Origin: Candidatus Omnitrophota bacterium
Lineage (GTDB): Bacteria; Omnitrophota; Gorgyraeia; Gygaellales; Profunditerraquicolaceae
Length of the DNA stretch: 64,000 nt
Assembly (NCBI GenBank): GCA_026387455.1
Contig: JAPLLR010000043.1
Location: 9,683 to 73,682 of the forward strand
Direction of reading: 5' to 3'
Of this stretch, positions 1 to 64,000 are shown in pieces (positions within the stretch are counted from its first letter, which is position 1; each line of letters starts with the position of its first letter). The translations under genes were made by a program, and so were the position numbers. The notes under the pieces are model-generated. The model searched no databases. It was given only the letters and a program-made list of their open reading frames with translations, and had not been told where the DNA came from.

Positions 1-260
1 AAGGGAGTTCTATAATCCCGGGAATTAATACGGTAAAGGAGAAATGAAGTGAATAGTTGCATAAGATGCGGAATGAAATCATCTCATAATTATTTGAAAG
101 CAATATTTATGACTATAAGTGAAAAAAGAAGAAGGGTATTAGTATGTTCAAAGTGTGAGGAGATTTTAGACGCAAAAGCAAAGAATCCTCCGGGCGGCCA
201 AGGCGCTAAAGGAGAAATGAAGTGAGGGAGTAAAGGGGGCGGTTCTGATTTTGAGGTTTA

Positions 261-289
261 GCCGCGAGTAAAAGCGCGGCTATTTTTTT
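261..289 (+). terminator. Rho-independent terminator-like hairpin (AGCCGCG-AGTAAAA-GCGCGGCT followed by a T7 run)
   Basis: GC-rich inverted repeat followed by TTTTTTT, read directly from the sequence; it closes the short unit at the window start. Confidence 0.5.
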
Positions 290-406
290 ACCTGGATTTG
301 AGGCATGTTTCGACTTGCGGTGGAGCTATTTAGAGTTATAATGAAGGACAAATTGTAAAGCTAAAGAGGGTCAGGGTACGGGCTGGAAAGGCAGAAGGAG
401 TGGGGA

Positions 407-988
407 ATGGGAGAGAGCGATAATTCGGGAAACAAGCTTATCTATATTTTAGAGATCGTCTATGCGATCCTTCTGTCGTGGGGTTTTGCGCGCGTGGCAG
501 AGCGTTTTACCGTGGACCATGTCTTTTACTGGTTGTGTATGCTGGTCAGTGTGCTTGCGCTCATTCGGTTCTTCTTTGCGCCTTCCCATAACGTCGGCGT
601 TGTAATCAAGCTTATTGGAAACCGAAAGGCTGCGGCACGGATGATCGTATTTTTTGATATCCCGCTTCTTATCGCTCATTCTTTTGTGTTTTTCAGGATG
701 TGTTATGCTATAGGTGACCTAAACTACCATTACTTCTTTCGCGACTTTTCGGTGTTGCTTCTAATAAACGCGGTATGGCTGGTCACGATAACTTCCCGTC
801 AGAAGCGCGCCAAGATAAACCCACATGACAAACACGCCTTCTGGGTGCTGAATAATTCTATCTGCGGAGCTTTAATCCTCGGGCTATTCTTATTCAAGGC
901 CGGGCTTGGATCAATGTTCATTGTCGCAATGGTGAATTGTGTTTTGGATCTGTGGAATTGCGCCCCGTATTACTTTGAGAATGTTTAA
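407..988 (+). CDS. Hypothetical polytopic membrane protein
   Basis: 193-aa ORF with several hydrophobic segments; I recognise no family. Confidence 0.5.
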   Translation: MGESDNSGNKLIYILEIVYAILLSWGFARVAERFTVDHVFYWLCMLVSVLALIRFFFAPSHNVGVVIKLIGNRKAAARMIVFFDIPLLIAHSFVFFRMCYAIGDLNYHYFFRDFSVLLLINAVWLVTITSRQKRAKINPHDKHAFWVLNNSICGALILGLFLFKAGLGSMFIVAMVNCVLDLWNCAPYYFENV

Positions 989-1026
989 ATAGGCTAAAAA
1001 ATGGTGGGTGCGAAGGATACTAGGAT

Positions 1027-1737
1027 ATGAATTTAATTGATTGCGGATTCCAGAATTCAAATCTCTTCCAGCATATGCCGCTGTTTGATGAGATCTCTTA
1101 TGTCGGCAAGGATGAGGATAAAGTCCGCCAATATAAGGCCATCCGCGAGGGGCAGTCCTGCGATATTCTGGCCTTGAATTTCATCCGCCTGGACGAAAAG
1201 CTTCTTTGGGATGCGATTGAGGATTTTGTCAAGCGCAGCACCATAAATGCCGTATCCAGCGTGCGGGGGGCATTTATTTTCGATCTCCTGACTATTGATA
1301 TACACAAAGAAATCAATAGCTTTAAGCATTCCGAGTTTTCTACGGTTATTGTTAATACAGCCAGTAAATTAGCCCCCGGGCAGATGAAGATGATCAAGTA
1401 TTCTTCTGCCTATGCGCTTATTCATAAAACTTTAGACGTTGATTGGGGAAAGATCACCTTTAAGACCGCGGTAAATGTTTACAAAGATAAACCGGATTAT
1501 TTAGACCTGCTTATTAAGCAGCTTTTGGGGGATTATGTATATGCGCATGACCCGCTGATCCTTTTATTGAACGATCTTAGCCAGAATCCCGTTTTTGATC
1601 CTAAAAACGAATTGCAGCAATCACGGTTAAAGGCGGTTATAGCCAAGTTAATCCCTGACTCGATCGAGTTTATCCCGGAAGTTTATATCCAAGATAAAAA
1701 CGGGGCAAGGGAGCTTCTTTCCGGGTCTAAACTATAG
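1027..1737 (+). CDS. Hypothetical protein
   Basis: 236-aa ORF in the + strand gene array; no recognisable motif. Confidence 0.45.
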   Translation: MNLIDCGFQNSNLFQHMPLFDEISYVGKDEDKVRQYKAIREGQSCDILALNFIRLDEKLLWDAIEDFVKRSTINAVSSVRGAFIFDLLTIDIHKEINSFKHSEFSTVIVNTASKLAPGQMKMIKYSSAYALIHKTLDVDWGKITFKTAVNVYKDKPDYLDLLIKQLLGDYVYAHDPLILLLNDLSQNPVFDPKNELQQSRLKAVIAKLIPDSIEFIPEVYIQDKNGARELLSGSKL

Positions 1738-1778
1738 TTTTCTTGAAGCTGTAAATATAGGGGTGGAAGTTCAGTTAT

Positions 1779-2294
1779 ATGCAAATAAACGCGATTAAAA
1801 TACTGCGCAGCAAAAAAAGAAGGCGCACTGTAAGTGCGCGCATGATCAAGGACATCCTTGTGGTCAGGGCTCCGGAAAATATCCCGGAAAGCCGTTTAGA
1901 GAAGGTTGTTGCCGAGCTTAAGTTAAGAATCGAGCGAAAGTATTTAAAAGAAGAGTTAAATAAGCACGAGTATCTGTCAATTAGGGCCAAGGAGTTTAAT
2001 CGGCAGTATTTTGAGAATAAGCTTAATATCAACTCTATCGAATACGTCACTGACCAGAATTCCAAGTTCGGCTGCTGCAATTATCGCACCGGGTGCATCC
2101 GTATTTCCCATCGCATCAGTGCCATGCCGCAGTGGGTAAGAGATTATGTGGTTATTCACGAACTGGCGCACCTGGCAGTGCCGGATCATAGCAAGGCATT
2201 CTGGTATATAGTAAACCGCTATAAGCTCGCCGAGAGGGCAAGGGGATACCTTATTGCCGCAGGCAGCGAAGAGGAGCTGATGACATGGAAATAA
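1779..2294 (+). CDS. YgjP/DUF45-like (WLM/SprT-type) zinc-dependent hydrolase
   Basis: C-terminal segment WVRDYVVIHELAHLAVPDHSKAFW contains an HEXXH zinc-binding motif in the context typical of the YgjP family. Confidence 0.65.
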   Translation: MQINAIKILRSKKRRRTVSARMIKDILVVRAPENIPESRLEKVVAELKLRIERKYLKEELNKHEYLSIRAKEFNRQYFENKLNINSIEYVTDQNSKFGCCNYRTGCIRISHRISAMPQWVRDYVVIHELAHLAVPDHSKAFWYIVNRYKLAERARGYLIAAGSEEELMTWK

Positions 2295-2554
2295 AAGTAC
2301 AGAAACTTGGGGACGATGAGCTTAATAAGATGGGTGTTTTCACATGGCCCATCTGGACAAAAGAAGTATCGCGGTTTGACTGGCATTATGACTCTGTGGA
2401 GGAATGTTATTTACTGGAAGGCGAAGTTGAGGTAGAGTCTAAGGATGGAAAGAAGGTAAGCTTCGGCAAGGGGGATTTTGTGATTTTCCCAAAAGGCCTT
2501 TCCTGCACTTGGAACATAAAAAAACCTGTGCGCAAGCATTATAACTTTCAATAA
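2285..2554 (+). CDS. Cupin domain protein (cupin_3-like)
   Basis: 89 aa; beta-barrel motif GEVEV...GDFVIFPKG; 4-nt overlap with the upstream gene. Confidence 0.55.
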   Translation: MEIKVQKLGDDELNKMGVFTWPIWTKEVSRFDWHYDSVEECYLLEGEVEVESKDGKKVSFGKGDFVIFPKGLSCTWNIKKPVRKHYNFQ

Positions 2555-2556
2555 AA

Positions 2557-2883
2557 ATGATAACTTGTTTTCAATGCGGTAAATGTTGCGCAGATGGGGT
2601 TTACGTAGAAAAAGAGGAAGGTAAAAAGTTAGAGCGATCCTTGGGCATTAAACTATTCAAGCGCAAAGATCACTATCCTTTTGCAAAGCAATTCCCGTAT
2701 GACACAAGCAATGGTATTAAAAAATGCATGTTCCTTGATGAAAATGGTAAATGTAAAGCGTATAATTTTAGGCCAAGGCTATGTAGAGAGTTTCCGCTGG
2801 AGAATGGTTTGCCGGTTTACTTCTCTAAATACTGCGAGGGTATGAAACTATGGGAGTTATCGACGCAACCACGTAGAAGATGA
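2557..2883 (+). CDS. YkgJ-family (UPF0153) cysteine-cluster protein
   Basis: N-terminal CFQCGKCC, plus CMFLDENGKCKAY and a C-terminal LCREFP region, as in the CxxCxxCC Fe-S/Zn family. Confidence 0.6.
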   Translation: MITCFQCGKCCADGVYVEKEEGKKLERSLGIKLFKRKDHYPFAKQFPYDTSNGIKKCMFLDENGKCKAYNFRPRLCREFPLENGLPVYFSKYCEGMKLWELSTQPRRR

Positions 2884-4169
2884 AAATGAAGATAGTTTAT
2901 CTATTGAGCACTGCCATTATCATCACCATTGTTGCTACCGGAACCCTTTTAGCTGGTTCAAAAGCGGATCCCGTGATAGTCAAAAATGAGGTGATCCTTC
3001 AGAAGGGGCCGGGCGAATATACGGAGGTCCGCCACATAGTCCTTAAGGGGTCCAATGAGGAGATCGGCAGGGCGCTGGCTGACATCGCGCAAAAAGATTA
3101 CAAGGCCTCGCTGGTAAAATACGCCAGTCCTATCTACGCTAAGGCCCGGCTTGAATACATGAAGAGGAATTATCCCATCCTGTTGGAACGCATGAAAGGT
3201 GTAGCGCGCTCCTACGGCCTCTCTTTAGATGATACTGATCTCGATACGAGCAGTTTATATTATTGCATGCCCGCGCCGAAATGCTCGGCGGCTTTTTTCC
3301 CCGCGCGGATATCCGCCAACAAACATAACTTTTATGTTTTAAACAGGGATTACTACCTGGCGAGCATGTCCGAGATTATGGACGCCAAGCGCCTGCCGGG
3401 CGAGGGGGATTTTTTATCGCGTATGTTTGTGATAGAAATGTATCCGGATAAAGGATACCCCTCTATCGCGATCGGCGCGCTGGACCTGCTCAATATGCAT
3501 GTTGACGTGGTTAACTCAAAAGGGTTAAGCGTTGCGATGCTGGAAGACGATACCTACGGCATGGAGCGTATAATGAAGGATCTGTCCCGGCAGTCCGGAC
3601 TGAATATGAGTCAGGCCATCCGGCTTATCGTTGATACCTGCGCTACGGTGGAGGAGGCGAAAACCGCCCTTTTAAACAATAAAATATCTGTGACTCTTTT
3701 GCCCACGCATTTTATGGTCATGGACAGTTCCGGTAGGTCGTTTATTTACGAGCGGTCTTCTAAGGATTTTAGTGATCGTTTCCTGGATAATAATGGTTTG
3801 CCGCAGCTGATAACCAATCACTCTGTTTGCGATTATCCTACGGTTGATAAATTCCCCAAAGCGCCCGAGGATGATTATGATACTTTTAACCGCTACCGCA
3901 GGCTGGATGAATATGTGCGGGGCCACTCCGGTAAATATTCCATTGAGGATGGTAAACACGCCATGAGTCTGGTGTATGGTTGTGTCAACGAAGCGACTGA
4001 AGGGGGATATCACGCTCTACCGCTAAGGACACTTTATACCGCGGTAGTCGATATTGATGAACGCGCAATATCGGTAAAGTTCTATCTGCGGGATGGGAAA
4101 ATCGATCCGGCGACCGGAGTCCCGGAGCTCGTCTTCTCGAAACCGTTTGAATTTAAATTGAAGGAATAA
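2880..4169 (+). CDS. Secreted Ntn-hydrolase-like protein (C45 peptidase / acyltransferase-like)
   Basis: Signal peptide/TM at the N-terminus; the internal motif PKCSAAFF resembles the autoprocessing Cys nucleophile site of C45/choloylglycine-type Ntn hydrolases; family assignment is tentative. Confidence 0.4.
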   Translation: MKMKIVYLLSTAIIITIVATGTLLAGSKADPVIVKNEVILQKGPGEYTEVRHIVLKGSNEEIGRALADIAQKDYKASLVKYASPIYAKARLEYMKRNYPILLERMKGVARSYGLSLDDTDLDTSSLYYCMPAPKCSAAFFPARISANKHNFYVLNRDYYLASMSEIMDAKRLPGEGDFLSRMFVIEMYPDKGYPSIAIGALDLLNMHVDVVNSKGLSVAMLEDDTYGMERIMKDLSRQSGLNMSQAIRLIVDTCATVEEAKTALLNNKISVTLLPTHFMVMDSSGRSFIYERSSKDFSDRFLDNNGLPQLITNHSVCDYPTVDKFPKAPEDDYDTFNRYRRLDEYVRGHSGKYSIEDGKHAMSLVYGCVNEATEGGYHALPLRTLYTAVVDIDERAISVKFYLRDGKIDPATGVPELVFSKPFEFKLKE

Positions 4170-4198
4170 GAGGACGTTCCGGGAAAGGAGCGAAAGAG

Positions 4199-4717
4199 AT
4201 GGATGTTTTAGAAATTCTCAAAAGCAGAAGAAGCGTCAGGCAATACTCAGAAGAGCAGATATCAAAAGAATTTTTGGAGAAGATTGTTGATGCGGCCAGG
4301 TTTTCCCCTACTGCCAGAAATGTCCAGCCGTGGGAGTTTATTGTGATCACTCAAGCGCCTATTTTAAAAAAGCTTGGTGATTTAGCGGAGAACGCAAGAT
4401 TTCTAGCCCAGGCAAAAGCCTGTATCGCGGTATTTTGCGCTGATACAAAATATTATTTGGAAGATGGATGCGCCGCAACCTGTAATATTCTGCTTGCCGC
4501 GACTGCTCTGGGCGTTGGTTCCTGCTGGGTTGCCGGAGATAAGAAACTTTATTGCGAGGAAGTAGCTAAATTATTAAATGTACCTGTCACCTATAAATTG
4601 GTGAGCCTGGTGGCTTTAGGCTACCCTAAGTCCAAAGAAAGTTTCCATATCGCGCAAAAGAGAGGCCTGAAAGAAGTGATTCATTGGGAGAAATTGAAGG
4701 ATGGAAAAAGAGAATAA
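4199..4717 (+). CDS. Nitroreductase family protein
   Basis: RRSVRQY...ARFSPTARNVQPWEFIVI signature of the NfsA/NfsB-type nitroreductase fold; SD GGAGCGAAAGAG upstream. Confidence 0.8.
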   Translation: MDVLEILKSRRSVRQYSEEQISKEFLEKIVDAARFSPTARNVQPWEFIVITQAPILKKLGDLAENARFLAQAKACIAVFCADTKYYLEDGCAATCNILLAATALGVGSCWVAGDKKLYCEEVAKLLNVPVTYKLVSLVALGYPKSKESFHIAQKRGLKEVIHWEKLKDGKRE

Positions 4718-5480
4718 GGCAGTAGATAAAATTATACTTGTAGCACTTGTATTTGTAGGACTAATTCTGGCGATCCATGTTTTGTTGGTAAGGATGTATC
4801 AGGGCCTAATGCGCCTTGACTATTATAATGCTTCCTGTCTGTCAGGCATTACTATCCTTGTTTTCTTTTATGCCGCTATAAAGTTCAGTAAACCGCTGGA
4901 GCATCAAATCGTTAATTTTGTCTATTTTAAAGATAAACGGCATTATAAAACGCTGTTAGACGAGTCGATCCGCGATGGTTTGACCGGTTTGTTTGGTCAT
5001 AAATATTTTATGCAAAAGCTTGAAGAGGAGGTGGAGCGCTCTAAGAAGAGCCTAAGTCCGCTTTCGCTACTGATGATAGACATAGATTATTTCAAGAAAT
5101 TTAACGATACTTTTGGCCACCTTGAGGGTGATATGATCTTGACGGAACTCGCAGCTATGTTCAAGCGCTTTCGCAGGGAACAAGTCGATCTAGCCGCCCG
5201 CTATGGAGGGGAAGAGTTTGTCATACTGCTTCCGGAAACGTCCAAAGAAAACGCGAAGATTCTGGCTGAGGAATTGCTCAATCACGCAAAGAAAATCAAT
5301 ACCAGTAAGGGCGTGGTCACCATAAGCATCGGCATTGGTTGCTTTGACGGCAACAGTAAAGATTTTGCTAAAGAAGATCTGATCAGGATCTCAGACGCTG
5401 CGCTTTACCGCGCCAAAGCAGCGGGAAGGGATCGCGTGGAGATTCAAAGGGAGAGCGAGAAGGATGTATGCGAAGAATAA
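4701..5480 (+). CDS. Membrane-anchored GGDEF-domain diguanylate cyclase
   Basis: Two to three N-terminal TM helices, then DGLTGLFGHKYF, DIDYFKKFNDTFGH and the RYGGEEF active-site motif. Confidence 0.85.
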   Translation: MEKENKAVDKIILVALVFVGLILAIHVLLVRMYQGLMRLDYYNASCLSGITILVFFYAAIKFSKPLEHQIVNFVYFKDKRHYKTLLDESIRDGLTGLFGHKYFMQKLEEEVERSKKSLSPLSLLMIDIDYFKKFNDTFGHLEGDMILTELAAMFKRFRREQVDLAARYGGEEFVILLPETSKENAKILAEELLNHAKKINTSKGVVTISIGIGCFDGNSKDFAKEDLIRISDAALYRAKAAGRDRVEIQRESEKDVCEE

Positions 5481-6271
5481 TCAGTCTTATAGCATTGGCA
5501 GTTTTTTTTACGGTTATTCTTTGTCAGGCCTGTGAGCCTGAGCTCAAGGTGCTTAAGATCGAGCACGGGAGCGCGCAATCATTGTTTGAAGTGGCGAATA
5601 GCTTGAAAAGTGAGCAAGGCAAGGTAAGCTTTGACCAGAACTCCAACAGCCTGATCGTGTTTGATTGTCCGGAGAATATTTTGCGTATTGCCCAGGTGAT
5701 CAAGGGCATAGATATCCGGGAAAAGCAGGTCGAGATCAAAGTCCTGGTCATAGAGGCCAGCGAAAGATTCCTGGAGAATATCGGGGTTAGTTACAGTCAG
5801 GTCATTATCCCTCAGGGAAAGTTTATGGCGATTACGGAGCTGATCAAGGAAAGTAAAGAGGCCAGCACCCGTACTAGCATGATGGTCCGGACTTTGAGTA
5901 ATCGTCCGGCAGTGCTGCAGGTCACTACTGACGAGGTGATCGGTACCGAATTCGTGATATTCAGCAATGGTACGGAGATCACAACACCTGTAAGAGAGCC
6001 GATAGGCAGCATGTTGGAAGTATTGCCTACTGTGAATAACGATGGCTCGATTAATGTGGTCTTAAGGCCAACGGTCAACAGCATGGAGAAGCACGGCACT
6101 CCTTCTGAGAGGTCGATAATAACCCAGGTAGTGCTTAATGACGGAGATACTGTCGCAATAGGTGGAGCTCTGGTCCAAAAGGGGCGCTCCAAGAAAGGGC
6201 TTTTGTCAGGAAAATCCAGCGAGGAGAATAAGAAAGTGGAGATGTTTCTGACCGCTAAAATTGTTGATTAA
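5468..6271 (+). CDS. Minimal secretin-like outer-membrane protein (secretin N domain plus a short secretin core)
   Basis: Signal peptide; an N-domain-like segment (LKVLKIEHGSAQSL...IVFDCPENILRIAQVIKGID), then a secretin-core-like segment (QVEIKVLVIEASERFLENIGVSY...VEMFLTAKIV) that resembles PilQ/GspD C-terminal regions; only 267 aa. Confidence 0.5.
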   Translation: MRRIISLIALAVFFTVILCQACEPELKVLKIEHGSAQSLFEVANSLKSEQGKVSFDQNSNSLIVFDCPENILRIAQVIKGIDIREKQVEIKVLVIEASERFLENIGVSYSQVIIPQGKFMAITELIKESKEASTRTSMMVRTLSNRPAVLQVTTDEVIGTEFVIFSNGTEITTPVREPIGSMLEVLPTVNNDGSINVVLRPTVNSMEKHGTPSERSIITQVVLNDGDTVAIGGALVQKGRSKKGLLSGKSSEENKKVEMFLTAKIVD

Positions 6272-6325
6272 GGGTAGCCGGAGATTTGGGGATCTTTTTA
6301 AAATCCTCGTACTCGTAAATAAAAT

Positions 6326-9300
6326 ATGATTATCAAAGATTTGATTTTAGTTGACGAATTAACCGGGCATTATAACCGCAGGGGTTTTCGTGAGAGCATC
6401 GGACAGATACTTTCACTTCCCCATGGCGCTGCCAAATCCTTTTATCTTATCCTTACCGATTTAGACCATTTTAAAGATATTAATGACACCTACGGCCACT
6501 TAAGCGGAGACTTCGTGCTTAAGGAATTCGCGGCGCTTTTGGAGCGCGGATTACAGAATACCGAAGCGGTAATTGCCCGCTACGGCGGCGATGAATTTGT
6601 GGCGATTCTAAAAAACTGCAATAGGCAAAATGTAAGCGTCATCTGGGACAAGATACGGCGGGATGTTGCCAATAAAGAATTTATCCTCCCTGGTTCCAAG
6701 CAGAGCCTGCGTCTGACCATGAGCATAGGGATCGTGGAATTCCCTCAGGATGGGTTAACCCAGGAAGAACTGTTAGCTAAAGCCGATGAAGCCCTGTATT
6801 CATCAAAGAGGCTCGGTAAAAACAAACTCACCTTTGCCAACGAGATCCTTGTCCAGACCAAAGAAGAAAAAAGGATCCAAAAGAATATTGCTGAGCCGCC
6901 GTTTGTTGACCGGGCAAACGAATTAGCCGAGATCCAGAAGTTTATTTTTGGAGGGAAAAGCTATAAGCTTATTATCATAAATGGTGAGGTGGGCTGCGGT
7001 AAAAGCCGTATGCTCCAGGAGGTATCCATCCGGGCAAAGGCAAGGAACCTAAAAACATTCTTTCTTGTCTGCGGCGAACAGCAGAAAGAAAAGCCTTACA
7101 GTCTGCTGGAAGATATCATAGGTAGCCTTGTTTACGAGCATGTCGAAATATGCCAAAAGGCGGTGTTCGATCTTCCGCCGAAATTAAAAACCGCGCTCTC
7201 CGCATTACCAAAATTAAAAAGATTATTTGTGCCTCATCTTCATGTGACCCATTGGGATGCCGAGGTGAGGCTAAATCTATTCCACGGGCTCGCAGACCTT
7301 TGTGAAAGCATATTCACCCAGATAAATCCGCTTATTATCGTGGACAATCTCGATTGGATCGATGCCGCAAGCTCAGAAATATTAAGTTTCATAATCCTGT
7401 CTAAGAAACAGACTCCTTTTGTCTTATTAGGAAGCACCAGCCGCCCGGCTTCAAAAACGCACGATAGCGATTCAGCTCTTGATGCGTTGTTGTCGGAGAT
7501 CTCGGAGTTTGAGATTGTGCCTCACATAGCCCTGCCGTTTTTTAATCAGGCAGAGACCGAAGAAGTCGTAAAGGGGATTTTTAGCGGCCATGATATACCT
7601 GAAAAATTCACCAGCGAGTTCTTCGGCGCTACCGAAGGCAACCCCTTTTTCATTGTCGAGTTAATACAATACCTTTGGGACAGGAAAAACATTTATCTGC
7701 AATATCCTCATTGGATATTTCAAATTGACACAAGCCGGCTTCCGAGGGATTTAAGGGAGCTGCTTATCAGCAAGCTGCAAAACCTAGGGGCCGAAGAAAA
7801 GGAATTGCTTCTGGCTGTTTCCGGCATAGGGAGCAACCTTAAGTTTGATTTCCTTTCCAAGCTTAAAAAGATAAACCACGGGCACTTGCAGGATATCCTT
7901 TCCCGCATCTCAGAAAAAAATATCCTAAAGCTCGGAGAAAATCAGGTCGAAGATGAGGTTTTCTTCAATAACGATTCCCTGCGCTCGGTTCTTTATGAGA
8001 GTATCGATACTGAGAAGAAAAAGAAGATCCACCTTGATATTGCTACCACTCTTGAGCATGAATTCAAGAATAATACCGAAGAGATAAGCTCGGAGCTGGC
8101 CTTCCATTTCAACAAGGCAAATCTTGAAGCTAAGACAAAAAACTATGCCCAGCAGGCGGTCGTCTATATCGAAAACCTTTTTTCAAACGCTGAGGCGGAA
8201 AAGGTCATCGAAAATGCCATTAACGACCGGGAAGAGAAGGAGCGCCATGAGCCGATAAAAAAAGATACCTGGCCGCTGATAATGGAGATCATTAGCTCTT
8301 TTAATTCAGCGATAAAAAGTATGCAGATGTACCAGATGCCTAATGAGATCACCACAAAGATGGTCTATAGCCTAGCCAGATGTTTGGAAGAATTTTTTAC
8401 GGCCTACCATATACTTACCTTTAGCTGTCCGTCCGGAGATATCAAGCTTTTGATAAACGGGCAGGAATTGCATCTGCCATCCCATTCGGAAGATATGTTT
8501 ACAAAGACCATTCTTGCCATTATGAACATGGCTAATATCGGAAGCATTACTTTTCATCGCACTGTTTCGGCTAATGAGATCAAGGCATTTATCGGCCTTC
8601 TTTCTAATCCCAAACTATCGATGGAAAAAAAGGAACAATGGAAAAAGATCCTCCTTGATTATAAGATCAACGCCATAAATATCGATGAGGTGCTCTACAA
8701 AAAAGTCTATTCCGAAGAAGAAAAAAGGCAGTTGCATAAGGAATTCATCAAAGAATTCATGATAAAAAGAGCTATCGGAGAGGCTGTTCCTCTGCCGAAG
8801 GAAGGTGGCGCTAAGGTTGGTGACGAGAAAGAAGAGACCAAGGTCATCAAAAAAATAAAGGTTTTCGATGAAGCGGAAACAGACCTTTTTGCTAAAACCA
8901 TCTCCCATTTTTCGCCGGACGTGCTAGTGGAGGTAATTACTGATGAATACCGCCGTCATATAACAGCGATCTTGGATATCAGGGAAATGGTCAAGGTGTG
9001 CCTGAAAGACTCCCAACAAAAAGAAACAATCGCCGTAAAATTGAAAGATGCCCTAATAAAGTTGGGGATGTCGGATGTCTGCTTTGCGTGGCTTATCGAT
9101 AGTCATGATTTTCTGCACTATCCTGTGATCAAGAGGGCCAACACATATTTGAATGCTGATTCCGGAACTATTCTTGCTATGGGGGTTATAGAAAATCTTA
9201 AACCCACCCTTAATGAACTTTTTGTAATAAATGAAAGCGCTCTTGCAGAACAGATCTTGGATAAATATCTTCTGAATTTACAAAGCAGCGAGCTGGAAGC

Positions 9301-10213
9301 AAAGATATATACGGCCGTAACCTTGCCGGAGATCATAAAGATCATTCCCGCGCACCTTGCGGATTTCTACGTGAAAAGAATCACCGCTCTTTTTCTTCAG
9401 GCGCTTCATGTTGAAAATGATCAGCAAGCTTATGAATCGCTTGCGATGGATGCGGGGGCTATTATTTCTCGCTTACAGGAACTCAGCAATTATTGGGATA
9501 TCTATAGGGTTATCTCTACGCTAAAAGAAGATCTTAATGCTTCAGGAGGGCTTGTCTGGAGGAGGCAATTGGCTAAGGAAGCCTTGAAAGGAATAGACAT
9601 ATTTTCTCTGTGCGCTCAGCTAGCAAGTATTCTTGATGAAGTCGCCTTTGATGCCAGCAAGAATGCCTTAGTTATCTCTCTCTTTAAGAAGATGATGCCG
9701 GAAGGGATCCTTTATTTTATTGAGACATTAGAAACAAGGCAATCGAGCACCCTGCTTTTCGAATGGTACCTGCAGAACCTGGAATTACTGGATATACTCA
9801 AGGAATTTAAAACCGAAACCGTGCCTTTCATAGAAATGCTTATTGATTCAGGGGCACAGAAAAGGGTATTGCTTGCTTTAGATATAATGGAAAGGATAAA
9901 TGATGAACAGCAACTTCCTCTTTATGAAAAAGCTATTCAAAGCAATGACCTGGAGATTAAAAGAAATTATTTTCGATCGCTTATTCAGATGAATACAGAA
10001 AGCGCTTTTTCAATGATAAAAAGATTATTTCCCAGACAGGACCCCGAGACACAGCGGGATATTGTCATAGATATGGGGGTGTATGGGAGCAGAAAAGAGA
10101 TGAGTGAGTTTTTGAAAAGCCTGCTTGACCAGAAAATTTATGGGTTAGGCCGAAAAGAAATACTTTTGTACATTGATAAAATTAATACTTGCCTATCTCA
10201 TAAAGGGAAGTAG
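6326..10213 (+). CDS. Large multidomain signalling protein: N-terminal GGDEF domain, P-loop NTPase (AAA_16/STAND-like), and about 850 aa of helical (HEAT/TPR-like) repeats
   Basis: LTGHYNRRGF, DLDHFKDINDTYGH and RYGGDEF motifs in residues 1-170; Walker A GEVGCGKS and Walker B LIIVDNLDWID; long C-terminal helical region. Confidence 0.8.
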   Translation: MIIKDLILVDELTGHYNRRGFRESIGQILSLPHGAAKSFYLILTDLDHFKDINDTYGHLSGDFVLKEFAALLERGLQNTEAVIARYGGDEFVAILKNCNRQNVSVIWDKIRRDVANKEFILPGSKQSLRLTMSIGIVEFPQDGLTQEELLAKADEALYSSKRLGKNKLTFANEILVQTKEEKRIQKNIAEPPFVDRANELAEIQKFIFGGKSYKLIIINGEVGCGKSRMLQEVSIRAKARNLKTFFLVCGEQQKEKPYSLLEDIIGSLVYEHVEICQKAVFDLPPKLKTALSALPKLKRLFVPHLHVTHWDAEVRLNLFHGLADLCESIFTQINPLIIVDNLDWIDAASSEILSFIILSKKQTPFVLLGSTSRPASKTHDSDSALDALLSEISEFEIVPHIALPFFNQAETEEVVKGIFSGHDIPEKFTSEFFGATEGNPFFIVELIQYLWDRKNIYLQYPHWIFQIDTSRLPRDLRELLISKLQNLGAEEKELLLAVSGIGSNLKFDFLSKLKKINHGHLQDILSRISEKNILKLGENQVEDEVFFNNDSLRSVLYESIDTEKKKKIHLDIATTLEHEFKNNTEEISSELAFHFNKANLEAKTKNYAQQAVVYIENLFSNAEAEKVIENAINDREEKERHEPIKKDTWPLIMEIISSFNSAIKSMQMYQMPNEITTKMVYSLARCLEEFFTAYHILTFSCPSGDIKLLINGQELHLPSHSEDMFTKTILAIMNMANIGSITFHRTVSANEIKAFIGLLSNPKLSMEKKEQWKKILLDYKINAINIDEVLYKKVYSEEEKRQLHKEFIKEFMIKRAIGEAVPLPKEGGAKVGDEKEETKVIKKIKVFDEAETDLFAKTISHFSPDVLVEVITDEYRRHITAILDIREMVKVCLKDSQQKETIAVKLKDALIKLGMSDVCFAWLIDSHDFLHYPVIKRANTYLNADSGTILAMGVIENLKPTLNELFVINESALAEQILDKYLLNLQSSELEAKIYTAVTLPEIIKIIPAHLADFYVKRITALFLQALHVENDQQAYESLAMDAGAIISRLQELSNYWDIYRVISTLKEDLNASGGLVWRRQLAKEALKGIDIFSLCAQLASILDEVAFDASKNALVISLFKKMMPEGILYFIETLETRQSSTLLFEWYLQNLELLDILKEFKTETVPFIEMLIDSGAQKRVLLALDIMERINDEQQLPLYEKAIQSNDLEIKRNYFRSLIQMNTESAFSMIKRLFPRQDPETQRDIVIDMGVYGSRKEMSEFLKSLLDQKIYGLGRKEILLYIDKINTCLSHKGK

Positions 10214-10223
10214 GGGAGATGGA

Positions 10224-10865
10224 ATGATGAAAAAAACGATTCCTATTATGATTGCGGCGATGCTGTTGACAGTAACGGCATTTGCACAAGAGGCAAAGAC
10301 TATTCAGTTACCCAAGCCGAATATGAGCGGCGGGAAACCCCTAATGCAAGCGCTTAAAGAGCGCAAAAGTGTCCGTGAATTCAGCTCTAAGGAACTTACG
10401 CCGCAGGTTTTGTCGGACATGCTCTGGGCGGCAAACGGGATCAATCGTCCTGAGTTAGGATATCGCACCGCTCCCAGCGCCCATAACGCGCAGGAGATCG
10501 ATATCTATGCCGTGTTATCAGACGGGTTGTATTTATTTGATGCTTTGGCGCATGAGCTAAAGTTGATCGCGTCGGGAGACCTACGCGGCCTTACAGGTAA
10601 ACAGCCTTTTGTTAAAGAGGCAGCGGTTAATTTGATCTATGTCGCAACACTTTCTAAATTGGGAAACGCGTCCAGCGAAGACGCGGCTTTTTATGCGGCT
10701 ACTGATGCAGGATTTGTCAGCGAAAACGTGTATTTGTATTGTGCTTCAGCAGGTTTAGCTACTGTCGTGCGGGGGTGGGTGGATAAGACAGCTTTGGGAA
10801 AAGTGATGAAGCTAAGGCCAGATCAAAAGGTGATCCTTGCGCAAACCGTAGGCTATCCGAAATAA
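10224..10865 (+). CDS. Secreted SagB-type nitroreductase-family protein
   Basis: Signal peptide MMKKTIPIMIAAMLLTVTAFA; KSVREFSSKELTPQVLSDMLWAANGINRPE...APSAHNAQEID as in SagB/ThcOx-type dehydrogenases. Start moved to the ATG at 10224, which has an SD GGGGAGATGG (the ORF track starts at 10173, inside the previous gene). Confidence 0.7.
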   Translation: MMKKTIPIMIAAMLLTVTAFAQEAKTIQLPKPNMSGGKPLMQALKERKSVREFSSKELTPQVLSDMLWAANGINRPELGYRTAPSAHNAQEIDIYAVLSDGLYLFDALAHELKLIASGDLRGLTGKQPFVKEAAVNLIYVATLSKLGNASSEDAAFYAATDAGFVSENVYLYCASAGLATVVRGWVDKTALGKVMKLRPDQKVILAQTVGYPK

Positions 10866-10869
10866 AATC

Positions 10870-11280
10870 ATGGTGAATCTGGATAAAGAAAAATCATTGC
10901 ATGAGTTGATGATCCGCCTCGGGGTGCGCGAAGAGGATATAGAAGAAAAGTTTATCCGCTCCCAGGGGCCAGGCGGGATGAACGTTAACAAGGTTTCGAC
11001 CTGCGTGTATTTGCGGCATCTGCCAACCGGCATAGAGGTCAAATGCCAGCAGGAGCGCTCGCAGGCACAGAACCGATTTCTAGCCAGGCGGATTTTGTTG
11101 AGCAAGATTGAATCCAGTATTTTGGGCAGGCTTTCCGCGGAAAGAATGCGCATCGAGAAGATCCGCCGGCAGAAGCGCAGGAGATCCCGCCGGGCCAAGC
11201 TGAAAATCTTAGAGGCAAAGCGCCGGCATTCTCAGAAAAAATCTCTTCGCACCAGGGTGCGGCAGGGGGAAGATCAGTGA
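10870..11280 (+). CDS. ArfB-like RF-1 domain protein with GGM in place of the catalytic GGQ
   Basis: IRSQGPGGMNVNKVSTCVYLRH aligns with ArfB/YaeJ [22 protein letters not shown]; the basic C-terminal tail is as in ArfB; the codon is ATG, not CAG/CAA. Confidence 0.7.
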   Translation: MVNLDKEKSLHELMIRLGVREEDIEEKFIRSQGPGGMNVNKVSTCVYLRHLPTGIEVKCQQERSQAQNRFLARRILLSKIESSILGRLSAERMRIEKIRRQKRRRSRRAKLKILEAKRRHSQKKSLRTRVRQGEDQ

Positions 11281-11300
11281 TCTGCGCGTTAAATTGCTCT

Positions 11301-11329
11301 TGACTGATGGAGCTTGGCCGAATACAATA
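11301..11329 (+). promoter_or_regulatory. Sigma70-like promoter (TTGACT - 17 nt - TACAAT)
   Basis: Hexamers read from the sequence; lies about 200 nt upstream of carB. Confidence 0.4.
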
Positions 11330-11469
11330 GTACAAACATTAAAATCAGTTACAAAGGCTTGGGCTTAATGCTTCTAGCGGTAAAATCACACCAGAAATAT
11401 TTTAGGCAACTCTTGAGAATTTAGAGGGTTGCTTATTTTTTTACCCTAGCCTGCTTAAAATTTAATAAT

Positions 11470-11520
11470 ACACCCAACTTTATAGGAGAAGTTGGTGTTC
11501 CGCTTCCTGCGGAAGGAGGT
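11470..11520 (+). promoter_or_regulatory. Conserved two-hairpin 5' leader motif ending in GCGGAAGGAGGT, 5 nt before the carB ATG
   Basis: Near-identical to 23890-23940; hairpin 1 is CAACTT/AAGTTG here versus CTGGC/GCCAG in the other copy (covariation); hairpin 2 is TTCCGC-TTCCT-GCGGAA overlapping the SD. Confidence 0.55.
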
Positions 11521-11525
11521 TACTC

Positions 11526-14500
11526 ATGCCAAGACGTACAGACATCAAAAAAGTCATCATCATCGGCTCAGGCCCCATTATCATCGGGCAGGCCTGCGAA
11601 TTCGATTATTCCGGCACCCAGGCTTGTAAAGCGCTGCGTGAGGAGGGGTATGAGATCGTGTTGGTGAACTCTAACCCCGCGACTATCATGACCGATCCCG
11701 GTATGGCGGATAATACCTATATAGAGCCGCTTACCGTTGAGAGCCTGACCAAGATAATTGAGAAAGAGCGGCCGGATGCGCTGTTGCCTAATTTGGGAGG
11801 ACAGACCGGATTGAACCTGTCTTCTGCTTTGCATAAGTTAGGAGTATTGGATAAATTCGGGGTCAAGATCATCGGCGTAAAAGCTGACGCTATTGAAAGA
11901 GGTGAAGACCGCGATGCGTTCAAGGACACCATGAAAAAACTGGGCATCCCTGTGCCGCGCTCGCAGACCTGCAATACTTTAGTGGAGGCCCAGAAGGCGG
12001 CGCAGGAACTGGGCTATCCGGTGGTTATCCGTCCGGCATATACGATGGGCGGGACTGGCGGAGGTATCGCTTATAATAACGAAGATTTTTTTACTCTTGT
12101 AAATCGCGGTCTTAACGCTAGCATTATACATCAGGTGCTAATCGAAGAAGCGGTCATCGGCTGGGAGGAGCTGGAGCTTGAGGTGGTGCGCGACGAGAAG
12201 AATCAGAAGATTACCGTCTGTTTTATCGAGAATATCGACGCTATGGGTGTGCATACCGGAGATAGCTTCTGTGTTGCTCCTATGCAAACCGTCCCCCAGG
12301 AGCTGCAGAAAAGACTGCAGGATTATTCCTATAAAATTGTGGATGCCATTGGTGTGGTGGGGGGGACAAATATCCAGTTCGCGCACAATTTAAAAGACGA
12401 CCGCATAGTGGCTATAGAAATAAATCCCCGCACCTCGCGTTCTTCTGCTTTGGCTTCTAAGGCTACGGGTTTTCCTATCGCTCGCGTTTCTACAAAATTA
12501 GCCGCGGGTCTTACTCTCGATGAAATGCCTTATTGGAGAAAAGGGACATTAGAGAAATACGAGCCGTGGGGTGAGTATGTAGTGATCAAATTCGCGCGCT
12601 GGGCTTTTGAGAAATTTCGCCAGGCAAAAGATATCCTGGGCACGCAGATGAAGGCAGTGGGCGAAGTAATGAGTATTTCTAAGTCATTCAAGGAAGCGTT
12701 TCAGAAATCTATCCGCTCGCTTGAGACCGGAAGATACGGTTTGGGGTTTGCCAAAGATTTTAACAGTCTGTCTTTGGAAGAACTAAAGTCCCGGCTGGTA
12801 ACTCCATCCAGCGAGCGCGTATTCTTGGTGTATGAGGCGCTGCGCAAGGGCGCAACCGTAGAGGAGCTTTACGCACTCACCTTTATCGGCAGATGGTTTA
12901 TTAAAGAAATGAAAGAGATGGTTGAATTTGAACAGGATATGCTTGCCACCGGATGGCAGGGGCTGTCGGATGCGAGTTTGCGTAAAGCCAAGGAGTGGGG
13001 CTTCAGCGACAGGTACCTGGCCAAGATATTTAAGGTAAAAGAGGCGGATGTGCGCGGCCGCAGGAAGAAGCTGATGGGCAACGCTCGTTTTGAGCCTGTG
13101 CCGGTTAGCGGTGTGAAAGACGCCGCGTATTATTATTCCACTTATACTCCGGGCGAGGACCTGGTTTCAGTTTCCGGTAATAAAAAAATATTGATCTTGG
13201 GCGGTGGGCCGAATCGTATCGGACAGGGTATTGAGTTTGATTATACCTGTGTGCATGCGGCTTTTGCTCTGCGCGATGCGGGGTTGGAAACCATCATGAT
13301 CAACTGTAACCCTGAGACAGTCTCAACTGATTATGATACGTCAAATAAGCTTTATTTTGAGCCATTGACGGTTGAGGATGTCCTGGCGATATGGGAAAAG
13401 GAAAAACCGGTCGGTGCGATCGTGCAGTTTGGCGGTCAGACGCCTTTGAATATCGCCGCGGAATTGGAGAAGAACGGAGTGAAGATCATCGGCACAAGCA
13501 CTAAATCAATCGCTTTTGCTGAGGATCGCGAGTTATTCAGACAGAAGATGATAGCGCTGGGCATCCGACAGACCGAAGGCGGCACGGCGGGCTCCCTGGA
13601 TGAGGCGATTGCTATTGCCGGTAGAATTGGCTATCCGGCGATGGTCAGGCCTTCGTTTGTTTTGGGCGGCCGCGGTATGGAAGTGATTTACGACGAAAAG
13701 ATGCTTATTAAATACGCCAAAGAGGCGATACAGGTCTCACCTGAGTATCCTATGTTGATCGACCGTTTTCTGGATAATGCTATTGAATGCGAGGTGGATG
13801 CGCTTTGTGACGGCAAAGATACATTTGTGGCCGCGGTGATGGAGCATATCGAGCACGCAGGTATCCACTCCGGGGATTCCGCTTGCACTATTCCTTCGCG
13901 CAGCATTAAGCAAGAGCACTTGAAGACTATTGACGAGTGGACGAAAAAAATCGCCGTGGAATTAAAAGTGGTAGGCTTGATCAATATTCAATACGCTATT
14001 TGCGATGACCAGGTTTATATCTTGGAGGCTAACCCGCGAGCTTCCCGTACGGTGCCGTTGGTAGCTAAAACCATGGGCATTCCGTTGGCGCGTATTGCCA
14101 CCCAGCTTATACTGGGCAAAAAGATCAGCGACTTTACGGAGCTGATTTCGCGTAAGATTCCATATGTCACGGTTAAAGAAGCGGTGTTTCCTTTTAACAT
14201 GTTCCCGGAGGTCGATCCGGTTTTGGGCCCCGAGATGCGGGCAACCGGAGAGGTGATGGGAATCGGCGATGATTTCGGGGTGGCGTTTTACAAGGCCCAG
14301 GAGTCAGTGGGCACTAAGCTTCCCCTTGAGGGAAATGTTTTGATCACCGTAGCGGACAAGGATAAGCAGAATCTTTTTCCGATAGCCTCAAAGCTTGTGC
14401 AATTGGGATTTAAGATCTTTACAACGGAAAACACTCATAGATATTTGAAAGAAAAGGGTGTGGATTCTACTTTGATCAAAAAACTGCACGAGGGCAGGCC

Positions 14501-14762
14501 GAATATTGCCGATACCATAAAGAATAAGGAGATCAACCTGATTATCAATACCCCTATCGGCAGGATGAGCGTTCATGACGATAGCTATATTCGTATGCTT
14601 GCTATCCAGCATAAGATCCCCTACGTGACTACTATGGCCGCGGCACGGGCAACGGTAGACGGGATCGATTCAGTGAAGAAAAAGCATGATTTGCCCAAAT
14701 CGCTGCAGGAATATCACAAGATGCTAGAAGTTAAAGATGAGCGTAAGGTCCCCGCTAAATAA
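11526..14762 (+). CDS. carB: Carbamoyl-phosphate synthase large subunit
   Basis: 1078 aa; duplicated ATP-grasp halves ([22 protein letters not shown] ... [22 protein letters not shown]), oligomerisation domain and MGS-like C-terminus. Confidence 0.97.
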
Positions 14763-14764
14763 AG

Positions 14765-15805
14765 ATGCCAAAAACTAAAATAATCTGCACCTTGGGTCCT
14801 GCGTCAGGCAGGGCAGGCGTATTGTTTGAGATGATGCGCTGCGGCATGGATGTGGTAAGATTAAATTTCTCTCATGGAAGTTTTGAGGAGCACCTTGAGA
14901 AGATTAATATCGTGAGGAGGTTAAATAAGAAATATCGGCGGCACATAAGGATATTGGGAGATTTAGAAGGCTACCGTATCAGGATAGGCAGGTTTAAAGA
15001 AGGCAAGCCTATCGAGGTCAGGAAAAGGCAAGCGCTCTGGCTCACCCAGAAAAATATCTTAGGAGAAGGAAGCATTATTCCTTTTGATTACGCAGGTTCG
15101 CTGGCATTCATCAAAAGAGGGCAGCATATTTACATTGATGACGGGAATATTGCTCTTATCGTGGAAGGGCGGGAAAAGAAGGGTTTAAAGGTTAAGGTAG
15201 TAGTTCCGGGCCTGATCAAGGAGCGTAAGGGAATCAATATGCCCGGGGTAAATTTTAGTTTTAAAGGACTGACGCTAAAAGACAAGGAAGGCCTTGATTT
15301 TTGCATGGAGCGGAAACTCGATTATATCGCTCAGTCTTTCGTGAGAGATAAGGATGATATTCAGGCTATCAAAAGATGTATCGGAGATTACGTACATAAA
15401 CCTAAGATAATCGCTAAGATTGAAAATAGGGATGGTATAAGAAATATCGATGAGATAATTGGGGCCTGCGATGGGATTATGATCGCAAGGGGAGATATGG
15501 GAGTCTCACTGCCTATATATGAGGTGCCTTTGATACAGAAGTCGATAATTAGAAAATGTAACCGGGCGAAGAAGTTCGTGATCACCGCCACGCAGATGCT
15601 GGAGAGTATGACCGAAAATCTCAGGCCCACCAGGGCGGAGGTTTCAGATGTGGCCAATGCCATTATTGACGGGTCGGATTATGTGATGCTTTCAGCTGAG
15701 ACCGCGGTAGGTGCCCATCCTGCGCAGTGCGTGGATATGATGAATAAAATAATTAAGTTTACAGAGAGGGGTTATTCGCATGCTGGCAAAGATGATCAAG
15801 CATAA
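14765..15805 (+). CDS. pyk: Pyruvate kinase, short form (barrel domains only, C-terminal regulatory domain absent)
   Basis: [12 protein letters not shown]...[17 protein letters not shown] and the typical MLESM motif; only 346 aa versus roughly 470 for canonical PK. Confidence 0.75.
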
Positions 15806-15903
15806 ATATTTCTTTCATGCGGTGGCTTTATTGGTTATAATAATCGTATCATTATTCTTTATTATATTCAGCGGGACTTCTAATTAAGTAGAAGGGGGGC
15901 AAT

Positions 15904-16092
15904 ATGAAGGCAAAGGCTATAGTTTTACTCGCGCTTGGTGTTCTGGGAGCAATATTCGTCTGCACTTTTGATATTCTTACCGGAAAGCCGGTAAACGACA
16001 TCTCAGGGCCGAAATCCATATTAGCGTTAGTTTTCTGCGTCATATTGGTATTGCTTGGCGTACGCCTCCTATTGAAAAAGAAAAGTAAATAA
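15904..16092 (+). CDS. Small membrane protein (two TM helices)
   Basis: 62 aa, two hydrophobic helices, SD GAAGGGGGG upstream. Confidence 0.45.
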   Translation: MKAKAIVLLALGVLGAIFVCTFDILTGKPVNDISGPKSILALVFCVILVLLGVRLLLKKKSK

Positions 16093-16098
16093 CCGCAA

Positions 16099-16713
16099 AT
16101 GGATAGTTTAAGCGGACTCATTCGCTTGACCGAGAGGGATATAGCGCGGGCGAGTGAGGTCTTGGCTCGGGCGTTTATTCTTGACCCGATGGTCACTTAT
16201 ATTTTTTCGCAGGAGAAAGAGGCAGAGAGGAATCTGTCTCTTCTTTTTGAAGTGATGGTGCGTTATGGCCTTAGGTATGGAGAGGTCTATGCTCCTTCTG
16301 GCAACATTGAGGGTATAGCTATATGGCTGACTTCCGAGAACTCCGAAATGTCGATGCCGAAGATGCTGGAGTGCGGATTTGGGGATTTCAGTTCTCAGGT
16401 TTCGCCAGAATACGTGGAACGGCTTATATATTTTAACGATTTTGCTTTTGAGAAAAACAAAAAGTACGCTCCCTTTCGGCACTGGTACCTGGCTTTTATC
16501 GGAGTGGACCCGGATTTTCACGGCAAGGGTTTTGCCAGCGCGTTGATTAAGCCCATGCTTGCCAGGATTAGTAAAGAGAAAATGTCTTGCTATCTTGAGA
16601 CCACCATTATTAAGAACGCCGCGATGTATGAGCATTTCGGCTTCGAGCTTAAGGAAGAAGCCATTATTCCTGATACGGACGTCATGCTTTTTGCCATGCT
16701 AAAGGAGAAATAA
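16099..16713 (+). CDS. GNAT-family N-acetyltransferase
   Basis: Acetyl-CoA-binding region HGKGFASALIKPML and the overall length fit GNAT. Confidence 0.65.
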   Translation: MDSLSGLIRLTERDIARASEVLARAFILDPMVTYIFSQEKEAERNLSLLFEVMVRYGLRYGEVYAPSGNIEGIAIWLTSENSEMSMPKMLECGFGDFSSQVSPEYVERLIYFNDFAFEKNKKYAPFRHWYLAFIGVDPDFHGKGFASALIKPMLARISKEKMSCYLETTIIKNAAMYEHFGFELKEEAIIPDTDVMLFAMLKEK

Positions 16714-16715
16714 AC

Positions 16716-17210
16716 ATGCCAAATTTTTCGTTTGATGTAGTCTCCGAGGTTGACTTGCAGGAGATGGACAATGCCGTGAATCAGGCGAGTAAGGAGCTGG
16801 CTCAGAGATATGATTTTAAGGGCAGCAAATCCTCGATCGCCTATGACCGCACGGAAAAGCTGGTCACCCTGATAGCCGATGACGATTTTAAACTGCGCGC
16901 CCTTACTGATATGTTGGTCGGCCGCATGGCTAAAAGAGGCATATCCGTTAAGTCCCTTAAATTCAATGATCCGGAAAAGGCTTTTGAAGGGTACCTGCGT
17001 CAGAAAATCGAGATCTGTATGGGTATTGACAAGGAAAACGCCAAAAAGCTTACCGGCATTATAAAAGAGCTGGGCCTGAAAGCGCAGGCTCAGATCGAGG
17101 GAGAAAAGATCAAGGTCTCTTCCGCGAAAAAGGATGATTTGCAGGCAGTGATCGCGCATCTAAGGGCTCTGGAGTTTCCTATACCGCTCAGTTTCTGTAA
17201 TTACCGCTAG
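16716..17210 (+). CDS. yajQ: YajQ-family (UPF0234) nucleotide / c-di-GMP-binding protein
   Basis: MPNFSFDVVSEVDLQEMDNAVNQASKELAQRYDFKGS is the characteristic YajQ N-terminus; 164 aa. Confidence 0.85.
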   Translation: MPNFSFDVVSEVDLQEMDNAVNQASKELAQRYDFKGSKSSIAYDRTEKLVTLIADDDFKLRALTDMLVGRMAKRGISVKSLKFNDPEKAFEGYLRQKIEICMGIDKENAKKLTGIIKELGLKAQAQIEGEKIKVSSAKKDDLQAVIAHLRALEFPIPLSFCNYR

Positions 17211-17214
17211 AGCG

Positions 17215-18708
17215 TTGAGAATTCTTTTAAGTTCAATATGCCTTGAGACCGGCACAGATATACAGCTGGCGCTTTATTATTTAAAAGGTTTTCTTTTAAA
17301 ACAGTCGTCCCCGCAACACTTTTCCCCAAAAGTACAAATTAAAGTCTTTAACGAAAATCAAAGTATTTCTGACATCGCTAAACAGATTTTAAATTGTAAT
17401 CCGGACCTGGTAGGATTTTCTTGTTATCTTTGGAATATCCGTAAGACCTTGCAGGTAAGTCGTCAGTTAAAACGCTATGACGATTCGATAAAAATAGTCC
17501 TGGGAGGGCCGGAAGTGAGCCCCCGCGCAGAAGAGCTGCTCAAGATTAATAAATTCATTGATATAATTGTGAGGGGCGAGGGAGAAGAAGCTTTTGCGCA
17601 ATTGGCTAAGAGCTTGACTGTTGAAAACCCGGATTTGTCTCCGGTTAAGGGAATATCTTTTCGCCGGGGAAAATGTGTAATCAGCAATTCCGACAGGCTG
17701 AACTTGGCGGATATCTCGATCATTCCTTCGCCGTATCTAACAGGTTTAGTAAATCTTAAAGACAGGAATATCGTGGACATACCTTTGGAAACCACGCGCG
17801 GGTGTTCTTTTAGTTGCGGCTACTGTTATTATCATAAGGAGTTTTTGGGGTTAAGATTCATGCCGTTTTCCAGGGTCCAGAAAGAGTTTAAGATGATCCT
17901 TTCTCGAAAGCCGCGTGAGGTTTATCTGATGGACGCTACATTTAATTCCTGTCCTAAGAGGGCTAAGCGGATCCTGAAGCTGTTTATCAGGCATAACCGG
18001 GGCGCCAATCTTCACGTAGAGCTGAGGGCGGAGCTGGTTGATCCAGAGATGGCCAGGCTTCTATATCGGGCAAACGCTTACAATATAGAGATCGGCATTC
18101 AAAGCACGAATCCCAGGACTTTAAAAGCAGTCAACCGCCCGCTAAATATTGGTAAGTTTGTTCAGGGCATTCAGCTATTGAATAAATACAAGCTTTTTTA
18201 TGAGATTCAGCTCATCGATGCCTTGCCTTTTCAGAGTTTTAGCGGTCTGAAGAAATCTTTGGATTGGCTCTATGATTTACATCCGGCAAAGGTGAGTATT
18301 TTCCGTCTGAATTTGCTACCGGGGACAGTTTTACGCCAGCACGCTGCCAGATTCGGCATCAAGTATCAATCTCAGGCGCCTTATCGGGCGATTAAGAGCA
18401 GGGCTATGTCTAAGGCGGATCTAAAAAGAGTAGAGAAGATACAGTTTGCCATGGAGAGGCTTTACGACAGCCAGGTGTTTCAGAATACGCTTTACGCGTT
18501 GCGGGATAGGGCAGGGGTAAAGATTTCGCAAATCTTCGAGGATTGGTTAGTTTGGGAAGCCAAGCAGAAGATCCATGGCCCGAAATACCTTGATGAGCTT
18601 AACAAAAAGTCCCCGCAGTTTCTGGAATACTTTTGCCACAGGCATAGCAAAGCAGATCTCTATTATCGGCTCCTGCCCCAGCTTTTAAAAGACCTTCCCG
18701 GCTATTGA
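17215..18708 (+). CDS. B12-binding-domain radical SAM enzyme
   Basis: N-terminal B12-binding-like region, then TTRGCSFSCGYC (CxxxCxxC radical SAM motif). Confidence 0.75.
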   Translation: MRILLSSICLETGTDIQLALYYLKGFLLKQSSPQHFSPKVQIKVFNENQSISDIAKQILNCNPDLVGFSCYLWNIRKTLQVSRQLKRYDDSIKIVLGGPEVSPRAEELLKINKFIDIIVRGEGEEAFAQLAKSLTVENPDLSPVKGISFRRGKCVISNSDRLNLADISIIPSPYLTGLVNLKDRNIVDIPLETTRGCSFSCGYCYYHKEFLGLRFMPFSRVQKEFKMILSRKPREVYLMDATFNSCPKRAKRILKLFIRHNRGANLHVELRAELVDPEMARLLYRANAYNIEIGIQSTNPRTLKAVNRPLNIGKFVQGIQLLNKYKLFYEIQLIDALPFQSFSGLKKSLDWLYDLHPAKVSIFRLNLLPGTVLRQHAARFGIKYQSQAPYRAIKSRAMSKADLKRVEKIQFAMERLYDSQVFQNTLYALRDRAGVKISQIFEDWLVWEAKQKIHGPKYLDELNKKSPQFLEYFCHRHSKADLYYRLLPQLLKDLPGY

Positions 18709-18715
18709 TCGGTTG

Positions 18716-19498
18716 TTATTTTTTGGACTTACCCTGATTGGTAACTGAAGCGATAGCGCTGTTTAATTTCTCAGCGTCAGCAAGATAATAGTGTTTTATG
18801 GGTTTAAGATTCTGATCCAGCTCATAAACCAGTGGAATGCCGGTGGGAATATTCAGTCCTACAATTTCCTCATCAGAAACATTATCCAGGTATTTTACCA
18901 GCGCTCGAAGGCTGTTGCCGTGGGCGGCGATCAATACCTTTTTCCCGGATTTGATGGATGGCCCGATAGTTTCGTGCCAGTAAGGAAGAAAGCGCTCTAC
19001 TGTATCCTTGAGGCACTCGGTGAGCGGAACATCTTTGGGGGCAAGATTCTTGTAGCGCGCCTCATTGCCCGGCCAGCGCGCGTCAGTTTTCTCTAAGGGC
19101 GGAGGAGGGGTGTCGTAACTTCTGCGCCACACCAAGACCTGCTCTTCGCTGAATTTCTGAGCGGTTTCGGACTTGTTCAGGCCCTGCAAAGCGCCGTAAT
19201 GCCGTTCATTCAGGCGCCAGGAATTATATACCGGTATCCACATTTGGTCCATTTTGTCTAAGGTGATCCAAAGGGTGCGGATAGCTCTTTTTAATACCGA
19301 GGTGTAGGCTATATCAAATACAAAGCCTTCTTTTTTTAAGGCTTCTCCGGATTCGGATGCTTCTTGCAGGCCTTTCTCCGATAAGTCTACATCTGTCCAG
19401 CCGGTAAAACGATTTTCTTTGTTCCAGGTGCTTTCTCCGTGCCTTAAGAGTACAAGTTTTATATTATTCATAAAAGTCTCCTTATTAGTGTTTAACAA
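18716..19498 (-). CDS. gpmA: 2,3-bisphosphoglycerate-dependent phosphoglycerate mutase
   Basis: [29 protein letters not shown]...HGNSLRAL; the only convincing minus-strand gene. Confidence 0.95.
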
Positions 19499-19597
19499 AG
19501 CAGGAGAACATTATATATCCAATACTATATTAGTAAATAGAAAATTTCCCTCTGATTTTGCTTGGGGATTTGGGTATTTAGAGGTATAATTCTTTAT

Positions 19598-20683
19598 ATG
19601 GAAATTACCGTTTTGATCATCGGAATTGTTGCGGGAGCGGCTATTGGATTTATCGCGGGGTACTTCTTTGCCAGGGCAAAGCAGGCCCAGCCTGCTGATC
19701 TATCTTCAATGGCCAATCTTGGGGTGCAGTTAGCGGAGTTTAAAGCCAAGTTCTCCGAGATGGAAAATTCAAGATCTGCTTTTGAGAAGGAAAGAGAGCT
19801 TAGGATCAAGGAGTGGATGGAGAGCAATAACAGGATGTTTAGAGAAATCAGCGAGAAAAACGATATCTCTGCCGGCGAGAAGGAAAAGCGCATTCAGGAG
19901 TTGATGAGCGCTACCAGAAAATTTTTTGATGAGCAAAAAGGTTCTACTGAGAAATTCCTACAGGAGCAAGGCAGAGGTCAGCAGGAAGTTGAGCGGCAGA
20001 GAAACGCGCAGCTTGAAGATATGAGGGGCCTGATCCAGAACTTTACCCGTACGGTTTCCGGCACTAAGACGCGCGGCATGGTGGGCGAGGAGATACTTAG
20101 GGATGTTTTGCATAACTCTATTCAGGCGGGCGTAGTAGTTACTAATCTTCGGACTGATAACGGAGAAGTGGAGTTTGCCTGGAAGTTGGACGCCAATAAG
20201 TATATTCCAATTGATGCCAAGCTTCCCGATGTCTTTGAGCTGGTGGAAAAATATAACGCCGCCTTAAATATTGACCAGCAAAAGGCCTATAAAAAAGAGA
20301 TAGTTGAGAAGATCAAAAAAGAGATCAAGAGTGTACAGAAGTATCAGAATCTGAGCAACACCATAGATAACTGCATGCTGGTGGCTCCGCCTGCGGCAGT
20401 AGAGATCGCCCCTGAGATCATTAGCATAGGCAATGAATCCAATGTGTTTGTCTGTACTTATAAGGATGTTTTCCCGATAGCCCATGTCTTGCAGGAGCAG
20501 TACGCCCGCCTGAAAGAAGAGGGAGACGTGGGGAAATATAAGTTATTGATAAAGTCGCTATTTCAGATACTTGAGAAAATAAACTCTAAGACCGATACCA
20601 TCAGGACCGCTATAACCCAGATCACCAATGCCACTGATTCCATAAGGGAGGAAGTAGCAAAGGCTAGGATCCAGCAGGAGTAA
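19598..20683 (+). CDS. rmuC: DNA recombination protein RmuC
   Basis: N-terminal TM helix, long coiled coil, RmuC C-terminal domain. Start placed at the ATG at 19598 immediately after a TATAAT box (possibly leaderless); the ORF track starts at 19562. Confidence 0.75.
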   Translation: MEITVLIIGIVAGAAIGFIAGYFFARAKQAQPADLSSMANLGVQLAEFKAKFSEMENSRSAFEKERELRIKEWMESNNRMFREISEKNDISAGEKEKRIQELMSATRKFFDEQKGSTEKFLQEQGRGQQEVERQRNAQLEDMRGLIQNFTRTVSGTKTRGMVGEEILRDVLHNSIQAGVVVTNLRTDNGEVEFAWKLDANKYIPIDAKLPDVFELVEKYNAALNIDQQKAYKKEIVEKIKKEIKSVQKYQNLSNTIDNCMLVAPPAAVEIAPEIISIGNESNVFVCTYKDVFPIAHVLQEQYARLKEEGDVGKYKLLIKSLFQILEKINSKTDTIRTAITQITNATDSIREEVAKARIQQE

Positions 20684-20690
20684 TGTAGCC

Positions 20691-21041
20691 ATGAATAGTA
20701 AAATAGTTTTTATTGTTGTGGTTTTAGTTTTGATCGCCGCGTCAATAGTATATGCTGTGGAATCAGTTAATGTTTCAGGAGTGAACCTTGCGCTTATTGA
20801 AGGAGCGGTGCATTCCGGGAATACGGGGATAGGTAACGCTAGCGTAGAGACCTTTACCATCAGCAAGCCTTTGGCTGAAGTAGTGGCGTTTTATTCGGTT
20901 TATTTTAAGAATAACGGATTTTTGATCATCGGCGGAGAAGATTCTTCCGGATTTAACGCTTCGGTAAAGAAAGATAGTTCGATGTTCACAGTCAAGATTT
21001 TTGTCGAAAATGGAAAGACTATTCTGCAGTTTGTATGGTAA
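20691..21041 (+). CDS. Small secreted or membrane-anchored hypothetical protein
   Basis: 116 aa with an N-terminal signal/TM segment. Confidence 0.4.
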   Translation: MNSKIVFIVVVLVLIAASIVYAVESVNVSGVNLALIEGAVHSGNTGIGNASVETFTISKPLAEVVAFYSVYFKNNGFLIIGGEDSSGFNASVKKDSSMFTVKIFVENGKTILQFVW

Positions 21042-21808
21042 AGCCGCTTAAGGGCATTACACTTCTTATTTTTCTTCTGGTTTTATCCGGGTGCGCTACC
21101 CTGTATAATCCTGCCACCGGAAGAAACGAAATGATCTTTCTTAATAGCCAGACAGAAGTTTCTATCGGCGAAAGCGTAATCCCAGAATTCTTAAGCAAGC
21201 ATTCTCTTTCCAATGACCAGGTTTTAAATGAACGGTTGCGTAGAATTGGCGGCAGGCTGGCTAATGCCTCTGACCGTCAGGATATCCTTTACAAATTTTA
21301 CGTACTGCAGGATTTAGAGCTCAATGCTATGACCTTGCCCGGAGGTATTGTCTACGTTAATCAGGGGCTGATGAAGATCCTTAACGACGATGAGTTGGCT
21401 TATGTCGTGGGGCATGAAGTGGGTCACGTGGCTGCCCGGCATATCGCTAAGAAGCTGCAGGCGAATATGGCTTATCAGCTGTTGTTGGGGGTTGCCTTTG
21501 CCGGTTTTGGGGACAGCTCCGGAAGTAGTGCTTCCAATGTAGCGCAGGGGGTGGATGCGGTTTATAATCTTGTCTCGCTCGGCTACAGCCGTAAAGACGA
21601 GTATGAGGCAGATCGTCTGGGGGCTAAGTATTCTTTCAAGTCAGGATTTAATCCCTGGAGTTCGCTTACTGCGCTTGAGAAGATTAAGGTTGAAGAGGGG
21701 CCAAACTGGAAAGTGATGGGGTATTTCAGGACCCATCCGTATGTTGAAGACCGTGTTGCGGCGTTAAAAGTGGTGATTCCGGAAGTAGAGAAGGGAGTGA
21801 TCAATTAA
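21035..21808 (+). CDS. M48-family zinc metallopeptidase (lipoprotein)
   Basis: Signal peptide with LSGC lipobox; HEVGHVAARH zinc motif and downstream E; BepA/LoiP-like. Confidence 0.8.
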   Translation: MVKPLKGITLLIFLLVLSGCATLYNPATGRNEMIFLNSQTEVSIGESVIPEFLSKHSLSNDQVLNERLRRIGGRLANASDRQDILYKFYVLQDLELNAMTLPGGIVYVNQGLMKILNDDELAYVVGHEVGHVAARHIAKKLQANMAYQLLLGVAFAGFGDSSGSSASNVAQGVDAVYNLVSLGYSRKDEYEADRLGAKYSFKSGFNPWSSLTALEKIKVEEGPNWKVMGYFRTHPYVEDRVAALKVVIPEVEKGVIN

Positions 21809-21811
21809 GCT

Positions 21812-22588
21812 ATGAATAAAATTAGATTATTGTTGATCGGCGTCTTGGTGAGCGGTTTATTTATGACTAGCGCATTTGCCAGGCAGGCGCCGATAACATT
21901 TAGGAACACCGGAGAATTGCAGAAAGATATAAACAGCGGCAAGACCGTGATGTTCATCTTTCCTCATCCGGATGACGAGGCCTGGGTTGCCGGGACTCTT
22001 GTTTTGGTCGCTGGAGATAAGGGTACATTCTGCTATGTGTGCTGCCTGGGCTCGGTGGCAAATGTCAGGGCGGAGAATATCGACGTTCCCTCAAGACTTC
22101 AGGCTATCCGCTGGCTGACTAAGACGTATCTGCGCGATTACATCTTTCTGGATAACAACTTCACCTCTATTACCCCGAAAATGCTTATGGCCATTAAACC
22201 CAAGCTCATCGAGACCATAGAGGACAAGAAACCGGAGATCATCGTTACATTTTCTCCTGCCGGTTATGATGGTAACCACAACCACAGGATGGTCTCAAAG
22301 CTGGTGGGCGAAGCGTATTACTCTTTGAGTTACAAGCCAAAGCTTTATTACGTGATAAATATCGACCAGGAGCTGCAGATGAAAGTCCGCGAATACCGCA
22401 AGTATCCACCTACGGATATTATTGACCTGGATGTGTTCTCCGAGAAGATGGGCAAAACTCTTTGGGACGCCAAGCTTGAAATCTGGCGCCGTTACAGCGA
22501 TTCTAGTCCCGCTCTCATGGGCATTACTGCCCGCACCAAGCGCCTGGAAAACAACGATCACAAAGAGTACTTTATGAAAGTGCATTAG
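21812..22588 (+). CDS. PIG-L / LmbE-family deacetylase, secreted
   Basis: Signal peptide; MFIFPHPDDEAWVAG (HPDDE motif) and a downstream H-containing motif. Confidence 0.75.
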   Translation: MNKIRLLLIGVLVSGLFMTSAFARQAPITFRNTGELQKDINSGKTVMFIFPHPDDEAWVAGTLVLVAGDKGTFCYVCCLGSVANVRAENIDVPSRLQAIRWLTKTYLRDYIFLDNNFTSITPKMLMAIKPKLIETIEDKKPEIIVTFSPAGYDGNHNHRMVSKLVGEAYYSLSYKPKLYYVINIDQELQMKVREYRKYPPTDIIDLDVFSEKMGKTLWDAKLEIWRRYSDSSPALMGITARTKRLENNDHKEYFMKVH

Positions 22589-22602
22589 GGGGCTCAAAGA
22601 TC

Positions 22603-23838
22603 ATGGAAAAAGCCGCTTCTAAACAGTTCGTCGCGGGCAGCTGCTATTCTTATGTTATTTCTTCAAAAGGCGAGGCCATTGTCATTGATCCGCATATTAG
22701 CCTGCTTGGAGATTACAGGGTATATTTGCGTAAGAATAAATTACAGCTAAAGCATATTATCGACACACATACTCACGCCGACCATTTTTCTCTAGCCGTG
22801 GTGCTTAAAAAGGAATTCGGCGCTAAAGTTTTGATGCATGAAAAAGCTATTTCTGAGGTTGCTGACGTTAGACTTAAGGATAATGACGAGATTAGTGTTG
22901 GGGTAGTGAAGGTTCGGGTAATATATGCGCCCGGTCATACTGACGATACGGTTAATCTTTATTGCGAGGGCAGGCTGTTTACCGCAGATATGCTTTTAAT
23001 CGGCAGTGTGGGCAGGACGGACTTTCAGAACGGGTCGCCAGAATCGATGTTTGACACTTTGCAAAAGATAAAGGCTCTGCCGGATAGTACGGTTATTTTT
23101 CCGGGGCATGATTATCATGAAAAGAAATCCTCTACGCTAGGTGCTGAAAAGAAAACAAACCCTTTTATGCTGGCTTTAGATAAAGAGGTGTTTACGCGGG
23201 ATATGCGGCTTAAAAAGATCCCCAAGCCATTTAATATTGATAATATCGTCCGGGTCAACCAGAAAGGGCAGGCGGTATCTTTGTTGATGATTTCTCCTGC
23301 AGACGCTATGGCGGCAGCTGCCAAAGATCTTAATATAAAGCTGTTGGATGTCCGTTCGGTGCTTGAGTTTGGCCAGTCTCACATCAAGGATTCACTTAAT
23401 GTGCCTATCGATATTCTGAGCCTTAAGCTTAATGAGCTTGCGCAATCAAACCAGTCGTATATCGTGCTCTGCCGTACCGGCAACCGTTCTCCCATGGCTG
23501 CGGATATGCTTATTCAATCCGGCATACGGAATGTCAGAGTGATGGAAGGCGGTTTGACGCGGTGGCAGAAAGAAAGGCTTCCGGTTATAAAGGGCGAGGG
23601 GGGTATTTCTCTTGAGCGGCAGGTGCGTATTATTGCCGGCTCATTAGTACTTTTGGGAATTCTGCTGGCCTGGCTGGTGAGCGGTGCGTTCATATTTCTT
23701 TCAATATTTGTCTCTTGCGGCTTGATTTTTGCCGGGCTGACTGACGCTTGTCTTATGGGCATGCTTTTGATGAAGCTCCCCTTTAATAAGAAATTATATA
23801 AGACAAAGTCTGGCGGCGGCACCTGTGCCATGGGTTAA
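22603..23838 (+). CDS. MBL-fold hydrolase (persulfide-dioxygenase-like), rhodanese domain and C-terminal DUF2892 membrane domain, fused
   Basis: HTHADH metallo-beta-lactamase motif; rhodanese active-site loop LCRTGNRS; two C-terminal TM helices of YgaP/DUF2892 type. Confidence 0.75.
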   Translation: MEKAASKQFVAGSCYSYVISSKGEAIVIDPHISLLGDYRVYLRKNKLQLKHIIDTHTHADHFSLAVVLKKEFGAKVLMHEKAISEVADVRLKDNDEISVGVVKVRVIYAPGHTDDTVNLYCEGRLFTADMLLIGSVGRTDFQNGSPESMFDTLQKIKALPDSTVIFPGHDYHEKKSSTLGAEKKTNPFMLALDKEVFTRDMRLKKIPKPFNIDNIVRVNQKGQAVSLLMISPADAMAAAAKDLNIKLLDVRSVLEFGQSHIKDSLNVPIDILSLKLNELAQSNQSYIVLCRTGNRSPMAADMLIQSGIRNVRVMEGGLTRWQKERLPVIKGEGGISLERQVRIIAGSLVLLGILLAWLVSGAFIFLSIFVSCGLIFAGLTDACLMGMLLMKLPFNKKLYKTKSGGGTCAMG

Positions 23839-23889
23839 TCAGGAGAATATCGATGAAACCAAGGATACGATTAACGTAATTTCATAAAT

Positions 23890-23940
23890 ACACCTGGCTT
23901 TAAAGGATAGGCCAGTGTTCCGCTTTCTGCGGAAGGAGGT
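23890..23940 (+). promoter_or_regulatory. Second copy of the conserved two-hairpin leader motif, 5 nt before the lemA ATG
   Basis: ACACCTGGCTTTAAAGGATAGGCCAGTGTTCCGCTTTCTGCGGAAGGAGGT; see 11470-11520. Confidence 0.55.
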
Positions 23941-23945
23941 GGCTA

Positions 23946-24509
23946 ATGTTATTAATCGGTTTAGGAGTTTTAGCAGTTGTGCTGGTGCTAGTGTATTTGG
24001 CGTTCTACAACACCATGATCTCAAAGAAGAATCAGGTTACTAACGTATTCGCTACCATTGACGCGCTTCTGAAGAAGCGTTTCGATCTGATCCCTAACCT
24101 GATTTCAAGCTGCCAAACCTATATGAATTATGAGAAAGGCACGCTTACTCAGATCACCGAGTTACGTACAAAAGCTATTTCTGGAAATCTTTCTGATGAC
24201 CAAAAGGTAGACTTGGAGAACCAGATGACCAAGCTTTTAGGCGGGATTAAAATCGCTTTTGAGAATTATCCTGATCTTAAAGCTAGCCAGAATTTTCTGC
24301 AACTGCAGGCAGCGCTTAACGAAGTCGAAGAGCAGATATCAGCTGCCCGGCGCGCCTATAACGCCTCGGTTACCGATTATAATAATGCTGTTGAGATGTT
24401 TCCTACCAACATGATCGCTTCTTCCATGGGCCTTGCCCAGAAAAAAGTCTTTGAGGTGCCTGAGGAAGAGCGTAAAAATGTCAACGTAGGGGAGCTGTTT
24501 AAGAAATAA
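23946..24509 (+). CDS. lemA: LemA-family membrane protein
   Basis: N-terminal TM helix followed by NTMISKKNQV...KKRFDLIPNL, a typical LemA N-terminal region. Confidence 0.85.
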   Translation: MLLIGLGVLAVVLVLVYLAFYNTMISKKNQVTNVFATIDALLKKRFDLIPNLISSCQTYMNYEKGTLTQITELRTKAISGNLSDDQKVDLENQMTKLLGGIKIAFENYPDLKASQNFLQLQAALNEVEEQISAARRAYNASVTDYNNAVEMFPTNMIASSMGLAQKKVFEVPEEERKNVNVGELFKK

Positions 24510-24511
24510 AT

Positions 24512-25468
24512 ATGAAGTCAGCCGAAGAATTCGCTAAATTCTTTGAGACTTCCCTGCAAGTGCCGCTGGCTGAGCTTGAGCAGAAAAGAAAGCAGATAGT
24601 TTTTAATATCTGGATTTCTTTGCTGGTGGCGTTTGGGGTATTAAGCCTCCTTTCTATATTTATCGGCTCTGCCGCGCTGATAATATTCCCCATTGCCGCG
24701 CTGATAGTTTTTCTAATCGTTCGATTCGGCTTTACCAAGAATTATGTTCAGGAGTTTAAGGATAAGGTCATCCGCTCCATTGTGGCTTTTATCGACCCCA
24801 GCCTTAATTACCGAAGTGATGGTTTTATTCCGATGGATACTTTCATGAGTAGTGAAATATTCAAGGTGTATCCTGACCGTTACAATGGGGATGATTTTGT
24901 GTCGGGAATCGTAGGCAAGACACAAGTAACTTTTTCCGAGCTGCACGCGGAGTATAAAACAGAGACTACTGATAAGGATGGCCACAGGCAGGAGTATTGG
25001 CACACTATTTTTAAAGGTTTGCTTGTTATCGCTGATTTCAATAAGAATTTTGAGGGAAAAACTGTAGTTCTGCCTGATACCGCGGAGCGGCTTTTTGGAG
25101 GTTTTGGCAAGATGTTACAATCTTGGAACCTGATGCGTGGCCAACTGATACAGCTGGAAGATCCGGAATTTGAGAAGTTATTCGCGGTGTATGGCGATAA
25201 TCAAGTAGAGGCGCGATATATTTTATCGACCAGCCTGATGAAAAGAATAGTGGATTTTAAGAACAAAAGCGGCAAGCAGATCTATTTGTCTTTTGTTGGC
25301 TCAAGGATTTACGTAGCTATATCGTATTCTAAAAGCTTATTTGAGCCGCGTGTTTTTAAGACGCTTTTGGATATCCGCCCGGCACAGGAATATTTTACCG
25401 ACCTGGAATTGGCTCTCGGAGTAGTCGATGACCTTAATCTGAATACGAGGATTTGGAGTAAGCAATAG
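24512..25468 (+). CDS. DUF3137-like membrane protein (the usual LemA partner)
   Basis: Two TM helices after an N-terminal helix; conserved gene pairing with lemA; family assigned from architecture and context. Confidence 0.55.
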   Translation: MKSAEEFAKFFETSLQVPLAELEQKRKQIVFNIWISLLVAFGVLSLLSIFIGSAALIIFPIAALIVFLIVRFGFTKNYVQEFKDKVIRSIVAFIDPSLNYRSDGFIPMDTFMSSEIFKVYPDRYNGDDFVSGIVGKTQVTFSELHAEYKTETTDKDGHRQEYWHTIFKGLLVIADFNKNFEGKTVVLPDTAERLFGGFGKMLQSWNLMRGQLIQLEDPEFEKLFAVYGDNQVEARYILSTSLMKRIVDFKNKSGKQIYLSFVGSRIYVAISYSKSLFEPRVFKTLLDIRPAQEYFTDLELALGVVDDLNLNTRIWSKQ

Positions 25469-25543
25469 ATTGGGGTGGAATATATATTTCTCTGTATAAA
25501 TTTGTGGTATACTGTATAAATAAATAATTTAACGGAGGTAAGA

Positions 25544-25747
25544 ATGAGAATCAAGAATAGTGTAGCTTTTGCTTCGATTATCATTTTTATTATTTGCGTA
25601 TATTCCTTTCTTTTGGGGAATAATGTGTTTGAAGGAAAATTTGAGAATGAGCCTATTCCCTGGTATTTTTTGGCTAAGGGTTTATTTTGTGGCATAGCGC
25701 TATATCTATTGGCTATCATCGCCGAGAAACTGACTGATAAGAAATAA
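25544..25747 (+). CDS. Small membrane protein
   Basis: 67 aa, two hydrophobic helices. Confidence 0.4.
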   Translation: MRIKNSVAFASIIIFIICVYSFLLGNNVFEGKFENEPIPWYFLAKGLFCGIALYLLAIIAEKLTDKK

Positions 25748-25753
25748 AACATA

Positions 25754-26167
25754 ATGCATATTTTCGAGAAATTGCCTTCCCGCCTAGAAATGATCCCCCC
25801 ACTTGTTCAGGCGGTAATAGAAAAATTAGAAAAATCCGGCCTTTCAAAGGAAAAGCTTTTTGATGTGAAGCTTTGTCTTGATGAGGCGCTGGTCAATGCT
25901 GTTAAGCATGGCAATAAATTCAGCCCGGAGCATCATGTGGAGGTAGAGGCTGAGATTACTGGCGATAGTCTGATTATCCAGGTAAGGGATCGGGGGCAGG
26001 GATTTGATTATACTAAGATACCTAATCCTACCGAGAAAAGTAACCTTGAGAAGAATCACGGCCGGGGGGTATTTTTGATCAAAACGCTGATGGATAAAGT
26101 TGAACATTTCGATTCTGGCCGCACCATAAAGATGGTTAAATTTATAAAAAACGGGGGTAAAAAGTGA
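25754..26167 (+). CDS. Anti-sigma regulatory factor, Ser/Thr kinase (RsbW/SpoIIAB-like HATPase)
   Basis: LDEALVNAVKHGN (N-box), DRGQGFD (G1), GRGVFLIKTLMD (G2). Confidence 0.8.
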   Translation: MHIFEKLPSRLEMIPPLVQAVIEKLEKSGLSKEKLFDVKLCLDEALVNAVKHGNKFSPEHHVEVEAEITGDSLIIQVRDRGQGFDYTKIPNPTEKSNLEKNHGRGVFLIKTLMDKVEHFDSGRTIKMVKFIKNGGKK

Positions 26168-26496
26168 AGATCAGAGAAGAGCGGATCGGTGGCGCGGTAA
26201 TCTGTTTTCTAGAGGGCGAGATCAATATCAATAATTCTCCTGAATTGCGCAAAGCCTTTGATGGGATCATTGCTAAGAACGAGAAGAAAGTGGCGGTGAA
26301 CTTTTCAGGGGTCAACTATATCGACAGCTCCGGCCTTGCCACGCTAATAGAGATGTTTCAGCGCCTGAAAAAGATCGGGGGAGCTTTGCGTTTTTGCAAC
26401 ATGGAGCAGAAAATTAAGAACGTATTTGAGATTACTAAGCTGCACAAGTTGTTTGAGATATTTGATACGCAGGAGAACGCGCTAAAGGACTTTTAA
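26164..26496 (+). CDS. STAS-domain anti-sigma-factor antagonist (SpoIIAA/RsbV-like)
   Basis: 110 aa; the conserved phosphorylatable serine context NYIDSSGLATLIEM. Confidence 0.8.
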   Translation: MKIREERIGGAVICFLEGEININNSPELRKAFDGIIAKNEKKVAVNFSGVNYIDSSGLATLIEMFQRLKKIGGALRFCNMEQKIKNVFEITKLHKLFEIFDTQENALKDF

Positions 26497-27284
26497 TGAT
26501 CAATGCTTTGGGAAAATTCGTCATAGACTATCTGAAATGGGTAAAGGGCGTGGTAATCCTTTTTATGGATATCCTTTATTGGACTTTTATCGGTCCGTTC
26601 AAGGGTAAGGCCGCGCACCGCGAGGCGATTTTTTACCAGATGAGTTTTGTGGGCGTGCGCTCCATTATTATAGTATTTTTTGTGGATATATTCACCGGTA
26701 TCGTTATCGCCATGCAGACCGCGTATCAATTTGAGAAGATGGGCGCGGGTATTTACGTGGCAGCACTTGTAGCTATCGCCTTGTGCCGCGAGCTTAGCCC
26801 GGTCTTGACCGCGCTGGTAGTGGCTGGGCGCGTGGGCTCGGCGATCGCCGCGGAGTTGGGTACTATGAAAGTCAGCGAGCAGATCGAAGCACTGGACACC
26901 ATGGCCATCAACCCGGTGAGGTTCTTGGCTGTTCCCAGATTTCTTGCTTTATTGTTGATGCTGCCGTGTTTAACAATTCTCGGTGATATCGCCGGCATTA
27001 TCGGCGGCTATATCGTTGGCAACGGCACGCTGCATATCAATACTGATCTGTATTTTCAGACCACATTCAAATATCTTAAGTGTAAAGATATCTATACGGG
27101 TTTGATCAAGTCGGGGGTATTCGCGGTGATCATCGCGCTTATCGGTTGTTTTGAGGGCCTGAATACCCGCGGTGGAGCAGAGGGTGTGGGAAGGGGAACC
27201 ACCCGAAGCGTGGTTATTAGCTTTATCCTGATAATTCTGGCCGATTGTATTTTAACCGCGTTTTTCTATTTTTCAAAAGTATGA
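26496..27284 (+). CDS. mlaE: Mla-type ABC transporter permease
   Basis: Polytopic permease with a C-terminal EG-x-x-RGGAEGVG motif. Confidence 0.85.
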   Translation: MINALGKFVIDYLKWVKGVVILFMDILYWTFIGPFKGKAAHREAIFYQMSFVGVRSIIIVFFVDIFTGIVIAMQTAYQFEKMGAGIYVAALVAIALCRELSPVLTALVVAGRVGSAIAAELGTMKVSEQIEALDTMAINPVRFLAVPRFLALLLMLPCLTILGDIAGIIGGYIVGNGTLHINTDLYFQTTFKYLKCKDIYTGLIKSGVFAVIIALIGCFEGLNTRGGAEGVGRGTTRSVVISFILIILADCILTAFFYFSKV

Positions 27285-28090
27285 GCGAAGCCGTTAAAAT
27301 TGATCCTATTATATCTTTGCGCAATGTTTCTAAGTCCTTTCAGGGGAATAAGATCATTGATAATGTTAACCTTGATATTTATCCCGGAGAGACATTTGTG
27401 ATTATGGGTTGTTCCGGCTCGGGCAAGAGCACGCTGCTACGCTTGATGACCGGGGCATTGCGCCCGGAGGAGGGCAGTGTCCTGATCAAGGGTAAGGATA
27501 TCGCAAGTATTTCCGAGGCCCAGCTGGATGAGGTAAAAAAAGGTTTTGGCATGACCTTTCAGTATTCAGCGCTGCTGGATTCGCTTTCTGTAGAAGATAA
27601 CGTTGCCCTTCCCATCAAAGAGCACACTAAATTAGCCGATGAGATCATCGATATTATTATTAAGATGAAGCTTGCGCTGGTGGGTTTACGCGGATACGAG
27701 AAGTATCTTCCTTCACAGATATCAGGCGGTATGAGAAAGCGTGTCGGCCTGGCGCGCGCCATTGCATTGGACCCGGATATAGTATTTTACGATGAGCCGA
27801 CTTCGGGGCTTGATCCGGTAGTAGGTGGCGTGATCGACCATCTGATTAAGGACCTGAGCGTCAAGCTTTGCATTACTTCCGTCGTGGTGACTCACGATAT
27901 GCAAAGCGTATTCGCCATCGGTGACAGGATCGCCATGGTGCATAAGGGTAAAATCGTCGAAGTAGGTACACCGGATGAGATCCGTAATTCTAAGAATCCT
28001 TACATTCAGCAATTTATAAACGGCAAGCCGGAAGGCCCGATAGATTTTTTTAAGGAAGATATAGGTATCATCCAGGCTTTGGGATTATAA
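27281..28090 (+). CDS. mlaF: Mla-type ABC transporter ATP-binding protein
   Basis: Walker A GCSGSGKST, signature ISGGMRKRVGLARA, Walker B IVFYDEPTSGLD. Start at the ATG at 27281 overlapping the mlaE stop (ATGA). Confidence 0.85.
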   Translation: MSEAVKIDPIISLRNVSKSFQGNKIIDNVNLDIYPGETFVIMGCSGSGKSTLLRLMTGALRPEEGSVLIKGKDIASISEAQLDEVKKGFGMTFQYSALLDSLSVEDNVALPIKEHTKLADEIIDIIIKMKLALVGLRGYEKYLPSQISGGMRKRVGLARAIALDPDIVFYDEPTSGLDPVVGGVIDHLIKDLSVKLCITSVVVTHDMQSVFAIGDRIAMVHKGKIVEVGTPDEIRNSKNPYIQQFINGKPEGPIDFFKEDIGIIQALGL

Positions 28091-28132
28091 GTGAGGGCAC
28101 AATTTATGGAGTCCAATGGATGGGCGACATAA

Positions 28133-28172
28133 GGCCCTTCCTAATTGGATAGGAAGGCCTACCCCTGTGGGG
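28133..28172. repeat. Dispersed short palindromic repeat unit (GGCCCTTCCT...ATAGGAAGGCCTACCCCTGTGGGG)
   Basis: Near-identical to units at 44427-44512; internal hairpins CCTTCC/GGAAGG and CCCC-TGT-GGGG. Confidence 0.6.
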
Positions 28173-28284
28173 CAAATTGTATGCCCGAACTTACCCCTGC
28201 AGCTACAAGAAAAATTTTAGGGCAAAGCCCACAAATTTTTCGAAGTGTTTAGCTGCAAGGGGTACAATACTAGTGAGGGTTACT

Positions 28285-28929
28285 ATGAAAAAGGCAAATT
28301 TCAATAATGAGTTTAAGGTGGGGTTATTTGTGGTATTGTGCCTGCTTGGTCTGGGGTATCTGATATTCTCAAGTAATAAGTCCAATATAAAAAAGGGCGG
28401 CTATAATATCTACGTTGTATTTAATGATATCGCCGGACTTGAGGAAAAGGCTCCGGTGATGCTTAACGGCCTTGAAGTGGGCAAAGTCGACGACATTGAT
28501 ATCCTGTATGACGAAGCCGGTACCGCGATTACCCTTAAGCTGTGGCTGGATGATAAGGCAAAAGTGCGTGAGGACGGGGTGGTTTCCATAAAGACCCTTG
28601 GTTTAATGGGTGAGAAATTCATCCAGATATCTTCTGTCGGCAATTCGGAGTTCTTAAAGCCCGGCGCAAAGTTAACGGGCAAACCTTATATGGATATTGA
28701 CGCGCTTTTGGAGCAGGCCCAGATCATGACTAAGAATATCTCGACTGAGGTGAGTAAGCTGGTAGTCAATTTAAACAGCACTGTCGAGGGTAATAAGGGC
28801 AACGTGTCTCAGATAGTTAAGAATCTTGAGGCTACTTCAAAGAATTTCGAAGAGTTTAGCGATGATATCAAACGGCATCCTTGGAAACTTCTGATGAAGA
28901 CCAAGGAAAAACCGCCGGCGAAGAAATAG
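28285..28929 (+). CDS. mlaD: MCE-domain periplasmic substrate-binding protein
   Basis: N-terminal TM helix then an MCE domain. Start moved to the ATG at 28285 with SD GTGAGGG; the ORF track start at 28177 lies in the repeat-containing leader. Confidence 0.8.
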   Translation: MKKANFNNEFKVGLFVVLCLLGLGYLIFSSNKSNIKKGGYNIYVVFNDIAGLEEKAPVMLNGLEVGKVDDIDILYDEAGTAITLKLWLDDKAKVREDGVVSIKTLGLMGEKFIQISSVGNSEFLKPGAKLTGKPYMDIDALLEQAQIMTKNISTEVSKLVVNLNSTVEGNKGNVSQIVKNLEATSKNFEEFSDDIKRHPWKLLMKTKEKPPAKK

Positions 28930-29079
28930 TTTACTAGTTATAAGGGTATTACTCAGAAGTTGAATAAGCACAATCTTCTGACTGTCTATTACACCTACCG
29001 GCAAAATACCTCTAATGATCTTTTCGAGTGGTATTCAAAAATTATGTATAACTGCGGTTGGCAGTATATTTCCTAACCG

Positions 29080-30999
29080 ATGAAATTCCTTAAAACTATT
29101 CCTTTAAAGATCTGGGTCATCAGTGCTTCGGTCCTGATGATTTTCTTTTTTTCATGGGGCAGGACTTTTAACAATTACGAGTCCATATCTTATGATCTGC
29201 GCTTTAAACTCCGTCCGGTTTTAAAGGTTAGCCCCGATATCGTCATTGTCGAGATCTCTGACGATACCCTTAAGAGACTGGGAGAATGGCCGCTTTCCCG
29301 GGATTTTCACGCCAGCCTTATTGATGTTTTAAAAGAAAAAGGCGTGCGCATGGTGGTTTTTGACGTGCTTTTCAGCGAGCCTGCCGTTTATGATGATGTC
29401 TTGGCAAAATCCATTAAAGATGCCGGGAATGTGTACATGGCGGTGGCGTTAGAAAATCCGCAAGGCAGAAGTTTTCCTTTAAAGAGCAGCACAGTAATCG
29501 CGGACCTGCGTGACACCTTTAGGGAATCCTGCGTGGGAGTGGGTTATATTAACGCGGATATCGATCCCGACGGCAAGGCGCGCAAGGTGCCGCTCTTCAT
29601 AAAATGCGAAGGAAGTCTTTATCCGCAGCTTGCGCTTAAGGTGGCCGGGGATTGGCTGGGCCTTGATTTGAATAGCGCGGTCTATAAAAGAGGCAGGATC
29701 GTTATCGGGGGAAATTATTCCCTTCCGGTTCTACCGGAAGGTTCCTTTATGGTCAATTACCCCGGCACATGGAGCTCAACCTTTAGGCATTTATCATATG
29801 TAGAAATCCTTAAAGCTTATACTGACGAGAAGCAGGGTATCAAGCCGCAGCTTGATTTATCTATCCTTAAAGATAAAGTCTGTTTTGTCGGCCTTACCGC
29901 TACAGGTACTTCCGATATCAGGCCCAATCCGCTGGAGAATCTCTATCCTATGCTTGGGCTACAGGCAAGCGTCTTAAACAGTATTTTGACTAGTAGGTTT
30001 ATCACGCCTGTGGGATTATTCCTGAATACGTTTATTAATCTGCTGGTTTTTGCGTTAAGCCTCTTTATTTGTTTACGTTTCGCGCCCTTAAGAGCTTTTT
30101 GCTCAAGCATTATTTTAGGCAGCGTCTATTTTATTTTTGCTGTTACTGTTTTTGTGTTTTTCGGCTTCTGGGTAGATCTGTTTTTGCCGCTTTTTATCAT
30201 TGCGCTTACCTATATTGGTTCAACAGCTTATCGCTTTTTTAACGAAACCAAGAAACGCCAGCTTCTGGAGAAAGAGCTGGATATCGCGCGGGCTATTCAG
30301 AAGAGCTTCCTTCCTAAGGATATAAAAGAGTTTTCCGGAATAACCGTGTCCAGCTTCATGCAGCCGGCGAAATTCGTTGCTGGAGACCTGTATGATATCC
30401 TGACGGTTAAAGATAATAAAGTGGGCGTATTTATCGGAGATGTCTCGGGCAAAGGTGTGCCGGCGTCGTTGATTATGGCCCAGACTATTTCGTTATTTCG
30501 GGTGTTCGCCAATCAGTATGATTTCGCGCATGAAGTATTAAACCGCCTGAATAAAGAATTATACGGTAGGTTTGAGGGAAGGTTTGTCACTTGTCTTTAT
30601 ATGATCATCGACTCGCAGGCAGGTAAGGTGCAGGTTTCTTCAGCGGGACACTCTCCGGTTCTGGTTTACCGTAAGGGCGGCAACGCGGTTTTAGAGATCG
30701 AGCTGGGGGCAGGAATGCCCTTGGGGGTAATGGATGAAACGGAATATGAAGACGTCGCATTTGATCTAAGGCCCAACGACAAGGTCATGGTTTATACGGA
30801 CGGTCTTTCCGAGGCGCGCAACCGCCAGTCCCAGGAGTTCGGATCCGAGAACGCAAAAAGAATATTTTTCGAGCATGGAGACGCTTCTTCTGATAGAATA
30901 TTAGGGGTGACAAAGGAAGCGCTCAGCCGTTTTGCAGCCGGCGCGCCGCAGCATGACGATATCACTATTATCGTGCTGGCGAATCTAAGGAAGAGTTAA
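29080..30999 (+). CDS. CHASE2 sensor-domain PP2C/SpoIIE-type serine phosphatase
   Basis: N-terminal TM plus a periplasmic CHASE2-like region, several TM helices, then RAIQKSFLP...GDLYD...GDVSGKGVPASLIMAQ...HDDITII phosphatase motifs. Confidence 0.8.
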   Translation: MKFLKTIPLKIWVISASVLMIFFFSWGRTFNNYESISYDLRFKLRPVLKVSPDIVIVEISDDTLKRLGEWPLSRDFHASLIDVLKEKGVRMVVFDVLFSEPAVYDDVLAKSIKDAGNVYMAVALENPQGRSFPLKSSTVIADLRDTFRESCVGVGYINADIDPDGKARKVPLFIKCEGSLYPQLALKVAGDWLGLDLNSAVYKRGRIVIGGNYSLPVLPEGSFMVNYPGTWSSTFRHLSYVEILKAYTDEKQGIKPQLDLSILKDKVCFVGLTATGTSDIRPNPLENLYPMLGLQASVLNSILTSRFITPVGLFLNTFINLLVFALSLFICLRFAPLRAFCSSIILGSVYFIFAVTVFVFFGFWVDLFLPLFIIALTYIGSTAYRFFNETKKRQLLEKELDIARAIQKSFLPKDIKEFSGITVSSFMQPAKFVAGDLYDILTVKDNKVGVFIGDVSGKGVPASLIMAQTISLFRVFANQYDFAHEVLNRLNKELYGRFEGRFVTCLYMIIDSQAGKVQVSSAGHSPVLVYRKGGNAVLEIELGAGMPLGVMDETEYEDVAFDLRPNDKVMVYTDGLSEARNRQSQEFGSENAKRIFFEHGDASSDRILGVTKEALSRFAAGAPQHDDITIIVLANLRKS

Positions 31000-31002
31000 G
31001 CG

Positions 31003-31782
31003 ATGGAAAAGAAGGACCCGCGCGTAATTGAGAAAAAGGCTTACGATTTTTTAGTCGAGTCAAAATATGAGGATGCTTTTCACGCTTTTCGCGAGGCAGG
31101 TGATCTTTACAGCGCGGCAGGCAGCCATAAAGAGTCGTCGCTATGCTTCTCTTCCGCGGCAAGCTGTTGGGCGTTGAGGCAGGGGGAGAAGGTGCTCCAG
31201 AACGCAGCTATCTCCTACGAATCGGCGGCATCTGAGGCGGAGAAAGCGGGGGACTATGAGTATGCTTCATTACTGTACCGGTACGCCGCGATTAATTACG
31301 AGAAAGATATGGAGTTCGCGAAGTATTCGGAATGCTTCTTTGCTTCAAAAGAATCGCAGCGCAGGTACTTGATGTTCAGTGTTTTTAATCCTAAAAGGAT
31401 CCATAATATAAGCACAGGCAAGGGTCATAAGTGGACTCATAGTATTATAAAGCGCACCTATCATTGGTTGGGCCTGACCTTTGCGGCTATGCTTTGGGGG
31501 CATGGTGAGCGACCGATGAGGACGTTTTTATTCGCCATCTTTATAATCTTTGCAATGGCGTCTTTGTATACGTTTGGCAGGCTGGAGGCTGATAATGAGG
31601 TGTTTCGGCCCAACATTTTTAGCGCGATGTATTTCAGCGCTATAACTTTTACTACTGTAGGTTATGGGGATATCAATCCAATAGGCCTTACCAGGGCTCT
31701 GGCCATGGTTGAGGCGTTTTGCGGAGTTTTTATTACCCCGCTATTCATTGTCGGTATGTCCCGTAAGTATCTAAGGGTCTAG
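31003..31782 (+). CDS. Potassium channel (two-TM pore domain) with an N-terminal cytoplasmic helical domain
   Basis: Selectivity filter TVGYGD in ITFTTVGYGDINP, flanked by TM helices. Confidence 0.8.
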   Translation: MEKKDPRVIEKKAYDFLVESKYEDAFHAFREAGDLYSAAGSHKESSLCFSSAASCWALRQGEKVLQNAAISYESAASEAEKAGDYEYASLLYRYAAINYEKDMEFAKYSECFFASKESQRRYLMFSVFNPKRIHNISTGKGHKWTHSIIKRTYHWLGLTFAAMLWGHGERPMRTFLFAIFIIFAMASLYTFGRLEADNEVFRPNIFSAMYFSAITFTTVGYGDINPIGLTRALAMVEAFCGVFITPLFIVGMSRKYLRV

Positions 31783-31872
31783 CCCAGGAAGGGCAGACCT
31801 TTCTACCCTATAAGAAAGGGTCTAGCCCAGAAAGGTCTAGTCGGTCTAAAAAGAATTATAAAGATTTTATTT

Positions 31873-31900
31873 GACTAAGGCACTAATTGTGTTATACTTT
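31873..31900 (+). promoter_or_regulatory. Sigma70-like promoter (TTGACT - 16 nt - TATACT) for rplM-rpsI
   Basis: Hexamers read from the sequence about 80 nt upstream of rplM; the leader contains a CCAGAC...GTCTGG hairpin. Confidence 0.45.
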
Positions 31901-31980
31901 ACCACCTATTGGCCCAGACAGGCTGAGCAGAGGGGCATAGGGCGTCTGGTGAGCTTTATTTATAAGCTAGGATTGTAAAA

Positions 31981-32415
31981 ATGAATAAGACATACGTTGC
32001 TAAAAAAGGTGATATCAAGAGAGAGTGGTTTATAATTGACGCCAAGGATAAGATTCTGGGCAGGGTTGCGGCAAAAGTCGCGGTAATATTGCGCGGAAAG
32101 CATAAGCCGATATTTAGCCCGCACCTTGATACCGGAGACGGCGTAGTGATCATTAACGCCGCCAAGATTAGGGTAACGGGGCGAAAGATGTCCCAAAAGG
32201 TTTACCGCCGCTATTCGGGTTATCCGGGCGGTCTTCGCGAGGTGACTTTGGAAACTCTTTTGGCCAAAAAGCCAGCGACAGTGATGAGGTTGGCAGTCAG
32301 GCGCATGCTTCCCGGCGGGCCGTTGGGCAGGCAGTTACTTAAAAAATTAAAAATATACGCGGATGATAAGCACCAGCAGATAGCGCAGAATCCGGTAGTT
32401 CTGGAGTTTAAGTAA
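31981..32415 (+). CDS. rplM: 50S ribosomal protein L13
   Basis: MNKTYVAKKGDIKREWFIIDAKDKILGR is a typical L13 N-terminus. Confidence 0.95.
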   Translation: MNKTYVAKKGDIKREWFIIDAKDKILGRVAAKVAVILRGKHKPIFSPHLDTGDGVVIINAAKIRVTGRKMSQKVYRRYSGYPGGLREVTLETLLAKKPATVMRLAVRRMLPGGPLGRQLLKKLKIYADDKHQQIAQNPVVLEFK

Positions 32416-32434
32416 AGAAAGGGTACATTAATTT

Positions 32435-32830
32435 ATGGAACAGGCAACAAAATTCTCAGCAATCGGAAGACGTAAAGAATCAGTGGCACGGGTGCAGCTT
32501 TTGCACGGTAAGGGCACTATCACGGTCAATTCTTTGCCTTACAACAAATATTTCTTAAGGGAAACTGACAGGATTATTGTTACGCAGCCTTTGGTATTGA
32601 CCAATACCGGGACCAAGTTTGATGTGGTAGCTAATCTTAACGGTGGTGGTCTTACCGGACAGGCGGGGGCAATTCGTTTGGGGATATCCCGCGCATTGGT
32701 CATGGCTGATTCTGAGCTAAAGGATATTCTGCGTAAGAATGGCTACCTGACCCGCGACCCGCGCGCAAAAGAGCGCAAGAAGTACGGTCAGAAAGGCGCT
32801 CGCAAACGCTTCCAGTGGACGAAACGTTAA
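32435..32830 (+). CDS. rpsI: 30S ribosomal protein S9
   Basis: [10 protein letters not shown]...C-terminal [11 protein letters not shown] is typical of S9. Confidence 0.95.
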
Positions 32831-32873
32831 AGGATAATTAAAGACGTAGCGTCAGAAAAACTAGATTTCGATA

Positions 32874-32906
32874 AAAATCCCGCTGGAAAGAGCGGGATTT
32901 TTTATT
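32874..32906 (+). terminator. Rho-independent terminator after rpsI
   Basis: AAAAATCCCGCT-GGAAAG-AGCGGGATTTTTTATTT, a perfect 8-bp stem plus a T-run. Confidence 0.8.
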
Positions 32907-32933
32907 TGCTGCCTTGATTGAGTATTTGTTTAG

Positions 32934-33226
32934 CGTCTGTCTTGTCCTGTTTCTCGCGGGCTATTGTTTAGCGGGTCCTGCCTTGGCTTGTCCTGCGCGC
33001 GGCTTTTGCCGTGCTCGGATCAAGCCAAGTCACCCGCTAAACCTACCGAGCTAATTTCTTCAACTGGCGGTAGGCTTGGCTTGGTTTTGAGCAGGGCATG
33101 GAAGCCCCGAGCGGGCATGGTTCGCCCGCTATTACATACCAGGCGAGAGCGAGGGGCTGGAAATGAGTGCAGTTTTGCCACGCCGGGGCAAAACAAACGT
33201 CCCTGCGAGAAACAAGACAAGCCGAC
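32934..33226. other. GC-rich (about 58%) highly structured intergenic element, a candidate ncRNA of unknown class
   Basis: Nested long-range complementarities (32936-32960 with 33201-33226; 32972-32984 with 33041-33053; 32990-32999 with 33031-33040) and local hairpins; protein ORFs in it are unconvincing. Confidence 0.4.
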
Positions 33227-33289
33227 CAGCCATGAGATTTGGCGAGACGCTGGATAGCAATATTTAATTAGTATTATCGACGAGAAATT

Positions 33290-33318
33290 ACTTGACTGCC
33301 GACGGATTTTACACTATT
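33290..33318 (+). promoter_or_regulatory. Sigma70-like promoter (TTGACT - 17 nt - TATTAT) for the arg operon
   Basis: Near-consensus hexamers about 30 nt upstream of the argC SD GGAGAAAAT. Confidence 0.55.
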
Positions 33319-33346
33319 ATGAACGATATATCTTAATGGAGAAAAT

Positions 33347-34360
33347 ATGACCATCAATGTAGGAATAATCGGGGCGACGGGGCATACAGGAGAAGAACTG
33401 ATAAGTGTTCTTCTTAAGCATCCTAATGTTCGGATATCAAGGCTCTATAACACAAGTGATGAGCCCCATAAGATTTCAGATGTTTTCCCTCAATTTAAAG
33501 GTCGGTGTGAGCTCGTCTGCTCAAAGCCGGATATGAAGGATATCGCAAATCATTGCGATCTCGTATTCCTGGCTTTGCCGCATACTGTTTCCATGAATTT
33601 CGCGCCCAAGATTCTTAAGCTTGGCAAGAAGGTCATTGACTTGAGCGCAGATTATCGGCTGAAGAACATAAAGGTATTCGAGAAGTTTTATCATGCTAAA
33701 CATAAAGACGCGGCTAACCTTAGGAATGCGGTTTACGGAATACCTGAGCTTTACAGGGCGAATATCAAGAAAGCGAAACTTGTGGCTAATCCGGGGTGTT
33801 ATTCGACTTCAGCGATTCTGGCGCTTGCGCCGTTGGTTGCCCTTGGTTTGATCGATAAGGAATCGATTATTATTGACGCTAAGTCCGGCGTATCTGGCGC
33901 GGGAAAGAAACTTGAGAAGGGGCTGCTGTTTCTAGAGGTGAATGAGGATTTCAGGGCGTATAAAGTAAATACCCATCAGCACATGCCTGAGATAAGCTCT
34001 ATTCTTACTAGGCTTGCGGGTAAAAGTGTCAGCGTTACTTTTGTGCCGCATCTTTTGCCCCTGCAAAAAGGCATCTTGAGCACTATATACGTCAGGAAAA
34101 TTGGCAGGACGCAGAATCTGGCTAACCTTTACAAGAAGTTCTACAAGAATGAGCCTTTTGTGCGGATAAAGAAAGAAGGGGAGTTTCCCAGGCTCAAGGA
34201 TGTTGTGGGCACGAATTTCTGTGATATCGGGATCAAGGAAGACACAAAGAGCGTGATAGTGATCTCTGCGATCGACAACCTATTGAAAGGCGCCTCGGGT
34301 CAGGCTGTACAGAACATGAATATCATGTATAAGTTCCCTGAGACCACAGCGTTGCTGTAA
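33347..34360 (+). CDS. argC: N-acetyl-gamma-glutamyl-phosphate reductase
   Basis: VGIIGATGHTGEELISVL NAD-binding N-terminus and catalytic Cys in NPGCYSTSAILAL. Confidence 0.95.
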   Translation: MTINVGIIGATGHTGEELISVLLKHPNVRISRLYNTSDEPHKISDVFPQFKGRCELVCSKPDMKDIANHCDLVFLALPHTVSMNFAPKILKLGKKVIDLSADYRLKNIKVFEKFYHAKHKDAANLRNAVYGIPELYRANIKKAKLVANPGCYSTSAILALAPLVALGLIDKESIIIDAKSGVSGAGKKLEKGLLFLEVNEDFRAYKVNTHQHMPEISSILTRLAGKSVSVTFVPHLLPLQKGILSTIYVRKIGRTQNLANLYKKFYKNEPFVRIKKEGEFPRLKDVVGTNFCDIGIKEDTKSVIVISAIDNLLKGASGQAVQNMNIMYKFPETTALL

Positions 34361-35497
34361 ATGAAGGTATTTATTAAAGCTCTGCTTCCCAAGAAATTCA
34401 AGGCAAATGGAATCGCCTGTGGTCTGAAGAAATCCGGTAAGCTTGATCTTGCGCTGTTTTATTCCGAGATCCCTGCAAAAGCATCCTGTAAATTCACCAC
34501 TAATACTGTTCAGGCGGCACCTCTTAAGATAAGCAAGCAACACCTTGCCAAGGGCAAAGTGTTTCAGGCGGTGATTGCCAACTCCGGGAACGCTAATTGC
34601 CTTACCGGGGCTGCCGGGTTAAAGGACGCAATGGACACCACTAAAGCTGTTTCAAAGGCTCTGGGGATCAAAAAAGAGCGGGTATTGATCAACTCTACCG
34701 GAGTCATCGGAAAAAGGCTTCAGATTTCAAAGATCATTGACGGCATTCCGCAGCTGGTTAGCGGATTATCCATCGAGGGGATGGATAAGGCAAAGAAGGC
34801 GATTATGACCACTGACCTTTTTGCCAAGGAAATCTCTGTTAAGCTAACTCTTGGCGGTAAAGTTGTGACTGTCTGCGGCGTAGCAAAGGGCGCGGGAATG
34901 ATCGCGCCGAACATGGCTACGATGTTCGCTTTTATATTTACCGATGCGAATATTTCGCAAGGAGCTTTAGATAAGGCTTTGAATTTATGCGTGTCGGTGA
35001 GTTTTAACTGCATTACGGTGGATGGTTGCATGAGCACTAACGACAGCGTAATGATCCTGGCAAACGGCTCAAGTGAAAATAAATTAATCAGTGGCGGTAA
35101 AGATCTTGTAGGTTTTACAAATGCGCTTAATATCGTCTGCCTTGAGTTGGCTAAGATGATCGTCAGGGACGGCGAAGGAGCTACTAAATTTATTCAGATC
35201 ACCGTAAATAAGGCAAAGAGCGTGCCCCAAGCTAAGATAGCTGCTTTAGCTATAGCTAACTCAAATCTTTTTAAGACCGCTGTTTACGGAGAGGATCCGA
35301 ATTTCGGTAGGATTGCCGCGGCAGTGGGGGCAAGCGGCGTGGACATGAAGGAAGATTCGTTTAGGATTAAGGTGAGTCCGCTTAATAAAAAAGATATAAC
35401 AGTAGAGGTATTTTTGAATACAGGCAGCGGCCGGGCGACCGTTTATACGTCTGATCTGACTCCGGAGTATATCAAGATCAATGCGGAGTATAATTAG
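34361..35497 (+). CDS. argJ: Bifunctional ornithine acetyltransferase / N-acetylglutamate synthase
   Basis: ArgJ-family length and motifs including the autoprocessing region ATMFAFIFTDA (Thr nucleophile context ATM). Confidence 0.9.
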   Translation: MKVFIKALLPKKFKANGIACGLKKSGKLDLALFYSEIPAKASCKFTTNTVQAAPLKISKQHLAKGKVFQAVIANSGNANCLTGAAGLKDAMDTTKAVSKALGIKKERVLINSTGVIGKRLQISKIIDGIPQLVSGLSIEGMDKAKKAIMTTDLFAKEISVKLTLGGKVVTVCGVAKGAGMIAPNMATMFAFIFTDANISQGALDKALNLCVSVSFNCITVDGCMSTNDSVMILANGSSENKLISGGKDLVGFTNALNIVCLELAKMIVRDGEGATKFIQITVNKAKSVPQAKIAALAIANSNLFKTAVYGEDPNFGRIAAAVGASGVDMKEDSFRIKVSPLNKKDITVEVFLNTGSGRATVYTSDLTPEYIKINAEYN

Positions 35498-35507
35498 AGA
35501 GGAAAAG

Positions 35508-36362
35508 ATGGAAGAAGCGATCAAGAAGGCGGAAGTTTTAATCGAAGCGTTACCTTATATAAAGAAATTCCATAAGAAGGTCATTGTGATCAAGTATGGT
35601 GGTAGTATTTTGGGTGATGAGAAGATCCGCCGGGGTGTTCTCGAGGACATAGTTTTTCTTAATTTCATGGGCCTGGAGCCGGTGTTGGTCCATGGCGGCG
35701 GCCCGAACATAAGTGATCGCATGCGTCAGAGCGGTAAGAAAACTGATTTTGTGGACGGGATGCGTGTTACTGACGAGGAGACGTTGGTCGTCGTCGAGGA
35801 GGAACTTAAGAGCCTTAATGATCTGATCGTTAAGGAAATCAATGAACTGGGGGCAAAGGCTGTAGGATTAAACGGCAAGGATCATCAGCTGGTGCAGGCT
35901 GATAAGAAGAAGGGCAAAGTAGACCTCGGGCTGGTGGGGCAGATTTCAGGCATAAACACTGAACCTATTTTAAATGAGTTAAAGAGAGACAGGATCCCCG
36001 TTGTGCTTCCCATGGGCGTAGGCAAGGACAAGTTGACTTATAACGTCAATGCAGATGAGGCAGCTTCACATATTGCTGTGGCATTAAAGGCGGAGAAATT
36101 TGTTTTGTTGACCAATGTAAAAGGGATCATGCGTAATCCCGATGACCCGAATTCATTTCTTTCTACGCTGACCACCAAAGAAGCAAACGGATTGATGGAG
36201 AATAAGGTAGTGCAGCAGGGTATGATCCCCAAGGTCAAGGCTTGTATTGACGCGCTTGAGGGAGGGGTAGGCAAGACCCACGTGGTGGACGCTCGCACGC
36301 CGCATGGATTATTGCTTGAAATATTCACCAACCAGGGCGTGGGGACAGAGATCGTAAAGTAA
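35508..36362 (+). CDS. argB: Acetylglutamate kinase
   Basis: VIKYGGSIL...LVHGGGP amino-acid-kinase motifs. Start at the ATG at 35508 with SD GAGAGGAAAAG (track start 35481). Confidence 0.93.
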   Translation: MEEAIKKAEVLIEALPYIKKFHKKVIVIKYGGSILGDEKIRRGVLEDIVFLNFMGLEPVLVHGGGPNISDRMRQSGKKTDFVDGMRVTDEETLVVVEEELKSLNDLIVKEINELGAKAVGLNGKDHQLVQADKKKGKVDLGLVGQISGINTEPILNELKRDRIPVVLPMGVGKDKLTYNVNADEAASHIAVALKAEKFVLLTNVKGIMRNPDDPNSFLSTLTTKEANGLMENKVVQQGMIPKVKACIDALEGGVGKTHVVDARTPHGLLLEIFTNQGVGTEIVK

Positions 36363-37538
36363 ATGACTAAAGAAGAAATACTAGAGTCTTATAGCGAAAA
36401 TATAATGCCTACTTATACTAAGGTGCCTTTGGTGTTTGTCAAGGGCAAGGGTTCAAAGCTTTGGGATATCCATAGCAAAGCTTATCTTGATTTCTTTCCC
36501 GGCTGGGGAGTGGGTAATCTCGGTCATTGCCATCCGAAAGTGATGCAGGCAGTCAGGGATCAGGTCGATAAACTTATATTTATCCCGAATAATTATTACC
36601 AAATACCTCAGGCGAAACTTGCCCGGGAAATGGTTTACTGGACATATCCTGCTAAAGTCTTTTTCTGTAACTCCGGGGCCGAAGCTAATGAGGGCGCAAT
36701 CAAATTATCCCGGAAGTTCGGGCGAGGTCGATTTGAGATAATTACTTTTGATAATGCTTTTCACGGCCGGACGCTGGCTACGCTGACCGCGACAGGCCAG
36801 AAGAAATATCAGGAGGGGTTTGAGCCGCTGGTTGAAGGGTTTAAGACGGTTAAGTTCAATGACATTTTAGCGGTGAAAGCCGCCATAACTGACAAGACAG
36901 TGGCGATAATGCTGGAGCTGGTGCAGGGAGAGGGCGGGATCAATGTCGCGGATAAGAGCTTTGTACAGGAGCTAAGGTCGATCTGCGATGAGAAGAATAT
37001 GCTCTTGATCGTTGATGAGGTGCAGACCGGAATAGGCAGGACAGGAAAGCTTTTTTGCTATCAGCACTACGGGATCATTCCGGATATTATGACTTTGGCT
37101 AAGGCATTGGGAGGTGGATTGCCGATAGGCATGATGGTGGTTAAAAAAGAGATCGCTGACACCTTGCAGCCGGGCACACACGCTTCTACTTTTGGCGGAG
37201 GGCTGGTTATCTCCCGGGCGGCACTCGCCGTGCTGGTGGCAATACAAAAGGAAAAACTTTTGGTAAACGCCACCAAGATGGGAGAGTATTTATTTGTTAA
37301 GTTAAATGAGCTAAAAGATAAATTCAGCGTGATTAAAGAAGTGAGGGGCAAAGGCTTGATGATTGGTGTGGAATTGAATATTCCGGGAAAAGCGATTGTT
37401 GAGAAGTGTGTGGAGAAGGGCCTTTTGATCAATTGTACCCACGATACGGTTTTAAGGCTGATGCCGGCGCTGAATATCACCAAGAAAGATATTGATAAGG
37501 CGGTAAATTTACTGGATGAGGTATTAAAGGAGATATGA
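36363..37538 (+). CDS. argD: Acetylornithine aminotransferase
   Basis: Class-III PLP aminotransferase: LIVDEVQTGIGRTGKLF with the PLP-lysine context TLAKALGGG. Confidence 0.93.
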   Translation: MTKEEILESYSENIMPTYTKVPLVFVKGKGSKLWDIHSKAYLDFFPGWGVGNLGHCHPKVMQAVRDQVDKLIFIPNNYYQIPQAKLAREMVYWTYPAKVFFCNSGAEANEGAIKLSRKFGRGRFEIITFDNAFHGRTLATLTATGQKKYQEGFEPLVEGFKTVKFNDILAVKAAITDKTVAIMLELVQGEGGINVADKSFVQELRSICDEKNMLLIVDEVQTGIGRTGKLFCYQHYGIIPDIMTLAKALGGGLPIGMMVVKKEIADTLQPGTHASTFGGGLVISRAALAVLVAIQKEKLLVNATKMGEYLFVKLNELKDKFSVIKEVRGKGLMIGVELNIPGKAIVEKCVEKGLLINCTHDTVLRLMPALNITKKDIDKAVNLLDEVLKEI

Positions 37539-38452
37539 AAAAAGACTTAGTTACTATCAAAGACTTAAGTTCTAAGGAAATTGAAGATATTTTTAACCTG
37601 ACTGATAAGCTTAAAGTTAACAAGGCTAAGTTCAGTAAGGTGCTGTCCGGAAAGACATTGGCTTTGATCTTTCAGAAGCCTTCCAACAGGACGCGGGTGT
37701 CTTTTTCTGTCGGCATGTATCAGCTGGGAGGTAATTCCATATACCTGGCTCCCAATGAGATCAATCTGGGAGTGAGGGAGACAGTCGAGGATGTGGCTAA
37801 GACGCTTTCCCGCTATGTCGATGGAATAGTCTTAAGGACTTTTGAGCATAAAAATGTGTTAGATTTGGCCAAATTTGCCACTGTCCCGGTTATAAACGGA
37901 TTGTCGGATTTTTCGCATCCCTGTCAGGCCTTGGCAGATGTTTATACCGTGAAGGAAAAGTTTAAGAAATTGAAAGGTATTACTCTGGCCTACGTTGGCG
38001 ATGGGAACAATGTCTGTAATTCATTATTGTTTGCCTGTGCTAAGGTGGGTATGAATATTCATGTGGGTTGTCCTAAAGAATATGAGCCGGATAGCCAAGT
38101 GGTAAGTGACGTTAAAGTTATTGCGGCTAAGTCCGGGGCTAAGGTCAATATCTTTAATGACCCTTTGCAGGCAGCAATTGATGTCGATGTTTTGTATACT
38201 GATGTTTGGGCGAGCATGGGTCAGGAAGAAGAAATAAAAGTGAGGAAGAAAATATTCAAGGATTATCAGGTCAACAGCACCTTGATGAAGCTGGCTAAGA
38301 AAAGCTGTCTGATTATGCATTGCCTGCCCGCGCACAGGGGAGAAGAAATCTCTAACGAGGCGATGGATAGCCCCAATTCGGTGGTTTTTGATGAGGCGGA
38401 GAACAGGATGCATGTGCAAAAGGCGATTTTGATAAGACTACTAAAGCGTTAA
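37535..38452 (+). CDS. argF: Ornithine carbamoyltransferase
   Basis: STRTR-type motif SNRTRVSF, HPCQALAD and HCLPAHRGEE. Confidence 0.95.
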   Translation: MKKDLVTIKDLSSKEIEDIFNLTDKLKVNKAKFSKVLSGKTLALIFQKPSNRTRVSFSVGMYQLGGNSIYLAPNEINLGVRETVEDVAKTLSRYVDGIVLRTFEHKNVLDLAKFATVPVINGLSDFSHPCQALADVYTVKEKFKKLKGITLAYVGDGNNVCNSLLFACAKVGMNIHVGCPKEYEPDSQVVSDVKVIAAKSGAKVNIFNDPLQAAIDVDVLYTDVWASMGQEEEIKVRKKIFKDYQVNSTLMKLAKKSCLIMHCLPAHRGEEISNEAMDSPNSVVFDEAENRMHVQKAILIRLLKR

Positions 38453-38466
38453 GTCAGGGAGGACTA

Positions 38467-38841
38467 ATGAAAAAAAGTTTTACATTGGTGGAATGTATCC
38501 TTGTGTTGGTCATAGTCATCATTATCATGGCTGCTTTTATGCCTGTTTTTAGCAAGGCAAAAGAAAGGAATCTAGACAGAGAGGCTTCTGTGTATTTAAA
38601 AATGTTGCAACAGGCGGAAAAGACCCGTAAATTAGAATCGGGAACTTATTATGGAGACCAATCAGACACCGCTACTATTAACAGTAATCTTAGGATTATG
38701 TTGCCTACAATAGCGTCTAATTGGAATTATACTGTTAAATCTACGGGCTGTGTTCAGGCGGTTAGAAACGGCGGCGATGCCCGGTCATGGAATCTGATTA
38801 TAACTAATAACGCTGCACCCGCTTCTGGGCTTTGTCCATAA
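38467..38841 (+). CDS. Type IV pilin-like protein (N-terminal methylation-motif domain) embedded in the arg operon
   Basis: MKKSFTLVECILVLVIVIIIMA: class III signal with F+1 and E+5 but Ser rather than Gly at -1; SD GGGAGGA upstream; C-terminal Cys pair. Confidence 0.65.
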   Translation: MKKSFTLVECILVLVIVIIIMAAFMPVFSKAKERNLDREASVYLKMLQQAEKTRKLESGTYYGDQSDTATINSNLRIMLPTIASNWNYTVKSTGCVQAVRNGGDARSWNLIITNNAAPASGLCP

Positions 38842-38850
38842 GGAGATTAA

Positions 38851-40032
38851 ATGAAAAAAGTTGTGCTAGCATATTCCGGCGGGTTAGATACTTCCTGCAT
38901 TGTGAAGTGGCTTGATGAGCGGGGTTATGAGGTGATCTGTTTTTGCGCTGATCTTGGGCAGGGGCTGGGAAGCGGCGAGGACCTGGCGGCAATTGAACGC
39001 AGGGCATTGGTTGCGGGCGCTTCCAAGGTGTATATAAAAGACTTGCAGGATGAGTTTGTCGGGGACTTTGTCATTCCGGCTATAAAGGCCAACGCCATAT
39101 ATGAAGGTAAGTATTTATTGGCAACCGCTTTGGGTAGGCCGTTGATCGCTAAATACCTGGTAGAGATTGCGCATAAGGAAAATGCCGATGCTGTGGCCCA
39201 TGGCTGTACGGGAAAAGGCAATGACCAGGTCAGGCTTGAGGTCACTGCCGGGATACTGGATCCGAAGCTTGAGATCCTGGCTCCGGTAAGGGATTGGGAA
39301 TTTAAATCTAGGGAAGAAGAGATTGAGTACGCCAGGAGGCATAAAATCCCTATTGATGTGACTAAGAAAAAGCCTTACAGCATTGACAGGAATATCTGGG
39401 GTATTAGCATTGAGGCGGGGGTTTTAGAAGATCTCGAGCAGGAGCCTCCGGAAGACACGTACATGATCACTAATGGCCCGGCCAAGCAGCCAGGCACTGC
39501 AAAATATGTCGAGATTTATTTTGAGAAGGGTATTCCTAAGAAAATCGATGGTAAGACTATGAAACTCAAAAATCTTATTAGCTACCTTAATAAGGTTGGT
39601 GGGCAGCATGGCGTGGGCAGGATGGATCTGGTCGAGAACAGGCTGGTAGGGATAAAATCCCGGGAAATATATGAAGCGCCAGGCGCGACTATTCTTTACA
39701 CCGCGCATAAGGAGTTAGAGAGCGTGGTGCTAGACAGGGAGCTCATGCACTTTAAGGATATTGTATCTTTGAAATATTCCGACCTGATCTATAACGGGCT
39801 TTGGTATTCAGATCTCAAGAAAGCGCTGGATGGATTTGTAAATTCCACGCAGCGATATGTCACCGGGAGCATTAAGCTAAAATTATTCAAGGGAAGCTGT
39901 GTGCCGGTGGGGAGGAAGTCAAAGAACTCACTGTATAAAAAAGAGCTGAGCACTTATGGCAAAGAAGATAAGTTCAACCAGAAACTGGCGGAAGGGTTCA
40001 TCAGGATCTGGGGGATGCCTTATCAGAGATAA
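38851..40032 (+). CDS. argG: Argininosuccinate synthase
   Basis: VVLAYSGGLDTS PP-loop and the rest of the type-1 ArgG signature. Confidence 0.95.
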   Translation: MKKVVLAYSGGLDTSCIVKWLDERGYEVICFCADLGQGLGSGEDLAAIERRALVAGASKVYIKDLQDEFVGDFVIPAIKANAIYEGKYLLATALGRPLIAKYLVEIAHKENADAVAHGCTGKGNDQVRLEVTAGILDPKLEILAPVRDWEFKSREEEIEYARRHKIPIDVTKKKPYSIDRNIWGISIEAGVLEDLEQEPPEDTYMITNGPAKQPGTAKYVEIYFEKGIPKKIDGKTMKLKNLISYLNKVGGQHGVGRMDLVENRLVGIKSREIYEAPGATILYTAHKELESVVLDRELMHFKDIVSLKYSDLIYNGLWYSDLKKALDGFVNSTQRYVTGSIKLKLFKGSCVPVGRKSKNSLYKKELSTYGKEDKFNQKLAEGFIRIWGMPYQR

Positions 40033-40109
40033 ATGTCACGGGACAGACTCCGTCAAAGCTATAACTTTCAGCACATAGGAGCCCTGTCCCGACCATATAG
40101 GAGAATTTA

Positions 40110-41489
40110 ATGAGTAAGAAATTATGGGGATCAAGATTTTCGAAAAAGACTAACGCGATGGTGGATAAGTTCACTTCAAGTATCTCTTACGACCAGAGGC
40201 TGGCGAAGTATGACATTTTGGGAAGTATCGCCCATGCCACTATGCTTGGGAAAAAGAAGATTATTCCTTCGGTTGATGCGGCTAAGATCGTAAAGGGCCT
40301 TAAAGTAATCCTTAAAGATGTAGTAGCAGGGAAATTCAAGTTTGACCCAACTGCTGAGGATATCCACTCTAATATTCAGGACCTGCTTTTTAAGAAATCC
40401 GGAAGCGCCGCGCTTAAACTGCATACTGCCCGCTCTAGAAACGACCAGATCGCTTTGGATATTAAGATGTATTTAAAGGAAGAGACTAAGGAGCTAGCTG
40501 AGTCTATATCTTTGCTGCAGAAATCTATTCTTAGGTTTGCCAAGTCTAACGCCAAGGTAATCATCCCAAGCTACACGCATTTGCAGGTGGCGCAATGCGT
40601 ATTACTCGCGCATCATCTTTTGGCGTATGTGGAAGCTTTAGAGAGGGATAAGGAACGGATACAGGATGCGGCTAAAAGGATAGATATTATGCCGCTTGGG
40701 GCTTGTGCACTTTCCGGGACAGGACTGCCTATTGACCGGACGTTAGTTGCCAAACAGCTGGGATTTTCTAAGGTGACGGAAAATAGCATTGACAGCGTCA
40801 GCGACAGGGATTACATCATTGAGATACTCGCAGACTTAGCCATATTATCCGTGCATTTATCCAGGATGGCCGAGGACCTGATACTCTGGTCGACTAAGGA
40901 GTTCTCTTTTATCGATATTGATTTCTCGTTTTGCACGGGCTCAAGCATCATGCCGCACAAGAAAAATCCCGATGTCCTGGAATTAATCAGGGGTTCGGTG
41001 GGTAAGATCAATGGAGAACTTTCAAGTGTGCTGATCCTGATGAAAGGCCTGCCTTTGTCTTACAACCGGGATATGCAGCTGGATAAGCCTCCCGTATTTA
41101 ACGCCATTGATACAGCCAAGAATATCTTAGAGATATTTGAGGCGTTGTTTGAGAACATCATAATCGAAAAAGAGGCGGTTGCCGCTAAATTGACGGATGA
41201 GTCGATGTTCTCGGTGGATATTGTGGAATACTTGATTAAAAAGGGCGTATCCTACCGGGGAGCCCATGATATTGTCGGCAGGCTTGTTCGGGGGTGTCTG
41301 GACAAGGGCAAGAAAATATCCGCTTTAAGCCCGCAAGAGCTAAAAAGGTATTCTACCGAACTTGGTAGCGATGTTAAGAAGATCTTGAGTGCCGAGAAAT
41401 CCCTGAATTTGAAGAAATCTTACGGCAGCACTAACCCCAGGCTTGTTGCAGCACAGCTTGACAAATGGAGCAAGAAACTGCATGCATGA
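40110..41489 (+). CDS. argH: Argininosuccinate lyase
   Basis: Fumarate-lyase signature GSSIMPHKKNPD. Confidence 0.95.
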   Translation: MSKKLWGSRFSKKTNAMVDKFTSSISYDQRLAKYDILGSIAHATMLGKKKIIPSVDAAKIVKGLKVILKDVVAGKFKFDPTAEDIHSNIQDLLFKKSGSAALKLHTARSRNDQIALDIKMYLKEETKELAESISLLQKSILRFAKSNAKVIIPSYTHLQVAQCVLLAHHLLAYVEALERDKERIQDAAKRIDIMPLGACALSGTGLPIDRTLVAKQLGFSKVTENSIDSVSDRDYIIEILADLAILSVHLSRMAEDLILWSTKEFSFIDIDFSFCTGSSIMPHKKNPDVLELIRGSVGKINGELSSVLILMKGLPLSYNRDMQLDKPPVFNAIDTAKNILEIFEALFENIIIEKEAVAAKLTDESMFSVDIVEYLIKKGVSYRGAHDIVGRLVRGCLDKGKKISALSPQELKRYSTELGSDVKKILSAEKSLNLKKSYGSTNPRLVAAQLDKWSKKLHA

Positions 41490-42744
41490 ATTTAAGTATA
41501 AAAGTGATCGGTTATTTTGCGAGCAGGTAAATGTTCAGGATCTAGCGGAGAAGTATGGAACGCCGCTTTATGTTTATAGTTACGGGACTTTAGTCGATCA
41601 TTACTTGAAGCTCAAGCACGCATTCCGAAAGATACAGCCGCTTATCTGTTACTCAGTCAAGGCCAATTCCAATCTGGCATTGCTGAAAGCTCTGGTGGAT
41701 AAGGGCGCTGGCCTGGATATCGTATCGGGTGGTGAATTATTTCGGGCTCTTAAGGTCGGCTGTCCGGCAAATAAAATCGTTTATGCTTCTGTCGGCAAGA
41801 CCGATGCAGAAATAGAAGAGGCGATACGTAGAGGCATATTGTTTTTTAACGTGGAATCTGTGCCGGAACTTGAGAATATTAACCGCATCGCGAAATCGCT
41901 TAATAAAGTAACTAATGTAGCTATTCGTATTAATCCGGATGTAGAGCCTAAGACTCATAAATATATCACCACGGGGAAGTTGACCAATAAATTCGGCATT
42001 GATTTAAAAAGCGCCCGTCAGATCTTGCACTTACGTAAAGCTTTGGATTATGTCAGGATCTCTGGGCTCCATATTCACATCGGTTCCCAGATAACCGAAA
42101 GCGATCCTTATGTGGCGGCTATAAGAAAGATGGTTGCGTTTATCAAAATTTTAAAGAATTGCGACGTGGTCATCGAGTATTTGAATATCGGCGGAGGCTT
42201 GGGGATAATCTATAACAAGGAGACTCCTCAGACTGCCCAGAATTACGCCAAGAAAGTACTCCCTTTGCTAAAGAAGACCGGGCTTAAAGTGATCATGGAG
42301 CCGGGCAGGTTCATTGCGGGCAATGCCGGGATACTGGTTGCGAAAGTATTGTATATCAAATCGACGCCGAAGAAGAAGTTTGTAATCGTTGATGGAGGGA
42401 TGAATGATTTGATCCGTCCGGCCCTATATGAGGCGTATCATAATATTGTGCCGCTTAAAGCAAGCGCGCGACCACTAGAGAAAGTGGATGTGGTGGGTCC
42501 GATTTGTGAGAGCGGAGATTTCTTCGCTAAAGAAAGAAAATTGCCCAAACTTAAAGAAGGCGAATATATTGCGGTGATGAGCGCGGGTGCGTATGGCTTT
42601 AGCATGTCCAGCAACTATAATTCCCGCAGGCGTGCCCAGGAAGTGATGGTTGATAAAGATAAAGTTTATGTGATCAGGAAACGGGAGACCTTTGATGACC
42701 TTATCCGTAATGAGGTGATCCCGCCGAAAAGATTCGGATTTTAA
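41482..42744 (+). CDS. lysA: Diaminopimelate decarboxylase
   Basis: GTPLYVY, PLP-lysine context YSVKAN and EPGR; start at the ATG at 41482 overlapping the argH stop (track start 41443). Confidence 0.92.
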   Translation: MHEFKYKSDRLFCEQVNVQDLAEKYGTPLYVYSYGTLVDHYLKLKHAFRKIQPLICYSVKANSNLALLKALVDKGAGLDIVSGGELFRALKVGCPANKIVYASVGKTDAEIEEAIRRGILFFNVESVPELENINRIAKSLNKVTNVAIRINPDVEPKTHKYITTGKLTNKFGIDLKSARQILHLRKALDYVRISGLHIHIGSQITESDPYVAAIRKMVAFIKILKNCDVVIEYLNIGGGLGIIYNKETPQTAQNYAKKVLPLLKKTGLKVIMEPGRFIAGNAGILVAKVLYIKSTPKKKFVIVDGGMNDLIRPALYEAYHNIVPLKASARPLEKVDVVGPICESGDFFAKERKLPKLKEGEYIAVMSAGAYGFSMSSNYNSRRRAQEVMVDKDKVYVIRKRETFDDLIRNEVIPPKRFGF

Positions 42745-42745
42745 T

Positions 42746-43540
42746 ATGAAAAAATTAAGTTTTACCAAAATGGTGGCATCGGGGAACGATTTCGTGGTCG
42801 TGGATGCGTATCAGGGGTCCAGCGCATCGGGATATCGGGACCTGGCGAAGAAAGTGTGCGATAGAAAGTTTGGCATTGGCGCAGACGGGTTGCTTGTCTT
42901 AAGTAAATCAAAGTTGGCCAAAGTCAGGATGCGCATATTCAATGCCGATGGGTCTGAGGCAGAGATGTGCGGTAACGGTGCCCGGTGTGCCGCGCTATAT
43001 ACAGGTAAAAAGAATGTGCGTCTTGAAACTTTGGCCGGGATTATTGAGGCAATAGTCAGCAGAGATTTGGTAAAGATAAAACTTACCGATCCGTATAGCC
43101 TCAAATTAGATTTGCCGGTCAAAATAGGCAGCAGGTCTTTATGGGTCAATTTTATTAATACCGGTGTTCCGCATGCGGTCATTTTTGTTGACGGCTTAGA
43201 GAATATCGATGTGCATGGGCTTGGCCGGCATATCCGAAATCACAAGGAGTTTTCCCCAAAAGGCACAAATGTAAATTTTATTGAAGTGCTGGATAATGAC
43301 TCTATCGCGATAAGGACTTACGAAAGAGGAGTGGAGGCAGAGACGCTTGCCTGTGGTACCGGCAGCACTGCTTCGGCGCTTGTTTTTGCTCTGAGGGCGG
43401 GGATAAATAAAAGCGTAAAAGTACACACTAGAAGCGGCGAGGTGTTGAAGGTATATTTTAATAGAGTAGACGATGAATTCAGCGATGTCTGGCTTGAGGG
43501 AAATGCTCGCATTGTTTACAAAGGAGAGTGCCATGTTTAG
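42746..43540 (+). CDS. dapF: Diaminopimelate epimerase
   Basis: FTKMVASGNDFVVVD N-terminus and the two catalytic Cys (MCGNGARC, ACGTGSTA). Confidence 0.93.
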   Translation: MKKLSFTKMVASGNDFVVVDAYQGSSASGYRDLAKKVCDRKFGIGADGLLVLSKSKLAKVRMRIFNADGSEAEMCGNGARCAALYTGKKNVRLETLAGIIEAIVSRDLVKIKLTDPYSLKLDLPVKIGSRSLWVNFINTGVPHAVIFVDGLENIDVHGLGRHIRNHKEFSPKGTNVNFIEVLDNDSIAIRTYERGVEAETLACGTGSTASALVFALRAGINKSVKVHTRSGEVLKVYFNRVDDEFSDVWLEGNARIVYKGECHV

Positions 43541-44411
43541 GGGTTCCATTACCGCAATTGTTACGCCTTTCAAAAACGGCCAGGTTGATGAAAAGAAATT
43601 CAGGGAACTGATCGAGTTTCAGATCAAGCACGGCACTTTCGGAATAGTCCCCTGCGGCACTACCGGAGAATCCGCTACTTTGAACTTTGAAGAGCATGAC
43701 TGCGTGATCGAGATCGCTATCGAGCAAGCCAAAAAGAGGGTGCCGGTGATCGCTGGCACAGGGTCTAATTCCACCGAGGAAGCGATTATGCTCACAAAGC
43801 ACGCGGCCAAGGCCGGGGCAGACGCCTCTTTGCAGGTCTCTCCTTATTACAACCGCCCTACGCAAAAAGGCCTGTATCTGCATTTTAAGGCCATAGCGGA
43901 TGCCGTGGATATACCGATCATTTTATACAATATCGCCTCGCGTACGGGAGTGAATATTGAGCCGGAGACCATCGCCCAGTTAGCTAAGGACTGCAAAAAT
44001 ATAGTGGCAGTCAAGGAGGCTTCGGGGAGCTTGGACCAGATGTCGCGGGTGAAGGCGCTGTGCCCGGACAGCTTTGAGCTGATTTCCGGAGATGATAGTC
44101 TGACTTTGCCGGTATTAAGTATCGGCGGGACCGGGATCATCTCGGTAGTGTCAAACATCATCCCTAAAGATATGGCTGATATGGTGGCGGCTTTTGAAAA
44201 AGGCGACATCAAGAAGGCCCAAAGTCTGCATTTCAAGATGCTGCCTTTGATCAAGGCGATATTCATCGAGACTAACCCGATCCCCGTAAAGACCGCAATG
44301 GGGTTGATGGGGCTGTGCGAACCGGATTTGCGTTTGCCGATGTGTCCGATGTCGCCGGATAATTTAGAGAAGTTGAAGAAAGCGCTTAAGGATTACGGAT
44401 TGATAAAATAA
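43533..44411 (+). CDS. dapA: 4-hydroxy-tetrahydrodipicolinate synthase
   Basis: GSITAIVTPF...CGTTGES and Schiff-base Lys in VAVKEASG; start at the ATG at 43533 with SD AAAGGAGAG (track start 43473). Confidence 0.93.
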   Translation: MFRGSITAIVTPFKNGQVDEKKFRELIEFQIKHGTFGIVPCGTTGESATLNFEEHDCVIEIAIEQAKKRVPVIAGTGSNSTEEAIMLTKHAAKAGADASLQVSPYYNRPTQKGLYLHFKAIADAVDIPIILYNIASRTGVNIEPETIAQLAKDCKNIVAVKEASGSLDQMSRVKALCPDSFELISGDDSLTLPVLSIGGTGIISVVSNIIPKDMADMVAAFEKGDIKKAQSLHFKMLPLIKAIFIETNPIPVKTAMGLMGLCEPDLRLPMCPMSPDNLEKLKKALKDYGLIK

Positions 44412-44412
44412 A

Positions 44413-44601
44413 ACACCTGGCTTTAGCCCCTTCCTTAGTCCCTTCCTTAAAAGGTATAGGAAGGACTACCCCTGTGGGGTTAAAAGGTATAGGAAGGGCT
44501 ACCTCTCTGGGGTTATAGGATAAGCCAGTGTTCCGTCCTAAAAAGGACGCACCCAGCATACCTTTTAGCTGGGGTGCAGCTTTTTGCGCAAGGAGAGTTA
44601 G
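44413..44601 (+). promoter_or_regulatory. dapB leader: third copy of the conserved leader motif, split by an inserted tandem REP-like repeat
   Basis: ACACCTGGCTTT (44413-44424) and AAGCCAGTGTTCCG (44522-44535) match the two arms of hairpin 1 of the carB/lemA leader; 44425-44521 between them carries the repeat units. Confidence 0.5.
44427..44512. repeat. Two tandem units of the dispersed palindromic repeat (AAAAGGTATAGGAAGGnCTACCyCTsTGGGG)
   Basis: Direct tandem duplication, related to 28133-28172. Confidence 0.6.
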
Positions 44602-45312
44602 ATGATTAAACTAGGCATAGCGGGTGCTTGCGGAAGGATGGGCAGGCGTATATTTGAACTGGCGCAGCAGGATAAGGATTTTGATATCACTCTTGCTCTT
44701 GAGAAAAAAGGTACTCCTCTGATCGGAAAAGATTTAGGTAGGATCAAAGTCTCATCTAGTCCGGACGGGTTATTCCTTACGGATGTGCTTATTGATTTTA
44801 CCCTTCCTGAGGCGGCGGAAGAACACCTGGATTATGTGGCTAAATATAGGAAAGCGCTGGTTCTGGGCACTACCGGATTGACTGACGCGCAGCTTAAAAA
44901 GGTGGAAGAGGTTTCCGGTGTTGTGCCGGTGGTTTTTTCGCCCAATATGTCTATCGGTGTGAATGTCTTGTTCTTAGCTTTGCCGGAATTAGCCAGAAAG
45001 CTCGGACCCGACTACAATATTGAGATAGTCGAGGCGCATCATAAAGCCAAGAAAGACGCGCCTTCCGGAACAGCCAAGAAATTAATTGAGGTCTTGGCTA
45101 ATGCGACGGGCAAAGAGATACCTACACACGCCATCCGCTTAGGGGACATTGTGGGCGACCATACGGTGATATTCTGCGGTAATTCTGAGCGCATTGAGAT
45201 CAAACATCAGGCGCATTCCCGCGATTTATTTGCAGTCGGCGCGCTGAAGGCGGCGAAATGGATATTTAACAAACCTGCGGGGTTATATTCCATGCAGGAT
45301 GTGCTGAAATAA
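44602..45312 (+). CDS. dapB: 4-hydroxy-tetrahydrodipicolinate reductase
   Basis: IKLGIAGACGRMGRRI NAD(P)-binding N-terminus and the EAHHKAKKDAPSGTA motif. Confidence 0.92.
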   Translation: MIKLGIAGACGRMGRRIFELAQQDKDFDITLALEKKGTPLIGKDLGRIKVSSSPDGLFLTDVLIDFTLPEAAEEHLDYVAKYRKALVLGTTGLTDAQLKKVEEVSGVVPVVFSPNMSIGVNVLFLALPELARKLGPDYNIEIVEAHHKAKKDAPSGTAKKLIEVLANATGKEIPTHAIRLGDIVGDHTVIFCGNSERIEIKHQAHSRDLFAVGALKAAKWIFNKPAGLYSMQDVLK

Positions 45313-45324
45313 CGGAGAAAGATA

Positions 45325-46485
45325 ATGTTCAAACTTTCAAAGAAGCTCAATGCTTTACCGCCGTATCTATTTTTAGAGATAGATAAGGCAAAAAGACTTG
45401 CCCGCGCCGAGGGCCGGGATATCATTGACTTAGGCATAGGAGACCCGGATCAGCCTACTCCTAGATATATTGTTGAGGCGTTGTATCAGGCCGCGCAAGA
45501 TCCGGTGAATCACCGTTACGCGCTGGATCAGGGGATGCCGGCATTGCGCCGCGCCATTGGAGGTTGGTATAAGAGGAGATTTGACGTAGATCTTAATCCG
45601 GATTCCGAGATCCTTCCTCTGATCGGTTCCAAAGAAGGTATTGCCCATTTTCCTCTGGCTTTTATCAATGAAGGCGATTATACGCTGGTGCCTGATCCAT
45701 GTTACCCGCCGTATAAGGGCGGCACGATTTTGGCCGGAGGTAAGCCTTATCTTATGCCTTTACTGGAATCAAACGGATTTCTCCCAGACCTGAAAAGGAT
45801 CCCTTTAAGCGTGCGTAGGAAATCAAAGATCATTTACATAAATTATCCTAATAATCCTACTTCAGCCACAGCCGAGAAGTATTTCTATGAAGAGGTGGTG
45901 GAGTTTGCCCGTAAGAATAAACTGATCGTGATCTCCGATATTGCGTATTCTGAGATGGCCTATGACGGCTATAAGCCGATGAGCATACTGGAGGTTGACG
46001 GAGCAAAGGATGTTTCAATAGAGCTTCACTCTCTGTCTAAGACTTACAATATGACCGGTTGGCGTGTAGGCTGGGCCTGTGGAAACCCTCAAGGCATATC
46101 TGCCTTGGCCAAGGTCAAGAGCAATATTGACTCTGGAATATTCTCGGCCATACAGGTTGCTGCAGTAGCTTCCCTTGAGGGTCCGCAGGAGCATATCAGC
46201 TCAATGTGCGCAATGTATCAGGAGCGCAGGGATGTATTGATGTCGGGATTGCGCTCGCTTGGCTGGAAGGCCCAGTTTCCCAAAGCAACTTTTTACGTCT
46301 GGATTAAAATACCTAAAAAAGCCTTATCTATAAAGTTCTGCGCTTCGCTGCTGGAAAAAGCAAACCTTATTGCCACTCCCGGAGTCGGTTTCGGAAAAAG
46401 CGGGGAAGGGTATATCCGCATGGCGCTTACCGTGCCTAAAGAGCGGATAAATGAAGCGATTGAAAGGCTTAAGAAAGTAGTCTGA
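45325..46485 (+). CDS. dapL: Class I/II PLP aminotransferase, probable LL-diaminopimelate aminotransferase
   Basis: LPPYLF N-terminus, PLP-lysine in SLSKTYNMTGWRVGW; sits between dapB and the end of the lysine block, and no dapD/dapE is in the window. Confidence 0.6.
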   Translation: MFKLSKKLNALPPYLFLEIDKAKRLARAEGRDIIDLGIGDPDQPTPRYIVEALYQAAQDPVNHRYALDQGMPALRRAIGGWYKRRFDVDLNPDSEILPLIGSKEGIAHFPLAFINEGDYTLVPDPCYPPYKGGTILAGGKPYLMPLLESNGFLPDLKRIPLSVRRKSKIIYINYPNNPTSATAEKYFYEEVVEFARKNKLIVISDIAYSEMAYDGYKPMSILEVDGAKDVSIELHSLSKTYNMTGWRVGWACGNPQGISALAKVKSNIDSGIFSAIQVAAVASLEGPQEHISSMCAMYQERRDVLMSGLRSLGWKAQFPKATFYVWIKIPKKALSIKFCASLLEKANLIATPGVGFGKSGEGYIRMALTVPKERINEAIERLKKVV

Positions 46486-46889
46486 TGGCGGTTTGTTATT
46501 TAGGAATAGGTTCGAATCTCGGCAACAAGAGGTTAAAAATCAGGGCAGCCTTGAAAAGAATCGAAGAGTTAAAGGACACTAAAGTATTGAAGGTATCGAA
46601 GCTTATTAAGACCAAGCCTGTCGGAGGCCCCTGTGGGCAGCCGGATTATCTCAATGCCTGCCTTAAAATTGACACCAGGCTCACTCCCCATACACTTCTT
46701 AAAAAACTGCAAGATATTGAAATTAAGCTTGGCCGGTCTAGGAAGCATGTCCGTTTCGGGCCGCGTACAATAGATCTGGATATTCTGTTTTACGGGAATT
46801 CAGTGGTCAATACAAGAAAGCTGACTATTCCGCACCCAAGAGTTTTTGAACGGCAATTTGTTCTGAAGCCCTTGAGGGAGATTCTTTGA
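46485..46889 (+). CDS. folK: 2-amino-4-hydroxy-6-hydroxymethyldihydropteridine pyrophosphokinase
   Basis: CYLGIGSNLGN and RTIDLDILFYG HPPK motifs. Confidence 0.9.
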   Translation: MAVCYLGIGSNLGNKRLKIRAALKRIEELKDTKVLKVSKLIKTKPVGGPCGQPDYLNACLKIDTRLTPHTLLKKLQDIEIKLGRSRKHVRFGPRTIDLDILFYGNSVVNTRKLTIPHPRVFERQFVLKPLREIL

Positions 46890-47752
46890 TAATTATTCGC
46901 GGTATAAAGCAGATGTCTGCTTATTCAAGTAAGGCGCGTCTCAGGGGCAGGTGCATAGGTTTTGTGCCGACGATGGGAGCCTTACATGAAGGCCACCTGA
47001 GCCTGATCCGTCAGGCGGGTAAGGATAACGATCTAGTGTTAGTGAGTATTTTCGTAAATCCGGCTCAGTTCGGGCCGAAAGAGGATCTTCGCAAATACCC
47101 GAGGACATTCATTCGTGATGCAAGGCTATGCAAGAATAGCGGGGTGGACGTCATATTTTATCCCGGCATAGCTCAAATGTATCCTGAGGGCTACCGTACG
47201 TATGTTTCAGTAGAGGGATTAAGCGACTGCCTGTGCGGAAGGTCCCGTCCCGGTCATTTTAAGGGGGTGGCAACCGTAGTAGCTAAACTTTTTAACATCG
47301 TGCAGCCGGATACGGCTTACTTTGGGGTAAAGGATGCCCAGCAGTCAGTGATGATTAGGAAGATGGTGCAAGATTTAAACATCCCGGTTAAAATCAGGGT
47401 AATGCCTACGGTGCGCGAAGGAAGCGGCCTGGCCTTAAGCTCGCGCAATGATTATTTAAGCCTAAATGAAAAGAAGGATGCGTTAATTTTATCGCGGTCA
47501 TTAAGTTTTGCCGAGTATCTGATTAAAAGCGGGCTTAAAGACGCAGACAGAGTGATAAGCGCCATGAAACAGCTTATTCTTAAGAAGCGGTCGGCGAAGA
47601 TCGATTATATCTCGATCGTCGATGCCTCGACACTTAGGCCTCTTAAGAAAATCGCAGGAGAATGTTTGATCGCCTTAGCCGTGCGTATCGGCAGGACTCG
47701 ACTTATTGATAATGTCGTGGTTAAGGTTTCTTTAAGGAAAGATAATAGATGA
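46886..47752 (+). CDS. panC: Pantoate--beta-alanine ligase
   Basis: GFVPTMGALHEGHLSLIR HIGH-like motif; probable TTG start at 46886. Confidence 0.92.
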   Translation: MIIIRGIKQMSAYSSKARLRGRCIGFVPTMGALHEGHLSLIRQAGKDNDLVLVSIFVNPAQFGPKEDLRKYPRTFIRDARLCKNSGVDVIFYPGIAQMYPEGYRTYVSVEGLSDCLCGRSRPGHFKGVATVVAKLFNIVQPDTAYFGVKDAQQSVMIRKMVQDLNIPVKIRVMPTVREGSGLALSSRNDYLSLNEKKDALILSRSLSFAEYLIKSGLKDADRVISAMKQLILKKRSAKIDYISIVDASTLRPLKKIAGECLIALAVRIGRTRLIDNVVVKVSLRKDNR

Positions 47753-48561
47753 AGAAATTAAAGATCGGGATCGTAGGGTGTGGCGCTATCGGTTGCTCGC
47801 TTGCCAAAGTAGTGGCAAGGGACTTAAAGTCTGAAGCGGCACTCTGCGCTCTTTATGATATAGATGAGAGTAAGGCCCTCAGGTTGTCCGAATTAACGGT
47901 TAAGAATATATCCTGCGGATTTGATACTTTGATCAGTAGGTCAGATTTAGTCATTGAAGCGGCATCGGCAAAGTGTTCCTGGATGGTGGCAAGGAAAGCT
48001 TTGGAAAAGGGGCGCGATGTGATGATTATGAGCGTCGGTGGCGTGCTTGATCACGCCAAAGAACTTTCGCGCCTGGCATCAAAGCAAAAAGCCAGGGTTT
48101 ATATACCAAGCGGCGCAATATCCGGAGTGGATGCCTTAAAGGCTTCCGGGGTGGGCAAGATCAGTAAAGTTATGATTACTACGCGTAAGCATCCGCTTTC
48201 TTTTCAGGGCGTGGAATATTTGAAGAATAAGGGGGTGCGGCCGGAAAAGATCCGTCAAGATACAGTTTTATTTTCGGGTCCGGCAAAGGACGCGGTAAAA
48301 TATTTTCCCCAGAATATCAATGTGGCGGCAGTTTTGAGCCTGGCCGGAATAGGCAGCTCTAAGACGCAGGTGCGCATTATTGCGTCTCCTTTAGTTAAAA
48401 GAAATATCCATGAGATAGAGATCGTATCAGATGCGGGAAGAGTTTTTACTCGCACGGAAAATGTTTTGCATCCGGATAACCCTAAGACCAGTTACTTGGC
48501 GGTATTATCCGCGATTGCAACGCTTAAAGCAATAGTAAGGCCGGTTAGTATCGGCACGTAG
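47749..48561 (+). CDS. Aspartate dehydrogenase-like oxidoreductase (NadX-like)
   Basis: LKIGIVGCGAIGCSLA Rossmann N-terminus, about 270 aa, architecture of L-aspartate dehydrogenase; function tentative. Confidence 0.55.
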   Translation: MKKLKIGIVGCGAIGCSLAKVVARDLKSEAALCALYDIDESKALRLSELTVKNISCGFDTLISRSDLVIEAASAKCSWMVARKALEKGRDVMIMSVGGVLDHAKELSRLASKQKARVYIPSGAISGVDALKASGVGKISKVMITTRKHPLSFQGVEYLKNKGVRPEKIRQDTVLFSGPAKDAVKYFPQNINVAAVLSLAGIGSSKTQVRIIASPLVKRNIHEIEIVSDAGRVFTRTENVLHPDNPKTSYLAVLSAIATLKAIVRPVSIGT

Positions 48562-48598
48562 TCAAGAAAATTTTAAACGGAGGGAGGTGATTCGGACA

Positions 48599-48838
48599 AT
48601 GGCACAGAAAGAAATGAAGGTCGGCGTTAAGAGAGAAAAAGGATACCTTTACTTCATCGATAAGCAGGGGGATGTTTCCTGCGCCAAGATGGCACGTGGC
48701 ACGAAGAAGGGCGGTATGCGTAAAAAGGTGGCCAAATGCGGCATCAAGCGCAAAGAAGGTTACCTGTATTTCTTGGACAAGCAGGGGGATGTTTCCTGCG
48801 CCAAGATGAAAAGAGGCGGAAAGAAGAAAAAGAAATAA
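48599..48838 (+). CDS. Small lysine-rich protein with a tandemly duplicated KxGYLYF(I/L)DKQGDVSCAKM module
   Basis: Two roughly 37-aa repeats at protein level and a 27-nt exact DNA repeat (CAGGGGGATGTTTCCTGCGCCAAGATG at about 48663 and 48783); strong SD GGAGGGAGG; ATG at 48599 (the ORF track uses GTG at 48587). Confidence 0.6.
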   Translation: MAQKEMKVGVKREKGYLYFIDKQGDVSCAKMARGTKKGGMRKKVAKCGIKRKEGYLYFLDKQGDVSCAKMKRGGKKKKK

Positions 48839-48852
48839 TAGTGACAATAGCC

Positions 48853-48900
48853 CCGCTCTTTATAAAATGTAGTTACATTTTATAAAGGGCGGGGTTTTTG
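48853..48900 (+). terminator. Rho-independent terminator (about 20-bp stem followed by TTTTT)
   Basis: CCCCGCTCTTTATAAAATGT-AGTT-ACATTTTATAAAGGGCGGGG then TTTTTG. Confidence 0.8.
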
Positions 48901-48915
48901 CTATAATAATAAATT

Positions 48916-51717
48916 ATGGAAGACAGTAAATTCATCATTATCCGCGGGGCAAAGGAGCACAATCTTAAGGATATTAGCCTTCAGCTTCCGCGTAATTCTC
49001 TCATCGTTGTTACCGGGTTGTCCGGTTCAGGCAAGTCCAGCCTTGCCTTCGATACTATTTACGCCGAAGGCCAGCGCAGGTTTGTGGAGAGCCTTTCTAG
49101 CTACGCCCGCCAATTTTTGGAGCAGTTGCAGAAGCCGGATATCGAATATATCTCCGGGCTTTCTCCTACCATCGCTATCGAGCAAAGGTCTGCCGGCGGC
49201 AATCCCCGTTCGACTGTCGCTACCCAAACCGAGATCTACGATTACCTAAGGCTGCTTTTTGCCCGTATCGGAAAAATCCATTGCTACCAGTGCGGCCATT
49301 CTATTGAACGCCAGAGTTCTCAGGAGATCATCGCAAAGATTATGAGCCTTCCCGCGGGAAGCGATATTCAAATATTGGCTCCTTTGGTGCGCGGCAGAAA
49401 AGGCGAGTACCGGGATATATTTTCTCAGATCCAGAAATCAGGTTTTATCCGCGCCAGGGTTGACGGCAAAGTTTATGAGCTGCCGGCCAAGCTAAGCCTA
49501 GCTAAATATAAGATCCACAATATTGAGGTAGTGGTGGACAGGCTCACTCTTAAGCCCAGTGTTAAAAGCCGGCTTACGGATTCCGTGGAGACCGCGCTTA
49601 AGGTGGGTGGGGGAATAGTTCTGGTAACCAGCTCTGCTGTGAAATCTGAGCAAGTATTCAGCGAACAGTACGCCTGTACAAAGTGTGGGATAAATTACGC
49701 GGAGGTGGAGCCGCGGATATTTTCTTTTAATTCTCCTTACGGTGCTTGTTTGGAGTGTAATGGCCTGGGGATGAAGCTGAAATTTGATACGGACTTAGTG
49801 ATCCCGGATAAGACAAAATCCATTAATGACGGCGCGCTTGCCCCATGGAAAAGAGGGGGGAGGGGGTATATCCTGTATTATCGCTGGCTGATACGCGAGT
49901 TGTCCCATGTCCTGAAGTTTGACTTGGACACTCCGTTTAGGCAGCTGAGTAAGGAATCGCAGAAGGCCATACTTTACGGAAGCGATGTGCAGGTTAACGG
50001 AAAGCCTTTTGAAGGGGTGATCCCGAATCTGGAAAGATTGTTCCGCGATACTGACAGCGATTATCTGAAAGAAGAGATCTCCTGTTTTATGTCTAGCCTG
50101 CCGTGTCCAGCTTGCAAAGGCGCGCGCCTTAAAAAAGAAAGCCTGGCAGTCAAAATCAACGGCAAAAATATTTGGGAAGTCACCCAGATGTCCATAAAAG
50201 CAGCCTACAAGTTTTTCGACAGTCTGGAGCTTAATGACAAAGAAAAGGCTATCGCACATCAGGTGTTAAAAGAAATTAAACAGAAGCTGAAGTTTTGTAT
50301 AGATGTGGGCCTGGATTATCTTACGTTGGATAGAAAAAGTGCCACGCTTTCCGGCGGAGAGGCCCAGAGGATCCGTCTGGCGACACAAGTAGGTTCAGGT
50401 TTGGTCGGTGTTTTATATGTTCTGGATGAACCCAGTATCGGTTTGCATCAGCGGGACAACGATAAACTGCTGGCTACCCTGAAAGCTTTGCGTGATCTTG
50501 GCAATACTTTGATCGTAGTTGAGCATGATGAGGCGACGATCCGGGAAGCGGATTATATCGTGGATCTCGGCCCCGGGGCAGGGAGGCACGGTGGTGAAGT
50601 GGTTTTCTCCGGCACAAAGGATGAGCTGCTTAAAGATCCCCGCTCTCTTACCGCCAAATATTTAAGGAGAGAGCTTAAAATCGATGTGCCGGCCAGGCGC
50701 CGTCAGTCAGAGGAGAAAAGATTTCTGGAGATAAAGGGCGCGCGCGAGCATAACCTGAAAAATATTGATGTAAAGTTTCCTCTGGGCAATTTCATCTGCA
50801 TTACCGGCGTATCCGGATCTGGCAAATCTACGTTGATTGATGAGATCCTTTACCGCTCACTCGCCCAGAAACTTTATAAATCAAAAGAGAAGCCCGGCCT
50901 GCATAAAAAGATTGAGGGGATTGAATTTATCGATAAAGTAATTGTTGTGGATCAGTCTCCTATCGGCAGGACTCCGCGATCTAACCCTGCGACCTATACC
51001 GGGGTATTTAACCATATCCGGGATTTCTACAGTAAGCTTCCGGAATCGAAGATGCGCGGGTATAAGCCGGGGAGATTTTCTTTTAATGTCAAGGGCGGCA
51101 GGTGCGAAGCCTGCCAGGGAGACGGGATCAAAAAGATCGAGATGCATTTTCTTCCCGATGTTTATGTGAAATGCGAAGTCTGCGGCGGCCTGCGCTTTAA
51201 TGAGGCTACTTTGGACGTGAAATATAAAGGTAAATCCATTGCCCAGGTGTTGGAGATGACGGTTGAGGAGGCGCTGGAGCTTTTTTCCAATATCCCTCAG
51301 ATCAAAAATATCCTTATTTATCTCTATGATGTTGGTCTGGGATATATACAGCTAGGGCAATTTGCCACTACTTTGTCCGGAGGGGAGGCCCAGCGTATTA
51401 AGCTTTCTTCGGAATTAAGCAAGCGTTCTACCGGCAAGACTCTGTATATCCTTGATGAGCCGACCACGGGATTGCATTTTGCTGATGTGGCCAAGCTTCT
51501 CTCAGTTTTGCAGAGGCTGGTGGATAAGGGTAATACGGTTATCGTCATTGAGCATAATTTAGAAGTGATAAAGTGCGCTGATTATATAGTTGATCTCGGC
51601 CCTGAGGGGGGGGATAAGGGTGGTGAGGTGGTGGCTGCCTGCGCTCCTGAGCAGCTGGTTAAGGTCCTGGCTTCCTATACGGGTACATCCTTGAGAAAGG
51701 TATTGAATAGCAAATAA
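48916..51717 (+). CDS. uvrA: Excinuclease ABC subunit A
   Basis: Two ABC modules ([25 protein letters not shown]), zinc-finger CxxC pairs, 933 aa. Confidence 0.97.
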
Positions 51718-51739
51718 AGTAGTGCTATATTGCTAAGAA

Positions 51740-54220
51740 ATGAAGAAGATCTACGTAGTAATTATCCTCTCTAGTTTAATTCTTGCCTTCATCAATCCTT
51801 GTGTATTCTGCGCTGATAGCCCTGCTGACAGTCAAAAGGAAGAAGAGGCTATTTTTGTGGCGAAAAAAGCTTTTGACGACGGGTTTTATGATGTTTCGCT
51901 TGGTTTACTTGAGCGTTTTCAGAAAAGCTATCCTGATTCTCCTGAAGCGGTAGAAGCCAGCTTGCTTATCGGGCAGTGCTATTTTCAGCAGAACCGTTTT
52001 TTGGATGCTTTGAATAAATTTGAGAGCCTTTTGAATCTTCCTCAAGCCGGGGATTTTAAAGACGCCGTATATTATTGGATCGCGGAGGTGCAATTTAAGG
52101 GAAATAATTTTGAACGCGCTGCCCAGTATTACAAGGCAATTATCAACGAGTTTCCTAAATCTTCCTATGTCCCGGCGGCGTATTATTCTTTGGGCTGGTC
52201 GCTATTCCAGAATAACAAGTTTTCTGAAGCTCTTAAGTGTTTTTTGATCGCGCAAGAAAAGTATCCTAAAGATCCTCAGATGCAGGATGTGTCTTTTAAG
52301 GTCATCCAGTGTCTGTATAATTTAAAGGATTACGACAAGCTAAAGGAACGCTTAAGGGCAGATCTAAAACTCTATGCAAAAGATCCGGCAAAGCTTGGGT
52401 ACCTTTATTTTTATCTTGCCGAATCGGAATACGATCTGAATAATTTTAATGAGGCGTTGGATGCTTATACCAAGGTGATCCAGTTCAGCCGCGATGAGGC
52501 TTTGCAAGCTTTGTCCATGCTGGGGAAAGCCTGGTCATATCTTAAGCTTAAACGTTACGTCGAGGCCCAAAACGCGTTCCTTGAGGTAAAAGAGGCAATT
52601 TTGGATAAGCGCAGCGCAGATATTCTGACTTTAGGTAAGGCGGTCCTGATGTCTGAGACGAACCGCCTGAATGAGGCAAAGGCTCTTTATGATAGATTAT
52701 CCCAGACAGCTGAGGATCCGTTGGTGTCTATGGAGGCGTACTTGGGAAAGGCCGAGGTCTTATACGGCCTTGCCGAGTATGATGAATCTCTTAAAGTCTA
52801 TCAAGAGGCGATTGGTAAATTGGGCGCGGGGTCAGTGCCAGGAGAAGTGGCGGATAAGCTGCATTATAATCTGGCCTGGGTGTATCTGAAGCAGGGGGAG
52901 TTCAAGGGCGCGATCCAGGAGTTCAAGAAGATTGTCAGGGATAGCGACGACAAGATCATCAAGGTTAGCGCGCTCTGCCAGATAGGCGACGCCTATCAGG
53001 ATTCAGGCGATTACCTGCGGGCACAGGAGACCTATGACACTATATTAAAGGATTATCCGGATAGCTTCTATAGTGATTACGTGCAGTATCAGGCTGGCCT
53101 GACCTTGCTTAGGAATTCAAATTACGACGGAGCGATCCTGGCGTTTCAGGCGCTAAAGAAGAATTATCCGCAGTCAAAGCTGATTGATGACGCGGCTTAC
53201 GCATTAGGCTCGGCGTATTTCCAGAAGCAGGATTACAAATCCAGCCGCGAGGAGTTTGTTAAGTTTCAGAACGAATTTAAGTCCAGCAGCATGGCCTCTC
53301 AGGCGCTATATCTTTTAGGCGCAAGCCTGTATAACCTGGGCAGGTTCCAGGAGGCAATCGACGTCTTTAAGAACATCATTAAATCTTACCCGCAGACCCC
53401 TGAGCTTACCCAGAAAGCCGAATATGAGATCGCGGACTGCTATTCTCAGATGGGCAATGAAAACGAAGCGATTACCCGTTTTAAGATTCTGCGTTCCAAA
53501 TATCCTGACTCAAGCCTTACCGCGGAAATCATGTGGTGGTTGGGAGAATACTATTACCGTCAGGGAGACCTGGAGCTTGCGCGTAAATATTTCTCATCAC
53601 TCATTCACGATTTCTCCAAAAGCAGTTTGGTGCCGGACGCTTATTATGCTTTAGGCTCCTGCTATGAAGAGGAGCTCAGGCACGATGAGGCGCTGGAGAA
53701 TTTCAAGCGTATCATCGAGCTGACCAAGTCTGACCTTACCGGTCAGGCTGCTGTGGCAATCGCGGATATTTATGTAAAGCGGGATATGCACGAGTTGGCT
53801 ATAAAAACCTATTCTGATATTATCCGGGTATTTCCTAATCTCACGCATCTAATTTATCCGAAACTGGCAGATGTGTATTATAAAATGAACAGGTATGACG
53901 ATGCTTTGGAATTCTACCGCAAGAGCCTGGATGCGGTTCCGGTGCGGGAGATGGCAGGTATTCAGCTTAAGATCGCGGAAGTCCGCGAGGCGCAGGGTAA
54001 GACTGATGAGGCGGTGGGGGAATATCTTAAGGTCACCTATGTATACCCTGAGGATACCGCTCTGGTGGTCAAGGCGCTTTTGCGCGTGGCAGCGATCTAC
54101 GAGGATAGAGATAAATTCAAAGAGGCGCTGAATATTTACGCAAAAGTGGTCTCCATGAATGTGGAGGAAGGGAAATTCGCCCAGGAGCAGATAGATCGCA
54201 TTGGCCCCAAGACAAAATAG
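51740..54220 (+). CDS. Large secreted tetratricopeptide-repeat protein
   Basis: Signal peptide; more than 15 TPR-like A-x-Y-x-L-G repeats over 826 aa; immediately upstream of exbB/tolQ. Confidence 0.75.
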   Translation: MKKIYVVIILSSLILAFINPCVFCADSPADSQKEEEAIFVAKKAFDDGFYDVSLGLLERFQKSYPDSPEAVEASLLIGQCYFQQNRFLDALNKFESLLNLPQAGDFKDAVYYWIAEVQFKGNNFERAAQYYKAIINEFPKSSYVPAAYYSLGWSLFQNNKFSEALKCFLIAQEKYPKDPQMQDVSFKVIQCLYNLKDYDKLKERLRADLKLYAKDPAKLGYLYFYLAESEYDLNNFNEALDAYTKVIQFSRDEALQALSMLGKAWSYLKLKRYVEAQNAFLEVKEAILDKRSADILTLGKAVLMSETNRLNEAKALYDRLSQTAEDPLVSMEAYLGKAEVLYGLAEYDESLKVYQEAIGKLGAGSVPGEVADKLHYNLAWVYLKQGEFKGAIQEFKKIVRDSDDKIIKVSALCQIGDAYQDSGDYLRAQETYDTILKDYPDSFYSDYVQYQAGLTLLRNSNYDGAILAFQALKKNYPQSKLIDDAAYALGSAYFQKQDYKSSREEFVKFQNEFKSSSMASQALYLLGASLYNLGRFQEAIDVFKNIIKSYPQTPELTQKAEYEIADCYSQMGNENEAITRFKILRSKYPDSSLTAEIMWWLGEYYYRQGDLELARKYFSSLIHDFSKSSLVPDAYYALGSCYEEELRHDEALENFKRIIELTKSDLTGQAAVAIADIYVKRDMHELAIKTYSDIIRVFPNLTHLIYPKLADVYYKMNRYDDALEFYRKSLDAVPVREMAGIQLKIAEVREAQGKTDEAVGEYLKVTYVYPEDTALVVKALLRVAAIYEDRDKFKEALNIYAKVVSMNVEEGKFAQEQIDRIGPKTK

Positions 54221-54226
54221 GAGATA

Positions 54227-54865
54227 ATGAATATGGGCTTAGATAAAGTATCTATGATTAAGTTATTTATATCCGGCGGTCCGGTGATGTGGCCGATCCT
54301 GCTGTGCTCTGTGCTGGCTCTGGCGGTGGTGATCGAGAAATTTCTATACCTCAATAAGGCAAAGATTAATACTGAGGAATTTCTAAATAGCCTGATGGAG
54401 AAGATGAAACGCCACGAGACAAAAGAAGCACTCCAGATATGCGACAATACCTTTAGCCCTATTGCCAATATCCTCAAAGCCGGGATATTAAAATATGACC
54501 GGCCGCGGGCACAGATAATCGAAGCCATAGAAGACGCTTCCTTGTACGAGATACCTCGCATAGAAAAAAGTCTTCCTGTGCTTATGACCATAGCGCATAT
54601 TTCTCCGCTCTTAGGTTTGCTTGGAACAGTCATAGGTCTGGCCAGGTGTTTTCAGGCTATCCAGGCAAAGGCTCAAGGCTTATATCCGGTGCTTTCCGCT
54701 GATATGGCAGGAGGGGTCTGGGAAGCGTTACTGGTGACTATCGCCGGGCTTCTAGTAGCCATACCTGTGTACATAGCCTACAATTATCTGGTGAGCCGTA
54801 TAAACCGCTATATCCTGGAGATGGAGCGCGCATCGACAGAGCTGGTTAATTTTTTAACGGAGTAA
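54227..54865 (+). CDS. exbB: MotA/TolQ/ExbB-family proton channel
   Basis: Three TM helices; conserved ISPLLGLLGTVIGL segment. Confidence 0.85.
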   Translation: MNMGLDKVSMIKLFISGGPVMWPILLCSVLALAVVIEKFLYLNKAKINTEEFLNSLMEKMKRHETKEALQICDNTFSPIANILKAGILKYDRPRAQIIEAIEDASLYEIPRIEKSLPVLMTIAHISPLLGLLGTVIGLARCFQAIQAKAQGLYPVLSADMAGGVWEALLVTIAGLLVAIPVYIAYNYLVSRINRYILEMERASTELVNFLTE

Positions 54866-54872
54866 CCTCAGG

Positions 54873-55274
54873 ATGAAATTTAAAGGCAGGATGGGATTTG
54901 AGCAAGGGCTTAAGACAATGGATATCGCGCCGTTGATCAATGTGGCATTCCTGTTGTTGATATTCGTGATGCTTGGCTCAGGTTTTGTCTCTCAGTCGGC
55001 GGTGTCGGTGAGCCTGCCGCGCGCGGTGACCAGCGAGGCGGTGAGCCGGGAAAATATCGAAGTGCTGATTAGCTCCGAGAACGTAGCCACTTTAAGTGGT
55101 CGGGTAGTCTCTGATGACGAGCTTAAGGCGGCATTCCAGCAGATTTCAAGGGGTAGGGCCGCAATATTGATCAAGGCTGATCGCAGCAGCTCTTTAGGAA
55201 GAGCGGTTAAGATCTGGGATATGGCCCGTTCAGCAGGTATTACGCGGGTATTTATCGCGACTAACCAGGAGTAA
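54873..55274 (+). CDS. exbD: ExbD/TolR-family biopolymer transport protein
   Basis: DIAPLINVAFLLLIFVM N-terminal TM followed by a periplasmic domain. Confidence 0.8.
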   Translation: MKFKGRMGFEQGLKTMDIAPLINVAFLLLIFVMLGSGFVSQSAVSVSLPRAVTSEAVSRENIEVLISSENVATLSGRVVSDDELKAAFQQISRGRAAILIKADRSSSLGRAVKIWDMARSAGITRVFIATNQE

Positions 55275-55275
55275 G

Positions 55276-55917
55276 ATGTTTCATCAAGCACTTTCCAGAA
55301 AAAGCTTAGTATATTCTGCGGTCGGGCACCTTGCGGTTTTGAGCCTTGTGGCCGTATCCTTTGGGCAAAAACTTCCTGGCGCTGAAAGTTACGGCCGTAT
55401 TTCTTTCTGGAGCGACATTCCAATATCCGCGAGTTACAAACTAAAGCAGAATTCCGTTAACAATATAAAAGTCATCGGTAATTTTTTCAGACAGCCTAAA
55501 GGATTGGCGGCTACCCTTAGAGCCAAGAGTGAGGCTGTTGCCGTCTCCCCAGGCTATATTAAGCCTTCTCTCGAATACGGGCTAGGATTCACTAAGAGTG
55601 AATATGTCCAAAAGTCGGCACCCGAGCGTTTTGTGCGTAAGGGCGCCGAGCCTAATATTGTATTTCACCCCATACTTCCTTACGGGTTCACGCTTTATTT
55701 CAAGGACAGGCAGGTAGCGCACGCAGAGCTCATGTTCAAGATCATTCCATCTGAGACCGGGAACGCCATCGTCATAAAGCGCAAGATCTCATCAGGTAAC
55801 CCCGAGGTAGACCTTCTGACCATGCGCTACATGAGCCATTACCTGTTTATCCAGCAGAACCGTTTCTCTCCTAACAGCTGGCAGACAGTCAAAATCGACC
55901 TGTCGGAGAAGGAATGA
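55276..55917 (+). CDS. Membrane-anchored protein, possible TonB/TolA-family partner
   Basis: Single N-terminal TM; positioned after exbB-exbD; the C-terminal domain is not clearly TonB-like. Confidence 0.3.
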   Translation: MFHQALSRKSLVYSAVGHLAVLSLVAVSFGQKLPGAESYGRISFWSDIPISASYKLKQNSVNNIKVIGNFFRQPKGLAATLRAKSEAVAVSPGYIKPSLEYGLGFTKSEYVQKSAPERFVRKGAEPNIVFHPILPYGFTLYFKDRQVAHAELMFKIIPSETGNAIVIKRKISSGNPEVDLLTMRYMSHYLFIQQNRFSPNSWQTVKIDLSEKE

Positions 55918-56135
55918 TCACATTAGACTTCTCTAACGCTATAGCAGTATATATATTATTTATAGTATTTACCTTAATGTGCGTTTCTGCTATGCGCAGA
56001 AAAGAAAAAAGTAAGGGACTTACACTGGACCCTAAGTACATATGGTTTTGTTCTGTCTGCACCTATAATTATATAAACACTAAAGAAGATAAGATCTCGG
56101 TTTGCCCGCGTTGCGGAAGTTATAACAAAAAATAA
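55914..56135 (+). CDS. Small membrane protein with a C-terminal zinc ribbon
   Basis: One TM helix plus CSVC...CPRCG. Confidence 0.45.
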   Translation: MITLDFSNAIAVYILFIVFTLMCVSAMRRKEKSKGLTLDPKYIWFCSVCTYNYINTKEDKISVCPRCGSYNKK

Positions 56136-56181
56136 TTGACATAATCTTTATTTTCCTTATAATAAAAATTGGAGGTAAATC

Positions 56182-56388
56182 ATGATAACCGAAATCGGTA
56201 TTGTTGCAGGAGAGATTTGGCATTATTTGGATCAGCACGGAGAAGTGGCCCTGGTAGTATTGGTAAAAGGCATTGATAAGCCGCGGGATAATGTCTTGAT
56301 GAGCCTGGGTTGGCTGGCCAGGGAAGGGCATGTAATCTTACAGCAGGTTGAAGGCGATTATAGGGTATCATTAAGAAAAGACGGCTGA
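56182..56388 (+). CDS. Small winged-helix protein (DUF2582-like)
   Basis: 68 aa; resembles the DUF2582 wHTH family; SD GGAGGT upstream. Confidence 0.45.
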   Translation: MITEIGIVAGEIWHYLDQHGEVALVVLVKGIDKPRDNVLMSLGWLAREGHVILQQVEGDYRVSLRKDG

Positions 56389-56389
56389 T

Positions 56390-56839
56390 ATGCAGAAAAG
56401 CAATAAAGGTATAGCTTTAATGATAGTCTTGGCGACCATATTAATTGTGGTAATTTTGGCAAGTATCATTTTTGGCTTGGTCCTGAGCCAGTCTCGTTTA
56501 ACTCATCACCAGGTAAGCCGCATTCAGGCCTATTATGCTAATCAGGCGGCGATAAATTTCGCTTTAGAGAATTTAAGAACAAGTGTCTGGACAACAGCTG
56601 ATTGTCCTCCACCGGCAGGTTGTGTCGCTGCTCTGGCCTATAATCCTGCCACTCATCCTGCCACGCAGTTCGTGTTAGATCTAGCTAACGATTTCAGTCC
56701 GCCCAACGTTATTAGTAACGTTACTATCACCATTATCCCTGCTCAATCCATCAATCCGCCGCCTGCAGCATGCTACCGCAATCCTTTAGATACAATAGCC
56801 TGCATTACTTCCACCGCTACTTACACCTACACTCCTTAG
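56390..56839 (+). CDS. Minor pseudopilin-like protein (GspK/PilX-type N-terminus)
   Basis: MQKSNKGIALMIVLATILIVVIL: G at -1 and a hydrophobic helix lacking Glu+5, as in GspK/PilX-type minor pilins; Thr/Pro-rich C-terminus. Confidence 0.5.
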   Translation: MQKSNKGIALMIVLATILIVVILASIIFGLVLSQSRLTHHQVSRIQAYYANQAAINFALENLRTSVWTTADCPPPAGCVAALAYNPATHPATQFVLDLANDFSPPNVISNVTITIIPAQSINPPPAACYRNPLDTIACITSTATYTYTP

Positions 56840-56967
56840 TATTCTACAGTACAAAACCACATTCTAGTTAAGTTTGAGTAAGTTTATTATAATATTGCAT
56901 GTATCCATTTCCGACGGTGATTTTGAATCTAAAGTATGTATGAGTAAGTATATATAAAAAAACACTT

Positions 56968-56996
56968 GACAAAATGTATTCTTTGTGGTTTAATTC
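56968..56996 (+). promoter_or_regulatory. Sigma70-like promoter (TTGACA - 17 nt - TTTAAT) in the AT-rich region upstream of the pil cluster
   Basis: Consensus -35 hexamer and an AT-rich -10 read from the sequence; 205-nt AT-rich intergenic region. Confidence 0.4.
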
Positions 56997-57044
56997 AAAT
57001 CGCAGTAGTTCACAGTAGTTGGTAGTAAAAAAGGAAAGAATTGC

Positions 57045-57245
57045 ATGGCAAAGTTAATGGACATAGATGAATTGGCCGACTATCTTCGCTTAAAGAAGCA
57101 GACTATTTATAATTGGCTGCATCAACGCAAGATTACCGGGATAAAGGTCGGAGGCGTCTGGAGATTTGAGCATAAAGAAGTTGACAATTGGCTCAAAAGC
57201 AAGAGGCGCTTATCCAAGGACCAAAAATCTGGAGATAAACAATGA
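57045..57245 (+). CDS. Excisionase-family (HTH_17 / MerR-superfamily) DNA-binding protein
   Basis: IDELADYLRLKKQTIYNWLHQRKITGIKVGGVWRF; stop overlaps the pilM start (ATGA). Confidence 0.7.
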   Translation: MAKLMDIDELADYLRLKKQTIYNWLHQRKITGIKVGGVWRFEHKEVDNWLKSKRRLSKDQKSGDKQ

Positions 57246-58792
57246 GTTCATTAGGTATCTATTTCGGGCCCAAGGTCATTAGTGTAGTAGAAACCGGCAA
57301 TAAGAAGCTTATCGCTAACACCCAGCTGTTGCAATCGACAGTCGCGACCGGAGAGCTGGGAGAAAAGGTTCCGACCGAGCTTAAGACTATTGAGATTGTA
57401 GCGCTCTTTAAGGATGAGTTGCGCAGAAATAAGATCAATGCCAAAGAGGCTACGCTTAGCCTTTCCGGAAAGGACCTGATCATCCGCAATTTTGATATCC
57501 CTGTCTTGCCGCGTGAGGAGATAGGTAGTGCCATTACTTTTGAGGCGAAGAAGTATATTCCTTTTAAGATGGAAGAACTGGTTTCTGATTATCAGCTAGA
57601 GCTTGATAAGGTCAACAAGAGGAATCAAGTCCTTTTCATGGGTATCAAGAAAGAGGCTCTTGAGCGTTACCTTACTATAACTAGCGAGTTGGGCATCAAG
57701 GTTCTGTCTATAGAGTATTCGGCGTTTAGCCTTATCCGGGCGCTGGGGCTATCGGGTATTAGCGATAAGGGCATTGTCGGTATTGTCTGCGCCGACCTTA
57801 AGGGCGAAGATGAGGTCAACTTTACCGTACTTGAGAATGGTTTTCCGGTTTTTAGCCGGGATATCACCTTAGCCGGCGGGCCCGATGAGTTCAGCCGGGG
57901 TGCTGAGTCGGATGTAGGTATGGCTATGGAAAAGATTAAGACCGAGATCCGCGTGTCTTTAGATTATTACCACCGTAAGTTCCCGGCCAAGAACATCCAG
58001 AAGTTATTCCTTATTTCAAATCCCGAGCATCGTTCTGAGCTGGAGGCTTCAGTAATCGATACTGGCCTTTCAGCGCAGTTTCTCGATCTGTCTAAGTATT
58101 TCGGAAAGCCAGTGCAATTCGATTCTAACTTCGTCAAGGGGTTTACTACGTCCCTTGCACCTGCGATCCGCAGTGGTATCAAGTTAAACCTTTTGGCGGC
58201 TCGCGCGCGTAAACAAGCGGGATCGGCCAAAATCGGACAAGTAGATGTGGCAACGCTTTTTAAAGGGCTAAAAATAAACTCGCTGGTGATTGTGTTGGGG
58301 GTAGCGATATGCGCCGGGGTGATCATTTACGGCCAGACTCAGACCAAGCCCCTGAAGGAAGAATTGGCTCAGGTAATCAGTAAGCAGGTAAAAGTTGCTT
58401 CGGTAAATCCTGGCGCCACTATTGATGAGATGCGCGATGTGGATAAAAAGTTCAAAACCCGCCTTAAGGAACTTGACACGCTGGTAAAAAAGCAGCTTTA
58501 TCTGACCCAGCCGCTTGATGTGATACCGCGGGTGATCCCGGACGGGGTGTGGCTGACTGACTTTACTTTCAAAAAAGATAAGGGCGATGGGGACCTGCAG
58601 CTTAGTGGTTTAGCAGACATGGGTGATGGTGAGAAGGAGTTTGAGGCGGTTAATAAATTCATTGCCAGCCTTAAAGAGAACCCGAACTTCACCAAGTATT
58701 TTACTAATATTAAACTTTTGGTGCTTGATCGTGCAGAGAGTGGAGACGCAGTGAACATGACGGCGTTCTCTATTTCCTGTAAAACTAATTAA
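57242..58792 (+). CDS. pilM: Type IV pilus assembly protein, PilM-PilN fusion
   Basis: Actin-like PilM region (about 330 aa), then a TM helix (LVIVLGVAICAGVII) and a PilN-like periplasmic domain. Confidence 0.75.
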   Translation: MSSLGIYFGPKVISVVETGNKKLIANTQLLQSTVATGELGEKVPTELKTIEIVALFKDELRRNKINAKEATLSLSGKDLIIRNFDIPVLPREEIGSAITFEAKKYIPFKMEELVSDYQLELDKVNKRNQVLFMGIKKEALERYLTITSELGIKVLSIEYSAFSLIRALGLSGISDKGIVGIVCADLKGEDEVNFTVLENGFPVFSRDITLAGGPDEFSRGAESDVGMAMEKIKTEIRVSLDYYHRKFPAKNIQKLFLISNPEHRSELEASVIDTGLSAQFLDLSKYFGKPVQFDSNFVKGFTTSLAPAIRSGIKLNLLAARARKQAGSAKIGQVDVATLFKGLKINSLVIVLGVAICAGVIIYGQTQTKPLKEELAQVISKQVKVASVNPGATIDEMRDVDKKFKTRLKELDTLVKKQLYLTQPLDVIPRVIPDGVWLTDFTFKKDKGDGDLQLSGLADMGDGEKEFEAVNKFIASLKENPNFTKYFTNIKLLVLDRAESGDAVNMTAFSISCKTN

Positions 58793-58805
58793 AGGGATAA
58801 ATACT

Positions 58806-59318
58806 ATGGGATCAGACCAGGCAAATAAAAACAAGAACTTAGTACTGAATCTTATCGTCGTTGTCATTGCCGGCGTTGTCGCTTTTAATCTTTATCAGAA
58901 AAATGAGCAGGCCAAGAAGAAGCTCTCAGGCAATATTAAAGAGGAGCAGGAGAAGTCTCAGGTGCTGGAGGGGATTGACCAGTCAGAGAAGACTATGGCC
59001 GCTTATCGTAAGCTTCTAAGTAAAAAAGACACCAACCTGGTCATGGCGTCAATCACTAATATGGCTAAGGAATTCGGTATCCGGGTGGTCACTGTCAAGC
59101 CGGTGCCGGAGGTAAGATTAAATGAATTCATCAGGACGCCCTTTGTTCTAACAGTAGCTCCTCTTAGTTACCATGCGTTGGGTAAATTCATCAGCGCTAT
59201 AGAGAGCGCTCAGGATGTTTATGTGGTGGATTCGGTTGAGATCAAAACAGGCCAAGAGGGAGAGCCCGGCAAGCTTATGGCTAATGTAACTATCACCTCC
59301 ATAGCGCTGGCAGAATAA
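58806..59318 (+). CDS. pilO: Type IV pilus assembly protein PilO-like
   Basis: N-terminal TM, coiled coil, C-terminal domain; position after pilMN. Confidence 0.6.
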   Translation: MGSDQANKNKNLVLNLIVVVIAGVVAFNLYQKNEQAKKKLSGNIKEEQEKSQVLEGIDQSEKTMAAYRKLLSKKDTNLVMASITNMAKEFGIRVVTVKPVPEVRLNEFIRTPFVLTVAPLSYHALGKFISAIESAQDVYVVDSVEIKTGQEGEPGKLMANVTITSIALAE

Positions 59319-59322
59319 AATT

Positions 59323-59766
59323 ATGAGAATAACTAAATATTGTTTATTGTTTTTGGTGATCCTCCTAAATACGGTTTTTTCTGTGGTTTGTTTTGCGCAG
59401 ATCTTTGAGGGCGCTGATAAAACTGTTTCGGGATCATCGCCGGATCAACTCTTACGGCCTAAGGTCGATTATTCGGCTCAAGGGTTACGCGATCCCTTTA
59501 TGGGTAAAGAGGGAAAGTCCGGGACAGGCGAGGTTTCTAGCCCCGTAGATAAGAAGCCTTTGCCGGCGCTTACGGTGCAAGGGGTCATTTGGGGAGGGAA
59601 TTTTCCGCAGGCGATCATCAATAATAAGGTTTTAAAAGTTGGGGATACGATAGAAGGTGTCAAGATAAAGTCTATTGCCAAGGAAGGCATAATTGTCTTA
59701 TTCGAAGGGTCAGAATCAATTATCTCATCACCGGCTGCTGGATCCGGCGCCGGAACCAGTTCTTAA
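59323..59766 (+). CDS. pilP: PilP-like secreted protein
   Basis: Signal peptide; C-terminal beta-domain pattern VQGVIWGG...NNKVLKVGDTIEGVKIKSIAKEGIIVLFEG. Confidence 0.55.
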   Translation: MRITKYCLLFLVILLNTVFSVVCFAQIFEGADKTVSGSSPDQLLRPKVDYSAQGLRDPFMGKEGKSGTGEVSSPVDKKPLPALTVQGVIWGGNFPQAIINNKVLKVGDTIEGVKIKSIAKEGIIVLFEGSESIISSPAAGSGAGTSS

Positions 59767-59827
59767 CACCCCAATACCCCCAAACTTAATGGATAGTTTG
59801 GGGTGAGCTTGTGCTCAAGGAGGTTAC

Positions 59828-61462
59828 ATGAAATCTTATCTAAGGTCAGGGCTAATTATTTTCTTGCTCGCTATGTTCATGCCTGTATCAAGGTTGTCAG
59901 CCGATGCCTCGCTTCCGCGGCCTGATGTTGAGCCGGCTATCTCTATGGATTTTCAGGACGCTAACCTTAAGGATGTCCTTAAAGTATTTTCTATCCAGTC
60001 GGGAATGAATTTCCTTGCCAATGAAGGTGTTCAAGATAGGAAAGTCACCCTCTATATGGATAAGGTTCCCTTGAGTGAGGCGATGGATAATCTGTTTAAG
60101 GCTAATAATCTTTCCTATAATATGGATCAGCAGGCCAGGATTTTTGTGGTTAAGGATTGGGGAAAGCCGACAGTTGAGACAGTGACCAAGATTTTTTTCC
60201 TTAAGAACGCCTCAGTATCTTCTTCTTCCATAAAGGAAGAAATGAGTGCTGGTCTGACCGGCGGGATAACAGCTGACTTTGATCCGAGTGCCGTATCATC
60301 TTCCACTGCCACCAGCTCAACGTCAGATAGCGGTTCTAGTTCTAGCTCAGGAAAATGGAAGGTAGAGGAGGAGTCAGGGATCACCTATGCCATTAAGAAG
60401 ATCCTTTCTACTAATGGCTCATTGATTGAAGACTACCGCACAAATAGCCTTATTGTCACTGATATCCCTAGCCGCATGGAAGTGATCATGCAGGTCGTGG
60501 CTACGCTGGATATTCCAGTGGCGCAGGTATTGCTGGAAGTAGAGATGCTGGATGTGTCTAAGAACGTAGTGGATCAGCTGGGTGTACAGTGGCCGACGAC
60601 TTTAGCAAGCTTGACTGTTTCCGGTTCCAAGGTGACATCATTTCCTTTTGGGGACAAGATTGGCACAAGCCCTCAAGGCGGGGAAATTGTTCCTGGCCCC
60701 AACCAGTTTGGTGGAGGTTGGGATTTTCCTAGTTGGGGAGCTGCACACTTTGGGCCTTCAATCTTTACCCTTATCGGCAGTACTTTGACTTTTGATTTTC
60801 TGACTACGCAAACCGATACTAAGATCTTGGCGCGTCCGCGGGTAATGACTTTGAATAATGAGACCGCAGAGATAAGGATTGCCGTAAAGGAATCTATTGG
60901 ACAGGACACTTCGACCACTTCAACAGGCGGTACGGGAAATACGACTAGTGCGGCAGAGCGTTATTGGACCGGCGTCATTCTTCGGGTTAGTCCTCAGATC
61001 AATGTGGATGCAGGAGAAATAACGCTTTTTGTTTATCCGAGTGTAGCTACCTCCCAAGTAGGAAATACTATTATTGTGAATGGCGAAACTAATACATACA
61101 GGGATCCAGAAGTAAGAAGCACCAAGCAGACGGTTAAGCTTAAAGACGGAGAGACTATTGTTATCGGTGGTCTGATCCGTAATGATAGCCAGACCGTGGT
61201 CAGCAAGCTTCCTATTCTGGGAGATATTCCTTTTATTGGCGCAGCTTTCAGGCACAAGTCTCAGACCCCCGGCAAAGAGCGCGAGCTGTTGGTGTTTATC
61301 ACACCACATATCATTCGTGACGTAAAGCCTTCTGAAGTTGCGCAGGGGCCTAAACCGATGAGAGCGGCAAGAGCGGTGATGTCTCAGAGAGAACAAGGTG
61401 AGGCTGTTGTAGTGAACAGACAGGCTTCCATCAATAAATATATCAGCAACTACGAGAAATAA
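59828..61462 (+). CDS. pilQ: Type IV pilus / T2SS secretin
   Basis: Signal peptide, N-domains, Ser/Thr-rich linker, secretin core ending KLPILGDIPFIGAAFRHKSQT...ELLVFITPHIIRD. Confidence 0.9.
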   Translation: MKSYLRSGLIIFLLAMFMPVSRLSADASLPRPDVEPAISMDFQDANLKDVLKVFSIQSGMNFLANEGVQDRKVTLYMDKVPLSEAMDNLFKANNLSYNMDQQARIFVVKDWGKPTVETVTKIFFLKNASVSSSSIKEEMSAGLTGGITADFDPSAVSSSTATSSTSDSGSSSSSGKWKVEEESGITYAIKKILSTNGSLIEDYRTNSLIVTDIPSRMEVIMQVVATLDIPVAQVLLEVEMLDVSKNVVDQLGVQWPTTLASLTVSGSKVTSFPFGDKIGTSPQGGEIVPGPNQFGGGWDFPSWGAAHFGPSIFTLIGSTLTFDFLTTQTDTKILARPRVMTLNNETAEIRIAVKESIGQDTSTTSTGGTGNTTSAAERYWTGVILRVSPQINVDAGEITLFVYPSVATSQVGNTIIVNGETNTYRDPEVRSTKQTVKLKDGETIVIGGLIRNDSQTVVSKLPILGDIPFIGAAFRHKSQTPGKERELLVFITPHIIRDVKPSEVAQGPKPMRAARAVMSQREQGEAVVVNRQASINKYISNYEK

Positions 61463-61483
61463 GGCCCTGCGGAAAACTTTCTT

Positions 61484-63202
61484 ATGGCCAAAGAGAAGTA
61501 TCTTAGATTAGGTGAGCTTTTGGTGCAGGAAAGCCTTATCAGCGCGGACCAGCTGGAAAAAGCCATAAGCACGCAGCGGCAGGAGGGTGGCCGCCTCGGT
61601 GAGATCGTGGTGAAGTTGGGGCTGGTGAAAGAAGACCAGCTAGTGGCGGTTCTCGGCCGGCAGCTGAATATCCCATATTTTTCGCTTGGAACCGGGATGC
61701 TTAAGCCCGCCAATGATCAGGGCCTTGAGCGTTTGATCCCGCAGGAATTCGCCATAAAGAATTCAGTTCTTGCGCTGTCCCGTACACTCAAATCCCTTAC
61801 CGTTGCATTAGCAGATCCCCTAGATTTAATCCTCTTAGATAATTTGCGTAAACTTACAGGTTGCGAAGTAAATGCGGTTGTGGCCACTAAGTCTGATATT
61901 GCCAAGGCGGTAGCGGATTTCTACGGCAAGTCCGCTATGCTTAAGGATGCGGTGGATGCCAGCTATGATGTCACTTCCTTTGAGTTCTCTCCCGAGGCGG
62001 ATGTATCCGGCCAGGAGCTAAGCCTGGATAAAATGATCGCCCGCGCGGAAGAGGCGCCGGTAGTAAAATTAGTGGATTTGGTTATTCATCAGGCCATTGA
62101 TGAACGCGCGTCCGATATTCATATCGAGCCGTTTAAGGACAGGATAAACTTACGCTATCGCATAGACGGGAAGCTTTATGAGATCCCCCCGCCGGCAAAG
62201 CATATGCATATGGCAATCATTTCGCGTATTAAGATTCTTTCCAAGTTAGATATAGCTGAAAAGCGCCTTCCTCAGGACGGCGCTTTTATGGTGAAGATGG
62301 AAAATCTTCCCGTAGACATCCGTGTTTCGACAATTCCGACAATTTACGGCGAGAAAGTGGTAATGCGCCTTTTGAATCGCAGTCAGGTAGTGCTGGATTT
62401 AGCTAGAATGGGGTTTGAGCCAAAACAGTTAGAGGATATGCGTAAATCCATCAATGCCCCCTATGGTCTGGTGTTCTTGACTGGGCCCACAGGTAGTGGA
62501 AAGACTACTACGCTTTACGCCATGCTTAATGAGATCAAAAGCCCATCGAAAAATATTATTACTGTCGAAGATCCCGTGGAGTATAAATTGGAGGGGATCA
62601 ATCAGGTTCAGATTAAGCCTGAGATAGGCCTTACTTTTGCAGCGAGCCTGCGCAGCTTTCTGCGTCAGGATCCTGACGTCATGCTGGTAGGCGAGGTGCG
62701 CGATTTAGAGACTGCGCAGATCTGTATCCGCTCAGCGCTTACGGGCCACTTGGTGTTAAGTACTTTACATACAAATGATGCTTCTTCGGCGGTCACCCGT
62801 CTCATGGATATAGGTATCGAGTCTTACATGCTTGCTCCTTCCATAGTATGTGTTGTGGCCCAGCGTCTGCTGCGTAAGATTTGTCCTGAGTGTAAGGAAG
62901 CATACGAGCCTACCCCTGAGCAGCTTAAGCATGTCAAATTGAAGGCAGAATTGATTTATCGGGCCAAAGGCTGCCCAAAGTGTAATCAATTAGGGTACAA
63001 GGGAAGGACTTGTATAGGCGAGGTGATGGTGGTCAATGCCCAGATACAGGAGCTGATCAACCAGAAGGCTTCCTTTCAGAGGATCAGGGAAGTGGCTCGC
63101 GCCGCCGGAATGCAGACATTGTATGAATCAGGATTGCGCAAGGTGGAAGAGGGTATCACTTCTTTAGAAGAAGCGCTTTCCGTTACTATAGGAGCTGAAT
63201 AA
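61484..63202 (+). CDS. pilB: Type IV pilus assembly ATPase (GspE/PilB family) with an N-terminal MshEN c-di-GMP-binding domain
   Basis: Two 24-residue MshEN motifs (RLGELLVQESLISADQLEKAISTQ and RLGEIVVKLGLVKEDQLVAVLGRQ); Walker A GPTGSGKTTT; tetracysteine motif CPEC...CPKC. Confidence 0.92.
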   Translation: MAKEKYLRLGELLVQESLISADQLEKAISTQRQEGGRLGEIVVKLGLVKEDQLVAVLGRQLNIPYFSLGTGMLKPANDQGLERLIPQEFAIKNSVLALSRTLKSLTVALADPLDLILLDNLRKLTGCEVNAVVATKSDIAKAVADFYGKSAMLKDAVDASYDVTSFEFSPEADVSGQELSLDKMIARAEEAPVVKLVDLVIHQAIDERASDIHIEPFKDRINLRYRIDGKLYEIPPPAKHMHMAIISRIKILSKLDIAEKRLPQDGAFMVKMENLPVDIRVSTIPTIYGEKVVMRLLNRSQVVLDLARMGFEPKQLEDMRKSINAPYGLVFLTGPTGSGKTTTLYAMLNEIKSPSKNIITVEDPVEYKLEGINQVQIKPEIGLTFAASLRSFLRQDPDVMLVGEVRDLETAQICIRSALTGHLVLSTLHTNDASSAVTRLMDIGIESYMLAPSIVCVVAQRLLRKICPECKEAYEPTPEQLKHVKLKAELIYRAKGCPKCNQLGYKGRTCIGEVMVVNAQIQELINQKASFQRIREVARAAGMQTLYESGLRKVEEGITSLEEALSVTIGAE

Positions 63203-64000
63203 TGCCAAAATTCTATTATGTTGCTCGTGATAAAAATGGTGATAAACGCAGCGGACTGGAAGATGGCGCAAATCAGGAAGAAGTGATCAGCTCGCTGCAA
63301 TCAAAAGATCTGCTGGTGGTGAGTATCACTACTGACGCAAAAGCTGATCTTTCGGCGTTGAAAGGTGGTACTGCGGTCAAGGCGAAATTAAGGCGCAAGC
63401 ACGGCGGCTGCAACGATGAGGACAAAGTGCTTTTCTGCCGGCAGTTGGGCACATTGCTTGGCGCCGGAGTTACCATTCTTAAGTGTCTTGACATCATAAA
63501 ACAGCAGGTTTCCAGCAGACAGCTCTATGAGGTTTTATCTGACCTACAGAAGAAGATGGAGGCAGGCTTAAGCTTTCATGAGGCAATGTCAAAACATCCG
63601 AAAGTTTTTTCCGAGCTATGGGTGAACCTTGTGGAAAGCGGCGAGGCAAGCGGTAATCTGGCCGTTATTTTAAATCGCCTGGCCGGGTATTTGGAAAGAA
63701 GCGCCGCATTTAAAAGCAAGTTGGTTTCGGCTTTGGTTTATCCTGTGATACTATTTCTTGCAGGCTTTGGCGCGCTGATGTTCTTATCTATCTGGATCAT
63801 TCCTACTTTTGCCAAGGTGTTTGAGGGGTTGAATATCAAATTACCTATAATGACGGTAATGCTTATTGGGTTTAGCGGGTTTCTGCGTAGCTATTTTCTG
63901 GTTATTGCCGGAATTGCGGTTGCCGGTTTCTTTATTTTCCGAAAATATATAAGCACTCGGGGAGGCAAAAGGAATTTTGAAAATTTTCTTTTTGGGCTGC
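63202..64000 (+). CDS. pilC: Type IV pilus / T2SS platform protein (GspF/PilC family), 5' partial, running off the window
   Basis: The ATG overlaps the pilB stop (TAATG). It is not in the ORF track because no stop falls within the window. N-terminal cytoplasmic domain and first TM helices typical of PilC. Confidence 0.8.
   Translation, partial: MPKFYYVARDKNGDKRSGLEDGANQEEVISSLQSKDLLVVSITTDAKADLSALKGGTAVKAKLRRKHGGCNDEDKVLFCRQLGTLLGAGVTILKCLDIIKQQVSSRQLYEVLSDLQKKMEAGLSFHEAMSKHPKVFSELWVNLVESGEASGNLAVILNRLAGYLERSAAFKSKLVSALVYPVILFLAGFGALMFLSIWIIPTFAKVFEGLNIKLPIMTVMLIGFSGFLRSYFLVIAGIAVAGFFIFRKYISTRGGKRNFENFLFGL

Follow-up and report, generated by a model that had tools for sequence, protein, structure and literature searches.

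Small non-autonomous repeats of the MITE kind, such as the Correia (Neisseria), ERIC, BOX and RUP elements, are co-transcribed with their neighbors, form RNA hairpins and can supply expression signals. To our knowledge, none of these four routinely carries the Shine-Dalgarno (SD) sequence of the gene downstream. MIRUs, repeats of 40-100 nt in the intercistronic spacers of operons, run in the direction of the operon and are connected with the translation signals of the genes on either side. Among regulatory leaders, that of the CsrA-controlled hag gene of Bacillus subtilis has two GGA triplets, the first presented in the loop of a hairpin and the second, farther downstream, overlapping the SD. 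In pneumococci, BOX elements are transcribed as additions to the 5' and 3' ends of operons, and the open reading frames created by BOX elements in the same study were without good SD sequences (PMC3049150). The REPIN class of extragenic palindromes is defined elsewhere (PMC3116915).

The window analyzed here, by which we mean the whole 64-kb stretch of DNA, comes from Omnitrophota, a phylum within the PVC group. An earlier note had described one leader motif standing at the same distance before two unrelated genes, and the sequence and Pfam agree. In both copies the 3' end reads GCGGAAGGAGGT and is followed by 5 nt and then the ATG, and the reading frames that follow are the carbamoyl-phosphate synthase large chain (carB; Pfam match, E 2.7e-99) and a LemA-family protein (lemA; Pfam match, E 5.5e-48). 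The window contains the 25-mer GTGTTCCGCTTYCTGCGGAAGGAGG two times, where 100 shuffles predict 0.00 occurrences, and a covariance model finds further units, so the similarity is, as proposed, no product of chance. The first stem is complementary in both copies, with one G.U pair, despite its different sequence (CAACTT/AAGTTG against TGGCTT/AGGCCA). RNA folding gives a first hairpin with ACAC and GUGU at its base, then a bulged C on the 5' side, a variable stem of 6 bp and a loop of 8 nt; a second hairpin (UCCGC, a 5-nt loop, GCGGA) abuts it, and AGGAGG comes next. Positions of these and the other units of the window are collected in the table.

Table. Two-hairpin units and their parts in the 64-kb window
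Feature	Position	Strand	Details
SD-bearing unit, carB leader	11470..11520	+	ATG 11526; covariance-model scores 75.3 and 71.5 bits
carB unit, hairpin 1	11470-11498	+	ACAC, bulged C, CAACTT, loop TATAGGAG (11481-11488), AAGTTG, GTGT
carB unit, hairpin 2	11499-11513	+	TCCGC, TTCCT, GCGGA
carB unit, SD core GGAGG	11515-11519	+	
SD-bearing unit, lemA leader	23890..23940	+	ATG 23946; covariance-model scores 78.9 and 74.6 bits
lemA unit, hairpin 1	23890-23918	+	stem TGGCTT/AGGCCA, loop TAAAGGAT
lemA unit, hairpin 2	23919-23933	+	loop TTTCT
lemA unit, SD core GGAGG	23935-23939	+	
SD-less unit, mlaF-mlaD spacer	28130..28176	+	E 1.8e-5; GGCCCTTCC, TAATTGGATA, GGAAGGCC, then CCCC-TGT-GGGG
Inverted SD-less unit	31777..31825	-	E 6e-4 and 1.1e-6
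Nested composite filling the dapA-dapB spacer	44411..44601	+	dapA and dapB by Pfam match
Complete inverted unit of the dapA-dapB composite	44532-44579	-	3' of the nested units
Diverged SD-bearing unit	59774..59825	+	E 6e-9 and 3.4e-11 (covariance model)
Secretin-leader unit, hairpin 1	within 59774..59825	+	CCCCAAACT/AGTTTGGGG, loop TAATGGAT

Searches for further copies, by sequence and by covariance model, returned a family. A scan of species-representative genomes with GTTCCGCNNNNNGCGGAAGGAGG gave mostly chance matches along with 12 full-motif copies, all of them in metagenome-assembled genomes (MAGs) labelled Candidatus Omnitrophota or Planctomycetales, and in every copy stem 1 was different yet paired. 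A metagenome scan, using a pattern with 20 specified bases, found 81 loci and ~77 full copies, mainly from lake sediment and groundwater, with a start codon a few bases past GGAGG in almost all. With the covariance model we counted 142 units in 552 kb, made up of the window and related Omnitrophota-like loci, a thin sampling of many genomes. The covariation of the stem claimed from the two original copies holds across this alignment: 98.1% of cells are paired, against 79.5% in shuffled alignments and at most 55% with slid partners, and compensatory changes occur in 15/15 pairs (340 cells). The 49 units that lay outside the search-pattern selection show that hairpin 2 covaries as well (CCGC/GCGG, CCAC/GUGG, CCCC/GGGG, ACGC/GCGU, GCAC/GUGC, GAGC/GCUC and others). 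Since G.U pairs outnumber A.C mismatches (44 to 13), the strand that folds is the unit's own. The two-hairpin repeat family thus exists, and both hairpins are genuine.

A typical unit begins with a short 5' TTA, so that its 5' end reads (T)TAACACC, and continues with ACACC, a stem that varies but is always paired, an 8-nt loop UA(A/U)(A/C)GGAU, the return strand and GGUGU; this first hairpin is a ~29-nt palindrome with a bulged C. The second hairpin is small, abuts the first and has a pyrimidine-rich loop, and in the main subfamily its stem UUCCGC/GCGGAA leads directly into GGAGG. Sequence is conserved in hairpin 2 and in both the base and the loop of hairpin 1, and the stem is free to vary. 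Most units have UAWMGGAU in the hairpin-1 loop; related subfamilies have GGU, GGG or UGA there, and the loop UAUCGGAU is present in 24 copies. The family is undescribed: it is not in Rfam 15 and we found no paper describing it. Rfam 15 gave 0 matches over the whole window at gathering thresholds, a permissive search (E up to 10) placed nothing on the motif, and the units of 16 loci and of a five-unit composite described below (L134) had no match either. A literature search turned up nothing relevant on the SD-bearing 11-mer or on an Omnitrophota CsrA, RNA motif or repeat, and viral contigs gave 0 matches to the 25-mer pattern. An exact search for the LemA protein of the window returned no record. 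The two leaders are probably copies of a lineage-specific, ~50-nt, two-hairpin interspersed repeat of Omnitrophota-type (PVC group) genomes.

The window as a whole contains six loci and seven covariance-model hits, all intergenic. A model built from 10 copies found the third SD-bearing copy along with the weaker units at 28130, 31777(-) and 44411-44601. The third copy takes up the whole of the 61 nt that separate a T2SS-B-like gene, whose stop is at 59766, from a gene identified by Pfam match as a secretin (ATG at 59828); its hairpin 2 is TGAGC-TTGT-GCTCA, compensatory with respect to TCCGC/GCGGA, and AAGGAGG comes next. The SD-less unit at 28130-28176 is flanked by Pfam matches to MlaD and an ABC ATPase. 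The inverted unit at 31777-31825 overlaps the stop codon (31780-31782) of an ion-channel gene on the plus strand (31003-31782; Pfam) and lies upstream of the rplM-rpsI promoter; on the minus strand its first hairpin is GACCCTTTC, TTATAGGGTA, GAAAGGTC and its second GCCC-TTCCT-GGGC. The dapA-dapB spacer is more elaborate, with an outer hairpin, ACACCTGGCTT...AAGCCAGTGTTCCG, that encloses two units, one nested within the other, whose loops are TTAAAAGGTATA. The inverted unit of this composite is followed by the SD of dapB (AAGGAGAG) and its ATG at 44602. Covariance-model hits in the spacer fell at 44435-44489(+), 44547-44598(+) and 44532-44579(-), a second covariance-model search covered 44411-44642, and the same nested layout is present in three other loci (L033, L065 and L105).

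In SD-bearing units, GGAGG serves as the SD of the gene downstream: in 90 of 94 distinct units the start codon follows it at a distance of 3-9 nt, most often 5-6 nt. The extended sequence GGAAGGAGGU could pair over 9-10 nt with the 16S tail ...ACCUCCUUUC, which we take to be the standard anti-SD, although the host's own 16S may differ. The genes so served are functionally unrelated, and include carB, lemA, secretin, dapB, H+-PPase-like, purF-like and rpoZ-like genes, small lipoproteins, a substrate-binding protein, transporter(s), a metB-like gene, PilZ, Rrf2 and adenylosuccinate lyase. Native SD contexts elsewhere in the window read TAAGGAG, TATAGGAG and TAAAGGAG. In predicted ensembles the SD has an unpaired probability of 0.415, against 0.35 when the unit is shuffled (p = 0.01). 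Because this gain in accessibility over shuffles is small, a strong SD-presenting or insulating effect of the unit is weakly supported by such predictions. We also considered whether the unit is a cassette of three-frame stops plus an SD, and rejected this, with stops in all frames in 9 of 94 units. A unit always placed at the 5' end of a transcript by a promoter at fixed distance was rejected as well: there is no conserved -10 upstream, and many units, such as that at 59774, begin a few nucleotides past the stop codon of the gene upstream.

The earlier note had read the motif as a family of cis-regulatory leaders that sequester the SD in response to temperature or a ligand. Part of that reading stands, as this is a genuine covarying family whose GGAGG acts as an SD; sequestration of the SD by a switch that responds to temperature or a ligand is not supported. 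In an RNA thermometer or small riboswitch of this kind, the CUUCC pyrimidines of the second loop would pair with the SD, and either CUUCC or CUUUC is indeed able to pair with GGAAG in both original copies. Across the family, however, the helix CUUYC/GGAAG has 76.8% of its cells paired, exactly the shuffle mean of 76.8%, a value reached by 299 of 500 shuffles (131 distinct sequences); partners slid by +1 pair better (80.5%), and an alternative helix, CUUUCU/AGGAGG, does no better against shuffles. The apparent complementarity of loop and SD arises because a pyrimidine-rich sequence is set against a purine-rich one. The loop of hairpin 2 also varies (UUUCU in 64, CCACU in 11, UUACU in 10, and CUACU, CCAUU and others), and variants such as CCACU are unable to pair with the SD. 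In predicted ensembles of 64 leaders with their natural flanks, the SD is paired with the 5' strand and loop of hairpin 2 in 13.5% of the ensemble, and although its predicted unpaired probability goes up slightly with heat, the shift is modest (0.35 at 20 C, 0.47 at 45 C). A mutual-information scan found no covarying positions outside the two hairpins; since only hairpin positions covary, there is no pseudoknot or ligand pocket, and a loop-loop kissing interaction is ruled out on the same grounds. No conserved pairing sequesters the SD. The downstream genes form no coherent set, no Rfam riboswitch or thermometer family matches, and SD-less, inverted, nested and tandem units with variable occupancy are the behavior of a repeat element, not of a gene-specific regulator. 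We therefore consider a switch of this type very improbable.

We compared orthologous sites in relatives of the window identified by tblastn: a Candidatus Omnitrophota MAG (L032, carB 86% identical in amino acids) and three further contigs, L118 (63-93%), L132 (59-82%) and L152 (68-85%). At the nine gene junctions that could be compared between the window and L118, L132 or L152, the unit was present in one genome only in four and in both genomes in none. Before the ortholog of window gene 26164 the unit is found in L118 only, where the upstream reading frame ends in the unit's loop. Before the ortholog of gene 54227 it is found in L132 only, and the window has TAGGAGATAATG there. The unit before the secretin gene is in the window only, the orthologous site in L152 being without it, and the mlaF-mlaD spacer measures 16 nt in L118 against 193 nt, with a unit, in the window. 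Likewise, carB has the unit in the window and a plain AGGGAG SD in L032, where the upstream gene is also different. At the carB, 26164 and 54227 sites, GGAAGGAGG of the unit occupies the place at which the relative has a different native SD, and the cassette therefore appears to bring its own SD. Judged from these alignments, the presence/absence pattern is that of mobile or duplicative repeat DNA and not of a regulator tied to particular genes.

The arrangement of the units is equally varied. SD-less units share the strand of the nearest SD-bearing unit in 17 cases and lie opposite to it in 18, and units are also found in 3'-UTR-like positions. Tandem units occur in L034 and L063, and adjacent direct and inverted units in L112, L059, L134, L148, L063 and at 44411-44601 of the window. 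In L134, five units in direct, inverted and nested arrangement make up a composite of ~240 nt, which is duplicated so that one copy precedes each of two consecutive genes. The commonest composite has a whole second unit placed halfway along the first unit's 8-nt loop, preceded by UAAA, UAUC or UAAU and followed by GGAU. A second layout, seen at 44411-44601 of the window and in L033, L065 and L079, has the inner unit just 5' of an intact loop. Some subfamilies of inner units are near-identical across unrelated contigs, for example GCACCTTGGCATAAAGGATTGCCAAGTGC. Orthologous leaders of the H+-PPase gene are simple in three contigs and carry a clean 44-nt extra unit in seven, and a trio of orthologs (L101, L136 and L154) has an independent 46-nt insertion. 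Orthologous leaders sometimes have wholly different stems in otherwise similar flanks. At orthologous loci the 25-mer is identical though the flanks differ by ~10%, which could reflect recent spread, gene conversion or binding of a trans-acting factor. If purifying selection by such a factor, not recent spread, keeps the 25-mer identical, this would be a point against a mobile reading.

These arrangements bear on the possibility that the unit is purely a functional leader of the host, such as an enhancer, a standby site or an mRNA stabilizer, that has spread by duplication and gene conversion, with no mobility machinery of its own, and whose SD-like loop UAAAGGAU recruits the 30S subunit close to the true SD. 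The strict conservation of the 25-mer between diverged flanks is what such a leader would show, as are the use of GGAGG as an SD at a spacing of 3-9 nt, the resemblance of the loop to native SD contexts (TAAGGAG, TATAGGAG and TAAAGGAG) and the slightly greater predicted accessibility of the SD than in shuffles. It sits poorly, however, with the inverted, SD-less and 3'-UTR-like units, with clean insertions of 44-46-nt units inside the loops of other units, and with occupancy that changes fast among relatives at 63-93% amino acid identity; in addition, loops such as UAUCGGAU match the anti-SD poorly. We regard this explanation as unlikely.

A second host function to be weighed is control by a global RNA-binding regulator of translation, CsrA/RsmA or an analogue, for which the unit would be the operator. 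One protomer would bind the GGA of the hairpin-1 loop and the other GGAAGGAGG ~26 nt downstream, which would keep the 30S subunit off many mRNAs together. The SELEX consensus of CsrA is RUACARGGAUGU, with the GGA in a hairpin loop, and the loop consensus UA(A/U)(A/C)GGAU resembles it. The second GGA, which overlaps the SD, stands at a distance suited to dual-site binding (within 10-63 nt), diverse downstream genes are as in a global regulon, and a stem that varies between a conserved loop and a conserved base, next to a conserved hairpin 2, fits recognition by a protein. Yet about half of the SD-less units are inverted and would place AUCC, not GGA, in the mRNA; related subfamilies have GGU, GGG or UGA in the loop; sequence conservation in the stem of hairpin 2 is left unexplained; and occupancy is not kept at orthologous genes. 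No csrA was detected by tblastn in the window and the thinly sampled loci with an approximate query, which is weak evidence. A CsrA-FliW setting is also not evident from a survey of 421 Omnitrophota genomes, whose main text has no word that begins with 'flagell' (PMC10066038). An operator of this type is, in our judgment, quite unlikely.

We favor a different explanation, in which the unit is probably a structured mini-element resembling REP and MITE sequences, and the main subfamily supplies a consensus SD and, with it, a constitutive translation start region. At the DNA level the units behave as non-autonomous DNA of the REP/MITE kind, mobile or duplicative, that is gained, lost and replaced and that forms tandem, inverted and nested composites. 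Units of the main subfamily would land on, or replace, the native ribosome-binding sites of unrelated genes. The unit would then become the translation start region itself, with two stacked hairpins standing just before an SD of as much as 9-10 nt (GGAAGGAGGU) that is free of conserved pairing and lies 5-6 nt ahead of the start codon. Its effect on the mRNA would likely be constitutive: strong and context-insulated initiation and protection of the flanking cistrons by hairpins, with no switching. A stabilizing or insulating role of the RNA may accompany this.

The loop UAAAGGAU, the nesting point UAAA^GGAU and the native SD contexts are alike, which suggests that SD-like sequences are the preferred landing sites; such a preference may explain why SD-bearing copies stand in register with the start codon. 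Mobility may come about through an HUH-type enzyme acting on hairpin DNA or through microhomology at TAA/GGA. Searches of the window and of ~550 kb of related DNA yielded no transposase, RAYT or TnpA gene, an absence that weighs little because this DNA samples many genomes thinly. Approximate tblastn queries for RAYT, IS608 TnpA, CsrA and FliW, a weak test, gave nothing in this thinly sampled unit-bearing DNA, and Pfam searches of reading frames adjoining unit clusters returned ordinary genes only. Insertion junctions are heterogeneous, with no clean target-site duplication or terminal inverted repeat, and the sole direct repeat is the 8-bp AGTGAGGG that flanks the larger insert in the mlaD spacer. 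A bolder form of the mini-element explanation, which we offer tentatively and as possible rather than probable, is a self-nesting mobile ribosome-binding site: a ~50-nt cassette that ends 3' in a consensus SD and whose loop mimics the site (UAAA^GGAU) into which it inserts. It would home to SD-like TAA^GGAGG, overwrite the native start signals of unrelated genes across the phylum and be moved by a hairpin-recognizing enzyme, HUH-like or other.

Two further observations belong beside this account. Stem 1 differs among copies within one genome and the arms of typical REP and MITE elements are conserved, which is a point against a mobile reading. Integron attC sites were dropped as a candidate: the AAC...GTT ends do not stand in the right register, and the genes on either side have housekeeping functions.

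If the mini-element explanation is true, part of the translation start signals of Omnitrophota would be supplied by a proliferating structured repeat, not by evolution gene by gene. Selfish or domesticated DNA would then be rewriting ribosome-binding sites in an unusually direct way. The ~140 naturally varied modules of two hairpins plus SD are useful for studying the effects of structure on initiation, and the unit is a possible sequence marker of an uncultured lineage in metagenomes. For the discovery of RNA motifs the family carries a caution, as strong covariation and adjacency to the SD alone are not proof of a riboswitch or thermometer.

The unit can be compared with several known systems. 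Like the RAYT-mobilized REP, BIME and REPIN sequences, it is a short, extragenic, imperfect palindrome with many copies, which stand alone, in inverted pairs, in tandem or in clusters, both between cistrons and in 3'-UTR positions; it is predicted to fold as ssDNA or mRNA and turned over within a lineage. It differs from them in having no 5' GTAG tetranucleotide, in arms that covary around a conserved loop, in a second small hairpin, in a consensus SD at start codons, in nesting within its own loop and in that no RAYT was found in the thinly sampled DNA. With the Correia, ERIC, BOX and RUP MITEs it shares the character of a small non-autonomous repeat with RNA hairpins, but those elements are at least 100-150 nt long and have conserved terminal inverted repeats and TA or other target duplications. 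Like the MIRUs, the unit is a repeat in the 40-100-nt size range that lies between cistrons, runs with the operon and is connected with translation signals. The MIRUs act through small overlapping reading frames and translational coupling and are tandem direct repeats without a two-hairpin fold, whereas the link of the unit to translation is its built-in SD, with stops in all frames in few units (9/94). The layout of the hag-type leader, GGA in the loop and GGA at the SD, is the same in the unit; the family differs in being multicopy and mobile-like, with inverted and SD-less members and GGU or UGA loops, and with no csrA detected in the thinly sampled DNA. The unit thus belongs to neither the REP family, from which the lack of GTAG and of conserved arms separates it, nor the MITE family, whose conserved terminal inverted repeats and target-site duplication it does not have, and it shares with mobile repeats their presence/absence polymorphism at orthologous sites.

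In the window, the spacer between mlaF and mlaD measures 193 nt, against 16 nt in a close relative (L118), and the surplus of ~177 nt contains a repeat unit lacking the Shine-Dalgarno sequence (SD). The same 8-bp direct repeat, AGTGAGGG, stands on both sides of the ~177-nt segment and overlaps the mlaD SD. The segment looks like an insertion event of its own. On homology, the true start of MlaD is ATG 28286, as opposed to the TTG at 28177 in the ORF-finder listing.

Units also combine with one another. On the related contig L134, a leader of ~240 nt holds five units in nested, inverted and direct arrangement and is preceded by a sigma-70-like promoter (TTGACA, then TATCAT). Two near-exact copies of this leader are found, one ahead of each of two consecutive genes, a ~26-aa ORF and an Rrf2-family regulator. 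In the composite on L114, the outer flanks are direct and the inner unit lies on the opposite strand, so that the loop, together with the unit inside it, is reversed with respect to the outer stem, which suggests an inversion between hairpin arms. In the dapB composite of the window, a nearby partner is missing for GTGTTCCG, which makes up the 5' half of hairpin 2, and the covariance model built from unit copies partners it with CGGAAGGATGG, 95 nt downstream within dapB, where CGGAAGGATGG lies in the codons of the N-terminal GRMG motif. Such a pairing, as modeled, would span the SD and ATG of dapB; it may be a coincidence.

SD-bearing units (cassettes) also lie 5' of two distant LemA homologues on related contigs, each with 37% amino acid identity to the window protein. 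Together with window lemA, there are therefore three diverged lemA genes with the cassette, a recurrence that could be chance or site preference. Directly 5' of the ATG at 4199, GACGTTCCGGGAAAGGAGCG resembles a hairpin 2 with SD whose loop has been lost and may be a decayed unit. The spacer of the L029 ortholog of this gene differs from that of the window.

The window has a G+C content of 45.8%, and nearly all of its long ORFs (~60 genes) are on the plus strand, with one clear minus-strand gene. Among the encoded proteins is one of 1295 aa with an N-terminal GGDEF diguanylate cyclase domain and a NACHT/AAA-type STAND ATPase region. A terminator-like hairpin with a T-run, GCAACTCT...AGAGGGTTGC TTATTTTTTT, precedes the carB unit and is followed by a promoter-like TTTACC-18-AATAAT. 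As the latter ends at 11469, the 5' end of this unit copy may be at or close to the transcription start. The rplM-rpsI genes have a near-consensus promoter (TTGACT, 16-nt spacer, TG extension, TATACT) in the interval that separates them from the inverted unit.

Coordinates of units, leaders and neighboring features
Feature	Sequence	Position	Strand
Putative decayed unit	window	4170-4198	
GGDEF/STAND protein gene	window	6326-10213	
Terminator-like and promoter-like region 5' of carB unit	window	11407-11469	
Minus-strand gene	window	18716-19498	-
mlaF-mlaD spacer	window	28093-28285	
Inverted unit	window	31777-31825	-
Near-consensus promoter	window	31871-31898	
GTGTTCCG	window	44529-44536	
CGGAAGGATGG	window	44631-44642	
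Region of the duplicated five-unit leader	L134	1455-2040	
Composite with flipped inner unit	L114	245-343	
LemA homologue	L138	3908-4601	
LemA homologue	L091	6387-6973	
Rfam riboswitch site	L111	1673-1756	
Rfam riboswitch site	L111	7593-7679	
Rfam riboswitch site	L123	12499-12634	
Rfam riboswitch site	L063	4387-4495	
Rfam riboswitch site	L005	7576-7642	

Known riboswitches are present on the related contigs as well, where Rfam assigns the five sites to the c-di-GMP-I (three), TPP (one) and fluoride (one) classes. Two of the three c-di-GMP-I aptamers are within ~100 nt of repeat units, and thus the units and genuine riboswitches occur in common leaders.

Follow-up and report, generated by a model that had tools for sequence, protein, structure and literature searches.

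The region described here is the spacer between rpsI and argC in a 64-kb stretch of an Omnitrophota genome, called the window below (Table 1). The original prediction had placed in this spacer, between the rpsI terminator and a promoter ahead of argC, a heavily base-paired element of about 300 nt with a GC content of 58% against 44% for the window. Both flanking features were confirmed. The promoter-like site scored 10 of 12 matches in a promoter scan, and almost all relatives, with or without an insert, retained a TCCGACGAGAAAAA.CCTTGAC block. The terminator hairpin 3' of rpsI was also conserved in relatives, and this terminator forms the left boundary of an insert-prone spacer. The GC content rose to 0.575 at positions 33000-33199, compared with 45.8% (0.458) for the whole window, which agreed with the predicted rise. 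Positions 32925-33260 folded with an energy of -161 kcal/mol (z -6.9) on the + strand and -153.5 kcal/mol (z -7.2) on the - strand; on neither strand was any of 100 dinucleotide shuffles as stable, and the heavy base pairing was thus borne out.

Table 1. Features of the rpsI-argC region, in window coordinates.
Feature	Position	Strand	Remarks
rplM	31981-32415		upstream of rpsI
rpsI	32435-32830		followed by an intrinsic terminator
Intrinsic terminator of rplM-rpsI	32873-32902	+	12-bp stem and T run; strong
Orphan arm	32926-32962	-	reverse-oriented family-A 3' arm (TTTAGCG-TCTGTCTTGTCCTGTTTCTCGC)
Short arms-only family-A copy	32965-33046	-	closing stem and small loop cap, without core; R1 51.1 bits, E 1.7e-10
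Linker hairpin CTACCG...CGGTAGG	33043-33074	+	from the MFE structure and the sequence
Full-length family-A copy	33058-33238	+	R1 159.6 bits, E 7.6e-38, model positions 1-179
Core hairpin GTTTTGCC-ACGCCGG-GGCAAAAC	33172-33194	+	stem covaries, loop conserved
arg promoter region	33278-33320	+	CGACGAGAAA motif, then TTGACT-17-TATTAT at 33292-33320; right boundary
argC	from 33347		preceded by promoter-like TTGACT-17-TATTAT

Rfam was searched for known families. Rfam 15, whose families include RNase P, tmRNA, SRP, 6S, riboswitches, group I/II introns, HEARO and ribozymes, yielded no match at the gathering score in the whole 64-kb window. The same held for 11 related loci in which modules A, B and C (described below) occur. 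A search of positions 32800-33360 at E up to 10 gave nothing significant; the matches fell on the rpsI terminator except one, PhotoRC-I at 33094-33107, with 10 bits and an E-value of 9.8, which is chance level. The element was accordingly free of recognisable RNase P, tmRNA and SRP families, as had been proposed. Because no Rfam family matched in the window, the region or the related loci, and because homologous sequence with strong covariation was found in relatives, the description of a conserved structured element unknown to Rfam stands. No promoter-like site was found before the full-length copy in the window, and this copy lay outside any predicted transcript. As judged from the predicted signals, the element probably sits in a gap, between the terminator of rpsI and the promoter of arg, that is transcribed weakly or not at all, and this sequence analysis gave no sign supporting a discrete transcript from it.

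The 300-nt stretch is composed of three pieces of one repeat family of about 175 nt, here called family A, which are partly rearranged. The idea of a single novel RNA of about 300 nt therefore held in that the element is structured, conserved and missing from Rfam, but the unit proved to be a composite of these repeats. The full-length copy aligned with the units of 10 relatives, and the 3' half of the linker hairpin before it was already the start of its 5' arm. The short copy was 95% identical to positions 5486-5568 of the closest relative, locus L003, and the same short form also filled the argF-argG and leuB-like-asd spacers in many relatives. The E-values of the covariance model R1 (Table 1) are approximate, as the calibration was short. 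We found no family-A copy outside 32926-33238 in the 64-kb window with either blastn or the covariance model.

The orphan arm is the outer end of a truncated copy in the A(-) orientation. It repeats the neighbouring arm in direct orientation, is absent at this place in L003, and supplies the 5' strand of the long-range helix of the original prediction. This helix was indeed present, as an inverted repeat of 20 nt (32941-32960 with 33202-33221, 90% complementary), but it competes with a second pairing of the 3' arm. The duplex of the 3' arm of the full copy with the orphan arm had an energy of -36.0 kcal/mol, compared with -40.7 kcal/mol for the duplex with its own 5' arm (33060-33098), and the partner conserved in the family is its own 5' arm, not the orphan arm. 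The long-range helix is thus explained by an orphan arm left over beside a full copy. The two inner helices had been misplaced by 6-10 nt; the actual pairs were 32966-32976 with 33032-33042 (11 nt, perfect) and 32982-32990 with 33021-33029. The predicted hairpin with the ACGCCGG loop exists and was located 2 nt from the position first given for it.

Window positions 33054-33229 were linked by nhmmer and blastn to the spacers of L003, L081, L051, L032, L007, L031 and L057, and they also matched the L009 spacer in reverse orientation and a site elsewhere in L023; the L013 unit was added after its spacer had been read. RNAalifold on the first alignment of 12 sequences, made with MAFFT and hence independent of the model, revealed 36 pairs, 23 of them with compensatory changes. 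R1 was built from a well-aligning set of 11 sequences and has 179 positions. Family-A units are non-coding and 163-211 nt long, typically about 175 nt. In an alignment of 83 rows, which was fitted to R1 and thus favours its pairs but agrees with the independent MAFFT alignment, standard pairs occupied 93.2% of cells, compared with 31-45% when the partners were slid by 1-3 columns. In the same alignment 30 of the 36 pairs had changes on both sides, and double-change cells numbered 400 against 94 ± 9 in shuffles. A tRNA-like origin of the first hairpin was considered and rejected, as the underlying weak nhmmer matches of 75-80 nt were arms-only family-A copies according to the covariance model.

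The fold of family A consists of a long closing stem, an inner helix in which GCAGGG pairs with CCCUGC, and a core. The closing stem contains regularly spaced G.A mismatches (GGCUU GGCUU against CAAGA CAAGA) and a tandem GA (CGAG against CGAG). The core motifs AGCGGGCA.GG, GAGCGA and AGCG were invariant. The core hairpin has a covarying stem of 8 bp and a conserved loop, ACGCYGG; in helix 7, which corresponds to this hairpin, 7 of 9 pairs had changed on both sides and 97% of cells were paired, and an independent column scan found covariation in 6 of 8 pairs.

We also compared the two strands. The G.A mismatch was strand-specific, with 31 A.G against 1 C.U in each orientation class. In a strand test by G.U against A.C, the RNAalifold structure contained 200 G.U against 59 A.C; this excess vanished with the 36 pairs of the model, for which the ratios of G.U to A.C were 13:13 and 16:14, and sense and antisense copies did not differ. 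Only the G.A mismatch is robustly strand-specific, and for this reason RNA, single-stranded DNA and a cruciform are equally admissible as the selected form. The conserved unpaired motifs together with the G.A mismatch suggest that family A may be more than a passive palindrome, although compensatory changes in DNA palindromes can arise through template switching without selection.

The ends of family A, TTTAGCGGGTGGCTTGG... and ...CAAGACAGGACCCGCTAAA, pair over about 30 nt, and terminal inverted repeats are therefore present; these repeats covary instead of staying constant. The complementarity runs 4 bp past GCGGG/CCCGC and covaries there as well (TTTA/TAAA, TTTT/AAAA, GCCA/TGGC). Among 60 copies with clear borders, none was flanked by direct repeats of 3, 4 or 5 nt. 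Direct repeats of 2 nt occurred in 32% of the 60 copies against 18% in controls, an excess that is due to the palindromic TA of the TTTA/TAAA ends. An IS630/mariner-type MITE with TA duplication was rejected, as TA/TA flanks were found in only 32% of copies and the remainder showed a covarying helix extension. An inverted duplication of the flanks was rejected too; it was striking in the leuB-like-asd spacer, but beyond 4 bp there were 5.02 matches against 4.56 ± 0.22. The left flanks were AT-rich but variable, with no constant tetranucleotide at the left border, and no terminator-like T run was found 3' of the element.

The distribution of family A was examined in relatives and in metagenomes. 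Scanning the GTDB species genomes with ArgC gave 80 loci, the majority labelled Candidatus Omnitrophota or Omnitrophica and many others 'uncultured Planctomycetales'. ArgC identity was highest in L003 (94%) and was 50-72% in the other loci. In 65 of the 80 loci rpsI and argC were adjacent, and the spacer between them had a bimodal length distribution, 83-234 nt in 37 loci and 265-1379 nt in the other 28. The long spacers contained inserts between the conserved terminator and the promoter block; these inserts were GC-rich palindromes from several families that looked unrelated to each other, and they occurred in either orientation. An A(+) copy or relic occupied this place in many relatives, and both orientations of family A occurred within the rpsI-argC spacer itself (L009, L013 and L051).

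Family A is a multi-copy family with a compensatorily conserved fold that occurs in many unrelated spacers, in both orientations, and whose sites are found filled and empty. In 873 kb of sequence surrounding argC in the relatives, for which ORFs had been called crudely, R1 detected 15 full-length and about 9 short copies. Some of them lay in the leuB-like-asd spacer (L013, L023 and L031) or in the argF-argG spacer, which held the full form in L031 and the short form in L027 and L029, and further copies followed argG in L052, L069 and L081. The leuB-like-asd and argF-argG spacers each existed in three states, namely empty, filled by the short form and filled by the full form. A pattern derived from the core matched 11 known copies and then at least 120 stretches of JGI metagenomes, in which R1 found at least about 72 and at least about 28 further full copies, so that full copies in relatives and metagenomes together exceeded 110. 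Some copies were clustered, with three full copies in 13 kb of L031 and three in 6 kb of L088. The copies lay 0-45 nt from neighbouring genes and were typically wedged between codirectional genes, 0-30 nt past a stop codon and 7-45 nt ahead of the next start; between such genes 16 were in the sense and 23 in the antisense orientation. The 111 flanking ORFs matched 147 Pfam families (RuvB, QueH, Asd/ArgC, cyclase, S9, UvrD and others). Transposase, integrase and reverse transcriptase were absent from the 25 commonest of these families, as were RAYT, TnpA and TnpB, and clustering and Pfam scanning of the flanking ORFs revealed housekeeping genes and no recurrent partner protein. No autonomous element with family-A ends was seen in about 1.5 Mb of loci, and no match was found in IMG/VR (pattern scan), PLSDB plasmids or INPHARED phages. 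The searchable literature yielded no description of repeats, MITEs or structured RNAs in Omnitrophota; family A, which is absent from Rfam, is apparently undescribed.

We also compared the identity of these copies with that of silent codon positions. Paralogues within one stretch shared 77% mean identity, compared with 70% between stretches, and the nearest relative of a copy was usually on another contig; the paralogues are old, and nothing pointed to a recent burst. Between L007 and L031 the same-site copies were 85% identical, against 44% (argC) and 59% (rpsI) at fourfold sites, and those in L081 and L051 were 83% identical, against 42-44% at fourfold sites. In these deep same-site comparisons family A changes more slowly than silent codon positions, which would fit purifying selection as well as horizontal spread. 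Between the window and L003, fourfold sites were 83-86%, the short copies 95% and the full copies 75% identical; the full copy in the window was closest to L126 and L186 (83%) and to L174 (81%), which lie in unrelated contexts, as compared with 75% for the same-site copy of L003. An extra 3' arm was present in L003, where the orphan arm of the window was absent, and several relatives kept just two eroded ends of family A beside the arg promoter. Family A is thus deeply conserved and at the same time subject to replacement, rearrangement and erosion at individual sites.

Two further modules, B and C, accompanied family A in relatives, whereas the window contained neither. Module B is a rod-like hairpin of about 175 nt and module C is about 210 nt long, with B sometimes nested between the arms of C; both folds covary. 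B was upstream of A in the same orientation in 28 of 31 copies and C in all 15 hits, mostly within 80 nt, and neither was found downstream of A or inverted nearby. At nine loci, B or C was followed by 470-900 nt of AT-rich DNA (GC 29-38%) and then by A, and each of these inserts held one ORF of 119-240 aa, in either orientation and unrelated between loci; L130 was an exception, with a GC content of 45% and a longest ORF of 90 aa. This association of B or C, an ORF and A is one-sided, because the loci had been selected through A. Pfam and PADLOC scans of these cargo ORFs gave weak hints of Trypsin_2, Trypco2 and PDC-S45. One family of cargo ORFs was preceded by B in three neighbourhoods (L190, L206 and L207). 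In L208, an A(-) copy, an ORF and an A(+) copy were inserted between folD and metF, and this ORF was a homologue of another cargo ORF. Other homologues of cargo ORFs adjoined tRNA genes, a restriction-modification system or IS3, with no A or B module there.

The region holds clustered copies of a non-coding repeat family that forms hairpins and is dispersed among many spacers, and we consider it probable that this family is specific to Omnitrophota and is mobile or recombining in a non-autonomous manner. We infer that family A is, or was, a non-autonomous element of the MITE, ERIC, bcr1 or REP kind, which departs from the usual members of this kind in its lack of target duplication, covarying termini, invariant branched core, old paralogues, polar module order and bracketing of ORFs. 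Its maintenance would need intrastrand pairing from end to end, in a folded single strand or a cruciform, rather than the binding of a classical DDE transposase to double-stranded terminal repeats; this proposal is based on the covariation of the last 4 bp, the missing target-site duplication and the bracketing of ORFs by the modules. Counted against mobility are the failure of the searches described above to find a transposase or other mobilising gene, an autonomous element or a target-site duplication, and the old paralogues and deep same-site identity would also speak against it. A function of family A as a structured RNA at the host level, whether as cis punctuation of polycistronic mRNAs (for stability, processing or insulation), as a small RNA in trans or as a self-cleaving or self-excising RNA, is a reading that we regard as unlikely but still worth serious thought; the window would then contain a single functional copy and debris. 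The strong covariation, the invariant unpaired motifs and hairpin loop, and old paralogues that are still 93% paired all favour such an RNA, the sub-silent rates of deep same-site copies favour function, and most copies are inside operons and would be transcribed. However, the orientation is near random, with equal non-Watson-Crick content in both classes, copies abut the upstream stop codon and leave no room for a promoter of their own, no terminator-like T run follows, many lineages have eroded, arms-only or no copies, and the copy in the window is outside any predicted transcript. The position directly 5' of argC, with A(+) copies or relics there in many relatives, might suggest a cis-regulatory arg leader such as a riboswitch, an attenuator or a T-box-like element, or else a 3' element belonging to rpsI, but this reading is almost certainly wrong. 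The element is located 3' of the rpsI terminator and 5' of the conserved arg promoter, the spacer of 83-234 nt in 37 of 65 relatives has no room for a 175-nt copy, both orientations occur in this very spacer, and copies also reside in the spacers of many other genes, among them RuvB, QueH, asd and folD. GC-rich palindromes arising by chance, or a gene for a small protein, are equally hard to credit. Both predicted ORFs exist (32964-33257 on the + strand and 33020-33220 on the - strand), and the former, of 97 aa, spans the region, but folding is far stronger than expected by chance (z about -7), the differences between homologues are indels of any length and paired substitutions rather than codon-wise changes, and a family with both orientations and arms-only forms cannot keep a reading frame.

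The modules could also be the folded-DNA recombination or transposon ends of a polar cassette system that would bring small accessory ORFs into operon spacers, comparable to integron attC sites, IS200/IS605 ends or PATEs, and MITE-flanked mobilisation units; the window would then hold an 'empty' inverted pair. The constant order of B and C upstream of A, the nine loci with AT-rich DNA and one ORF between them, the ORF family recurring behind B, the A(-)-ORF-A(+) arrangement within the folD-metF cluster, and the covariation to the very ends with no target duplication are all in line with such a system. We nevertheless hold it to be quite improbable, as neither a recombinase nor a HUH transposase was seen among the 25 commonest flanking families, the ends of A lack integron core sites (RYYYAAC and GTTRRRY) and no cassette arrays were seen, no constant tetranucleotide adjoins the left end, cargo homologues are found beside tRNA genes, a restriction-modification system and IS3 with neither A nor B, and the choice of loci through A makes the association statistics one-sided. 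A broader proposal, to which we assign a small chance, is that A, B and C are folded single-stranded ends of an unrecognised class of mobile element, or that A is a self-excising or self-cleaving 'intergenic intron' RNA. Such a mobile class would be polar, free of target duplication, confined to Omnitrophota and able to slot itself, along with small defence-like, AT-rich ORFs, exactly between the genes of housekeeping operons; a self-excising RNA would explain the tolerated operon insertions, the pairing to the last base pair and the slow evolution of the core. Under the preferred reading of a non-autonomous mobile or recombining repeat, family A most likely has no particular role for either rpsI or arg at the window locus and is a passenger there.

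The element in the window should accordingly not be annotated as an arg regulator or a housekeeping RNA, and the covariance model and consensus fold of family A guard against its mis-annotation as a novel RNA gene. Family A marks hot spots where the operon spacers of this uncultivated phylum, the Omnitrophota, gain and lose DNA. Its combination of strong covariation, sub-silent rates, random orientation, no target duplication and no partner protein is a puzzle. If true, polar mobilisation from B or C to A would be a novel route by which small genes enter operons, and a self-excising family A would be a new class of ribozyme or intron.

To understand how family A relates to known systems, we compared it with leaders, integron sites and several kinds of dispersed repeats. 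An arg riboswitch or leader would be expected in a 5' UTR and linked to arg genes, and family A showed neither property. The attC sites of integrons are 57-141 nt long and have RYYYAAC...GTTRRRY core sites. They resemble family A in being imperfect palindromes with structure conserved over sequence, conserved mismatches and small accessory ORFs nearby. In contrast, family A ends in TTAGCGGG...CCCGCTAA and is about 175 nt long, and we saw, by inspection, no arrays and no integrase.

REP, BIME and REPIN sequences share with family A GC-rich palindromes in AT-richer spacers, mosaic modules, the lack of target duplication and a dependence on the folded strand. The REPs differ in size, at 20-40 nt against about 175 nt, and in their partners, as RAYT, TnpA and TnpB were not among the 25 commonest flanking families of A. 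The PATEs, derived from IS200/IS605, share these features and are also polar, with unlike ends; family A differs in having no constant tetranucleotide at its left border. The MITEs (Correia, RUP and Nezha) and family A have in common a length below 200 bp, the lack of a transposase, inverted-repeat ends, a long stem-loop and many copies. Family A is indeed small and non-coding, with indels that bar a conserved frame and no transposase gene, has terminal inverted repeats, and occurs in dispersed copies with insertion polymorphism. A target-site duplication was not found, and a defining feature of MITEs is therefore missing. The two copies that bracket a passenger gene in L208 recall MITE-flanked units such as the IMU around integrons (PMC3184786). 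Family A further differs from MITEs in its covarying termini, in having no known cognate IS, and in its old paralogues (77% identity), as opposed to near-identical bursts.

Some of the features by which ERIC resembles family A are reportedly those set out by Wilson and Sharp in 2006. ERIC, or IRU, is a non-coding imperfect palindrome of about 127 bp that is intergenic within transcription units (PMC3184786). Both ERIC and family A occur in either orientation, are present or absent at the same spacer, are conserved across genera and form a long stem-loop (PMC3184786). They have no sequence similarity, however, and family A is longer, has a branched core with invariant unpaired motifs and belongs to another phylum. 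ERIC-type elements are described as having target duplications and TA at both termini, whereas family A has TA/TA in 32% of copies and no longer direct repeat. The element bcr1 of the Bacillus cereus group ('Group A', about 155 bp) is a non-autonomous dispersed repeat whose fold is kept by compensatory changes (PMC3184786). Its distribution is not conserved among relatives, its structural stability has been lost repeatedly, and its fold is cruciform-like (PMC3184786). Transcription is known for bcr1. There is no sequence relation between the two, and every bcr1 copy has flanking 5-bp direct repeats, which family A lacks, but family A displays the same combination of dispersed occurrence, a compensatorily maintained cruciform-like fold, variable distribution among relatives and repeated loss of structural stability.

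At the arg promoter of the window, the motif (TC)CGACGAGAAA(AA) was found immediately 5' of the -35 hexamer. Nearly every one of the related loci L003-L082 retained this motif at the equivalent position, with or without inserted repeats; a possible role is that of an operator or a UP-like element for the arg operon. The argF-argG spacer of the window was found to contain an ORF (124 aa) whose N-terminus resembles that of a type IV pilin (MKKSFTLVECILVLVIV...). The same spacer held similar ORFs in four relatives (L014, L037, L062 and L068); elsewhere among the relatives, the two genes overlapped or had a hairpin repeat between them.

The window also held other GC-rich small palindromic repeat families. 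These included CCTTCC..GGAAGG followed by CTACCCCTGTGGGG, which was present in three copies, and GTCCTAAAAAGGAC-GCACCCAGC..GCTGGGGTGC, of which tandem copies were also observed in the related locus L005. The hairpin CGGGACAG..CTGTCCCG was located between argG and argH and was related to the GGGACTGTCCC hairpins of many relatives.

In the Logan assembly of run SRR20698647, RpsI and ArgC were identical to those of the window, and the DNA was identical over the compared parts. The assembly was broken on either side of the element core into two contigs (L001 and L002), which fits a repeat, or else strain variation, at the element site. A diverged copy of the family A repeat, scoring 72.8 bits with covariance model R1, was observed in L057, a contig of 58% GC labelled Deltaproteobacteria that shows rpsI...argC synteny with a spacer of 1379 nt; this copy reflects either mis-binning or an occurrence beyond typical Omnitrophota.

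In related loci, of which L087, L141, L174 and L129 are examples, we found two more structured repeats, modules B and C, near-constantly immediately 5' of family A and in the same orientation. Module B is a rod of approximately 175 nt, and module C, of approximately 210 nt, at times has module B nested between its arms. The order B or C followed by A in shared orientation was observed for 28 of the 31 B copies and for each of the 15 C hits, an association that is one-sided, as these loci were chosen through A. Covariation was present in each module; no Rfam family was found for either in the related loci carrying A, B and C, and the window contained neither.

Features of the window and of related loci
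Feature	Locus	Coordinates
(TC)CGACGAGAAA(AA) motif	window	33278-33297
Pilin-like ORF	window	38467-38841
Small palindromic repeats	window	28132-28172; 40039-40091; 44430-44510; 44537-44580
Tandem GTCCTAAAAAGGAC-GCACCCAGC..GCTGGGGTGC	L005	5610-5860
Contig end	L001	~window 32989
Contig start	L002	~window 33207
Family A, diverged	L057	4767-4906
Module B/C + A	L087	9957-10314
Module B/C + A	L141	5134-5493
Module B/C + A	L174	10977-11377
Module B/C + A	L129	1649-2043
Bracketed ORF	L156	237-1058
Bracketed ORF	L162	482-1385
Bracketed ORF	L131	10430-11202
Bracketed ORF	L185	538-1266
Bracketed ORF	L190	331-894
Bracketed ORF	L098	
Bracketed ORF	L178	
Bracketed ORF	L135	
ORF between inverted A copies (folD-metF cluster)	L208	2206-3457
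Putative tRNA	L210	2372-2445
Putative tRNA	L212	about 2455-2500

One AT-rich ORF per locus was observed, bracketed by module B or C on one side and by module A on the other or, in L208, by inverted A copies. These ORFs (119-240 aa, GC 29-38%) were without relation to one another, and most had no Pfam match, with weak matches for two (Trypsin_2 and Trypco2). Homologues of one of them occurred with module B in three different neighbourhoods. The bracketed ORFs resemble cargo carried by a cassette or a composite element.

For one family of these putative cargo ORFs, homologues were also found immediately 3' of putative tRNA genes, which were judged by eye, and in L213 a homologue from this family had as neighbours a GIY-YIG gene and a transposase of the IS3 type. 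Such surroundings are typical settings of variable regions.
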